A stretch of DNA of 64,000 nt from Camelus dromedarius (taxonomy: Eukaryota). Of the stretch, positions 1 through 64,000 are shown piece after piece. The stretch is from NCBI RefSeq assembly GCF_036321535.1, contig NC_087436.1, positions 14,880,001 to 14,944,000 on the forward strand, read 5' to 3'. The first letter of the stretch is position 1; every line of letters starts with the position of its first letter. Both the position numbers and the translations under genes were made by a program. The notes below the pieces were generated by a model, which was not told the DNA's origin, did no database searches, and saw only the letters and a list, made by a program, of their open reading frames with translations.

Positions 1-177
1 TTTAAAAAGCAGTTGTGTTGGGGTGGGTGTGGTGAGGAGCTGTCTGAAAGAGCTGGGACAAACCCAAAGGGCTTCATTTTTCAGCCTCCTCCGATGAGCA
101 ACTCTGTGACCCAAGACTTTTAAGCAACTACAGGAGCCAAAGCTCTAAAATGTTACTATTTAAAGTGCTTACGCACC

Positions 178-978
178 CGTGATATTGTGATTTATAATAA
201 GATATATGGATTTGATCTTTGTTCCCATTTCTGGCACAAAGCTCCTAAAACCGTTGGAATTTCTTAAGCGAGGAAAGTAATTAAGATGCCTTTTGTTATG
301 TTAATGAATTTTGGAAAGCACCCAGGTAACCTAAGAATGGGAGCTGGATGCCAAGGTACCCAACTGCGTAATTAGAGGTTTGGACCTTTCAGTCCCTCCT
401 GGACCTTTGAGGAAGAAAGAGGGGCTGGAGATCGAATCAGTCACCAAAGGACAATGATTCAATCAATCATGACTATGTACTGAAGACTCCATACAAACCC
501 AGAAGTATGGGATCTGAGAGCTTCTGGGTTGATGAACACATGGAAATTCAGGGAGAGTGGCACCCCTGGAGATGGCACAGAGATTCCTTACCCTTTCCCA
601 TACCGCATCCTAAGGCTCTCTCCCATCTGTCTGTTCCTGAGTGATATCCTTTCATAATAAACCAGTGACTGAGTAAGTAAAATGTTTCTTGGAGTTCTAT
701 GAGCGGCTCTAGCAAATTAGTCAAAGCCAAAGAGGGAGTCATTGGAACCTCTGGTCTGTGGCTGACCAGTCAGAAACACAAGGGACAACCTGGACTTGGG
801 ATTGGTGTCTGAAGTGGGGGAGAGGCAGGTTGCAGGACTGAGCCCTTAACCTGTGGGCTCTGATGCCATCTCTGGGTAGATGGTGTCACCATTGAGTTGA
901 ATTATAAAGGACACCTAACTGTGTCCTGAGCATTGCTTAGTGTGTTAAAAACACACACACTGGAACATGGTGCAGAGT
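178..978 (+). mobile_element. MER21-family (ERVL) solo LTR
   Basis: Starts gtgatattgtgatttataataag...ttctggcacaaagctcctaaaaccgttggaatttc, like the MER21 consensus as recalled; AATAAA at ~657. Confidence 0.75.
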
Positions 979-1592
979 TATAGCCCCTCATGAGGATGGG
1001 AAGACTTGGGAGTGTGGAGAGGGCAGGAGAAACTCTCTAACTGATGGCCCATCAGGCTCGGGTGAGACTCTTCCCAGGGTCATTCAAGCAAGAGAAGGTG
1101 GACTTCTCCCGGGGAGAAGGGCAGAGCCCCTTCCTGGTGTGGGAGTCTGAAGGAGAGGTCATGGCACCAGGGACCATTGAGGGACTCTAAAGGAGCAGCA
1201 GGATGCTTCTGTAGATGGTTCTGGGTTATGTGTGACCTTGATCTTCACCTGGGCTTTATCTGGAGCCTCTGATTCTTGATAGTCTCAGTTGGGCTGTTGT
1301 CCAGTCTGGCCAGTGTGTGAGCAGCTTCTGTCTACACCAGCACACTTCTTGTGTCTACACTGCCTTGAAAAGTGGAACAAACCTGGACCCAACGACTATT
1401 TTATTTGCCGCTGCATGTTTCAGAGGCAGAAGGTCATGAGGGCTTGAGAGGATGTAAGTGCGGCTGGAGAAAATCAGATTCCTGGAGTGAAAAAAGCAGA
1501 GGGACCTGGTTCCTGGGGTAAGTAGGGGTAGGGATGTTGACTGTGACCCCAGATGTTGTCACTTGCGTGAATTCAAGAATCACTGAGGCAAA

Positions 1593-2182
1593 TGTTCATA
1601 GCAGCACTATTTACAATAGCCAAGACATGTAAACAACCTAAATGCCCATTGACAGATGACTGGATAAAGAAGTTGTGGTATATTTATACAATGGAGTATT
1701 ACTGAGCCATAAAAAGGATGAAATAATGCTCTTTGTAGCAACATGGATGAACTTTGAAATGATTTTATTAAGTGAAGTTAAGTCAGACAGAGAAAGTTAA
1801 ATATCATATGATATCACTTACATGTGGAACCTTAAAAAAAAGATACAAATTTTATTTACAAACTAGAAATGGACTGATGGACATAGAAAACAAACTATGG
1901 TTACCAAAGGGGAAAAGGGTGAGGGGAGGGATTAATTAGGAGTTTGGGATTAACAGATACACATTACTATATATCAAATAGATAAACAACAAGGACCTAC
2001 TGTATAGCACAGGAAACAATATTCAATTTCTTGTGATGGGATATAATGGAAAAAAATCTGAAAATATATGTGTATATATATGTATGTATATGTATAATTG
2101 AATCACTTTGCTGTACACCTGAAACTAACATTGTAAATCAACTATACTTCAATAAAAAGAAAAGAAAAAAAGAAAAAAAAAA
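1593..2182 (+). mobile_element. 5'-truncated L1 3' end with poly(A) tail and 18-bp TSD
   Basis: L1 ORF2-end/3'UTR motif (atgttcatagcagcactatttacaatagccaagac), AATAAA and A-rich tail. TSD aagaatcactg(a/g)ggcaaa at 1575-1592 and 2183-2200. Confidence 0.95.
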
Positions 2183-2363
2183 AAGAATCACTGGGGCAAA
2201 AATCAGTCAGAACCCAGTACAACCAGTTCCTTCAAAATAGATGATACTTAGACCATTCTCTCCTTTACTCAGTAATTTCATTTATTTGGCATGATGATCC
2301 ATCAGGAACTAGGAATGGCAGCAATACAATCTGGTTTCTGCCTTCAAGGAGTTTGCCATTCAG

Positions 2364-2582
2364 AGCAGTGTTGCTCAGTGCACCTTTGTGAGGTGTGGAA
2401 ATGTTCCCTCATTCTGCACTATCTAATATGGTAACCACCAGCCACACGTGGCTATTGAGCACTTGATAGATAGCTAGGGCCACTGGGGCACTGAATTTTA
2501 AATTTTGTTCAGTTTTAATTAATTAAAATTAAAATTTAAGTGGCCACACGTGGTGAGCAGCTGCTGTATTGGACAGTGTTGG
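2364..2582 (+). mobile_element. MER3-like hAT-Charlie non-autonomous DNA transposon
   Basis: gccacacgtggctattgagcacttga core, AT-rich centre, ...gtattggacagtg end. Confidence 0.8.
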
Positions 2583-2596
2583 TTTAGAGGACAAAT

Positions 2597-3030
2597 CAAC
2601 TAGGATGCTTTTGGCTGTAAATCACACAAGGCACAGCTCAGAATCGACAAGAAGTCTAAAGATGTGGTGGTCTTTGGGTTGAGGCAATACAAATGTCATC
2701 AAGGATTCAGATTCTTTCCATCTTTCCTTTGTGCCTTCCTCAGCATGTAGACTTTGTGCTCTGTTTTCTCCCTCATGGTCACAAGATGGCTGCCACATCC
2801 CTGCCCACAACAGCATCTGTGTGAGAGTGTTCTTCCTCTGTTTCTCTTGCTAAGAAGTCCCCACTACCCCTGCCCCAGCATTTCCCCTCCGGTCTCATTG
2901 AGATTTACCTTTCATGTTGGTTCTACACTGGATACAGGACCCAGTGGCCATCACTGGATAGAGACAGCAAGGTTCACCCCCTGAGGCACACAGCTGGGCT
3001 GCTGATACTAAGCAGGGGTAGAAAGTGCTG
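2597..3030 (-). mobile_element. old MLT1 (MaLR) LTR
   Basis: ggatgcttttggctgtaa start and catggtcacaagatggctgcc motif. Confidence 0.55.
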
Positions 3031-3099
3031 TCGGTAGATGACCTCCAGGTCTGGAGGTTGAATCAGTACCGGCTCAGGGGAGATTCCACCATGAACGCA

Positions 3100-3250
3100 A
3101 TTCTAACACACACAGGCAATAAAGGGCTCTAATTGAGGTGTGATGGAAGGGCTATGGGAGTACAGAGGAGGGCGTGGTTATGTCTTCCCAGGAGAGTTAA
3201 AGAAAGTGTCATAGAAAAGATAACTTTCCAAATGAGCCTTGAAAAATAAG
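3100..3250 (-). mobile_element. L2 fragment
   Basis: gggctatgggagtacagaggaggg...aaatgagccttgaa resembles antisense L2. Confidence 0.5.
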
Positions 3251-4289
3251 ATTAAAAATAGTGCTTTAACATAAGCATGGTCTAGCAAAGCTCTGCCAGT
3301 AGGTGAGTGGGTGTTCCCCGCTTCTCTGGGACGTGCAAAGTTCTTCAGAGAAATGACTGTATCATCTCTGTGGCTTTCTCAAGTTCTGCTTCTTCTCACT
3401 TTCTTTTTTTCTTTAAAGAGATAGAGAGGAGGTCTGTTGAGCCAGCAGCAAAACACATCCCTAATTTCTTGCTTCATGTTGTCACTAACTGTCTGTCTAT
3501 TCACCCACCACTCCACACACTCCACCCTTCTCTGATTCAACTTCCTTCTCTTGGAAGATCAGAGATGGAGGGAAACTGGCAAGTGAGAGGCAGGGTCTAG
3601 GGTAAGCATGTGGTCTGAGACTTGCATACACACACCTCCTCAGGAGGCCCCCGGGGAAGGACATCTCTAGTCCCAAAAGGCAGCCGTGGCTACTAGTGGA
3701 TATAATGAGGCCACAGAGATGTCTCTCAGTTATAAAGCGGGATGGATTTTTTTAAGAGTCTGGCAGGTGGTAGAAAAAGAAAACCATCAGCCGTAACAAC
3801 AACAAAGACGGTGTCTGCCCCAAGTATTCTCTCATCATTGTCGTCTTGAAGATGATTCTACTCCATTACCAGTTGGGGGCTGAGCCGTCTCTGCCCGCCA
3901 GACCCGGGGCTCATCCACATCCTCCCCGGGGAAACCAGCCAAGGATGTGGCTCCATTCTTGCTTCCAATCTGTTATCCCCCGAGTCCTGTCATACCTTGA
4001 GTTGGGAGCTGAGGGATTTCCATTCCATTTAGTGAGACATTAAAGAGTAAAAGGGGTCCAGAAATGTCATCTATATGATTTAAGACATTTTTCCCCTTAG
4101 GTACAAATGTGGGTGCACATCTGTGCATGCTCACACACCCAGAATCGGACTACCACGGGCTGTCAGAGGATTGCTTCTGTCAGCTATCCTTTCTCTCTAT
4201 TCGCTAAATTTTGCTGAGAAACATGGATGACTGAGAAAGAAGAGTTAAGTGGTTTGATGTTGAGGAATAGAGTGTGAGGGAAGCTATTA

Positions 4290-4990
4290 TGCCAACAAAA
4301 TGTTGAGAGTCTTCTAATTTTTAGCCAATTGTTTAAAAGACGACAGATGGTAATGTTTATGAGATGTATAATTCAAGGCAAATCTGTCCAGATAGAGAGG
4401 ATAAAGCATCTTTAACTTGGCTAACAAATGTTGAGCTGCATTCAGATAAATAAAACCAACCGAACCCAAGGCACATAATTGCAATGCTGGAAAGATAGAA
4501 AACAATCTTTTTTTTTTAAATAAAAGAATTATATGTAACAGAATAAAGGGTTGGGCTATTTCTGTCTTTCCCTGCTGATCAGTTATCTTATCAGTCACAG
4601 GTGAAGGCAGGTTGCATCACCAAACCTTGAATATTTAACATTCGGCTACTCTTTCCAAGGTCATGCGGCACACCAGTTTTTCAGTCCTCCCAACTTTTTG
4701 TTTTGAGCCAAATAACATGATCTTGGCTTCATTAATATTTAAGAGTAATTTAGACTGTGCCAGATGATCTTAAAGCTCATTTAAATCAGCTTGAAGATAA
4801 TATTAAGCTTTCTCCCAGCATAATCTCCTACCATAAATGATAGTGTCATCTGCATATAAATGATGGGCTGAGGATGATAATGAACAGCAGAGATAATCAA
4901 TATAGAATGACAATGGCACTGGATTTCAGATAAATCTTTCGAGGACCCATTATTCTGCTCTCAGAGTTAAAGATGCATTGTTTTTTGTCC
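4290..4990 (-). mobile_element. Ancient L2/Crack-clade LINE reverse-transcriptase fossil (stops, frameshift)
   Basis: Minus-strand translation WVLERFI*NPVPLSFYIDYL...HLYADDTIIY (YADD at 4845-4856)...LQADLNEL*DHLAQSKLLLNINEAKIMLFGSKQK...LERVAE, then ORF 4314-4598 IYLNAAQHLLAKLKMLY. Order and spacing match LINE RT motifs (GVPQGSILGPLLF, YADD, KLxLNxxKTKxMLF, IERV-KYLG). Confidence 0.88.
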
Positions 4991-5864
4991 ACATCTTCTA
5001 AAGAAAACACAAAAGATTTTCATGAAATGAATCTTCTGTGCTGTTTAGGAGGGGGAGGTCCACAAATTACACAAGTACTGTTTTGCAAATGCAATAATTA
5101 GAGTTCACGCAGATCATTGCTTTATTGGATTGAACAACTGTCTCTTGGCAATTGTTGCTCCTCCTCTTCTTTCTCCCCCTCCTCCCACTTCCTCCCTCTC
5201 AGCCCTGGTCTTCCTACATGGCACTCACCGTGGTGGCACCTGCTGGTCTGCTCTGGAACGGTACCCATAGTCCTTGGAGTGGGACTGCCCTCCTGGAACC
5301 AAGGAGCCCTTTGACAGTGAAGGAGGAGATGTCACAGGGACACTGGCACTGGCTTCCCTCCTTGGGGTAAACTGCATTCTTGGTGGCTCTGCACAAAGCC
5401 TGGACGTTCCCACCTGAACATAGGGTCTCCTGGAGATAGTTTAAAAAGCTCATGTCACGTGGCAGAGAGTCAGTGGTTAAAAAAAGTTTTTCTGAAAGAG
5501 TCAGAACAGAGGGCAGAGCCTGGGCACGTTGGCAGCAGTGAGAGCTGGTGAGCGTGGGCTCAGTCAGAGGTCAGAACTGGGGGGAAGCACACCCCAAAGT
5601 CCGCTCTGTGGTTACTGACCTTCACCACGCAACATGAGGAAATCTCCAACTGGATTTAAGAAGTAGACATGGCTGACTTACCTTATAATGATCAGTAAAT
5701 GGTTAACTTATAATGATCAGGCAAGTGTGAGTCTCATGATCCGAAGCTCTTCTCCCTAAGTGTTAGCCATGGTTCTCCAACAAGGACTCAGGTGGACAAG
5801 GTGGACCTGGTCATCACCTGGGCCCCAAATTGTCACCTGCTGCTCCCAGTGGGAAAAATGATCT

Positions 5865-5950
5865 CCTTTAATCCTTGTACCTAGCCTCTGGGGTAGACGC
5901 CACTTTTACCCCCGTTGTACAGATGAGGAAACTGAGGCAGAGTTGAGGTC
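5865..5950 (-). mobile_element. MIR core fragment
   Basis: ttgtacagatgaggaaactgaggcaga. Confidence 0.7.
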
Positions 5951-7016
5951 AACAGGACTTAAAAAAACAGGAATTTGAAAAAGATTTGGATGCCAGAGCC
6001 TGAGCCCTCACCCACAGCACTCCCCTGCCTTGCCATTTTCAAATAAGCCTGTTTGATTAGAGTTGATTTAAGAGATCTATCAGGGATCGCTGAGAGCAGA
6101 AATTTGTCCTTCTGGATCCCTGGGTCTCTTCGCTGATGCTGAGATATGGACACCTGCAGCTTTACTTACTGAGTAGGGGGAAAGAGAGTCTCCAAATTCA
6201 ATATCTCCCTGGGAGAGGGGTTGGTTGGGGGAACACGTACTGGCCCCTCGGTGGGGATTATGCTTCTGCTACTGAGAAGCAAGATTCCTCCTCTTCTTGT
6301 CTCATAATCTCAGGCGTCTGTCACCTGAGCGCCTGCGTCTCATTCTGCATGCTGAGTATCCGTGGATTATTGATTCATCTGACACTGAAAAATGCCCGGT
6401 GCTAACAGGAACAAGGGTCTCTCAGTCTGATCTCTCCTACCATATTTTCTTTATTGCCTCTGCTCTGACTTTATTGAAAAAAAAAAATCCCATTACAAAA
6501 ACATGAATAGTTAGTTCTTGAATGTCCTGGGCACACCTTTCAAAGAAGAACTCATCAAACTCTGTCCGGACGCTGGCAGGGGAAAACAAGCCCACGTGAG
6601 AGATGAAATGCTTGAATTTGGATGATGGGGGTTGCCAGTCAGAGGGGGCGGGGCGCTGGCGGAACAGTTCACAACACACCTGAGGTGCTTACCTTGGCCG
6701 CATCGTGCGCACCTGAGAGATCTGAAGCCTCCCAAAGCCCAGGTCACCCCCAGAATTATTAAAGCAGAGTCTTAGGGAGAGGAATCCTAACAGAACATCT
6801 TTTAAAAGTTACCATGTGACTGCACTGTAGACTTATTGCCATGAAGCGATTTTTTTTTTAAAGAAAAGACTTGTGTGACCCCAGCCCAGTCCTTTTGTGT
6901 AAGTGCAGGGTGAGCTTGTATCAGAATATGGTCCTGTCAGCCAGCTCACACGTGAACACCCAGAGTAGGATCTGTGAGTCCTCTACTTCAGGTTTCAGCA
7001 ATGTCTGATATTCACG

Positions 7017-8127
7017 GTGCGTTAGTTATCTGTGGCTGCCGAACAAATTACCCCATACTTAGTGACTTAAAACAGCCAACATTTGTTATCTCATAGTTCC
7101 TGTGAGTCAGGAATGTGGGAGCAGCTTAGCCGGGTGGTTCTGACTTACAGTTTCCTATGAGGTTGTGGCCAAGATGTAGGCTGGGTCTGGAGGATCCTGT
7201 TGCAAGATGACTCCCTCACATGGCTGTAGGCGGGCGGCCTCAGTTCCTCGCTACGTGGGCTTCCCGGCAGGCTGCTGGAGCATCCTCCTAGCGGGCTAGC
7301 TGGCTTCCTTTTGAGGGCATGCTCCCAGAGCAAGAACCAAGAGAAAGCCACCATGCTTTTTTTTTTTTTTTTTAACAGAAGAAAAATTTAAAATCTATTT
7401 TAATATATAGTGGTTATCATTTGCAAATCTCAAACTCCAAATTTATCCCTTCCCACTCCCTTTCCCCTGGTAACCATAAGATTGTTTACTATGTCTATGA
7501 GTCTGTTATTGTTTTGTAGGTGAGTCCATTAGTGGCCTCTTTTTCCTTTTTTTTTAAGATTCTACATATGAGTGATATCATATGGTGTTTTTCTTTCTTT
7601 TTCTGGCTTACTTCACTTAGAATGACGATCTCTAGGTCCATCCATTTTGCTGCAAATGGCATTATTTTATTCTTTTTTTTTTTTATCACTGAGTTCATTG
7701 TATAAATATATACCACAACTAAGAAGTTGTGGTTTATCTTTATCCAGTCATCTGTCAATGGACATCTAGGCTGTTTCTATGTCTTGGCTATTGTATATAG
7801 TGCTGCTATGAACATTGGGGTGCATGTATCTTTTTGAATTAGAGTTCCCTCCTTATATATGCCCAGGAGTGAGAGTGCTGGATCATATGGTAAGTCTATT
7901 TTTAGTTTTTTGAGGAATCTCCACACTATTTTCCATAATGTCTGCACCAAACATCATGCCTTTTATGTCTTAATCTCAAATGTCTTATACCATCACTTCC
8001 TCCACATTCCATTTGTAGAATTACATCACTAAATATAGCCTACGGTTAAGGACAGGGAAATTAGATTCCACCTTTTGAAGAGAGAGAGAGAACAAAGAAT
8101 TCATGGCCATATTTTAAAGTCATCATA
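7017..8127 (-). mobile_element. MLT1F/G/H-type MaLR LTR split by an L1
   Basis: ttagttatctgtggctgcc..acaaattacccc..acttagtgacttaaaaca start; resumes after 7952 with ccatcacttcctccacattc...ggaaattagattccacctttt. Confidence 0.75.
7357..7951 (-). mobile_element. L1 3' end (antisense) inserted in MLT1
   Basis: Poly(T) at 7357-7373 and L1 ORF2 C-terminal remnant (ORF 7495-7758, MPFAAKWMDLEIVILSEVSQ). Imperfect TSD ca(c/t)catgc(t/c)tttt at 7349-7361 and 7952-7964. Confidence 0.92.
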
Positions 8128-8718
8128 GTGGATATTGGAGATTATTCACCTTCCTCATCTTATTCATCTTTTTTCCCAGATGGAAGCATTAATCCTGGAT
8201 TCCAGAGGTGCATCATGAAGCCAGATGCACAGCCGGAAAAGGCAGTGTCCCCTGGGCCCTCTTCCTTCCTTCTCCCTTCTCACTCTTTCATTCTGGTCCT
8301 TGACTCATATGCCCTGACAACCCCATGGTTACCTGTCCAGCTTCTATTTTCTCCTGTCTGGCCTCAGTGTGTATTGTCAGTCTTCGTTCAGAGTGGTTCT
8401 GCTGTGGGGGGTTGACCTGGGGTTAGGGATGCTTTGGACCAGGAGGGAGGAGGAAGTAAGAGACGAGAGGCCCTCCATGTGGTCTGGTCCCACACTCAGC
8501 CCTTTTCCTCCGTGAATCATAATCTCTTGGGAGCACATCTCCTATTATGCTAATGGAGTGTTTGTCTTATTGCCAGATTTGAATGACGTAAGACAAGGTC
8601 TGGCTTTGAGCTCTTGGAAATCGGAATTAAGCAGGAGGGAAGGATCTTGTCTATCACATTGGAAACCTGGATTTTAAATTAATTATACATCATTAGCATA
8701 ATTTAATTACACTTAGGA

Positions 8719-9250
8719 CAGAAGTTTTCAAAGTGTGTTCTAAGGAACCTCAGATTCTGTGAAGCTCTTTGGGGAATTTTGCAAATGTTTTATTGAAAAA
8801 TTTTGAATGCCGTATGTTTTTCATTGTAAACAAATAATATATTATATACAACTTTTAACAATCAGCACATTGGTCTGTGCCTGCCAACCTAACTTTTGAG
8901 TGTGGGAGCCCAGATATTGGAATAAAGCTTTTCCTGCTATCACTGTTAACTGAAAAGTGTCTTGAGTTTGCAAAGCAAATAGTTTTTGTCAAAAACTGTT
9001 ACCATTTGCCACCCCTCAAGTGTGGAAATCGGCCTTTCCTAGCTATTATACAATCAAAACAAAATGCTAAAATAAATTGGGTGCTTAGACTCATACGACT
9101 TCAATTTATAACCCTCACTTCCCATTTCAAACGATGTGTTGCAAAGATTCTTCATTATCTTTTTGATTGACTTCTAATAAATAAAAGCTATGAATGAAAG
9201 CCTATAAAACAGATGTTTAATAATAATTTGCCAATTTTAATCTGTTTTAT
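8719..9250 (+). mobile_element. hAT-Charlie element with transposase C-terminal remnant
   Basis: cagaagttttcaaagtgtg TIR-like start; ~9000-9110 reads LPFATPQVWKSAFPSYYTIKTKC*NKL...RLQ, like the hAT dimerisation region. Confidence 0.75.
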
Positions 9251-9256
9251 ACACCA

Positions 9257-9745
9257 GTATATCAGAAGGCTTGCTGTTGCAAATTACAGAAAACCCAACT
9301 CAAAATGGCTTAAGCAATAACAGGATTTGTCTTCTTACATAAAAAGAAACTCCAGGGTTGGTGGGTTTGATGGTTCAGCGACATCGTGGAGGACCCAGGT
9401 TTCTCCCATTTTCTGTTTTACCTTCCTCGGGATGCTGACTTTGGGCTAACTCCCTTCAAAATAGCAAGATTGTTGCTATAGTTTCAAGCATCCCAGGCAC
9501 AAGTGGAAATGTCCAATGGGAGGAAAGGGCAAAGAGTCTCTTCTTAGGAGCCGGTAGTTTTTCCCGGAAGCCCCTGAGCAGGCCTCCCCTGGCATTTCAT
9601 TGCCCAGAAACTGTCTAAACCAGTCACAACAAGAAGAAGGCCCACCCTAACTGGCCTTGTCAGAATCACGGACCCTAACACAAAGCTGGGCTCAGCCAGC
9701 ATGACCATATCATGAAAGATGGTTGGGACTCTACGAACATTGTCT
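9257..9745 (-). mobile_element. MLT1K/L-like MaLR LTR
   Basis: gttgcaaattacagaaaacccaactcaaaatggcttaagcaa motif. Confidence 0.7.
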
Positions 9746-10074
9746 ACTAGGATTTGGATTTCTCATAGGAATCATTTGATAAAACTGAAAAAAAAAAATT
9801 GGTTGGGAAAGCTGGGAGCTTTGAGAACTTTTCCCGGGCCCGTCTTGGGGCTATTTTTGCCAAAGGTCAGTTTTGCTGTTACTGCCTGAGTCTTGCTGGG
9901 AGGGAAGGGAGAGCCCCCATCCACATTAAGCTCAGGGCTAAACTCCAGCACTCCAACACTGCTTGACATCTATGGGGAAGGTGACAGCTTACAAGATGCT
10001 TTCATGTATATCGACCCAGCTAATCTCCAAAGGACGATGCAGCCTAAGCACTCCCAAACCTAGGTGACCATCCT

Positions 10075-10222
10075 GTCATCCCCATCACCGGGGGAGCATC
10101 TTGAACTAGAGTTGCAGGGCTCACCTTGGACCCAGTGAACCAGAACATCCCAAGGTAGGGCCTGGGAATTCATTTGTCTCAAAAAGCCCTTACAGGAAAC
10201 TGCGAGGGGTTGGACACTGCTG
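10075..10222. mobile_element. MER5-like hAT-Charlie MITE
   Basis: atcaccgggggagc...ggtagggcctgggaattcattt...ggttggacactgct. Confidence 0.55.
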
Positions 10223-11194
10223 GAGAGTTGGTGCAGCTGGACAGGAGGCTGCAGATGTGGGCAGGGGGCAGGTGAGGCCGGGACTGCAAGTTTAGGACTT
10301 CGACTTGGCCTGCAGACCCAACAGGAAGAGAAGAGAGACGGAATCTTCTCAACTGAAACTTTTTCAACTCCAGATTCCTCATCATCGTTTCTCTAGGGAA
10401 GTTTTTCTTTATAATTTTACAGCTATTTTTTCCAGGTTTATGTTTCCATACTAACCCCACCAGTCATGTCAGTAGGTCCTTTCCATCTACCAGACGCTCA
10501 GGCATAATGAGGCATCTAGAGGCACAGGTTGGTGAAGATGTAAAATTCGCCTTTTCTGTTTTCCTCCATCCTATTTGCAGCTCCTGGTGGTTTCAAAGAT
10601 ACTTAGGATTCCAGCGTTGAAGGCGGGAGCCTCCCTCTGTGCCTGCGCTGGGCCCCTCTCTAGCTGCCCTTTTGTTTGCTCATGTGCTGGAAGCTCCATT
10701 GAAGTGAGTGACAGCTGTGCAGGTGGAGATGCTGAGCGGGAGTTCAGGTGCTGGGGAGGAGACTGGCTCCCTTGGGAAGAAGCATAGCTCAGAGACCAAA
10801 CGCCTTAGATGCAGAGAAGCATGAAAAAGAAATCAGACCGGGGAGGGCAGCCTGTAGAGAGAAGGAGCTGTGGCTGCCTGTGAAGGGCCCCTGGGATGCA
10901 GGGTTTGGGGAGGTGAGGTCCCAGGGGCCTCCTACCTCCTCTACATCTATCGTGTCTGCATTTTCCATTAAGAGATGTCGCTGTGGCATTGGTGATAATG
11001 ATGCTGCAGACTCTCAGGCACAGTCCTGCTCAATGTAGACCCCAGAGCTGACCTAATTAGAGTGTGGGATTAGGGCAAAGGCTTATTGGTTAAGCAGACA
11101 TTGGTGCTCAAGGAGATGAAACATTCCATCTAGAATCCTTCCTTCCACTGGCCGTGAGTCCAGCAATATTATAGGTATTAAACATATTTGCTAT

Positions 11195-11415
11195 AATTTA
11201 TAGAGCAGCTGTTCATAGTCAGGCACTGTGCTAGGCACCTCATACACATTATTTACTTAAATCCCTACACTAAGCCCTGCAAGGAAGTTATTATGATCCG
11301 CATTCTACAGAGGAGAAAACAGAAGCTCAAAGAAACAGAGCAGCTTCCCCAGGACCAGGTACTTACCGAGTAGAGCTGTTGGAAATTGAACCTCAGTGTG
11401 TCCAGCTTGTAACCC
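11195..11415 (-). mobile_element. MIR SINE
   Basis: aggcactgtgctaggcac...cattctacagaggagaaaacagaagctc...ttgaacctcag. Confidence 0.8.
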
Positions 11416-12947
11416 AGTTCTTTTTCTTCCCTGGCAGACCACCCACCCCTTCCCTGGGCCCTGATCTGTTAGACACCCCAGCCAGCACCCCCAGCACCCA
11501 CGTCTTCTTTTGGTGTCCTGCTCTGAGTGTTGCCTGCCCCTGCATCCCAGCCTCCTAACAGGCTGTAAAACACGACATTAGGTGATAAAGAATTTAGGTA
11601 TAGCAGTTGTATTTTCAGAATAGAAACAAAAAGATCACAAAACAGTCTGGGCATTGTCTTATGAACCTGGGAGATTCCAGCGGGGTCAGCAGTACTGAGC
11701 AGGGTCGCACCACCTCCCGCTTTCCAAATCTCCCTGCTTGACCCCCTGTATGCATCGTTGACCTCCAAGCTCTTTCTCAAAGTGGTCCTAAGCAACCTCA
11801 TGGTCAAGGAGACAATTTCAAGATGAAAGTTCTTTTGGGAAAGGCAACTGTGACAAATTGAAAGGGTGGAGGAAATACTAGCACAGACGAGAGAGGGGAG
11901 AAAGTCTGCAGGAAAATAAGCAAAAGGAATCTATGTTTGTCACCCCTGGACCAGCAGAACACCGATTTGTTTCCTATAAAAAGAGATGTGTTATTTTTTC
12001 CCTCCTCTCTTGGCAAATAATGACAAAGAAAAATGGTTGCAGAGTTTACTGAAATCGAATAGTCTGTGGGGGGATTCCGAGTGAATGAAATGTGTTCTTA
12101 CATATCTTATCATGTTCCCCACCAACTTGTTTTTATTTCAAATTGCCCACAACAGGTGCCTGAGTCTGGGCAAAGTATAATATCGTACCTTGCAACAGCT
12201 GTGAGTGGAGTGCACAGAGAAATAGTCAAAAAAAGGTTATACCACGTGATGGGTCTCATAAGGCTTGGAGCAGCTCTAGAATTTAAAACATTTACTTGTC
12301 CTGGGGTTAAATTGGGCCCCAGTGATATGCATTCTGTAACTTAATATGAAAGGCTGCTGGTGGATGGGTTGGTACCGTGGCTGCCGGAGCTGGCGGTGGA
12401 CACCTGTAGGAGCACGTGCACCCTGAGAGGACCCAGTTGTTCAATTACAGCCTCCTCGAGATGAGGTCTCCTCAGTGTGCCAGTGGGCTCTCCCCCACAC
12501 CTGGGCTAGACTCTGCATGGTTTCATGCAGTGTCACCTACGCCTCAGACACTTCTCCGGCTGCAGCCCAAATAGAATAAACTACAGTTGCAGAAAACATT
12601 TCCAGTGCCCAATTCCCACTCTTTTTTCTCCAACTTAAGAAAGCATATATGAATGTAAACGAGTGATGTTGGTGACATCAAATCTGTTTAATTTGATACA
12701 AAAAAAAATTAAATTTCTAAACATCAATTCTTTATCTGTGACAGGCTCATAGAAGCACCACCTACAGTTAATGCTGATACCATATGAACCAGGACTGCAG
12801 CTGGGAATCACTGATTAAGAGGACAGTCTTAATTTGATAAAATATGTCAGAGTCACAGAGAACATAATACACTTTTCTCCAGGTATTTTTATACTTATGA
12901 TTTGAAACAGAACAGAATGTTTTCAGAGGGCAGAAGGCTAACCATGC

Positions 12948-13270
12948 GTATGGGTCAGGATTCTGAGTTGCAAGCGACAGAAACAGATTCTGGCTGATGT
13001 GAGCAGAAAAGGAAACTATGAAAGGAATGATGCTTAGCCCACAGGGTTGCCGAGGAACCACAGGACCTGTGCCTTCAGAATGATATCTCCAATCCCTGCA
13101 GAGCTTGCCTGGCCAGGGCCCTGATGCCGCTCAGCCCTCGATGAGGTGGCCGGTCCCATCCACACCACCAGCAGGAGCACGGCCAGCCTGGCAACTCCAG
13201 CCTTCTGCAAAGCCTGCCACTACCAGAGGGCGATGAGGCAGCCCCAGATGACTGGCCAAGTGGAGAGTGT
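12948..13270 (-). mobile_element. ancient ERVL/MaLR-like LTR (LTR78/MLT1M type)
   Basis: gtcaggattctgagttgcaagcgacagaaacagattctggctg start; 3' boundary uncertain. Confidence 0.5.
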
Positions 13271-13369
13271 GGGTTATAATCCCAGAAAGTGTTTTAGAGT
13301 CAACGTATAAGGAGGGAAATCAGTGGATAAACTTAATTCTGATATTTTGCTAGACGTGGGCAAGGCCAC

Positions 13370-13457
13370 CATGCTTCTTTTTCACATCTCTATCCCCAGG
13401 CCCTAGCATGTCACCCAGCACTTAGAAAGGGCTCAATAAGCATTTCTGGAAATGAAG
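13370..13457 (+). mobile_element. L2 3' end
   Basis: ctctatccccaggccctagcatg...gctcaataagcatttctggaaatgaa. Confidence 0.7.
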
Positions 13458-14647
13458 TAAAATTGAGTTTTAAATTTAGAGGCACCCTTTCCAGGGGCCA
13501 ACTGCCAGTCACTATAGCAAATTAGTTCTAGTAAATCAAAGTAAATTAGGAAGACAATCCAAAATAGACTGTTTAAGCCCAGTGGTTCCATTCACTTACT
13601 TACAGTGGCGTCGCCCTTAGACCTACCGGTTAGTGGTCAGTTTGTTTGTTTTTATGTGCAATGAAGGCTTTACTTTTTCTAGCCATGGCTGTGGGCCTGT
13701 GCTTGTCCATCCAAGTGAGCATGTGGACTGAAGATTATTTTGCTCTCAAGCAATGAAACTATCACCAACCTTCATCTGGAGGCCAGAGAATTTCCCCAAG
13801 TATCTGCTCCTGTTTCATGAGACTTCTCTCTTTGATGGGAGAGGAAAAGGAATGGAGGATCTTTCCTCGTGGGCAAAAAAAAATTTTTCAAAGGCCTTTT
13901 TGCAGCGTGTGGACCATTACGAGGTCCGTACATCACACTCCTGTTGAATTATCCCAGATGCTTTGCCTCATTTGTTTCTTCCAGGTCCTTTGCAAAATTC
14001 CCACATACAGGACTGGAGAGTGGAGGGCACCAAAGATGGTTCCTGAAGCGGATTCAGCAAGACGGTCATTATTAACACAGTTAGAGTCTGGGCTGGGCTG
14101 TAGGATGGCAGTGGGGATTATTTTCCAGAGTATGGAATGCTAAAATTTTTAAACTGATTCTGGATAAATCATACATTTTTGTACTTTTGATTCAGAAAAA
14201 TGTCTTTGAAAGTTTAAAGGTCCAAAATCTCAAGATCATTGGTTAGGAGACCAGAGAAGTGCTTAAAAAGGATCATGAACTAGATTCTATCTGTTTTAAT
14301 TTCAAGTGGAGTGAAGTATAAATGTGCTCATTCTCTACCCTAAAGAGCTATTTTCTTGGGGTGAGAGGATTGCTTTTTAGTATGTATGTATGTATGTGTG
14401 GTAAGTTTCCCTACATTTAATCTCTCCCTCATTGATGTAGAAATTATTTCTTTAATAGTTTGTATTCTTCAGTTTTGAAAACCATAACGTCTTGATTCCA
14501 GTTATGTTTAAAGCACGTAATATGTGAATTAAAAATTACCTCTGAATGGGATAATTATTGGTTATTGAATTTTTCCTTTTCTATAGTTTCCAGTTTTTTC
14601 AGTAATGAGCATTATTGCTTTCATGATAAGAAAAAAAATTCATATTA

Positions 14648-15340
14648 CAGTCATTTTTTTTGCTATATTACCTTCTCGCATACTTAAGAATTCCCGTTCT
14701 GCAAAATCATGCACCTAAAATAATAGAGTTTATGGGGAAAATAAGATTGGAACAGCTCACTCAAACCAATTAAAATTTGAAAACAGATTATTCATAAAAA
14801 TCAATAGAAATCCTAATAAAAAAAGTGGCATAGGGAATGTTAGCTATCTTGATTGTGGTGGTGGTTTCATAGGTGTATACATCTATCAAAATTCATCAAA
14901 ATACATCTGAAATATGTGTAGTTTACTGTATAGAAATTATACCACAATAAAATTATTTTAAAATTAAAAAAAATTGTAGCATAAGTAAGTATATGAAGCC
15001 TGGAGATCATATACTTTCTCTTTCACAGTATGTGTCTTGAAGGGTATTGGTTTTTGAGAGAGAATATTTTCATCAATATTAAAATTTGGATTTGGGGTAT
15101 AGCTTTCTTCATTAATTCATTGTTTTGACATAGAGCATAATATACTGGCAGCTTTTTTATCTTCACCTTCAGTCTGCTCAGAATAGCTTAAGAGAGTGGA
15201 GACACAGGGTACCAGAAGTAACTTCAGAATGCTCACATGCCGGGGAAATTGCGTAAGAACCAACACTAGGTCTGCATTATAATGACCACATCCCCTGCTT
15301 GCTTGTTGATCGCTTGTGAGCTAATTTGTATGAAAGAAAC
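14648..15340. mobile_element. Tigger13-like DNA transposon interrupted by an L1M tail
   Basis: tacagtcattt...gttctgcaaaatcatgcacctaaaataatagagtttatggggaaaa matches the recalled Tigger13a end. Confidence 0.55.
14828..14975 (+). mobile_element. L1M 3' tail fragment
   Basis: atcttgattgtggtggtggtttcataggtgtatac...caataaaa plus A-run. Confidence 0.75.
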
Positions 15341-16158
15341 AAGCATGGCCGCAGAAGAGATTGTTTAAAAATCTAGGCTTGGTAATTGCAGTGCTGAGAC
15401 TGTAGAAAGCTGGAAAGAGTGACAAGAAGAAAAATCTGGATAAACTAAAAAATTAAAACTTTTCTTGAACCATGGGAGAGCGGAGGTTTCAGAGCAAACA
15501 AAAAGCCTAAAATCTGAGGAAAGATGGACTTCTTCCCTAAAAAGATGAGCATGAACACTGGCTCACCTATGACAGAGCACTGAAAGAAGAGATCTCACAT
15601 GCTGTCTTCATGGGTAAGAAGAATTTAGCTATGGTTTTAATGAATTGCCAAAAGTGAGGTGGGCTAGTGTGAGACTATATCACCCAGGGAGCTGCACACA
15701 CTAGGGACATTGCATCCACATCTCCTTGAACTTCTCTGGGTGCTTGTCTCCTGGGTAAGACTCAGGGCAGGGTGGGACACCTGAGAGAGCAGGCCTGGAG
15801 GAAAGAGCAGGAAGGCACAAAGCCTTCTCTCCCACAGAGCAAAAGCCTTGAGCTCCTGAAGGTGAGCAGCAAACCTTGACACCCCCAGGACACTGGGAAA
15901 GGGTGAGAGGAAACAATTCTACAAACCCCCAAACTGAAACCCAAAACATGCGGCCTGCCTAAGGCAAAGGCTGAGCCGCCAGCCCCATCCATCTTCCACC
16001 ACCAGGGTAGCAAACCTCAAGTAACAATTAACGGTTATCTTCTTCTCGATGAGAGGCAAAAGCAAGGAAAGAGACCCTCTTTGAGGCACAGGCACATGAA
16101 GGAAGCTGAAAAGTGAGGATAGAGTACTTGATACCCTCAGCATAAGGCAAAGTGAGGC

Positions 16159-16383
16159 CAGAGTTTCTCAGCTGTGGCACTACTGACATTTTGGGCCACA
16201 TAATTCTTGGTTATGGGGGAGCAGTCCTGTGCATTGTAGAATATTTAGTAGCATCCCTAGCCTCTGCCCACTAGATTCCAGTATCATCCAGCTCCTCCAG
16301 TTGTGACAGTCAAAAATATCTCCAGATACACACATTATAATACTTCCTCTGGAGGCAAAATAACTCCTTGTTGAGAGTCACTG
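16159..16383 (-). mobile_element. MER20 nested in L1M
   Basis: cagagtttctcagctgtggcactactgacattttgggcc...gttgagagtcactg. Confidence 0.88.
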
Positions 16384-19300
16384 CATTAGAGAAATTTGAA
16401 GCTAGCTGTGTACTGAAGGTGATCATAAGCATACTAAAACTCAAACTCACATTAACTTCTGACTAGATTGACTCAACCTCACACTGAAGGCCCGGAAGAA
16501 AAGGCATACCCATTTCCAGACTTAAACAGTATTTATTTCAGTCTCTATTATTCTATGCATGATGTCTAGCACTCAACAAAAAATCATGAGACAGACAAAA
16601 AAGCAAGAAAAATCAGCCCATTGTTAAGAGCCAAAGTTATCAACAGAATCAAACTCAGAGCCTGAGAGACAACCTGGATTTTGTTACTATCACAGGAAAT
16701 AACTATGATTGATATTTAAAAGTTTTAGGGGACTAACGAACAACATGCATGAACAGATGGAGAATTTCTGTAGAGAGATGAAAACTATAAGAAAGGGTCC
16801 AATGAAAATAACAAAAATAAAAAACAAGGTAACAAAGATGAAGAAAGCCTTTGAGGACACACAAATATAACTAACACAGCTGAGGATCAGCTGAGGAACT
16901 TGAAAACAGGTCAAAGGAAATTACACAAACTGAAAATATCAAAAGAAAAAAAAATGAGAGAGACAATAGAACCATGGGTCAGTATAAAATGGCCTAATAT
17001 ACAGGTAATTCAAATCTAACAGGATAAGAAAGAAAACAGGGCAGAAGGACTATTTGAAGAAAGAATGGCATAGAGTTTTTCAAAAGTAAAGGAAAACATC
17101 AATGGACAAATGTAAGAAGCTCAGAGTATCTCAAGCAGGAAAAACAAAAGAAGGAGGAGGAAGAAGGGGGGAAGGAGGAGGTAAAAAGGAGGAAGGGGAG
17201 GAACAATACTTCTGACACATCATATGCAGACATCTGAAAATCAAATATAAAGAAAAAGATAATAATTACAACCACCTTCTATTCCAAAATGACACATTCA
17301 GAAGACAGTGGAATGAAAATTTTGAAGTATTGAAAGAAAAAAAACCCAGTCAATCCAGAATTCTATACCTGGAGAAAATATCTTTCAAAATGAAGATGAA
17401 ATAAACACTTACTTAGACAAGCAAAAGCTGAGAGAATTCATTACCAGCAACTCTGCACCTCAAGAAATATTAAAGGACACTCTTCTGGAAGAAGAAATAT
17501 GATATCCAACAGAAACTTAGATTTACTTCCTCAAATGAGAGATCTCTGGAAATGGTTAAAATGAAGTGAAGATAAGAATACTTTTTTCTTAGTTTTAATC
17601 ATTCTCTAAAACAAAAGATAATTAACACTTTAAAACAGACATAGTAGAAATACATTGTGGATTTATTGCATCTGTAAAAATATGACAAAAATAGAACAAA
17701 AGATGGGAGGGAGGAGATGGAAGTTTGCTGCTATAAGGTCCTTACACTATACATGAAGTCTTATTATTCGAAGGTAGAATGTAATTAATTAAAGAATGTA
17801 TTGTAAACCTAAGGGCACTACAAAACATTTTGAACATAGGTTTAAATAATAAGCCAGTACTAGAGATAAAATTGAATGAAAAATATTCAGTCTAAAAGCA
17901 GGCAAAAAGAGGAATAAAGAGACAACATATGGAACAAGTAAAAAACAAGTATCAAAATGACACACTGAAGTTCAAACATATCAATATCGATTAAAAGACA
18001 GAAATTTTTGAATTGGATAGAAAAACAAGATCCAACTAGATGCTTTTTACAGGAAACCCAATTTAAATATGAATATTTAGGAAGGTTAAAAGTAAAAGAA
18101 TAGAAAAGGACATATCATGTAAATGCTAATTGAAAGAAAGCTAAGGTGACTATAATAATATCAGATAAAGTAGACTTTAGAACAAGAAACATTACCAGAA
18201 TTACAAAGGGATGTAACATAATAATAAAGGGGTTGATTCATCAAGAAAACATAATAATCCTAAAGAGTTAAGTACCTTACAACAGTACCTTGAAATATAG
18301 GAAGTGAAAGCTGATAGAAATAAACAGAGAAAAGATAAATCCAAAGTTACAATTAGGGATTTTAACTTTCCTATCTCAGTAACAGGTAGAACGAATGGAC
18401 AGAAAAATAAATAAAAAGATAGAAGATTTAACACTATCAACCAACTTAACCTAATTGACATTCACAGAACACTCCATCTAATAGTAGAATATACATTCTC
18501 TTTTTGAGTGCCCGTGGACATTCACAAGATAGATCATACTCTGAGCCATAAAGTAAATCGTAAGAAATTTAAATGAATTGAAATAATATAAAGTATGTTC
18601 TCTGACTAGATTTCTAGTTCAATAAAATTGAACTAGAAATCAACAGCAGAAAGATATCTGGAAAAGTCACAAATATTTAGAAATTAAATAATGTAATGCT
18701 ATTTAACCTATGATCAAAGTCAAAAGGGAAATTAGAAAACAGTTTGAATGGAATGAAAACAACATATCAAAATTTGTGAGGTAGAGCTGAAACAGTGCTT
18801 AGAAGGAATATATAGCTGTAAACACCTAATAAGAAAAGAAGATCTATAAGTCAATCAAGTCAATCTAAGCTTTCACATTAAGAAACTATAAAAAGAACAA
18901 AATAAACCTAAAATAAGCAGAAAAAGGAAATAATAAGAAAGGAGCAGAAATCAATAGCATTGCAAACAGGAAAACAATACAGACAAGCAATGAGACAAAA
19001 AGTTGGTTCTTTAAAATCAATAAAGCTGGTAAGACTTTACCCAGATTTAGTAAGGAAAAAAGCCTCAAATACCAATATAAGAAATGAAATAGGAAACACT
19101 ACAAATTATATAGACAGTGAAAGGCTAATTAGGGAATACTATGAAAAACTTTATGTCCATAAATTCAACAACTTGGATGAAAGGGAAAATTTGTCAAAAG
19201 GTATATTTAAGAAGTCATAGATAACTGGAATCATCATATATTTTATTAAAGAAATAATTTATAACTAAAAGCCTTTCTATAAGGAAACATCAAACCTAAG

Positions 19301-20989
19301 ATGGCTTTACTGCAAAATTCAACCAGATGATTTTGGTAAAAAGTAACACCAATAGTACACAAACTTTTTTAGAAAATAGAGAGAACAACCATTTCTTAAC
19401 TCCTTTTATGAAGCTAGCATTACCTGATACCAAAACCATGCAAAGATATTGCATGCTAAGAAAACTAAAAGCCAATATCTCTCATGAATATAAATGCAAA
19501 ATTTATCAACTGAATATTAGAAAATTGAATCCAGCAATATATGAAAAGGATAATACATCACATATTAAGTGGGATTTATCCCAGGAATGAAATCAACACT
19601 TTAAAATTTTTTCAGTGTAGTTTACCACATAAAGATTAAAGAAGAAAAACTATATGACCACCTCAATAGATACAGAAAAAGTATTTGATGAAATTCAAAG
19701 TTTGTTCATGATCCATCTGTATCGATCTATCTGTCTATTGATCTATTCTCAGAAAACTAAGAATAGACTCAATCTGATAAAGGGCATCTACGAAAAACCT
19801 ACAGCTAACATCACACTTGATATGTGACCAAATAATTTCCCCTTAAGACTGAGAAGAAGGTAAGGATATCCATTCTCACCACTTGTATTCAGAATTGTCC
19901 TGGAAGTCCTAGACAGTGCAATAAGGCAAGAAAAAGAAATAAAAGACATACAGGTTAGAAAGGAAGAAATAACTCTCTCCACTTGTAAGTATCATAATAG
20001 TCCATACAGAAAATCCCAAAGAATTTACAAAACAGCTACTAGAATTAATAAGTGAGGTCAGTAAGGATAAAGATTATAATATCAATATACCAAAAGCAAT
20101 TGTATTCTATACACTAGCAATGAATATTTGTAAATTGGAATTAAATATACCATTTAAAATAAAGTACCATTTACAACAGCACTTAAAAGCATTATGTAAG
20201 CTAACATCTAACAAAATATGTGCAAGATCTATATTCTAAACTATAAAACTTTGATGAAAGAACTAAGACCTAACTAAACGGAAAGTTATACTATGCTTAT
20301 GGGTTGGAAGTTTCAATATTGTTAAGATGTTAATTTCCCCCAAACTGATCTATAGATTCAATGCAATCCCAAGTAAAATCCCAGCAAGATTTTTAGCAGA
20401 AATCAACAAGCAGAAATCTAAAATGTATATGGAAACTATAATAGCCCAGCTAATTAAAAAAAACAGTTTGAGAAGTTGTGCTACTTATTTCAAGGCTTGT
20501 TCTAAAGCTACAACAATCAAGATGTTCTTGTATTGGTGAAAGGATAAACACAGAGATCAACTGAACAGCATAGAGAGACTAAAAATAGAACCACACGTAT
20601 ATCTTGGGTTGATTTCAACAAAATGACAAAGGTAGTCCAATGGAGAAAGGATGCCTTTCAATGAATAATGCTGGAAAGAATTAGATACATATATAACAAC
20701 AACAACAACAATAATAATAATTGCCATAATAATAACATTGACCCATAATTCTATAAAACTTCTAGAAGAAAACATAGGAGAAAAATCTTTGTGATCTTGA
20801 GTTAAACAATGAATTCTCAGATACGAAAACCAAAAAAAAAAAAATGATAAGTTGAACTTCATCAAAATTGAAAACTTTACTCTTTGGAAGATAGTGCTAT
20901 GATAATTAAAAAACAAAAATCCCACAGACAGGGAGAAAATATTTGCTAAGCACATATCTGATAAATAGCTTATATGCAGAATATGTAGA

Positions 20990-21119
20990 TGTTAGAACGT
21001 AGATGTCAACTAGACTTCTTGCCGTTACTGTTTCACGTTATATACATATATCAGATCATTACATTGTGCACCTGAAACTAATATAATGTTCTATGTCAAT
21101 TATATCTCAATCAAAAAAG
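20990..21119 (+). mobile_element. short younger L1 3' tail nested in L1M
   Basis: tgtgcacctgaaactaatataatgttctatgtcaattatatctcaat plus A-run; possible TSD gaatat(gt/ac)aga at 20979-20989 and 21120-21130. Confidence 0.7.
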
Positions 21120-21908
21120 GAATATACAGAATTCTTACAACACAATTGTAGGAACACAAACAACTTCATAAAATGTGAGCAAAAAGTTTAATAGACATGT
21201 CACCAAAGAAGCTATTTGATGGCCAATAAGCATGTAAAAAGATACACAATATTGTTGGTAATCATGGAAATGCAAATTAAAATCATAGTAAGCTACAACT
21301 ATCTATTAGATATCTATTAGAACGGCTGAAAGAAAAGAAAATCTGAAAATGATAAGTGCTGTTATGCTGTGGAATAGCTGGAATTCTCCACACACCTCAC
21401 AGGAGTGAAATGGTACAGACATTTTGGAAAACAGTTTGGTGGCTTCTGTCAAGTTGAACATATACTTACCACAGGGCCCAACAATCTCACTCCTAGGAAT
21501 TAATCAGAGAAAAATAAAAACTCGAGGTCACACAAAAATCAGCATTTGGATGTTTATAGCAGCTTCATTAATAATCACCAAAAAATTAGAAATAACCCAA
21601 TGTCCTTCAACATTTATTTAATAGCTAAATAAACCGTGGTACATTCACACACTGGAATACTTCCCAGCGATACAAAGGAACAAGCTGCGGATATGTGCAG
21701 CTCGTATTTATCTGAAGTGAATTCTGCTAAGTGAAAGAAGATTCAAAAGGCTACATACTGTGTGATTCCAACTCCATGACATTCTGAAAAAGGCAAAACT
21801 ATGGAGATATACCAGATCGGTGGTGGTCAGGAGCCAGGGTTGACCCATCAGAGTTGACTGGGAAGGGGCCTGAGGGAACTTTGTGGGATGATGGGAACAT
21901 TTTCTATC

Positions 21909-22000
21909 ATTTTTTTAAGAGGAGGTACTGGGGATTGAACCCAGGACCTTGTGCATGCTAAGCATGTGCCCTGCAACTGAGCTCTTTATTATACTCTCCC
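21909..22000 (-). mobile_element. camelid tRNA-derived SINE (vic-1-like), short form
   Basis: ggaggtactggggattgaacccagg (antisense B-box); exact 11-bp TSD cattttctatc at 21898-21908 and 22001-22011. Confidence 0.9.
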
Positions 22001-23585
22001 CATTTTCTATCTTGATTGCGGTGACAGTTACACGGCCCAATGCATTTGTTAAAACTGATAGAGCGGGCCATTAAAAAAAAAAAGATGAATTCTCTATGTA
22101 TAAATTATTTCCCAATAAAATGTAAATCTAAAAGAAATCTAAAATGTTTATAGTAGAAAGTGAAAAATCAAACTAGTTCCCCAAGTAATCTCATGGCTAC
22201 AGCTGATGAAGATTGTGTGCTGTTTTCTGTGTGGGAAAATGTTTAGGATCCAAAGGGCTCAGGGTCAGGTAACGTCTCTGTGGAGCAGACACTGGATGGG
22301 CTTCTCAGGGGTGGGCAGGGTTCTGGGCCCAGCCCTGCTCCCCTCACTAATGCCTGCAAGTTGCCTTCTGACCATCGCCAGGTGGGAGCTGAGTTCCCTC
22401 CGCACCTGCTCCCGTGGTACCCTGGGTACGAGGGATTCAGAGCAGCATCCCTGACGCAAACTTTCAATGCAAGAGAAAGGGCCCCAAAACTGCCAGAAGT
22501 GTGTTTTGATCATCGTAAACTGTTCTGCAGCCTGTGCTTTCAGGGACCCAGGCCAGGAGTTAAGACCCCTGTTGTTAACAGTCACTTTATCCTCTCCGCC
22601 CACTCCGCGGGGCCTGGCAGGAAGGCCATCGGAGCGCGGGCAACAGATGCACGTGGGCTGCTGAGCGGGGGCGAGCAGGGAGGAGTAGAGCAGTGGAAAG
22701 GCCGGTCTGCCCACAACACTGAGTTTCCCTGCTTCCTCGGGGTTAAGCATAATCTTGCCTGCTCCCCAAAGCCCCTTTTCCTTTGCATTTATAAACCTTT
22801 CCTCATGCGCTGATTCCATTTATCTGCCAGGTAACTAGCTAGAACTGAAAGCGGGACTTGCAGTTTGAAGGCCTATCCCTTGAGAAACTGCGTACTGGCG
22901 CTGCCGAGGTTCTGGGAGAGTGGCAATGAGGAGGGTAAGAAAGATGCAGCCGTTGCAGATGGAAAGAAGGGAGAGTCACAGCTGAAGACCTGAACTGGTG
23001 CTTCTGTCTCTGTAACGGATAATCCTTCCAACTGCCCCTAAGCCTTGACCTGGCTAAAATAATTTGGCCCTTTCCAGCCACCCTTCAAAATGTCTGGCCG
23101 GGACAGCTTGATGAGACAGAGGGGAAGGGGTCCTTGAAGAATGCACACTGCAGGAATAGGTGCGTGTTTAAAGCCTCTCTGGTCCTCCACTTCCCGGTCA
23201 GATGACAGAGCAAAAGCTTGCCGAGCTTTCTCCAGCAGAAACCTGTTGGCAAGGCAAAGATCACCTGGCCCCCGGCCAAGCCGGGCAGAGATGCTGCGCG
23301 GCGAAGACAAGCCGGTGAGCGTTTGTGCCGGCTCTGGTACCTGGAACAAAATATGCTGAGCTGCAAATTATGGCTTTCAGATGTCACCACTGCCATCTGA
23401 CATGGCGTTTCAGCTGTTCACGTCTTCATCACTGTGCTGTAGCTCCCACTTAGGCTGTTACCATGTGTGCGACAGACTTATGGGTTCCCATGCACCCTGA
23501 GCAACAATGCTCACCGAGGAGTGTCAGGCAGATCGCCAGGACTCTAGAGGTGCAGAAGCTCTGCGTCTGTCACTTGCTTTGGGGG

Positions 23586-23685
23586 TGTCTGTGTGTGTTC
23601 GTGTGCATGTATGTGCATGCATACGTGTGCGCATGCACGTGTATTAGTGTGTGCGCATGTGTGCGTGCGTGTGTGTGAGTGTATG
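23586..23685. repeat. degenerate (TG/CG/TA)n alternating purine-pyrimidine tract
   Basis: gtgtgcatgtatgtgcatgcatacgtgtgcgcatgcacgtgt...gtgtgcgtgcgtgtgtgtg. Confidence 0.9.
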
Positions 23686-24324
23686 TCCCTCCTCCAGGCC
23701 CCATGGTGTAACAGCTGAAAGGGATAGGACTCCCGGCTACAGGAACTTGTTCCCTGCGTGGTTTTCTCATCTCCCTTCGCTTCCGACAGGCCTCCGTCCT
23801 GGCCCATCTGCCGGATACTTGCTCTCGCCCTCTGTGCTCCTCTTTGAGGTGGTAACTAACCAACACAGTAATGCCCTTGTGGCTCCCTTTCCAGCCTCTC
23901 AGCCTCTCTCAGATTAATGGAACAGAAACATGTGCTTGCATCTGATGCCAGTAATCATATCCTGAGTGACCACAGAGAGGGAGATTAAGCAGAAGCACAG
24001 GCCCGGCCCTGGGGGACACGGTGACAGGAAGAAAGTGTTTCTTGACAGCAGAGGCTCTGGCTCCCTCTCCCCTGCCCCCTCCTCCTTTCCCAGTCTTGTT
24101 AAGTCCTTTGAATATTTTCTATAAAATTAATTAAAGTCTGTCCAGCAATGGTCCCAGTCACTTCAGAACCAGGTTTTGATCTGCTTTTTTTGATTTGCCC
24201 TCATGGATGTGAGCGGAACGTATTTCCATACTCCTGCCTTTGATGTAGACCCTGTGCTAATCTACTTTGGACATGTATTTTCAAACAGTGGAAAGTCAAC
24301 AAGTGTATGGTTATCTAGCCTGAT

Positions 24325-25560
24325 GATTTAATTCCACAAATACCAACTGTGAGCAAATTACTCTTCTGGTAGGACAAAAGCCACCCCCTCGAGGGGCACT
24401 AGTCGGGGTAATGAAGCACGTACTCAAGATGCTGTGATGTGAGGGCATGTGTGACGAGGGTGGTGAGAGAAACACAGTGAACCCAAGAAGCACAGGGAAG
24501 GGAAAGCTTTTCTGGCCGGAGAAACCAAGGGAGGCTTCAGGGAAGAAGTGGCATTTGAGATGAGCCTGGAAGGAAAGGTAGGATTTTGATGAATGCAAAT
24601 AAAAGGAAAGGTTCAGCTTGAACAGAAGCCCAGCGATAAGAAAGCACAAAGTATTCAGAGATGAGTGGGAAATCGAGTTAAAGAGCAAAAATGTATGCTA
24701 AAGGGAAAGTGATGAGAAGTGGCTCTGGACAGCCTTGAATTATGAAGCGTGTCATGCCCAGCTGAGGAGTTAGGCAGAAATACAGCAACAGCAGTGGGAG
24801 CCATGGAAGGTTTTAGAGCAGGGGGGTGATAAGATTCTGCCTTCTTGATTGCACTTTAAGAAGAGTACCCTTGAAGATGCACAAAATGTAGATTGTGGGG
24901 AGAGGGTAGAAATGGATCATGGAGGAGGTTTGGAAAGGAGGTGAAAATAAGCACTTGATGGTTCTGGAAAGAGACATGGCAAAGAGAAGTCTGACAACTG
25001 GTTGGATTTGGGAGGTGAGGCCATTTGTCTCAGAGACAAGTGACACTGAGATTGAAGAGTAGATTCTGGAGAGGTGTCATTGAGAGGGGGGTACTGATGG
25101 AGGAACAGATTTCGAGCAGCAAATGACCAGTTCAGTCTGGGATACTTCGACATTCAGGGGAGGCAAGACATCTGTCGGGGAGATGGTATCATTGCAGGTG
25201 TTGACAGGAGAGACTGGATGCGAGGACCATCTGCATGGAGGTGCCGGGTGAGGCCCCAGAGGAGGAGAGGTAGCTAAGCTCAGATCCCTGGGGATGTGGG
25301 CACATAATGAAGATGGGAAATGAGGAGAGGTTCCTTTCCCAGAAGCCAAGAGATTTCCTGTCAAATACTGAACCTGCCAAGGATCAGGACTGGGTCAAGG
25401 CTACCGAGGAGGAGGTTCCCGGGTCCTCCCTGAGGCTCCATCGGGAGGAGAGGGAGGTGGGGCGGAAGGCAGATCAGAAACCGGTGAAGGGTGAGTGGGT
25501 GCTGAGGAAGTGTAGGCACAAGTGTATTTCCTGGAGAGCTTTTAAAAACAGGACGGAGCA
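24325..25560 (-). mobile_element. L2 LINE segment
   Basis: ggaggcttcagggaagaagtggcatttgagatgagcctggaagg and gccatggaaggttttagagcagg are typical antisense L2 motifs. Confidence 0.75.
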
Positions 25561-26479
25561 CCTCGTTTGAGGATGGGGAAAGGGCCTCCTGTCTGGGATC
25601 CAGGAGATGGACTCCGGAGGAGCCCAGTGCTGAGATCTCTGTGGGTGTTTGTAATATGACTTCCCTCTGAAGTCAGAAACCCTGCTGTGTGTGCTCTCTG
25701 GCGGAGCGGAGCAGCAGGTTGGTTGTGCGTCCGGAAGCATCCTCCATCCAAAACCAGGCCCTCCTCCAACAGGGCCCAGCCTGGCTTACCCAGAGGGCCG
25801 AGCGTGAACTTGGCAGCTTCCAGATTGTTCCTGAGCCTGCTTCTAGGGACCAGCCTGGGGTGACAAGGAAACATTGTTTTCCGGGACCCCGGTAGAGGTG
25901 CACGAAGAATAAGCAAAAAGGTGTGTCAGTTTCCAGAGGCCCGTTTCTGTTCCTCAGAAGAAAACATAGTCTTTCTTTCTGAAGACAGACTTGAGGTTCA
26001 TTGATTTTTCCTCAGGAGAGGCTGCCAAAGAGAAAACTCCTCAGAGGTGATGCGATGGTGCCCTAGGGAGGCCTGATCATCCTGGCTTGGGAGGGCAGGA
26101 ACTCGCCCGCCTGCCATGGGAATCTCTCCCTGGACCAGCCCAGCCCCACCGCCCCAGATGGCCCTCCCCGACCCCCGGGTCGGCCCAGCCTCCAAGATGC
26201 TGCTAGATCTGCCTGTGTGTGGTTTAAAAACACAGCCTGGTTTTGACCAGCTCCGACCAGGAGAAGCTTCCAAAGTCCAAATTTGGGGCACGTGGATAAC
26301 TTGCTTGTTCCCAGGGGAGGCTGGAGAATCTCCATCACCGCTCTGGGAATGAGGCCACTTCCACGGGCCCACGCTGCAGCTCTTTAGGGACAGTGGCTGC
26401 CTTGCCGCAGCCAGTGCCTCTTTCAATCTGGAGGAATTCTCCCACGTGTGTATCTCAGAGGGTCTCAAGGTACCGCCTC

Positions 26480-26852
26480 CCTCTATGAAAGCCAGTGCTG
26501 GGGTGGGGGGAAGCGGAGCTGAGCCGATGACTCAGGCTCAGTCAGTCACAGGAGACTGAATCTTGCAGGAGAGGCAGAAAGAAACGGATGCAGTTTATAA
26601 ATTATTGGCAGTTACTGAAAGCCTAGAGGTGGCAGCATCGAGTGTCCAGGGGAGTGACACCTAATCTCAGTGTCCCAGCCTCTTCCCATCATGACCTTGG
26701 CTCTGGTTCCCATTTCCCGGCCACCCGTGCTCTCTGTAGGTTTCATGGGCCTGCCTCGGCCCTCTAGCCTTCCTGTCTCCTAGTGAATTGGCTTTTCACC
26801 TGAGTTAGTCAGACTGAATTTCTGTTGCTTGAAATCAAAAACCTTGGCACAA
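26480..26852 (+). mobile_element. old ERVL-type LTR (LTR33/LTR16-like)
   Basis: 3' end gagttagtcagactgaatttctgttgcttgaaatcaaaaacctt. Confidence 0.45.
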
Positions 26853-26939
26853 ATTGAAACAGCTAAGAGATAGTCAGAACCCCAGAAATGGACTCCACTG
26901 GACCTGAGAGGGAAACACTCCTCCTGCCAGGAACTCAGA

Positions 26940-27225
26940 ATGTTACCCTTTTAGTAGGAGAGAATAAACAAGTAAACAAATGTTTATCCATAAACATACA
27001 CCTATGTATGTATATCAGACAGAGAGAAGAGAAAAATAAAGTACCACGAGAAGCAGAAGGTTGAATGGGCTCTGTTTCAGATGGTGTGGTCAGGGAAGGC
27101 TGCTTGTAGGAGGCAGTGCCCAGCAGAGGTCTGAATGCAGTGAGAGAGCTGCCGTGTGGGATGCCCAGGAGAAAAGCCTTCTAGTCAAGGGAACTCCAAG
27201 TACAAAGAGCCTGAGGCCAAAAGAA
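26940..27225 (-). mobile_element. L2 fragment
   Basis: ggtgtggtcagggaaggct...agcagaggtctgaatg...agggaactccaagtacaaagagcctgagg. Confidence 0.7.
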
Positions 27226-27232
27226 AATGTGT

Positions 27233-27333
27233 CATAGCTTCCTGAGAGCTGGGATTCTGTCTGTTTTAGTCACTGCTGCGCCCACTGTTCAGGAACATTT
27301 GGAGGCTCATAAATATTTGTTAGTGAATGAGAG
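27233..27333 (+). mobile_element. L2 3' end
   Basis: agcttcctgagagctgggattctgtctgtttt...ctcataaatatttgttagtgaatga. Confidence 0.75.
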
Positions 27334-28504
27334 AAGGAGCGAGTGTTTGACTGGCAGTCGGTCTGATCGCAGCCCTTCCCAGTGTGCCTCCCGCGGGGAG
27401 TGGGAGCAGGCAGATCAGAAGAGACAGTCAGGACTGACTTTAGGACGAGGTCACCTGGCTGGGACGGGTAAGTTGCTTTAGTCAACTCTGGATGTCGGAG
27501 GATTAAATGACTTATTGTCTGTAAGGTCCTTAGCACTACGGCCACAGAGTGCGCTCGTTGGCTATTATTAATTTTACCACTCTTCCCAATTGATAATAAA
27601 CTATAAACCTATATGTCTGTGCCCCCTTGGAATTGACCTAATGTTTCTTTGTACTGAATTTATAAGTGACCCCATCAAATATTCATGTTATTTATCTGTT
27701 AAGGAATACAGGCAGCGTCGTTCACAATACTATCGGCATATTGTTTACCTAGAACATCAAACCCCTTCCTGTGATGCTTGAAGGGGAGGGTGGCGTGTAG
27801 TCCCTCAGGCACTTGTTAATTCCCTTAAAAGAAGGAAACCAGAACCCAACACAGAGCTTCTACAGTGAGGGACCTGCCTGCTTCCCCATGTCCTTTCTTT
27901 TTGCCCCGTTCATTAAATTAGGGACGCAGATTGGGGCTGTAATTCTGGGAGAGGAGCTTCATAGGTTCACAGCCCCAGCTCTGGGTTCACCCTCCTCCCC
28001 CCAGCCTCCTTCTCTTGCCCTCAGGTCCTAATGGCCCTGGCATCTCATTTGCAACCATGTCCTGCCTGTGACCTTCTCTTGGCCGGGTGGAACTATTCCC
28101 CAAAGAGATAACCCCACACAGAGCCTTCGATCACCATCCACTGTTGTTTACCATACATCTGGCCAGAGGAAAATGAGGTCAAACGAAACAAAACTCCAAC
28201 GCAGCGGCCATCACCTCACTTCCCTTTGTTAGATGCCCCGTTGACCCTCAAGTGAACTGACTCAGATGCTTCCTCCTATCTTGACAACAGGTCAGTTTTC
28301 ATTGCTCAAGAGGTGTGACCTTTCACAGTCGTGGTCTCCAGGGCAGGCGCGGTGGGGCTGCTTCTCCCTCCCAGGGTCTCCTCCAACCCAGGCAGCTCTT
28401 ACCACGTCTCCAGGCTAAGGCAGTGCTTTTAGACACCGCATCATAGATTAATTAGCAGGTTCTCCCCAAATTAGGACTCTATATGCATTGCATGTGGGCA
28501 CTTA

Positions 28505-29420
28505 AATTGGTGTAATAGCCTTAGGGAGGGCTATTTGGCAATATATATCAAAAGCCTTAAAAATGTAGATTTCCCCAGACTCAGTAATTCCCCCCCTGGG
28601 AGTTTATCCTGAGAAAATAATCAGAGACGCAGCCAAAAAAAGTGTATGTATAAGGATGTTTACTGCAGTGCTAGTTATAACGGTAAAAAATAAAGTCAGA
28701 GAGAATCCATAGGGACTGTGTTAAATAATTTATGGTACTTTCTTACAGAGGAATACCAGGCAGCTGTTTTTAAAAGTGTACTTAGAGCAGATATGATGAT
28801 GTGAATCATGGATGTTTTCCTTTCACCCTCCAGATCACTCTGCATCACTCAGGTTTCCTGCCCTTGACCTCCCTCTGGGTTTGTCCTGGTCGGGGGCAGT
28901 GGGGGTGGAGACACAGCAGGAGGAGTGAGCAGGCAGGTTTTTGACTCCTGGTCTGCTTCTCTACTTAAGACGGTGTTGGGCACATCTCCCCTCCGTCTCC
29001 CACTCTCTCCTCTCTGGTTCTGTGCCCCCCACTCCAACCCTGCAGGCTGAGCAGGGGACCTCTTCCAGGTGCTCTGTCTGGATCAGCACCCCTCCTGGTC
29101 CCTTCCCTCATCCTCAGGAGGTTAGAGGGAAACCTGTTTCCTGGAGTACCCTAAATGATGCAGTGCAGAAACGAAAAATGCTCCCAGTGTGAGGTTAAGT
29201 GGCTGAATCTGACCAGAAAGTGGTACAATCCCAACTCTGTACATAAAGAAATATGTTCAGAAAAGAGAAACGTGTTCCTAGGGAGGAAGAAAGGACTGGA
29301 AAGATATATACCAAATGATTAAGCATCCTTGCCTCTGGGTTGTGAGACTGTAGGTGATTTTTCTGGTCTTACTTATACAGTTCTGGATTTTGCACATTCT
29401 TGAAAGTAAAAAAAAAAATA
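28505..29420 (+). mobile_element. L1ME fragments (28505-28800, 29190-29420) separated by a probable LTR-like insert
   Basis: ggctatttggcaatatatatcaaaagcctt...ggatgtttactgcagtg and ggactggaaagatatataccaaatg. Confidence 0.6.
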
Positions 29421-30427
29421 AAATTAACCTGCATTTTCCAACAAAACTGAAATAAAGTAGAAGAATTAACTACTCGCTAACAGTGTCATGGCAGATTCGT
29501 CAGCCACAAGTATCCATCTCCACAAGTAGAGAGGAGAGCTTAAGCAAATGCATGATACTGTAATTGAAAAGGAAATAGAAATATCTCAGGATGAACTGTA
29601 ACGAGGGCTTGACTGTTCTCCATCCCACCTTGTCTGAGGCTGAGATTCCGCCCTATGCCTTGGTCCTGGTTAAAATAAGTCCTAGTTGGGGTTGGAAGCT
29701 TTCCTAGCTGCTCTTGGTCTGGCTCTGGCCTTGGGCCTGCCTCTAGTTCTGCTTGGGGTTGGCAGGGGGAGGGGGAGCCAGCTGACAGATGAGGCTACAG
29801 CAAGTTGATACTTTGGCACCTTCCAAAGTGTGTCCTTAACTTTTGTCCTACATTCAATTACTGGGGATAAAGAAATTCTGATGATTTATTAGTAAAATTC
29901 AGATGCCTCTCAGCTCAAAGTAAGGGATGTATTACAAACACGAAACACAACATTACATTTTGGCTTATTTGAGATGGTTTTTCTTTCTCCATTTCTCCAG
30001 CACGTCTAACTAAAGGGAGTTTAGATGCTTGTCCACTTAAGATAGAAGTAAGACATACAGGGATATGGTAACAAAGATGTTCAACATTTTCAAGAGGCAG
30101 TTTTTTGCTTTTCTTTGGAGGGGAGTATTGGTAGACTGGGAATTTCATATGGGCAATACTTTTCAGTAATGCTTGGCTTTGTTCAGATTTCTTTTGTAGT
30201 TTCTAAATCAGATGATCTCTTTAGAAACCTACTATGGGGTCTACATCTTTAAGAGGGTAAAATGAATTGCTTGTACATAACAAATGCCCCTTATGCAGGA
30301 CTGACTTTCACAGTTTCAGCTGGCAGAGGCTGCATCTTGTGGAAGCAGTCAGCTGGCTGGTCTCAGCGAGAGGTCCAGACTCAACAAGCATCAGGCAACT
30401 TGCTCAAGCTCGTTACAAAAAATAAGA

Positions 30428-30650
30428 AATAGCTAATCCTCATATAGTGACTGCTGTGTGCCAGGCTGGGTTCTAGGTGTGTCACGTGTGCTCACTTAAT
30501 CCTCAAAACTGGTACTACTGCAATCCCCATTTTATAGATGAGGAAAGAGGAACCCGGAGAGGTGAAGTAACTTGCCTAAAGTCACATGTGAGTAAGTAGC
30601 CGAATCAGGATTTGAACCCAGGCAGGCTGTCTCCAGACTCCAGGCTCTAA
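30428..30650 (-). mobile_element. MIR SINE, near full length
   Basis: ccccattttatagatgaggaa...gtgaagtaacttgcctaaagtcaca...ggatttgaacccaggc. Confidence 0.9.
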
Positions 30651-31616
30651 AGGCACCAAACCTTTCTGCACCTTTCAAGAGTGTATTTGAGGTTTCACTC
30701 AGGATAAGCTACACTTTGACGGGAGCTTGCATTTTGCCAATTATATCAGGAGTCATGCGTGGAGTTCTCAGCTAACTGGCTCCACGTTTCTGATGGATTC
30801 CCATGATCTTTCAGTGCCCTTCGGAGATTGGTAACTGGGACAGCTGCCCAGCTCCAAAATCTGGCCCCAAAGCCAGCTCCTCTGGCCATCCAAGTGTCCC
30901 TGATCATGGCCTGTCAGAGAGGAAACATCAGACGCCATCTCTCAGTCTCAGAGCCCAGAAAAGCTGCATCCCGTGGTCCCACTAGCTTTAGTGCCTGAAC
31001 ACACTCTGCCTCCCGATTGGCTGCAAGAGAAAATAGTGTCTGAATCTTTTGGGCATCCTTTGTGAGGCCTGGTTGCCTCCCGATCAGGAAGAGGTTACTC
31101 CAGCAACCCAAGTGCTGCATACTCCCTCCCAACTCCAGAGGTGAAGGTGTTCACTAATTACCTTCATCTGCAAAGACCATGTTTCTCTGAGCACCGTGCC
31201 CTCAGCAGGACTTTTCAGAAACCTGCCACAGGTTAAAAAGCAGCCCTGCTTTTAATTTATTAAAAGACTTGGCATTTTTTCCCCCCACTGAGCATTTTAA
31301 AATGCAATTAGGCAAAATGGAATAATAATCAGGCAAAAATACTACAGAGTTTTCACATAGGTGGCCGTCTTTCTCGTGTTCCTCTCCATTGCTGAGCCTT
31401 TCTGCTGGGACAATGTGCCTCATGTTGCTGGCTCCTCCCCCACCCCCCTGGTCCTGCAGACCCGGCTCTCGGGGATCAGCCGCTGGACCCTCACACAACC
31501 CCTGCTAGATAGCAGGGCCTCATCACCCCTACAATGGGTACGGGTGATGATCTGTCTCCTCGTTTGGGATGTATTTTTCTTATCAAATTCTCAAGATCAG
31601 GCTGAGCATGTGCGTA

Positions 31617-31872
31617 TTTATTTTTATTTATTTTTATTTTTTAATTTTTAAAAATAAAAAAAATTATTGAAGTAGTAGTTGATGGACAATGTTAGTTTCA
31701 GGTGTACAGCAAAGTGACTCCGTTATATGGGTACATACATATGTATTTTCTTTTCAGATTCTTTTCCATTATATGTTATTATAAGAAACTGAATATAGTT
31801 CCCTGTGCTATACAGTAGGTCCTTGTTATTTATTATTTTATATATAGTAATGTGTGCGTGCTAATCGCCAAA
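31617..31872 (-). mobile_element. L1 3' end (antisense)
   Basis: T-rich tail then ttagtttcaggtgtacagcaaagtga...ttccctgtgctatacagtaggtcctt, reverse-complementary to the L1 3'UTR at ~1990-2130. Confidence 0.9.
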
Positions 31873-31909
31873 AAGTTCCTTAGGTATCAGTGTGCACAGC
31901 CAAGGTTGA

Positions 31910-32040
31910 GAGCTGCTATAAACCCCAGGAAGCAGACACACACCTGCCTTTCCCCTGAGTGCATCCCTGGCACCCACGCTGTGTCTGGAACATGGAAGTT
32001 TCTGATGGGCACGAACTGACGAATGAATGCATAAATGAAA
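31910..32040 (+). mobile_element. L2 3' end
   Basis: ctataaaccccaggaagcagacac...gaatgaatgcataaatgaa. Confidence 0.55.
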
Positions 32041-32371
32041 TTTCACGAGACACCTTACAGGTTTTTATGAAAAGAACAAGGAGCAATCCCACCTCACTCA
32101 GCAATGACAGCGGAGCAAGGAAACGGAAAGTGAGGGGATGTCAGGAACTCGCACCATCAAGCACATACAGTGCGCAGGGATTTCGTGATGTAATAACACA
32201 CTCGGCTCGAGGAGAAACCTCATACCTGTCAAGTAGTCACTATTGGCTCCTTCTCACGGGCATAACCGGTATAGAGGGACACGTGGCTGACTTCGCTGGA
32301 AAGGGCAGAATGCCTATGGCGCTGACATCTTTGTGGGAAATCTAAGAGGGGAAGGTATGAGGAGTCTGGAC

Positions 32372-32580
32372 TGCGTCACACCTCCCCAGACCCGACCCTG
32401 GGCCGCGTCAGGAGCCCGTCACATGCGCTTAGAGTCGTCCCTGCGCACAGCTGAGCGCGCTTGTCTTACTAAATGCGCGACCGCCCCTCTGGGCCGGGAG
32501 GTCCTTGGATAGAGGGTCTGTCTCCACGGCGCTGGCCGCTGTGTCCCCGAGGTCCGGCCTAAGAGGTGCTTTACAAGTGC
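32372..32580. promoter_or_regulatory. small CpG-dense patch, candidate regulatory element
   Basis: About 19 CpG in ~190 bp; CGTCA half-sites and TGCGC motifs. Confidence 0.4.
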
Positions 32581-33043
32581 TGGTGGGATCCATCCAGCCC
32601 ACAGGCAATGTAGATTTCAGTAATTAAAACTGTTTTCCCGGCACTGGGATTTGTCAGCAGGAGAACAAGGAGTCCAAAGAGCTCTGTGAGTTGACTTCCT
32701 GGTTTTTTATTTCCGAGGAGGGAGTGTCTGAACTCTCTCTTGCAGTGACTGTCATTCTTTCATTGCTTGACAGACGTTCGCTGACCATCCCACGTGTGCC
32801 AGGCAGAGTGCAGGGTGCAGAGTCTACTGAGAGGCTGCCCCACTTCATGCCCAGGAACAAACAAAGCCCAGGCAAGTGTGATCATGCCCAGAAGGCAGAT
32901 GCAGGTCTCACCAGAAAGATCACAGACTTAAAAATAATCCATAATCATGCAAACCTTTGAGTCCACAGCACAGTTCAAAACTGTCTCCTAAGGTGACCTT
33001 GAGGTCCCACAGAGTCATCTTCAGATGGTTGCCCAGAAGCCCC

Positions 33044-33599
33044 TGTTAGGTAGTTAGATAAATGGGGGCACCAGGCAAATAAGGTGGAGGAGAAGGAGGA
33101 TGGTCCAGGAGATGGAGGTATGCCTGCCTTCAGCATAAAGGAGCTTTACTTCCTCTAAATGAGTGCCAGCAAGAAACTGGTTAGAACCTGACAGCCACAA
33201 CTGTGCTGTAGCAACAAGGACCTAACCGGACATGATCCAGTGCTCATTGTAATATAATTAGCACTCGGTTTAGCCCCCAACTCCATGGGTTTTTCTGTGT
33301 GCATCATGGGTAAGGACATGTGCAAAAGGGGATGAGCATGACTGAGCACTCCAGGGGCAAGAGCTGTCAATCAATCAAGAGACCACCTCTAAGTGAGGAT
33401 ATAAGAGAAGGGGCAAACAAAGACCACTGCTCTCTGCCCTTGGATCAGCCCACTTCTTGTTCTTGGAGCTGTGTTTTCCCTTTGCTAATAAAACTTTTAA
33501 AATCTTTTGCTACACAACTCTTCTGTCTCCTGTCTGAATTCTTATCTTTCAGGCAAGACAAGAACTGGAGTCTTTTCCCTTCCCCTCTTTGGGATAACA
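33044..33599 (+). mobile_element. intact-looking solo ERV LTR (556 bp)
   Basis: TGTTA...TAACA termini, 5-bp TSD gcccc/gcctc, TATA-like tataag at 33400-33405, AATAAA at 33487-33492. Confidence 0.85.
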
Positions 33600-33917
33600 G
33601 CCTCCTTCTTTCTGACCTGGTCCTCTTTTTTCTTTCCTGGCCCTCTGCTTACCCCCAGGCCAGAGCCCTATGGAGGCTGTTCTTGCTGGCCTGGCTGTTG
33701 GCTCCTCATGAGGGTAGGGCCTTAACCTTCCCCGCAGTCAGAGGCAGGGACCATCCCTCAGCCGGGGAGCATCCAGGAGACACACCAACTTGCCTCCTTG
33801 CTGACACTTCCTCTCACCTCCTTCACCTTGACTCAGTGATGTGCTGAATGAAGGGCCACCCTCCTCCCCTAGGGATGAGGGGAATAGACACGGAGGATGA
33901 ACAAGGGGGGACCGGGG

Positions 33918-34057
33918 TAGGGCTGCCAGGAAAACACAGGGATATTTTATCCCAAATATTTGGCATGTACTTACACTAAAAAAACCCATCTGTCATTCAT
34001 CTGAAACTCAAATTGGACTGAGCATCCTGAATTCTTATTTGCTAAATCGGGCAACCG
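33918..34057 (+). mobile_element. MER53-like hAT MITE (internally deleted)
   Basis: tagggctgccagg...catctgaaactcaaattggactgagcatcctg...tttgctaaatcgggcaacc. Confidence 0.7.
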
Positions 34058-34332
34058 GACCAGGAAGGCCATGGCCATTTAGAAAGCAGCCTCCTTACTT
34101 CCTGCCACCACCGATCACCCTGATTCAGCTGGAAGGTGCTCTTCAAAAGAGGAAACGCCCCTTGAAAAAGTAATTATTTGGGACCTCCGTTTGTTGAGTA
34201 AACGTTACCCAGGCAAAGCCATGATGGAAGGAAGGGCTCGGCCTCCCTCTTGTCGATCCATTAGCATGGCTGATTGTTTATGATGAGACAGGACCACTTT
34301 TTCTTCCCCCAGTGGACTAGGGTTTTCCCAAG

Positions 34333-34788
34333 GGTATTAGTTTGCTAGGGCTGCCATAGCAATTACCACAAACTGGAAGTCTTGACAGAAAGGTATTTTC
34401 TCACAGGTCTGGAGCCTAGAAGTCTGAGATCACGATGTTGCCGGGGTTGATTCCTTCTGCAGTCTGTGAGGGGGAATCTGTCCCACGCCATCCCCTAGCT
34501 TCTGGTGTTTGCTGGGAATCTCTGGCAGTCTTAGCTGTGGAAGCATCACCGCCACCTCTGCCTTCATCCTCACGTGGCATTCTCCGTCTGTGTGTCTCTG
34601 TGTACAAATTTCCCCTTTGCATGAGGACACCAGTCATACTGGATTAGGGTCTATGCTAAAGACCTCATTTTAACTTGATCACCTCTGTGAAAACCCTCTG
34701 TCCAAACAAGCTCACATTCTGAAGTACCAAGAGTTAGGACTCCAACATCGCTTTTGGGGAAAAGGGGACCTCAGTCACCACGTAACAC
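34333..34788 (-). mobile_element. MLT1C-like MaLR LTR
   Basis: gtattagtttgctagggctgccata...gaggacaccagtcatactggattaggg...ttaggactccaacat. Confidence 0.9.
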
Positions 34789-35845
34789 ATAGCCTTCACG
34801 TTGTGCATATCTGCATTTGCTGGGAGTCAGTGGTTTGTCTCCTGGCCGGCTTTGGGTTGATAATGATTTAAGGCCTCGGAGTAACCGAAGATAAACTGCT
34901 TGTCACCGCCCACTCTGTGTTCCGGGAGATTGCATTGCCGTGGGAGGCGGCCCCAGCCTTGCCCTGCGAAGGGCTCTTCCATTATGCTAAGAGCGGGTGA
35001 TGATAGCCGCCATTAATATCCAGCCCTTTGGCCTCCCATTCCCTCAGCCCGAAGCACGTCCCTCTGAGCCTCCGGAGGTAACCTCAGGACTCTTTTCCCT
35101 GAGAGACCTCTGCAAGGATTTGCCTGCCGCAGGGGAGCGGGTCGGTGATGATTTGCTTACAGTGTGTTGGAGGAGAGGAATGTGGGAGGGAGAAAGGGGG
35201 CCTTTCTTCCAGATCTTCCGCCTCCCCTTTCCAATCCAATATCAGAGTTAAGTCTCTGCCCGCTTCGCCCCCTCCATGCAGATGCTGGGAGAGCAAGAGA
35301 AAATCCCTTGTCAGCTGGTGCCTGCAATTCTCACTTATTTCTTATGAAATGATACGGTTTTCTCCAAGGAGCCATCTAGCCTGCTCACCTGGGTGCTGTC
35401 CATCACTGGGGAAATGAAGGAGGACCCACTCTGATGCCTTGGGCTGGCTATTTTTTTTAATGGCTCTCAGTGTCTGTATCACCAGGGAGATTTTTTTTTT
35501 TGAAGCCTCTCCAGGAAATTTCATTCTAAGAACAGCCTGCTAATTTGAGCTCCTTCAGGACTAACTGGTATGATGAAGCTGGCATGATATCCAAAAAACA
35601 GTGGCACCAGGGCAGCGGAAAGTCCTGTCTCCGTCCGCCCGGGCCGCTGTGACATAGTAGCGCAGGCCGGGGGCCTTGAACAACAGAGGTTTATTTTCTC
35701 ACTGTTCTGGAGGCCAGCAGTTTAAGATCAAGGTGCTGGCAGGGTTGGTTTCTTCTGAAGCCTCTCTCCTTGGCTGTGGGTGGCTGCCTCCTCATTCCGT
35801 CCTCACAGTCTTCCCTCCTGTTTGTGACTCTGTCCCAATCTCCTC

Positions 35846-36554
35846 TATCGACTGAAAAAAAAAAAAAAAAAAAGCACAACCTAAAAACTGAGACTTCTGC
35901 TTTACTTGGCAGATGTGCTGAGGACTTAAGTCCAGGAGGCAGCCTCTCAGATGGCTCGGAGGGACTGCTCCAAAGAGGCAGGGGAGGAGCCAGGACACAT
36001 GGGAGTTTTTGCAACAAAGACCAGGTAGTTGGAACATGAAAAGATTACTGTCATTCTAAGTGAAATAAGCCAGAATAGAAAAAGAAAAATACCACATGAT
36101 ATCACTTACATATGGAATCTAAAAAAGAAAAGACACAAATGAACTTATTTACAAAACAGAAACAGACTCACAGACAAACTCATGGTGACCAGGGAGGGGA
36201 AGATGGGTGGGAAAGGATAAATTGGGAGTCTGAGATTTGCAGATACTGACTGGTGTATATAAAATGGATAAATAACAGGTTTGTACTGTGAGGCACGGGC
36301 AACTACATTCACTGTCTTGTGGCGGCCTGTAATGACAAGGAATTTAGTACTTTTCTGTGTAGGGGAAGATGCAAAAGTCTGGACTCACTGAAATCATTTC
36401 TTTGAACCGCACTTAGCTGGCTAGGGCCAGTCTCCTGCTTTCTTCCATCCCGAGTCCCCTCGGGGTACACAGTCGGGGTGGCTGCAGTGGCTGATGGCTT
36501 GATGGCTGCCACATCCTTGTTTACTGGTACGGCAGGTGACATTCTTTGTCCACA
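35846..36554 (-). mobile_element. MER41-like ERV1 solo LTR (cetartiodactyl type), with internal L1 patch
   Basis: gcagcctctcagatggctcggagggactgctccaaagagg...aaggaatttagtacttttctgtgtaggggaagatgcaa...tttgtccaca; exact 4-bp TSD cctc at 35842-35845 and 36555-36558. Confidence 0.85.
36051..36336 (+). mobile_element. internal L1 3'-region fragment without poly(A)
   Basis: tcattctaagtgaaataagccagaa...catgatatcacttacatatggaatct, same family as the L1 at 7357-7951. Confidence 0.9.
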
Positions 36555-36794
36555 CCTCCTCTTATAAAAACACCAGCCATGTCGGTGTTTAGAGCCTCCC
36601 ACGCGACCTCATTTTACCTGCAGTATATCTGTAAAGACCGTGTCTCCAAATACAGATTCCGAGATGACAGGGGTTAGGACTTCAGCATAGAGACTTGGGA
36701 GGACACGACTCAGCCTACAACAGAGCTGCGTATGAGACTCAGGGCAGACTTGGATGTGACTCTGCCTCTGGGTGAGTGACTTGGGGGACTGCAT

Positions 36795-37200
36795 CCATCG
36801 GAGGTTTTTGGTTGTCAGCCACAGAAGCAACTCAGGCTCGCTTGAGCAACACAGAAATTGAATGAGATGCTTTTGAGAGCACAGTGACCTGATGGGAAAA
36901 GGCTGGAGAGCCAGGCAGTCACCCTGGCACCGTGGAGGGTGAGAGGCAGGGCCCAGGGACTGTGCTGGGGTGGGAACACCCCCATCAGGGTGAGGCAGCC
37001 AAGGCGGGCTGAGTCCCGCAGAACAGCTCCCCTGCCAGGTGCACTGCTGCGCCGGGGCAGGAGGAGGAGGAAACCAGATCTTTGGCCTCAGGGATGGGAG
37101 TCGGGGACCAGGGCTCACACGCCAAGTTGGAGGGAGTGAGTCCACAAGAGAAAATCAGCAGCTGTCAAGAGAGGGAATGGATGCTGGGAGGTCAAAACAA
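36795..37200 (-). mobile_element. ancient LTR78/MLT1M-like LTR
   Basis: ggtttttggttgtcagccacagaagcaactcaggct start; boundary uncertain. Confidence 0.4.
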
Positions 37201-37269
37201 TACAAACTTCTATCCCATCACTTCCTTGCTTGAAAAAAAAGGGGCTGCATTAGAACATCTATATGCTCC

Positions 37270-37400
37270 TTTTTTATTCCCCGGGGGTGGGAGGGGGTAA
37301 TTAGGTTTGTTTATTTACTTTTAATGGAGGTGCTGGGGATTGAACCCAGGCCCTCATGCACGCTAGGCACACACTCTACCACTGAGCTATACCCTCCCCC
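37270..37400 (-). mobile_element. camelid vic-1-like SINE, long form
   Basis: gtaattaggtttgtttatttac...ggaggtgctggggattgaacccagg...ctctaccactgagctataccctcccc (antisense A and B boxes). Confidence 0.9.
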
Positions 37401-38759
37401 TGTACACTCTGTCTTCATTAAACATTTACTAAAGCTTCTGCCACTCCTTTCTTGAGTTCTTCCCTTTCCTTTGTGAGGTGGGTGTTGATACTTCCACTCC
37501 TGGCTCTCTGTTGCCTGTGGAGCCGCACTGGCCTTTGACTGCTCCCTGGCGTCTCCCCCAGTGGCGGCGCTGGCTTTTGTTTGTTCAGGAAGGTCACCAG
37601 GCTGATACGGCTATAAAAAAGTAAGTGAGTGGCTTTCTGCTTTGGATCAGTTTATTAACGCCTTCTCTGTGATTTGTGCTGGTAGTAAATATTATATTCA
37701 TTATGAACAATCATTCAACTGGCCATTCCTTCTCAGGTCCTCAGCTACCTTGTCTACAAAACAAGAGGGGTGGAGTAAATGATTATTAAGGTCTCTTTCA
37801 GCTTGAGCCCTGTTGGAGTCCATGAAAATTAAACTCCTCAGGGTAGGTAGGCTATGGGGAGGGGGGGCTGTGAGGCATCCCCCAAGAACTTGGAAATGGG
37901 AAATGTAATTTCCCTCTGAGAGAAGAATTAGGAAGCCAGCCGGTACCAGATCAAAGGAGATATATTCCAAGTCTCCTTACATGGATGGGATGGATTTCAG
38001 ACCAGGGCGGTCTGGATTGACAGTAGGAACATCCCCAGGGACAGAATAGCACGGAGCACCACGGGCATGGAGAAAAAGGAGCTGAGGATGTGAGTGCATG
38101 AAGATTTGTTCCAGATTTGGCCCAGACGAGGCTGGGGGTTGGGGGGCGGGGCCTCCACACATTAGAAGACTCTGGGCTTTGTCTCTGTGGGGGACATGGG
38201 GAAGGGCTTTAGGTCATTAGCACTGGACCCCTAAGCAGGGATGAGAGTCCACATCGTGAACAACCCATGTGGCACAAGCATCAACCAAACAAGAAAGGCT
38301 TCAGCTACAGCTGGAACAGGGACCTAGGATCTCCACCACGCCCAGCATTTATTCTCCAGTGGCTGGGGCATCTGTGGAGTCTCTGTTGTGGGAAGGGCTG
38401 TGAGTGGGAGCATATGAGAGCCTCAGGGCAAAAGTTATTTATCAATCCGCTCAGAATTATTTTAATACTTTAATAACTTACATGTTTGAATCATTCAATT
38501 CATTCTCTCTCTCTCTGATTTCAATTCAACAAGGAACCCCTTGGTTTGAATGTCATTTCCCATGTGTGTGTTTCTACCTGCAGGGAAAGAATGGGTATGA
38601 CTGGTGACATGAGTATAAGATGAATGCATTTTTCAAGGTAAACACAGAAATTTTCTGTTGTAGACATCTCTTGGGAGCCAGATCAAATTGATCATGTGAA
38701 TCCATCTGGATGAGAGAAATCCACTCTTGGCTTGCTGACAAAGTCAACTGTCTCAGTTG

Positions 38760-39758
38760 AAAAACAAACAAACAACGCAATTAAAAATGAGCAGAAAATC
38801 CGAGTAGACATTTTTCCAAAGAAGACATACAGATGGCCAACAGGCACATGGAAAGATACTCAACATCACTATTTTTTTTTAAAAGACACATTTATTCAGC
38901 ATCATGATCAGAATATTATGTTTAGCAATCAACAGTATGGGTGCAAAAAATCATCAGATAAATGCAAATCAAAGCCACAGTGAGATACCACCTCACATTG
39001 GTCAGAATGGCTATCATCAAAAAGGCCACAAATAACAAATGCTGGTGAGGATGTGGAGAAAAGAGAATCTTAGTACACTGTTAATGGGAGGTAAATTGGT
39101 GCAGCCACTGTGGAAAACAGTAGGGAGGCACCTCAAGAAACTAAAAATAGAACTACCATATGCCCCAGCACTTCCACTCCTGGGTTTATATCTGGAGAAA
39201 ATGAAAACATTACTTTGGAAAGACACATGCACCCCAACATTCATAGCAGTGTTATTTACAATTGCCAAGCTATGGAAGCCACCTAAGTGTCCATCAACAG
39301 ACAGATGGATAAAGAAGATGTAGTATGTATACACAATGGAATACTACTCAGCCATAAAGAAGTGTGCATCTTTGCCATTAGCAGTAATATGCATGGACCT
39401 GACTGATACTGTACTAAGTGAAGTAACTCAGAGAAAAACGAATACTGTATATTATCACTTCCGTGTGGAATCTGAAAAATAAACGAATGAATATAACAAT
39501 ACAGAAACAGACTCACAGATGTAGAGAACAAACTAGTGGAAGCAGGGAGGGCAAGATAGGGGTAGGGGATTAAGAGGTACAAACTACTATGTACAAAATA
39601 AATAAGCTATTATGATATATTGCAAAGCACAGGGAATATAGCCACTATTTTGTAATAACTCTAAATAGAGTATAATCTATAAAAATATTGAATCACTTTG
39701 TTGTACACTTGAAACTAATATAATATTATAAATCAACTATACCTCAATTAAAAAAAAA
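38760..39758 (+). mobile_element. L1 ORF2 C-terminus and 3'UTR with poly(A)
   Basis: ORF 39039-39323 (KLVQPLWKTV...LKIELPY...TCTPTFIAVLFTIAK) is L1 ORF2p C-terminus; A-tail at ~39749-39758. Confidence 0.95.
38872..38949 (-). pseudogene. HNRNPA1: ~78-bp processed retrocopy of the HNRNPA1 mRNA 3' end
   Basis: Reverse complement ttttgcacccatactgttgattgctaaacataatattctgatcatgatgctgAATAAAtgtgtctttt plus A9 matches the recalled HNRNPA1 3'UTR end; interrupts the L1 motif catcacta|atcatcag. Confidence 0.8.
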
Positions 39759-39999
39759 GCCCAAACTTGCCCCATGGACCTACCTCTTGGAAATAGCCAG
39801 GCAGCTCCTCTTTCAAACTTAAAATCAGAGATTCTCATTATTTTCCCCCAGGGTCTCTAGATGAATTTCCACAACATGTAAAAATTCAACTGTAAACAGG
39901 TAAACATGATGCAGTGGTCTTCTGTGTGTGTGTGTGTGTTATTTCAGTAACACTAAATTTATTTTCAGGTAAAGTCTCACCAGGGTCTCCAAGCTCCAG

Positions 40000-41330
40000 G
40001 TAAGTATATCCACATGCCGGCATCTCTATCTGGGTGACAGTAGGCCCCTTAAACTTGAGATGTCTAAATAGAATTGCCAATGTCCTCCTCTCCTCTACAC
40101 CTGCTCCTCTATTCCTGTTCAGGCCCCCAAACCTAAAATCAGTCTCGGGTTCTCTCTTCTCAAACTCCAGCTTCCACCTACAAACTAGATTGAGAAGCCC
40201 ATCACTTCCAAGCCAGGGTCCCCACACCTGAAACCTTGCTCCCAGCCCCCACCCCTCTTACCTGGAAGTATTACTGCCTTAGCCTTGGCCTTGGCCTTGT
40301 AATAGGTCTTCCTGCTTCCACTTCTGTTTCTGTGAAGTCATATGTTGAAACATGTGGCTGGATCATGATTTCTCCCTGTTCAGGGCTCCAACATTCCCCA
40401 TCATCCTCGGAGGAAAATTCACACTCTTTACTGGGGTCCGCCATCTGGTTTTCTGGCCCCTTGAGGACTGAACCACTCTCCACCCCCACTCTTTTGGCTC
40501 CAAACCCACTGGACTTACTGGCGTTCCTCAAATGTGCCAAGCTTGTTCTCTGCTTTGCCTTCTCCATGGCCCCTGCTTAGAATCATGGGTACCCTTGACT
40601 TTGGACAGCTCACTTCCTCACGCCAATCACGCCATTGCCCAAGTGACCCCTCAGGGAGGTTACCCTCCCCAGCTGCCTCACTCCTGCTCTCCGGAACCTC
40701 GGTGAGCACTGTGGAGTGGATGTTGTGCGGTGCCACCAGCACCCCGTTCAGGACTGAGAGGCACACGTTGCCTTGGCCGCTGGGAGTGTCAGCTGCCGAC
40801 AGCTCACACCTGAGGCACTTGCCAGGCATCAGCCAAGGAAACTGCCTCACCCACATTTTACGCCCACTCTCTGGAGAAGCCTGTATCCAGTGGCTCCTCA
40901 CGTGGGGGTAAAACTGCTCAGTCCCCTGGTCTCAGCTGAGCCCACTCTGCTTACTGGCCCAAGCTCCAGAGCCCCCCACACCCGAAGGACCGGGTGAGGT
41001 TTCTGCTGCAAGGGCATCACAGTTCAGCTTCTCTCTCTGCCCACCCTGCACCCCCACGCCTCACACAAGTCATTTCTGAGAGCACTCCCCCAAGACCTCC
41101 TGCAAATCTCCGCCTCGGAGTCCACTTCCTATAGAACCTGACCTACAGGCCACTACCTAGAACTCTGTGTTTGTTAACTTCCTTGTTTCTTTCCTTTTTG
41201 TCCAACTGAGATTTAAGTTCCATAAGGGCCAGGACATTGTCTGTCTCTTTCGCCTCTGTATCCTACCCAGATGCTTAGCAACGTGCCTGACATTCAATAC
41301 AAGTTCAGTAAATACTGAATGAGTGAATGG
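40000..41330 (+). mobile_element. L2 LINE (40000-40700, 41150-41330) split by LTR16
   Basis: taataggtcttcctgcttcc and cactggacttactggcgttcctcaaa motifs; 3' end gttcagtaaatactgaatgagtgaatg. Confidence 0.7.
40710..41148 (+). mobile_element. LTR16C-like ERVL LTR
   Basis: gtggatgttgtgcggtgccacc...ttcaggactgag...gcaaatctccgcctcggagtccacttcctatagaacctgacct. Confidence 0.75.
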
Positions 41331-41878
41331 ACATGACTGCAGTATATATAATAGAAAAAAGTGAAACTGCCTTTTTGAAGTTGGGGGTTTGAGGGGAAAG
41401 AATGGAAAGTGCTGCCCCCTGCCACTCCCATCACCCCATCACTTGAGAAGGACCTGAGGCACCTCGCAGTCACTTAGGGCAGAGCTGATTTGGGAATCAG
41501 ACAGTCGAGGTTCACGGCATTGCTTCACCACCAAGAAGCCCTTCAATTTGTCTCCTCGAGTCAAGACTTGGCCGTGCAGGGACTTCGGCTCACACAGCTG
41601 GGAGGAGGAGCCCACACTGTGCTCTGGGGAAAGAAACAAGGAGCGTGGGAAAAACAGAAGCGGCCCCAACTCCCTGATGCCGGAGAGAAATCCTAGGGAT
41701 GTGGAAAAGACCCTAGGAGGTGGAGTGCCCCCAGTGAGCTTTGGGGCTGGAGGGCTGACCTCAGACTCTGGAACCCCAAGTCAGGGGTCCCCTTTTCACA
41801 ATGGTGCCCAGAAGGGAGACTACTTGGGACCTTCTACGGGGTTAATCCTTTGTTTCCCTAGAATGCCCAGGAAGCCAT

Positions 41879-41925
41879 GGACCCTGGTCACACCGGGACC
41901 CTGGTGACACCAGGACCCTGGTGAC
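41879..41925. repeat. 17-bp tandem repeat, 2.8 copies
   Basis: ggaccctggtcacaccg / ggaccctggtgacacca / ggaccctggtgac. Confidence 0.9.
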
Positions 41926-43159
41926 GATGCATTTTCTCCTGAGCCTTTACAGTAAGTCTCTTTCTCTCTTTCCAGTATTGGAATTCCCTGGAATGTTCAA
42001 GACGTAATCACCAGAAGGACGTAAAGGCTATTTCTAGGGCAAAGAAGGTGACGGAGATGGTTTCATGCATGTCTACATTGCCTGTCTGTTCCCTCTTGGT
42101 CCTTTCCGCATTACTTCCACGTCTGATTTTCTCCATTCTAATATGTATTTTGGACAGAGACAAGGACAAACTTTAGAGCTCCTGACTTTTCACCTGGGCA
42201 GAAACACTCTGAGTTGGGACTGGATCTCACTGGGAAACCTTCCCCCTGAAACCAGGAGGGGTATGTGGCCAGGTGGGCTGGCAGATTCCTGCCAGGTGAG
42301 GCCCCCTGGGTCCCCCAAGAGGGTTAGCCAAGCCCTGCTCGCACCAGCCCGAAAGGAGAGGACCTCCCAGGGCGGCCTCGGGCAGAACTGGCTGTTGGAG
42401 GAGCTGTAGCTTGAATTTTACTTCCTCCAGATGAGCCAGAACAAATTCTGCTCCCCAGTCCCTAGGAAGAGATCCCAGGATTATCCAGCCATTTTTCCTC
42501 CCCTGAAGTCTTTTCATAGAGCAAATAGGACAGTTACCCAGAGACAACCCAGCAAATGTCCAGCAGACTTTGAGACACTCTGGAAACATCCCCTGGGCCT
42601 GGGCTGGCTCATTGCTCACTGAGAGGACCAGGCCCAGCTCCCTCTGCAGGTTGATGCTGGCCTGGAGGCAGGAGTGTCCATGAAGGATGCAGAGCAACAG
42701 TGGCTGAGCTCAACGGAGGGCATCAGTGCCCGGGAGCCAGCCAGAGAGCACAGATCCCTTCCCTGGCACCATGGAGGCCACACACCCAGCCTAGGGGAAC
42801 CCTCTGAGGATCTCAGGGCCACACACCACCGGCCTAAGTACAGGCAGTGCCGGACACCCGTCTTAGCAAATGATGAGCAAACATCCTTGTCGGAAAGAGA
42901 TCATGCCTTGTGACCGCAGGGCTCAGTCTCATCACTGTTCTAAAGAACAAATCCATTACTGGCACATAATGTCCTCATCAGGATCAGGACAGGCCCCAGG
43001 CTCCATTCCTGGCCCGACACTTAGTTTGGTGACTTTGTAATGTTGAACAAATCCGCCCACTTTTTAAAAATTAAAAATAATGTTTTTAAGACTTAGGATT
43101 TAGAATCTGCATTTGTTCAAAATAGTATAACAATGGCAGTTACTACCATTATTCTGGGA

Positions 43160-43256
43160 TGCCCTTGAAGGGCCAGGCACTGTTCTAGGAGCTAGAAAAA
43201 TAGTGGTCAGCAAGCAGACAAATGTGTACTCTTCACTCTTCATGGAGCTTGTAGTT
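43160..43256 (-). mobile_element. L2 3' fragment
   Basis: gccaggcactgttctaggagctag...cttcatggagcttgtagt. Confidence 0.65.
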
Positions 43257-43351
43257 AATAATCTTCGGATGGGGAATACTGTCTCCATTCTACACCCCAG
43301 GTCATTAAATTTTGCGAACTTCACTTATGGCATGTGAAGTACTTGCTATGA

Positions 43352-43933
43352 TGTGTCTGTTACTAAGTCATTGTCTCTTAGCTCAGTCCCCACCTTGGTA
43401 TGAGACTTGTGATGCTGGAGCAGGACTCAAGTTTATTTTGCCTTTGCCAGTTGCTTCTGGTAGGTTCTACCAATAGGGGGCACTAGAGAGAGAGAGCTGG
43501 GAGCTGGATCAGAAGAGAAGAGACTTGCAGCCTCATGGGGGATTTCTGAGGGTTTTCTTGCTGCTTCTGTTCAGTGGTTGCTATTTGTTCTTGTAGCAGC
43601 GGCGGGAGTCCAGTTTGTGTATTTCCCAATGCATGCAGAAGCAGCCTCAGGGCACTCCTTCTGAGACTCGAGCGCCAGGGGAGCAGCGCCTCCTTTTCCG
43701 TGATTGGAGCCCCAGCTCGGCAGAGTCTCTCCTCCAAAAGTCTAGTCCTAATTCTGACTCTCTGTTCCCCCAGGCCAGAGGGGTAGTCTCTTCCTAAAGT
43801 TGCTACCTTCAGGATGCCTTAGTATTCTTTTACTATTCTTTCCATTTTCTAGTTAACAATTCTTCATTTGAAAGCCTCCCAGTCACAATAACTGGTGTGG
43901 TTCCTGTTTCCAGACCAGACCTTGCCATATGCA
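43352..43933 (+). mobile_element. LTR41-family ERVL LTR
   Basis: ttgtgatgctggagcaggact...tttgccagttgcttctggtaggttctaccaatagggggcactagag; end aataactggtgtggttcctgtttcc. Confidence 0.8.
43467..43486 (+). promoter_or_regulatory. CTCF-like motif within LTR41
   Basis: ctaCCAATAGGGGGCACtag has one mismatch to CCASYAGRKGGCRS. Confidence 0.6.
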
Positions 43934-44214
43934 CTGTGGTCGCTCAGCTGAGAAGGTAACAGAGTCCAAGCTCAGATGCTGGTCCTACTGACTCCAAGCA
44001 TCTGCTCCACCTGCCGATGATGCCTGGCTGCAGGTCCGTAGAGGGAGGGGTGAGTAACCTCTGACCACCGAGCCCCCTAAGAAGACCTGGCTCACCCTTC
44101 ATGACAGAGAAGGAAGACTGCGTCCAGGTGGTCACTCTCCAGGGAATGGGTACTCTCTGCTGAAAAAAATGATGACAGTCTGCAACTTTCTCTTTGCCTG
44201 GACATGCCTCTTCT

Positions 44215-44748
44215 GAGGGCAGCTGGTGGCACCCTACACAGTGCTACCCACAGCCATCTCCTTGCTTCTTTCCTGTCGATGAGTCCTAGGATTTAGGTCA
44301 GGTCTCTTGGTTCTGGGCAAAGTAGACTCACTCCCCAAGCCCAGGGAATGAATCATGATTGGTCTAAGCCAACCACGGTTGTCTCTCTCCCCTTTGCCGA
44401 TGATTGAGCATGTGACTTGGTTCTAGCCAACGACACAGAAAGACAGAAAGAAATGAGACAGAAAGGGAAATCTAAGGGGGCTTCCCTTCCGTGAGGGGCA
44501 AGTTACCACCCTATCCTGTCCCTTCTTGCTTGGAGCTCCAGCAGCCATTTTGGGACCAGGAGGCAACACTATTAAGAATGAAAAGCAAACAGCTAAGGGC
44601 AGCAAAGCCAAGAATTAGAGATTCCCCGTGGCACTCCACAGTCCCGGATTCTCCTTTTGCATGGAATGACTAAGTGTTTCGGTTGCTTATGCTGCTAGTA
44701 GTCGCTGGGTTTTCTGCTGTTGCAACCAAAGGCATTCCCGCTGATACA
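44215..44748 (+). mobile_element. MLT1J/K-like MaLR LTR
   Basis: gaatcatgattggtctaagcca and gcagccattttgggacca motifs; end ttgcaaccaaaggcattcccgctgataca. Confidence 0.8.
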
Positions 44749-45840
44749 AAATAACCATTCCTAAACCACAGTCACAGCCACCCCATCAGTGCCTGCTCAG
44801 CCCTCGCCCTTTTCTGGGGTGGCTGCTGCGTTCTGCACCCCAGAAAAAGCAGTCCCTGTCCCAACAGTGGTGGCCACTGGTTGCCCGGCAGTGGTGACCC
44901 CGGTAACCCGCACCCCCATACACACACTGTGCTGTCTGAAGCTGGGCATCCGGCACAGCTCTCAGAGCAGAAGGGCGTATAAATAAAATGCCTTAGGCTT
45001 TGTGGGCAAGTCAATAATTATTCAGCCCAGCAGAGCAGTGTTGGAGACAGGAAGGCACGAGGAGACTGTAAAATGTCTTCTGTGCTGAAGTTCAAAATTG
45101 CACTGGAGGGAAGGGGTTTCTGTGCACTCTCTCAGCCAAACAATCCAAGGCACAGCTGAGCTTTGGAGCTCCTGGGAAGGAAAGAAGGCTGGGTCAATCC
45201 GATGAACTAGGACAAGGACAGAGCAGAAATGAGGCCAGGCCAGCGGACACGTGGCAACAGCCAAGCTCTGGACACAGCTGTCACCTGCGGTCTCCAACAT
45301 AGACCATCTCTGTGTCTCCAGGGACCGCTCATCCCTCTTGGCTTAGAGGATCCCATGGGAGAACCCACTCTAAGTGCGGCAATTGTGGGGTTGGGGTCAT
45401 GATCAAGTCCTTTGGAGGGGTGTTTGCGGGAGTCTGATGGAAAGCTCACTCCCGCAGATGTCTTGGACCCCCTGACCCCCCTTCTCCCTGCCATGTCACA
45501 TTTCCTGCGTTCCATTGATTTTTGTGCTCTCGTCTGCACTGTTGCATCCTTCCTTGTCTTCCCATTTTTCATCTCTCTCCCTCTTCCCCAGCCTTCACAC
45601 AGCCATCTGTTATTTCCTTCAGGCAAGATGGACGAGTCTCCTCTGTTCTCAGAACTTTCACGAGTCTCCTCTCTCCTCAGAACTTTCAAATCTCCCCCTG
45701 GACCACTGAATCAGTCCCCAAATCTGTTGCGTGATATATTAAAGCCTCTCCTCTCTGCCCTCAAGTGTTTAGCCTCATCTTGCTCTCTCCTTCGTATGTA
45801 TACAGTGTATGCTCAACGGAGATGATTCTCCCAACTGTGG

Positions 45841-45942
45841 TCTTTCTTTTCTTTTCTTTTTTTAATGGAGGTACTGGGGATTGAACCCAGGACCTTGTGC
45901 ATGCTAAGCACACACTCTACCACTGAGCTATACCTCCACCCC
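45841..45942 (-). mobile_element. camelid vic-1-like SINE, short form
   Basis: T-rich tail, ggaggtactggggattgaacccaggaccttgtgcatgctaagcacacactctaccactgagctatacc. Confidence 0.92.
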
Positions 45943-46178
45943 CGCTCCAGGCCTTTTCTTAGTCTATTCTCTCTTCCAGTGATGCCGTCTCTCTTTACCA
46001 CCAGGAAGAATCTCATCGAATCCATCGGGGTCATCTTACATGCCTCCTCCGTTTCCTTCAATCTCTGCTATTCTCACTGGGAGAGAGCTTTCTTGCATTT
46101 GGATCCTTGTAACCATTTATCTTCATTGCACTAGAATGATTTCCTATTTCGTGGATGATTTTTTTCCCCTTTCTCTTA

Positions 46179-46380
46179 CAGTGGTTCTCAACCCGGGGCT
46201 CATTCCCCATCTCTACCCCAGGTGTATTTGGCAAAGTCTGAAGACTTTCTTGGTTGTCACCCTAGGAGGGTGCTACTGGCGTCTGGGGGTAGAGGCCAGG
46301 GGCACTGCCATAAACATCCCACCACACATGGGGCAGCCCCCCACGATACAGGATCATCCAGCCAATGTTGAGACACACTG
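46179..46380 (+). mobile_element. MER20
   Basis: cagtggttctcaacccgggg...ttggttgtcac...gggtagaggccagg...gttgagacacactg. Confidence 0.85.
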
Positions 46381-47319
46381 CGTTAGATTATAAGCTTCCT
46401 GAAAGGGGGAACCATACTTCCTATTCTTTTTATTCTCCAGAGTAGCCAGCTTTGAAACAGAGTCTTGTTCAATTATTTTAAATGAAGGCAATCAATATTT
46501 AATATACATTTGCATATCTCATTTTGAGTCCAGGTGTATGTGCCTACTGCCCAAAGGTGATCCCTTGCCGGCATTTCCCACTTACTATTCCTGTGAGCAC
46601 GTAGTCGCGGGTGGCCATGGTGCCCCTTCATCACTGATGCTCTCTGAGTCTCTCCCTGCATTGCAGGACCCCACAGAGCAAAGTCCCAGCCGATGTTCCC
46701 TCCGCTCCTTGGAGAAGCTCCTTCACTAAGCTGTGCTTTAATCTCTTGCCTTCCGTTTTCAGAGAGGGTCAGTGAAAGAGGGGCTCTATTGAGCGGTGAT
46801 CTAACTCTTCTGCAGAATTTCAGTGAGCACCGTTTCATACGCTCGCTGCACTGGAAGATGACTTTAATGCAGCCCCTTCGGTTTATAGATGACAAGAGTA
46901 ACTTTCTCCGGGTTATTCAATGTCCTTTATCCAAGGACCTACTTGATGAATTCTTACCTAAGTTTAATTCCAGGAAAACATTTTGCCTTGGTAGATGACT
47001 ATGTATGCTATATATTGTCAAGGAAATAAAACTCTATGCAACCCAATATGCTTCTCTTTTTTGGCTTAGCTGTCAGAAAAGCTAGAACCAAATTCAATAT
47101 CCAAGTGTTAGAATCTGCTCAGCTCAGGTGTCTGAAAACATCTATTTCTTTTGCTTTTCTTCAGCCGGAAGGAGGGTTATCCTTAAATGCCTTCTCTTGC
47201 ACAGTGCCTTAATCTCTATGCCGCCTCCAGTCTTTGGGAAGTAAGTAGGATACAGATCTTCACTTAGAGAAACAAAAACTTTTCCATGTTATTCCGAGCC
47301 ATCATCTGCAGTTGGGCGC

Positions 47320-47520
47320 AGAGGACCAGGGCTCTGGGGTGTGGGCTGCCTGGGTTAGAATTCCAGCTCTGTCCTTACCATCTGTGTATCCTTGGGCTTA
47401 ACCCCTCTTGGAATAAGAAGAGCTATCGCATAGGGCTGTTGAAAGGATCATATAAGAAATGATACATCAAAGCAGGCACCTTCCTATGTCTGGCCCGGAA
47501 TGGGTGCTTTATACGTACAT
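47320..47520 (+). mobile_element. MIR SINE
   Basis: gggctctgggg...gctgcctgggttagaattccagctctg...catagggctgttgaaaggat. Confidence 0.75.
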
Positions 47521-48314
47521 TTCTGCTTCGATGTCCAGCCTTGGTGATAAAGTCCAGCTTTGTATTCACTCTCACTAGTGTCTGTATCAGCCCCTCTTCA
47601 GTAATACTAACAATTTTACACTTTAAAGGCGGTTCTTAGAGCCACCATTTACCTTCCCCTTTAAAGCGAAGGTCCTTGATATAAAGTAAAATCTCTCCGT
47701 TCCTGCGATTGTAAAGTTATGTAGCCAACAGCACGACACTCCGCTCAGGATCCTTTAATTGGCCGTGCGGTTGCTATTTTCAGTGCTCGCCACGGTTTGT
47801 TTTTCTGCCAAGGGACAAGGCTTATGGTTGGCCTGGAGGTTTCATGTTGTAAGTAGAAGGAATATGGCCCAAAAAGGCCACTTGTTCTTCTTGCCTTAGG
47901 ATGGGATGAATTTAGAAATCAATGAAGAATACCAAATATTCTACATGTCTTTTCCATTAACCAGTTTCCCATTTGTGTAGGAGCTCGGAGACCCTGAAAA
48001 AGTTTTAAAAAACAGTACAATCCCTTTGGGGGGAAAAAAAAAAAGCTTCAATTTTTAGAGGAGTTTGATTCTCACAACTTTCAATGAAGAGAGTGAAGGA
48101 ACGGAGGCTCCCGGAGATGCCAGGGTCTGTCCTGATCCCAGGGCTGCAGGTAAACGCCCCCGGGTTGGGCGGGGCTGCTGCAGTCTTCATGTGACCACTT
48201 GGCACTCTTGTCCCACGCTCCTGAAACGACTAAGACTAAGACCCAATTCCAGAGAGCTTACATTCTTTACTGAGTCGAGAGGAAGGGACTTGGGATGAAA
48301 GTTGGTAAACCTTC

Positions 48315-48535
48315 CAGAGCTGTGTCATCCAACACGGTAATCCCCGGCCACATGTGCCGCTTTAAATGGAAATTTGTGTTAGATACAAGGAAAGAAGATT
48401 ACACATCCAGTTCCTTGGTTTCACCAGCCACATTTCAAAGGCTCAGTAGCTGCGTGTGGCTAGTGGTGCCCATCACGGGCAGCCCAGAGGCAGGTGGTTT
48501 TATCACCACAGGAAGAGCCATTCAACATTTGTTCT
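48315..48535 (-). mobile_element. MER3-like DNA transposon
   Basis: ccagccacatttcaaaggctcagtagctgcgtgtggctagtgg. Confidence 0.7.
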
Positions 48536-49544
48536 AGAGCCATTTTCTGCTCACGTGGGGATTGATGTAACACAGAGGCAGAAGGCACATCAACTCTTTA
48601 TTGAAAACAAAGTATGTTCTTTCCAAAGGAGGGACTTTGCAACAGGGCGTCTCGGTGGTGCCCCCCCACCCCAAGCCCAGGTCTACCTGTTTGGGCGTCT
48701 GCGTGCTTTGCGCTAGGGATCTCCCACGCTGTTGGTTGCAGAGAGCTCCAGGCAGCAGGGAGCCCTGGGAGTGGTCGGCAGCTGTCCTTCACTCCACATG
48801 GAAGTGTGCATTCAGGGATGTGACTTACTCAGTCGCCCCGGGACGATCTCAAAACCCTCAAGGAAATGTTGCCCTGAAACCATGTACTCTCTCGAATGGG
48901 GGTCCCCTTCCGGCACGGCCCCTGGAAAGAAGCCCCAGTATCCACCCCAAACAGAAAGAGCGAGGGATCTTTCGGTGTCTGAAAGGCCCAACTTGCTCTA
49001 TGTTTGCTCCTATTTGTATACTGATTTAGAGAAATTAAAGTGTCCAGCTGGGCTGTTAGGTGCTTACGTCATTTCTACCCTCCCAGGGAGGGCTCTCCTT
49101 TATCTATCTCGGTGCATATAAACATAAAAAACAAAATGCTCTCGCTGTTGTCTCCTGTGTGTCCCTGAATCCAGCTGACCTTGACTTTCCTTAATTCTCT
49201 GCTTCTCTGGAGGCTTTGGCACGGGCACAGATCCCTCCCTGAAGCACCCGCATGCTGCCTTTGAAGCTCAGAACAATCTTTTTTCCTGGTCCCAAAATAG
49301 TGCCTCTGTGATTACCCCTGATGCCCTGTCGTCATTATCCCAGGTTTCTGGCTCTGCTTCTTATCCAGATAGCGTCTGGCACATGGAACATTGTGTCTTT
49401 TTTGCCCCTAATTTCACACTTTTCCCTGTGTTCTTTGCTAATAATAACCAGACCATCACCTTCCATTGGCCCTTACCATGTGCCAGAAACAGTGGTGAGT
49501 GCTTTATAGGTGCCATCTAAATTTAATCTTACCACCCCCACAGC

Positions 49545-50300
49545 CACCATCATCCCAAGCCATTGAAAATCTTCCTAATAGGTCTGCTTTCTTCTGTCCT
49601 TGCCCCCTTGAGCCTACTCTTAACCAGCAACCAGAGAGATCCTTTAAGATATAGGATTATGTTATTCCTCACTGCTCTCTTCTCATTCAAAGTCTCTATA
49701 CAGTAATACCCTAAGCTGCCCCCACACCCCGTGTCACTGCTTGAGCTATCTCCTGTCACTTAGCCCTCCTGGCTCTGATCCAGCCACACTGGCCTCAGGA
49801 CCTTTGCATGTGCTGTCCTCTCTGCCAAGTAGCCACATGGCTTGCTCCCTCACCTCCTTCAAGTCTCTCTGTTTTAAAATTTTTATTTTATTTTGAGGGG
49901 GGAAGTAATTATGTTTTTATTTATTTACTTATTTATAACAGGGGTAATGGGGATTGAACCTGGGACCTCGTGCATGCTAAACATGCACTCTACAACTGAG
50001 CTATACCCTCCCCACCTCAAGTCTTTCTTTATTCAAGTATCACTTTCCCAGTAAGGGCTTCCCTGGCCACCCTATTTAAACTCATACTCACATTTTTTTT
50101 TTAATCTCCATCACACTTGCCACTATTAACATGTCATATACTTTATTTGTTTATTGTCAGTCTTCCCCAACAATGAATCTAAACTCCATGAAAATGGGGA
50201 TTTTGGTCTGTTTGTTTCCTGGCATAGTCCCAGCCACTAGCACAGTGCCTGGCACATAATAAGGTGCTCAACAGGTATTTTTTGAATAAGTGGATGAATT
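49545..50300 (+). mobile_element. L2a 3' region, flanked by two halves of an antisense MIR
   Basis: ccagccacactggcctcaggacctttgcatgtgctg...agcacagtgcctggcacataataaggtgctcaacagg. MIR pieces at ~49440-49540 and ~50320-50390. Confidence 0.8.
49871..50016 (-). mobile_element. camelid vic-1-like SINE, long form, nested in L2
   Basis: ggggattgaacctggg...caactgagctataccctcccc; TSD tcaagtct(c/t)tct at 49859-49870 and 50017-50028. Confidence 0.9.
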
Positions 50301-50977
50301 CTCATATATCCTTAGATTGTGGTTAATTCCTGTTTTACAGGTGGGGTAACAGAAGGTTAAGAAATCTGCCTGAGATCACACATCTGGTCCCTCATGTGCT
50401 TCACCCCATTATGGGCTCCCCCTCATGACAGTGACTGACATTCTGTCCGTACCCTCTGAAGGGTCCCTCCAATCACAATGCTGCACTGGCCACAGCCCAC
50501 TGTGTCTTCAGGCAGAGGATTTCCAGAGCGTGCCAGCCTCTACCAGAGCAAGATCAATTGATTCCTAAGATGCCAGACTATCAATAGGCAGAACTTCTAG
50601 AAATGGCAGCATCTACTTCCCATCTGGGCCAGAAAAGCTCGAAAATACAGCTTCTGCATAGACCCTGGGCGCAAGCCTGATGCATTCCTGGGTAGCTGGA
50701 GAGCAGGGTACGCTACGTCTCTGCCCGACAGAGCTGGGGGTATGAGTTCAACCTGTTATTTTGACTTAGCGTGGCGGCTGAAGATTCCAACAAATAAAGA
50801 CTGGGCTTTTAGCAAAATTCTCATTGTTATGGTCAAGAGGTTAAGTTTCCAACTGAATTTTAATGAAGAGATATAGAAGAGAAAGAAAAATGTTGTAAGT
50901 GTTAGCTAATGATCAGATACAAAAACAACAAAATAACCTTTTCTTTTTAAAAGACTGAGTTTGGAGCTACTGGTATC

Positions 50978-51335
50978 TTTTTTTTTTTTTTTTTTTTTTT
51001 TTTTAGTTTTTAAAAATTGTGATTAAAGTATACATTATATAAAATTTACCATCTTAACCATTTTTAAGTGTACAGTTCAGTGTGTCGAGTATATACATAT
51101 TGTGCAACAGATCTCCAGAACAGGTTCATTTTGTAAAACTGAAACTTTGTACCCACTAAACAACTCTCTATTCTCCCCTCCCCCAAGTCCCTGGTAACCA
51201 TCATCCTACTTTCAGTTTCTAGGAATCTGATTAATCTAGATGTCTCGAAAAGTGGAATCATGCAGTATTAGCCTTTTTATGTCTGCCTTACCTCGCTCAG
51301 CATCATCTCCTCAAGGTTTGTCCATGTTGCCAAAT
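50978..51335 (-). mobile_element. L1MA/MB 3' end (antisense)
   Basis: Poly(T), then ataaaatttaccatcttaaccatttttaagtgtacagttcagtg...agtggaatcatgcagtatt. Confidence 0.88.
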
Positions 51336-51879
51336 GGACACACTCTTTGAGTCCCACTTCTGCATATGCTTCATCCAACTGGGCTGAGTATAAAGTCCAG
51401 AGGCTATTTTTAGAGATGCTTAATTTTTTTCATAAGCATTTTGTCTGCATTTATGATATGGAAAAAAGAATGCTTTGTTTATAACCACCCTTTTTCAAGC
51501 AGCGAGGCTCACCGCAGAGCGGTACTTTTCCATTTAATTATCCTTTTTCCATTAAAATCAAATCATTTATTGAAACGATTAATCACCAATAAATAGAGAA
51601 CAGTATTTAAATAAGGCGTGCAGTGCCCTACCTGTTTTAGAGTTGTGTCCTCAGGACACAAATTGTCCTCAGGAGTCCTGAGTGCTCAGAGATGCACCAG
51701 GGTTCGCTGGGGGACTGGGTGGGTTAAACGCCCACCTCACCCCGTGCTGCTGTGATCAGAGCAGCTCCAGTTGTGTGCCCCACACTGTGGGCTCCTGCAT
51801 AATATTTTATTGGAATAAAAAGTTTCCATAGTGTGGTGTCATTAGTGCTGTCCATGGAATGTTCTGGTTCTCCCTGCTC

Positions 51880-52406
51880 CCAAGGAGAGTTGTACTTCCT
51901 GAATTGCTGATGGTCGGGTAGAGCTGTGAGACTGATTCTGGCCAATGATTCTGGTCTGGAGCATTTAATTCCCGATGCAGGACCCTCCAGATCACCCCCG
52001 CCCCTGCCTTTTCCCTTTGCTGTGGTGTTGTGGACTGCATGCTTGTATCCTCCCCAAATTTATATTGAATCCCTAACCCTCAGTGTGATGATATTTGGAG
52101 ATGGGACCCATGGGAGACAATTCGATCATGAAGGCGGAGTCATCATGACGGAAGTGATGCTGTTATGAGAAGAGACAAGAAGAAGCAGCCTTCCCTCTGC
52201 TCTAGGCCGTGTGAGGACACAGCAATAAGACAGCATCTATGAGCCAGGAAGAAGGCCTTCATCAGACACTGGGCATGTCAGCACCTTGGTCTTGAACTTT
52301 CCCAGCCTCCAGAACTGTGAGAAATGAAAATTTGTTGTTTGAAGCCACTGAAATATGGGGGTTGCTTTGTCACTGCAGCATAACCCAGCCTATGCTAACC
52401 GATACA
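51880..52406 (+). mobile_element. MLT1A-like LTR (52026-52350) within an older MLT1H/I-like LTR
   Basis: tgttgtggactgcatgcttgtatcctccccaaattt...ccagcctccagaactgtgagaaat; end gcagcataacccagcctatgctaaccgataca. Confidence 0.75.
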
Positions 52407-53504
52407 CGTAGTTTTGAAAAGTGTGAAAGCACCATTTGGGGGATGTAGAAAAGCTCATGCAGATTCAGCACCTCTTCACTAATCTTTAACACTTCTGGAT
52501 TCTGCTTAATCCAGTCTTGTTTTCTGTGGCCTCGGGTTGGACTAGGGTTTATTTATCTTTTCTTCCTCTTTGATACTCACCCTCCACATTTGACTGGGAG
52601 TCTAGAAATTTCAGGATTTCACCAAATAGTTCACTTTTGTAGCTTTTCTGCTACTGCAGATTTTAACTTTTTTCGGGAAAGGCATCCCTTGATTGCCACG
52701 GGTTTTCTCATTCAGCAAGTGCTGCTGTGTAATACCTCTTCGTAGCTCTCAACTTCCATCACCTCTGTTTACACGAGGGGAACAGTTACATGTCCATTTC
52801 TTCCAGCTGAGCCATACTGAGAGACAGACAGAGAGAAAGGAAAGGAAAATGAGGAGGAAAAGGAGGTAAGTGAGAAAAGGAGACCAGAAGTATTTTTGGC
52901 AGCTGGGCTGTGTTGCTGGCCTCCTTTTGTACCCATGGGCTCCTGAGTTAGTGTGGTTCTCCTCCATCAGAATCACGCCGTGGGTTTGTCAAAAATGCAG
53001 GATGTGGTTCAGCCCCCACTGGGAACATCAGGGTGATGTGCACATACACCGAAGTTTGACAAACACTGTTAAAAATCATTCTGATCCCCTCCGGCTGGCC
53101 ATGTATACAGCATCAAAAACATCCTTTTCTTTGCTCTATTGGACAATGCCATTTTTTCCAGCCCAGTCTCAGTAACCAAATTACTTTCTGTTTTAAAAAA
53201 AACTCTTGCAGTCACTAAATTCTCAGCCCACTTCGGATCTCAGCCTATCTAATATATAGCTAAATGGAATATACTGATATTTTGAAATGGAGAAAAAAAT
53301 ATGATATGCTTACTTTTTGTGCACTTATTTTTATTTACTTGAAGTGGTTGCATTCGTAATTTAAAGACACATACACAAACAAGTAAAGAGAATCCCAGAA
53401 ACTGATTGCAGTGAAGCCAAGAGAACATGAGACAACCAGGTCCTGGGTCCCCAGGGGTAACACAGAAGCACGACATTGGTAAGTGACATTGGTCATCAAT
53501 TACA

Positions 53505-53705
53505 TGTCCCAAACTTGATATGTATTATCTCATGTAACCCTCGTAACCGCTCTTTCAGGGAGGAATTATTGTGCTTATTTTACATACAGAAGGTCTAGAC
53601 TCAGAGAGGTAAAGTCACTTGCCCAAGGCCACACAGCTGGTAAGCAGCAGAACATATGACTGATGCCTACAGCCACTGGCCTTCAAAATCCGTATCCTCT
53701 ACACC
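53505..53705 (-). mobile_element. MIR SINE
   Basis: ttttacatacagaagg...ctcagagaggtaaagtcacttgcccaaggccacacagctggtaag. Confidence 0.8.
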
Positions 53706-56700
53706 CAGCCATTTGCCTTCTGACGGACTACCTGAGACCTCTGAGGAGGAGCACGGGGACAGTGCAGGGAAAATTCAGGCAGAATGGGAAAAATGTCCCA
53801 GAGGGTATGTCCACCTAGACCAAATCATCCACTGACCACGGGCTCCAGCATGAAAAATATGGAAAGACTGCACTGCAGACTAGCAACTCCTTTGAAGAGG
53901 ATTTGCCTGGTCAGGGGGAAAAAGCCACTTCAAATATGGATGTGATTTCATTTGATCAAAGTAGGTCAGCGGAACTGGGCAGAGAGAGAGGAGCTGCGTT
54001 GGACTGAGGAAATCAAAGTAAGAAGGAAAGAACACAATGATGCTACAGTGTTTCTGTTCACCTGGCTAATATGATTCTCCATTCAGGAAGGGACATTTAC
54101 AGTTTCTGTAGGAAATGTCACCAAGACAGGCTGGCTGACAGACACCATCCTAGAAATAACTGCCTGCATGGAAAGGAATTCTATATGCGGTTGCATTTCT
54201 AATTCTATTCCTGCAGGACTGCGATGGGAAGAAAAGAAGGGTCACGATCAGTATTAATCGAAGGTGCACATTCGGGTGTGTCCCCCTTCTCCACGTGGAA
54301 AGGCACCGGACTTTCCATAACCAGCGCTTGATCTATGTATCTGCCCAACCAGGCTCGCCCAGGACTTTGGTCAATATTCCTTTATTTAGATTTTAATTTC
54401 GTTGGGTGTACAATCCCCCTCTCTGTCTTTATTTTCTTCAGCAAGTTGCATGCTGTGGGAACATGATAAATGCTTATTAATAAATGTGATATTCCTTGGT
54501 TGTGAGTTTTCTATCCTTATGATGAATTGTCATGGGAGGGGAAATGCTTTGCAATAGTATGCATCAACTTTTTATGAAAACTACTATAGCGAGTGTCAGC
54601 AAAGAGCTATTCCAACGTAAGTTATTAGGACACCTTCACGTTACTTTTTAGGGATGATGTATCTTTGTGTCGAGGGGCTTGCGTGCACCGGGGCTCCCGG
54701 AGCAGGCTGAATCATCACCTAAATGTCTGGCTACTTGGCATGCAGGGGGTACCGCCCTCCGCTTCAAAAGCTGCTCCTGGCGTGGTTGCTTTTTGCTGAC
54801 TGAGTCATGTAGATGGCTGCGATTCATCGCGACTCTTTACGCTTTAATCATCCTCTCACGGTTAATACAATGGTAATTGGTGTCACTTAATCTACTGTGC
54901 TGTTTAATGCCCTGAGACTTCTGGGGATTTCACACAAGTCACCCAAACCTAACCTCCACTATTTATTTACTCCGTGAAAGAAAAATGTCCCTTTTCCTCA
55001 GGCATCCCAGCTTTTTAAAGAAGCGAGCTGAAGTAGAATCCATCCTATGGGGTGTGTCCCAAACTGGAGAGGGGTTTTGCCTGCCTGAATTCTTCTGAAC
55101 CCCATGGCTTTTGCCCCTTTCCCTAGGAATTCTTGAAGTCACTGAGTTAATTTACCTATGGGCTTTCCTTTGCTAATTTTCCATCGTCCCAGACTCCTAA
55201 GTGCTTAAGGGCTGAGACAAGCCAAGCACAGAGGTGAGGGGAGTTCCTTCCTAAATGGGGCACTCCTGGGACCCCACTTCGGGAAGCACAAACACACACA
55301 ATAGCACAATGCTTAGACTTTGCCAACAGCAACAACAAAAACCTCAGCAACGCAAGAAGAGGGTATGGATAAAGGAAACCAGATTCCTCAGCTCTGATAC
55401 GTTCCTAAACTGCGCGCCCTTGAGCTCGGTCTGCCTCTCAAGCCCTCATCACTCCCGAGGCACAAAAATGTCAGTGCGGCACCTTATGAAAACCAATACC
55501 ATGTGTATCCCGCTCCTGGGGAAACAAATGACCATAGCAGAATGGGAGAAATAAACTCACCAAGCACATAAATAACCACTATGTGCATCTCTGCATGGCT
55601 GCAGGGTATTGGATCCAGAACCTGACAAAACATTAGAAAGATTTGTCAGTGGTTGTGGCTGTCGAGGTGGGGCCCAGCAAACAACATATCTCTGGTGTTT
55701 TCAAATTTATTTTATTTTTGTCAGAATGGAGTACCTAACCTTGATCTTTGCTTTCCTGAATGGAAAAGAAACAAGATTCCAGTGAGCGTCCGTACAGTCC
55801 TAGTTACAGAGAGGATGCCAGAGGGGACGAGATGGGTCCAGGTCCTGGTAAAATCGTTGCCTCTGAAGGCACCATTTTTGGGATGGGGACCTGGGAGAAA
55901 GGGGTGGGAAGGGCAGGCCTGGATCTCAGCTTCCTGTGTAGAATTGCAGTGCATACAAAGAGCAAATGGAAAACCAGGAGCGTTAGGGGTGGGAGCTGGG
56001 ACAGGGCAAAAGCTGGCTCTCTCTTGAGCAAAGGTGGATTATTTCTTCCCTTGATCAATCAGATTGTTTGCGCTTCTCCTTTGGCTCATTTCCTGCCTTT
56101 CTTACTTTCCCTGATCATGAACATCAACCAGGAACGGTCAACCTCCAGCCCACCTGTCCCCATTTTAACCTCTGACTGCCAGGGCGGAGCCCCCTCATGG
56201 ATTGTGGCGCTCGGTTCCCCCTGAGCTCACACGTGGTCTCAGAGCATTTCTCTCCACACCCTCCAGCAACCTTTCAGCAATAGTGGAAGCTGTTTTTCAG
56301 GATGGAACTTATGATCCATGCTGAGTAGACCCCGGACAGCCTAGCCACCGTTTCTCTCTAGTTCACCACACATCATAGATGCTCAAAAAACACTTAATGA
56401 GTGAGTGAAGGGTCATAACTAATAATAGAAGCACGGTAGATTCAACTGGATTACAAATAACCTTGGAGGATGGAAGATGAGATTCTAAGAAAATATTTCT
56501 GAATTCTTGAAGTGCTTTACTTCATCTGTTCCATTCTTCGCCTCGTTTTTAGCAAAAGCATAACTAGCTGTAGCTAGAAAATAAGTCAACAGCCCACGTA
56601 TATGTTAATATTCTGAGAAACCAACAAGATAAAGTTTTTAGAAATTATATGAGACTAGTTAATCTCAATTAAAATAACATTTTTAGTAACATTAAAGGTA

Positions 56701-58309
56701 TACCTGTTCATTAGAGAAAATCTGAAAAATTAAGTAAAAGAAATTTTAAAATCACAAATGGTTCTACCCTCAACACATACTATCATGATTTTTGATATAT
56801 AAAATTGCCAGTCATTTTTGGGAATATGCAAATATGTCTTTAAAATGATTTCTTTCCCCTTCCTTCCTTCCTTCTTTTCTTTTCTTTCTTTCTTTTCTGT
56901 CTCTACTTAGTCAAAATTAATATCATTCAATGCAGTTGTATAACCCACATTTTTTCACTTAATACATGCTGAGCATCTCTTCAGATAAATGTCTACAATT
57001 TCGTGCTCAGAAATGAAATTCTAGTTTTCCATCAGAATGTAATTTTCTCTTTGGGGTCAAATGCTGAATAGTAACAAACCAACATCTTTCAGAAAATGCT
57101 TTCACATAAGGCATTTGAAAAAGAACGATCAACTCTTTCTCATCTTTCCCCCTCCCTCCCCTCCCCTCCCCAAATAACAAAGAAGTTAAAAATTTCTGCT
57201 GCCGTTGAGATGACTTTTAAATATCGACAGTTCTGTTGGTAGGAACTTTGTGGTTGTGTAAAACAAGGAGGCTTTCCACTGTTCTGTGAAGGAAATGAAT
57301 GCACATCTTTCTTGGAAGCCTTTTCTAAACTGGAAAGATCTTGAAGGAGAACAGCAGAAAAGAGTGTCCTTTCACCATGGGAGAAGCAGCAACTTGGGGT
57401 ACACCGGCTTCTCAGGATAGAAGTTGGCCCTGGATTCTAGAAAGGCCGCCCCTAACCATGGAGGAGGCCTGAATTGGTGTCACCCGGGAATCTCCCAAAA
57501 CAGACCTGGACCCGCAGAGTCTCTGTGTTTTCTGCAGCAGAGTTGACACAGTCTGAGCCAGGATCAACCTCCCTGCAGGTGACAAGAGCCATCAGATCTA
57601 AAAATCTTAGACTGCAGCTTCAGTAAGGCAGGAGAGAGCAAAGGAGACATTGACGGATTTTACGGAGAAGGTGCTCCCTGGAAACCAGAACTAACAAATG
57701 TCCATGGGCTGATTCCATTCTCCGCCGTTGAGCAGAGCACTGAAGCCTGAGGACACGGAATGTGAAAAAGTAGGACCAGAACCAGTGCTCCCTTTAGCTG
57801 ATGAGTTCTCCTTCAAAGCCTCACCAGAGTGCAGACAGAAGGCCAAGGTCTGCCTTTAATGCTTTGCTTGTCCTGCCTGTTTGCTTACACAAAGGCTCTG
57901 CATGTCACATCTGAGATGAGCTCTTTGATGCCCCTGCCTCCAGGGAGGGCCACACCTAACTCATCAGCCCCTAAGGCAGCTGCCTCCCTCCCTGCTCCAT
58001 GACCTCCCAGGAAGGAAACCTTTCCAGTGGCTCATGACCTGGGTAGGTCATTGCCCTAATCCCTTCTGCTACTGAAAAACTGGTCTCTGGCTTTATCTTC
58101 AGTGTAAGGAATCTTTGCAAAACTTTTCCTTGGTACCATCAACTCAAGCACCCTTGTCTTGGCAAGGGCTTGCTTCACGGCTGGTAACACTAACCTACTC
58201 AAGCTAGGTGAAGACAAAAATTTAATCCAGAGGTATCTCACAGAATGCAAGGGCAGAAATGCAGCTGGGTCTCATGAAGCCCTGGAATTTGTAACTAGAA
58301 AGTTATAAA

Positions 58310-59372
58310 CGGATTTGATGTGAGTAACCAGAACAAACAAATGAAGAAAACAACAACAAACCAGCAAAACAATGACAACAAATAAAACGACCAGTAATAT
58401 TGCCTTAAACAATTAAAAGGCTATTTTTCTCATGAAATAATTTCAAAAGGAGGCCGTCATCACATCATTAGGAATGGAGAGATGGGATTTTGTCCTCATG
58501 GTTGCAAAGTAGCTGCTGGCCAGCCAAGCATCGTGTTTGTGTCCCAGTCTGAAAGAAGAAGGAGGGATAATGGGGCAGAAGGTTTAAAGTGAAAAGGAGT
58601 ATCAAACACATGTAACCTTTTGGAAAGCTCTCCTAGAGTTTCCATCCAATGACTTCTTGCTGGCCAGAATGTAGTCACATGGTCACTTGAAAGAAAGGTC
58701 AGCTGAAAGAAAGATGAGGAAGCTATTTTTTTTCTTTAAGTAGACATATTGCTACCTAGAGTACAATCTGATATCTGCTGGTGAAGAAAAAAAGAGGAAG
58801 AAATATTAGGTAGCAGTTATCTCCTGCTGAACCACAAATTACCCCCAAACCTCGCATAAGGTAAAACAATGGTCACTTTATTTTTTCAGGACTTTGTGGG
58901 TCAGGGCTTAGATGGATGGTCTGTCTCTGTTCTACGACGTCTGAGGCTTCAGCTGGAATGTCTCAAACACGGGCAGGCTAGTGTGGCCAGCCTCTTCCTT
59001 CTCTTGGAATCAGGTGGGGTGGCTGGACTGGGGCTGGGATCCCACACAGCCTCACACACATGTCTGGGGCCCTTCAGTTCCCCTTCACAAACCAAATTTT
59101 ATGGTCTTTTATCACTCAGTAACTTCACCCACACATCTTTACATGGTGATTTGCTTCCCAGGGGATGGAAACAGAAACAGCAAGGCCTCTGAAGGCCTGT
59201 CCTGGAAGTCAAAGAGCATCCCTCTCAATGCATGTTACAGGTCAAAGCGAGTCAGAGGGCCAGTTGGACTTCAAAGGGAAGGCAAAGAGACCCCAACTCC
59301 TGAAGGGGAGGGCGACACATGCGCACAAGGTGGGAGGACTTGCTGACATCTTTGCTGAGAATCTGCTGGGAT
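58310..59372 (-). mobile_element. two adjacent old MLT1 LTRs (approx. 58310-58810 and 58815-59372)
   Basis: catggttgcaaagtagctgct, tggccagaatgtagtcacatggtcac, acaaattacccccaaac and tgtgggtcaggg motifs. Confidence 0.6.
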
Positions 59373-61622
59373 GATCATCTGCGCTGAGGCTGCTCTCTCC
59401 TCCTCTCTGTCCACCTGGCACTGTGCCTCTGCTTCTATCTACAGATCTGCTTATTCTTTCTCAGCTTTCTCTCTCTGAGAGCCCAGCTTGAACTTAGCTG
59501 CCCCAGAATGGGGCCATGAGCCCTGCAGTCCGCTTACCTCGGTGAATTCTGAATCTAGAGACAACTAACTGAAATTGCTGAATCCCTGTATTTCTAATAG
59601 CGTAGGGGCAGGTGAAAAATCACTAGGCAGTCGTTTCCGCTAAATCAGGGATTGCAGTCCCTTTAAGTATTTCATAAATGTAGCTCACTTGTGAACTAAC
59701 CTTCAAGGAAAAGGCACCACCCTATAGTAGGTGTTCAACAGCATGTGTGAAAGTGGAGGACGCTGAATGGTGGCATAAAACCATCGGGAGAGCTTTTAAG
59801 AAGTAGTTGGTGAAAGTACAGTTTGTATTTTTATTTTTAAAGCCCTAAATCAAAAGAAAAGCTAATTTCCATCAGATTGCATTGTTATCTAATGGGTGAG
59901 AGGAGTGATTTTTTTTTTTTTTAAATCTTGGTACCTCCATACACACACGCGCACACACACACCTCCATGGTCTAGATCCATTCATTTACAGATGAGGCTC
60001 CTATTACCAGTTAAAGCATGTTTCCCTAAATAGCCAAAGCCAAGCATCAGAGAGACCATTTGCCCTGACCAAGTGATGGCACTTGTGTGTGTGGCTCATC
60101 ACCAGCTTTACGAAAATGTTGTACAGATGTCCTCCTGGTTGAAAGACAGGTGACAGAGATCTAGGCATCTCCCTAAGTTTGAAAACAACTGAAGTAGGAG
60201 TTCTTAATCAAAGTTCAAGGAACGTGTAAGCCCCCTGAAATCATACACAAATTTTAGCACATGTGTTCATTTCTCTGCAGTTGGCATCATCAGATTCCCA
60301 AAGGGGCCTATGAACAACCTCAACAGCACCACCCCCTGCTCCTGTCCACTATCCACCAGCACCAAAAGCCAAGACCTATTTCAGAATGAAAATATACCCC
60401 GGGGGGTGTGATGACTGAATGATAGCACAAGATTTATTGCGGTCACTTTTTTCATAAGGGTCTGCTTGTGTGGAGTACTTATTTCTGGTACAGGAGGGAC
60501 AGATGTAAAAACAGTCACCATCAAAAAGGGCAGCGCAAAGGGATCTAGAGCCCAGGGAAAGCACGAGGCCAGGACTAATGGCTGAACGTTCTTTTGCTAT
60601 TGACACAGAGAGGAGTGGTACAGCCTTTTAAGCTTGATAACTGTGGCAAAGCATGTCTGCTTCACTGCCTCACTGGTGGTGGATAGAGAGGTCTCAACCA
60701 GGAGCCCGCCAGCCCTGCCTTATCCTTGATGCATTTGGGCTCAGCAGGTTAGTCTCCAGGCGGGACCCCAAAGTCTCACTGGGCCATTGGGCCCTCCTGT
60801 GTCCCAGGGTGGGGTATGTGAGAAGCAGTGGGTTGCTGGACTGTGCCAAGGGCCTTCCTCCAGCCCCAGTGTCTCCACTTCCCTCTCTGCCAAGTGTGAC
60901 TGGGACAAATGCCCTAATATAAGCAAACTGGACAAGCCCCACCGGTAGCCACAGGCTGCCTCTCCCCACTAAGCCTTCTGCTTAAGGTATGTTTATGCTA
61001 TTCTCAGAGCTCAGATTCCGGTGAGAGATCTGGCTCTCTGCTGGGTGTCCCTCGACCTGCAATGTCAATGCTTCTCCAGCTTTATGCTCCACATTGGAGT
61101 TTGGATCAGATTTACCAAGCATCTCCAGCAAAGACCCATGAAGCAACCTACCAGAAGGGATGCACCTGGGGAGGGCAAATGGCAAGAGGAAACTCAAAGA
61201 GAATTCGGTTTCTTCCTCCAACCACATGCCCTCCTGTCCCTTTCACTAAGGCTGGTCTTGGAGAACTAATTTCTGCTAAGTAAATAGCAACAGGGACATC
61301 AATTTCCTGTCGTCCGCGGCGGCAGCTTCGACAGATCCCGTCCTTCATTCAAACATGTGAATGCTTCGCCTAAATTGCACACTTCTCATTTAGCATGCCT
61401 GGAAAGCCCGCTCTGTCACAGGCTCACAATCACGAGCAGACTGTGCAAGCTGAGGATGGCATCGCATGGAGCAGCTCCGCGCAGGCGCGTCCAAGCCGCG
61501 AAAGGAGACACGTCAGCGTGCTCAGCTTACTCCAGGGAGAGAGATCAGCTTTAGAAATGAGGCTTTGAAAATCTGAGTGTTGAGGAACACATTTAGAAAC
61601 TTGCATGAATTCATCTTAGAGA

Positions 61623-61655
<33 letters not shown>

Positions 61656-61706
61656 TTTATTTTTATTTTTATTTTTATTTTTATTTTTATTTTTATTTTT
61701 ATTTTT
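61623..61706. repeat. compound microsatellite (ATT)n followed by (ATTTTT)n
   Basis: Directly visible. Confidence 0.95.
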
Positions 61707-61919
61707 AAAATGCATAGAGTTTCTGGAAAGGACCGAAAGTTAGCCACATACCCCTTCTAAAGGTGAGACCTTCAGCTCTGGCGTGGTCTGAAGTTTTCAG
61801 TTGACTTCCTAGCTGTCCCCAGGAAATGTGAAGGAAGCCCCAGCAAGCCACCTGCCTCTCTGAGGCCCATGTGGCTCAGTGGGAGCAAACATTTCTGTCG
61901 CTCTAAACCTCCGTGTACA

Positions 61920-62075
61920 TCCCTGTAGGTGGCGCTTTCAGCAGCCCTCTGCGGCAGGTATTAAGAGCTGCATCTTCTGATGCAGAAACTGAGGCTCAGA
62001 GAAACTGGGATACTTGCCCAAAGCCACATAGCTAGGAAAGGGCAGAGCCCGGTGTGTTTGCAGGTCTTCTGAACT
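61920..62075 (-). mobile_element. MIR fragment
   Basis: ctgatgcagaaactgaggctcagaga...acttgcccaaagccacatagctag. Confidence 0.8.
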
Positions 62076-62479
62076 GAGTGAAGAATACAGTTCCCTCCAC
62101 CCCATGGCAGCCCCACTCCCAGTTACCTAAATCTGGAATCCAGCCTTTTCCAAGAAGACTTAAGGCTTTGAATACTAGGATCGGAGCTTATTTCGTTCCC
62201 CACTGCCTCTTCCTTTGGCCTTGACTGGATGCATCTTATTCTTTAGTCTCTTGGCCGGGAGAGGAAATAGACAGTGATGAGAGTGTTCCGAGACTTAATT
62301 AACTAATGTCTTTAACATTCCGGCTGCCCTGGGCAAAGATTCTGTGCTACAGAATTCTCAGAACATTCTAGGGACAGACTCTAGCTTTTCAATTGCAAAA
62401 ATCCTTTATTAAAAGCAAGGCGGGTGATGGATGGAGAGGTCTCCTCCTCCTTTGCAGCTAGGCAGGGAGGAAAGATGGA

Positions 62480-62860
62480 AGAGCAGAGAGCAGACCCTGC
62501 GGGAGGGAAGCTCCCTGCGAAGGTGAGCCGTGAGCGCCCAGCGCCCAGGCACCTGCAAGGAGGGGTGACTCCGCGGAGCCGCTCTGCTCAGGCTCCGTTT
62601 CGCAAGGAGATGTATTCCTGGCGGCGCCACGTGACTGGTGGGTGACCTTGTTCGGGAGGCTTGTTTCCTCGTTGTGCAACAACATCGCGCCGGCTGGGGA
62701 GCACCACCCACTGAGATTTGATGTCTCAGCCTCCGCGATAAACAAGGCTAAACGAATTAGCCAGGAAAAATAATTAATTGATTTTTATAGAGAGAATGTT
62801 TTGCTTATCTCGTCTTGGTTAACAAAACGGAGACAATTCCGGAGCTGTCCTGGGCTTTGT
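62480..62860. promoter_or_regulatory. CpG-rich unique segment, candidate enhancer
   Basis: About 20 CpG in 62498-62740; CACGTGAC at 62628-62635; downstream TAATTAATT and GATA motifs. Confidence 0.4.
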
Positions 62861-64000
62861 TTTCCCCTTATTTTTCACAAATCGCCCACAATACGCTCAG
62901 CTGAGAGATGTCCCGGCAGGGCTTGTACTGCAGATCACATCCGGAGCCTGCCTTTTTCAAGACCTCCGTGGAGGACGCTTTTTATTCGCCACTGAAGCCT
63001 GGGGATTACTTTGATACACTGGCCACTTGGCTTAACATCCTTTCTAACCAGAATCTTAATCCTGAATCACTGATTAATAAGAGTGGGGTGAAGGAGCCGG
63101 GGGGGAGCTGGGTGGTCACCGGGGTCAGGTCCCATATATCATGTGCAGGCTTAAGGGACATCCTTGAGCACTGAAAATGTGCCCTCAGATCTCTGGCTAG
63201 GGCGAGCACTGCCTCCAGAGGAGTGAGAGCAGGAGAGGGTGACTTCAGGGTGGCTGTTTCTGCCCAGCCGAAATTGCCTAAGGAAGGTGAAATTTTCATA
63301 TGATGAGGTTGAAAATGGCAAGTTTCCTGTTTCTGTTTATTCAGCCCAACAGTCTGGTCTGAACATGCAGGGGCCCTGAGATGTGCTGGCTGGCTGTATC
63401 ATCAACTGTCTGTGATGATTCTGCCCCAACCACACGGACCACAGGTCCCTGTGCTAGAGAGGGTCAGGGAGGACCGCTGCCCGGATCCAGGGCTGCTCAG
63501 CTGGGGGCCAGTGCTCAGGGAGGACTTTCCTCATTTAGCCACTGAAAGAGGTGGTTGACCCACTGCAGAAGGTGAAGCTGAGGGAGAGAGAGAGAGGGAG
63601 AGACAGAGGGAGACTTGGAGCAGAACTGCTTGAAATTTTGCAGGCCGTGGGACTCTAGAAAATTCCAGCTCAGTGGCCACGTGTGATTGCTTTTATGATT
63701 GGGTCCAAGTACGATGAGACCACCCACCCAATCTGCCTTTGCCAGGATCACATTCAGCTCCCGGAAGTCCAACTGCAGTGTCTCACCACGACTGTGTTTC
63801 CTGTTTTCATTATCAGATATGGTTTAGGAGCGTTTGTGGAAGGGTGTTCCCCTCTCTTCCATTCCCCCCACTGCCACCTGTTCCTCGTGGATGGAGGAAT
63901 TTCTGTGACAGGGAGTTCTGGGGACTCTGTCACAGCTTTCTGTCTGGGGCAAGTCGGAGCAAGGTGAGGTGCTGGGGATTCCAGCTTGGAATTCTGGGCC

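What the first reader, a model, noticed from the sequence alone, without database searches (positions are those of the whole stretch)
4290..4990. Fossil reverse transcriptase of an ancient L2/Crack-type LINE, still largely in frame
Seen: one minus-strand frame from ~4950 to ~4640 reads WVLERFI*NPVPLSFYIDYLCCSLSSSAHHLYADDTIIYGRRLCWEKA*YYLQADLNEL*DHLAQSKLLLNINEAKIMLFGSKQKVGRT...LERVAE. After a frameshift, the ORF at 4314-4598 gives KKKRL...IYLNAAQHLLAKLKMLY...RF...HYH. Known: these match non-LTR RT motifs in order and spacing (GVPQGSILGPLLFxxYINDL, YADD, LQxDL...KLxLNxxKTKxMLF, IERVxxxKYLG, thumb). The HLYADDT and IYxNA..L..L..Y style resembles Crack/L2-clade elements of fish and reptiles, not mammalian L1 or the degraded L2a-type copies elsewhere in this window. 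Inference: about 100 codons without a frameshift in so old an element suggests slow evolution, i.e. an exapted conserved non-coding element. The stop codons rule out a functional protein.
Basis: partly seen in the sequence, partly recalled or inferred. Interest (0 to 1): 0.75.

Follow-up and report, generated by a model that had tools for sequence, protein, structure and literature searches.

The report
Ancient LINE fossil with conserved core
A very old, broken piece of a jumping gene sits alone downstream of the FBXW7 gene, and about 200 bases of it have changed several times more slowly than the neighbouring bases, so it was probably kept as a regulatory switch, a known kind of recycling.

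Summary
Window 5030-4290 (minus strand) is a single-copy fossil of a non-LTR retrotransposon ORF2, covering the RT palm and thumb. Pfam RVT_1 gives E=6.6e-4, below the curated cut-off. An HMM built from relatives gives E=1.5e-23, and the reversed control gives nothing. It is not L1. It resembles the L2/Crack/Daphne branch, but the clade is unresolved. Short ORFs called in unnamed assemblies (probably other mammals) match it. Within one such sequence, identity is 51 of 61 codons at 4290-4490 against 19 of 54 in the adjacent linker (p=1e-7; d 0.11 vs 0.66). All 31 of 31 silent positions of the RT frame are kept and that lineage has a frameshift, so the constraint acts on DNA, not protein. The site lies in the gene-poor interval between FBXW7 and GATB. 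The best reading is an exapted distal regulatory element, probably acting on FBXW7; its function is inferred, not shown. Such fossils are a published class (Frith 2022). The scan had not noted this locus.

The parts
4290..5030 (-). Internal fragment of a CR1-group (L2/Crack/Daphne-like) LINE ORF2, about 740 bp. It is AT-rich (35% GC against 48-50% in the flanks) and single copy. No endonuclease part or 3' tail was recognised. Ends are approximate.
4950..5030 (-). Decayed lead-in to the RT palm; matched by P0010 at 11 of 22 codons with three frameshifts
4638..4949 (-). RT palm and fingers: 104 codons in one frame, 3 stops, YADD motif; moderately slow (d 0.15-0.29 to five matching ORFs of unknown species)
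4490..4650 (-). Linker, fast-evolving (d 0.66-0.72 in the P0008/P0145 lineage); probably holds two compensating frameshifts
4290..4490 (-). Conserved core derived from the RT thumb (d 0.05-0.11 to six matching ORFs). Constraint is at DNA level. It carries SOX-, forkhead- and NFI-half-site-like words (weak enrichment).

Best explanation
An L2/Crack/Daphne-type LINE inserted before the split of the mammal lineages sampled here and died. Most of it decayed or was deleted. About 200 bp from its RT thumb region, and perhaps patches of the palm, were then kept by purifying selection as cis-regulatory DNA: a distal enhancer or silencer bound by transcription factors. The most likely target is FBXW7, whose F-box exon lies about 155 kb away; GATB is about 344 kb away. 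Shown: LINE origin, single copy, uneven rate of change, constraint not on the RT protein, and position. Inferred: orthology of the matching sequences, age, regulatory function and target gene.
For: LINE origin: 128 of 134 phmmer hits are LINE-type RT proteins at 21-42% identity. Of 8 of these scanned in Pfam, all have RVT_1 and the 6 long ones also have an endonuclease domain. Colinear homology spans palm to thumb. Single copy: 1 DNA match in the 2.3 Gb genome; the protein search gave one other match at E=0.9 with no DNA similarity. Constraint: 6 of 134 hits are short ORFs at 47-93% identity. P0008 spans 4732-4301 and matches 51 of 61 codons in the core against 19 of 54 in the linker (Fisher p=1.3e-7), with ML distance 0.11 (0.06-0.18) against 0.66 (0.48-0.92). 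P0006 shows the same trend, 50 of 57 against 7 of 14 (p=0.004). Four other core ORFs differ from each other at 4-8 of 57 sites and agree against the window at 3 sites, so they are distinct lineages and not near-copies of this genome. Not protein: P0008 and P0145 have a 1-base frameshift inside the core and read on in another frame at 29 of 31 codons. This implies that 31 of 31 third positions of the RT frame are kept; 21-25 would be expected if only the protein were constrained (P 1e-3 to 6e-6). Not structured RNA: fold z +0.5 and +0.8. Position: TMEM154 at C1:14.447-14.456 Mb, an F-box exon at 14.729 Mb, this element at 14.884 Mb, GATB at 15.228-15.271 Mb. No convincing coding exon was found in 84 kb. 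Prior: such fossils are strongly conserved, lie in gene deserts, and some overlap regulatory elements (PMC9004415).
Against: No nucleotide alignment to another species was obtained. All cross-species numbers come from translated ORF calls of unknown species, picked by similarity to the query, and aligned with my own frameshift-aware script under an assumed K80 model (kappa 4). P0008 and P0145 are related and are not independent. Orthology rests on single copy number, not on flanks. Motif enrichment is weak: SOX p=0.035 and NFI half-site p=0.018, uncorrected, 14 motifs tried. There are no chromatin, expression or reporter data. The F-box exon is called FBXW7 from gene order (recalled human synteny), not from its sequence. 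The exon scan was crude and only 22 candidates went to Pfam.
Confidence: 0.6

Rival explanations
1. The core is conserved because it is part of an RNA, such as a lncRNA exon or a transcript 3' end, and not a DNA switch.
For: An AATAAA lies on the plus strand at 4449. A pyrimidine tract ending in AG sits at the upstream edge of the core on the minus strand.
Against: AATAAA is at chance level (p=0.35). There is no stable fold on either strand. The AG is not implied by the P0006 and P0007 translations, which have Met there. No coding exon was found nearby. Expression was not tested.
Confidence: 0.15
2. It is a neutral fossil. The apparent conservation comes from picking the best-matching ORFs, from close relatives, or from locally low mutation in AT-rich, CpG-poor DNA.
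For: The species are unknown and the hits were selected by score. The core has only 2 CpG.
Against: The contrast lies inside one contiguous sequence (51 of 61 vs 19 of 54), and the linker has the same composition (34% vs 36% GC; 1 CpG) yet d=0.66.
Confidence: 0.12
3. The thumb frame is a domesticated micro-protein or coding exon of 57 aa.
For: Four Logan ORFs keep an open frame ending at the same stop; three start at the same Met and the fourth has it internally.
Against: This genome lacks that ATG. The P0008/P0145 lineage is frameshifted in mid-core. Silent positions are kept (31 of 31), and several changes are radical (Leu to Pro, Gln to Pro). The ORFs were visible only because gene callers need an open frame.
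Confidence: 0.04
4. The matching ORFs are paralogous copies of a small ancient repeat family (X_LINE or UCON type) with a family-wide conserved core, not orthologues.
For: All matches stay within LINE-derived sequence, so no flank proves orthology. Such families exist: X13_LINE is listed as Crack, and X15/X24_LINE and UCON49/86 as L2 (PMC5753468, passages).
Against: A second copy near 90% identity should have been found in this genome, and none was (those searches score only the best candidates).
Confidence: 0.07

Closest known systems
Ancient exapted TE protein fossils of the L2, L2-Crack, L2-Daphne and L2-Kiri types (Frith 2022, PMC9004415; parts 1-4 of 8 read, passages, and a search of its one supplement)
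   Same: Degraded LINE RT fragment with stops, in a gene-poor interval, with strong non-coding conservation. The paper counts 25 L2-Crack and 167 L2 pre-amniote fossils in human beyond those listed singly.
   Different: About 740 bp here, against 95-298 bp for the nine L2-group rows of its tables 3 and 4. FBXW7 and GATB are not named in its text or supplement. Its full list on GitHub could not be checked. Age beyond mammals was not tested here.
Repbase ancient repeats X13_LINE (Crack), X15_LINE, X24_LINE, UCON49, UCON86 (L2) (Kojima 2018, PMC5753468, passages)
   Same: Ancient CR1-group LINE traces in mammal genomes.
   Different: Those are multi-copy families with consensus sequences; this is single copy here. 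Identity with any of them could not be tested.
APE-RT LINE ORF2 of the P0025/P0016 type and the P0024/P0013 type (unlabelled; fish-like and invertebrate-like by recall)
   Same: Motif order and spacing from the palm through the thumb; best blastp scores 54-62 bits.
   Different: Only 26-38% identical. The fossil has a long branch (2.78) and does not join the 8-row motif group in the quick tree.
Mammalian L1 ORF2 (this genome's own, L010)
   Same: Shares the YADD motif.
   Different: blastp 18.9 bits, E=17, over 9 residues only.

Membership tests
non-LTR retrotransposon (APE-RT LINE) ORF2 remnant | RT domain with the YADD motif and neighbouring motifs in order | tested here: met
   Pfam RVT_1 E=6.6e-4 but under the cut-off
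non-LTR retrotransposon (APE-RT LINE) ORF2 remnant | Closest relatives are endonuclease-plus-RT ORF2 proteins | tested here: met
   6 of 6 long hits scanned carry Exo_endo_phos-type and RVT_1 domains
intact LINE | Endonuclease domain, open ORF2, 3' tail, target-site duplication | tested here: not met
   12 stops in 280 codons; no other HMM hit nearby. The tail and target-site duplication were not searched for specifically.
L1 clade | RT most similar to L1 ORF2 | tested here: not met
   18.9 bits against 54-62 bits
canonical L2 (eutherian L2a-d, fish L2) | RT groups with L2 references; thumb motif SRLDYxN (recalled) | tested here: inconclusive
   0 of 128 hits carry the recalled motif, though many are too short to reach the thumb; no labelled L2 reference was available
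Crack clade | RT phylogeny with Repbase Crack references (RTclass1) | not testable with these tools
   Unlabelled quick tree unresolved. The supplement of PMC13343379 cuts cells at 400 characters (part 1 of 58 read).
Crack or Daphne clade | AT-rich ORF2 (GC 33-35% against 42-55% for L2; PMC7140322 table 1, passages) | tested here: inconclusive
   The fossil is 35% GC, but conserved non-coding DNA is often AT-rich (recalled)
exapted conserved non-coding element | Slower than neutral change across species | tested here: met
   Indirect, from translated ORFs: d 0.11 vs 0.66 within one sequence
exapted conserved non-coding element | Constraint not on a protein | tested here: met
   31 of 31 silent positions kept; frameshift in one lineage
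exapted conserved non-coding element | Orthology shown by syntenic flanks; phastCons or phyloP | not testable with these tools
   No other vertebrate genome could be searched; metagenome scans gave no orthologue
enhancer | Open chromatin, factor binding, reporter activity, target contact | not testable with these tools
   Motif scan only, weak

The most novel reading that the evidence does not exclude
This is an unannotated, unusually long (about 740 bp) relic of a Crack/Daphne-type LINE that inserted before the amniote or tetrapod split. Such a lineage is reported as absent from living lobe-finned vertebrates. Its RT-thumb DNA became a mammal-wide distal enhancer of the tumour-suppressor and neurodevelopmental gene FBXW7.
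Probability: 0.15. Interest if true: 0.55.

Novelty: new member of a known kind. Interest (0 to 1): 0.33.

Why it matters
It gives a concrete, testable candidate regulatory element of about 200 bp near FBXW7. FBXW7 is described as a tumour suppressor and a neurodevelopmental-disorder gene (search listing). The long readable RT could also help place an extinct tetrapod LINE lineage. The class itself is established, with hundreds of members, so a specialist would not be surprised.

Tried and rejected
The word-indexed homologue search of longer proteins gave 0 hits among 924 candidates. PDB gave 0 hits. The second own-genome match, L003, is chance. The metagenome scan by protein found 129 pattern matches and none was confirmed. 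The scan by a 20-base word gave 6 loci, all without flanking similarity. Sequencing runs: 14 of 23 listed hold all sampled words, 11 of them flagged as possible sources. Five RNA metagenome runs hold 7-9% of the words, but no reads were laid on the stretch, so this is no evidence, and expression and nucleotide divergence remain open. The own-genome search with P0025 returned long L1-like frames only and used a strict first look. The ESM Atlas search with part of P0025 gave RVT_1 clusters without clade names. The careful tree did not finish; the quick tree used 62 of 130 rows, the rest being too short or lacking the motif. Rfam on 20 kb upstream gave 0 hits; the element itself was not scanned with Rfam. 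Pfam of 22 exon candidates gave 1 weak hit at E=0.022; whole-frame Pfam scans of the window were not obtained. Only 20 kb of flank was fetched. RUNX and transferrin searches showed that another contig (C2) carries those genes. Two paper searches on the FBXW7-GATB interval (15 of 548 and 12 of 48 listed, listings only) showed no paper on this element. That is not proof that none exists.

Full report
OBSERVATION. Translation of the minus strand shows the quoted RT-like text at 4949-4638 (104 codons, 3 stops) and the thumb-like ORF at 4616-4314. Two of four frameshift-aware alignments place shifts near 4619 and 4555-4525. The stretch 4290-5030 is 35% GC against 48-50% in its flanks. The window is G000:C1:14880001-14944000 in a 2.3 Gb genome. 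It is mammalian by its L1 content and gene order; earlier scan notes call it camelid (not checked by me beyond gene order).

IDENTITY. Pfam gives RVT_1 at E=6.6e-4, under the curated cut-off, and nothing for the other two minus frames. phmmer over 1.84 billion proteins gave 134 hits. Of these, 128 are LINE-type RT proteins at 21-42% identity. The six long ones scanned carry an endonuclease and an RT domain. An HMM of 41 longer hits finds this locus at 78.7 bits and nothing else above 7.4 bits in the window, and nothing in the reversed window. Homology is colinear from the palm through the thumb and fades at about 5030 and 4300. The genome's own L1 ORF2 scores 18.9 bits against 54-62 for the relatives. 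None of the 128 hits shows the canonical L2 thumb motif that I recall. The motif style and the AT-richness fit Crack or Daphne (PMC7140322, passages), but no labelled references were available. The quick tree leaves the fossil on a long, unresolved branch, and Crack and Daphne are reported not to form well-supported single groups (PMC13343379, passages). Verdict: CR1 group, L2/Crack/Daphne-like, clade open. It is single copy by DNA search, with one chance protein match.

CONSERVATION. The remaining 6 hits are short ORFs from Logan or ENA assemblies at 47-93% identity, with 8 further cluster members of the same kind. They read like gene-caller ORFs on the same dead DNA in other species. I aligned 11 of these 14 with a frameshift-aware script and left out three near-copies. 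P0008 spans 4732-4301. It matches 17 of 25 codons in the palm, 19 of 54 in the linker and 51 of 61 at 4290-4490 (core vs linker p=1.3e-7). The ML distances are 0.18, 0.66 and 0.11. Its relative P0145 gives 0.27, 0.72 and 0.09. P0006 gives 7 of 14 against 50 of 57. P0007, P0141 and P0142 match the core at 52, 50 and 51 of 56. These four differ from one another at 4-8 of 57 sites and share three states against the window. A linker distance near 0.7 would suit a rodent, but this is inference, since no species is given. Palm matches from P0009, P0010 and P0018 (d 0.15-0.29) cannot be calibrated; in P0009 and P0018 the palm and linker intervals overlap. So the firm signal is a core of about 200 bp that is about six times slower than its neighbour. 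The limits are that the data are translated ORFs, chosen by similarity, and that orthology rests on single copy number.

NOT PROTEIN, PROBABLY NOT STRUCTURED RNA. P0008 and P0145 shift frame by one base inside the core and then match the window's other frame at 29 of 31 codons. The middle base of each such codon is a third position of the RT frame, and 31 of 31 are kept. Protein-only selection predicts 21-25 (P 1e-3 to 6e-6). This genome also lacks the ATG that starts the 57-aa ORF in others. Folding energies are no better than shuffles (z +0.5, +0.8). Of 14 motifs tried, SOX words (3, p=0.035) and NFI half-sites (3, p=0.018) are mildly above shuffles without correction; forkhead (2, p=0.10) and AATAAA (1, p=0.35) are not.

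CONTEXT. Codon and splice scans of the window and of 20 kb upstream (codon scan only) gave no convincing coding exon, and 22 candidates gave one weak Pfam hit. Pfam searches of the genome place MamL-1 at C1:23.6 Mb, an MH1 domain at 20.2 Mb, GatB_N at 15.23-15.27 Mb, an F-box at 14.729 Mb and TMEM154 at 14.45 Mb. By recalled human gene order the F-box gene is FBXW7. The element, at 14.884 Mb, lies in the gene-poor interval between FBXW7 and GATB, about 155 kb from the F-box exon and 344 kb from GATB.

MECHANISM. The most likely reading (0.6) is that a dead ancient LINE fragment was kept in part as distal cis-regulatory DNA, with FBXW7 the nearest candidate target. Origin, single copy, rate contrast, DNA-level constraint and position are shown. 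Orthology, age, factor binding and target are inferred. The rivals are a conserved RNA exon or 3' end (0.15), a neutral fossil with ascertainment bias (0.12), paralogues of a small repeat family (0.07) and a micro-protein (0.04).

KNOWN CONTEXT AND VERDICT. Frith 2022 (PMC9004415; parts 1-4 of 8, passages and a supplement search) describes this kind: conserved L2, Crack, Daphne and Kiri protein fossils in gene deserts, some overlapping regulatory elements, with 25 L2-Crack and 167 L2 further pre-amniote cases counted. FBXW7 and GATB are not named there, but the full list lies outside the paper and may hold this locus. Kojima 2018 (PMC5753468, passages) lists X13_LINE as the human Crack trace. 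This is a new member of a known kind, possibly already annotated. It is longer than the nine L2-group fossils listed singly (95-298 bp). Interest 0.33.

Noticed in passing
L041:3340-3419 (+), G000:C1 about 14,863,340, 16.6 kb left of the window: A CpG-rich block of 80 bases between an AG and a GT that looks like an exon, open in more than one frame. One plus-strand and several overlapping translations gave no Pfam hit; the best PDB match was E=0.8. Possibly a non-coding exon or a conserved element.
   Followed up: partly
window 4764-4801: Imperfect palindrome of 38 bases (84% self-match) inside the RT palm part of the fossil.
   Followed up: no
window about 16000-22000: A-rich, low-GC stretch with broken L1-like ORF2 frames on the plus strand at 18912-20539; L1 identity is by recall.
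   Followed up: no
window about 37310-37400 and 45860-45945: Copies of a short tRNA-like SINE, seen in ORF translations; family recalled as camelid-type.
   Followed up: no
L010-L039 (many contigs): The genome holds many L1-like loci with open frames of up to about 1290-1370 codons, which suggests recent L1 activity.
   Followed up: no
protein cluster 2, P0140: A 401-aa protein named as a glycosyltransferase is clustered with the 57-aa P0007; it looks like a clustering artefact.
   Followed up: no
window 32251-32750: The only CpG-island-like 500 bp window in the 64 kb (GC 0.56, CpG o/e 0.66).
   Followed up: no
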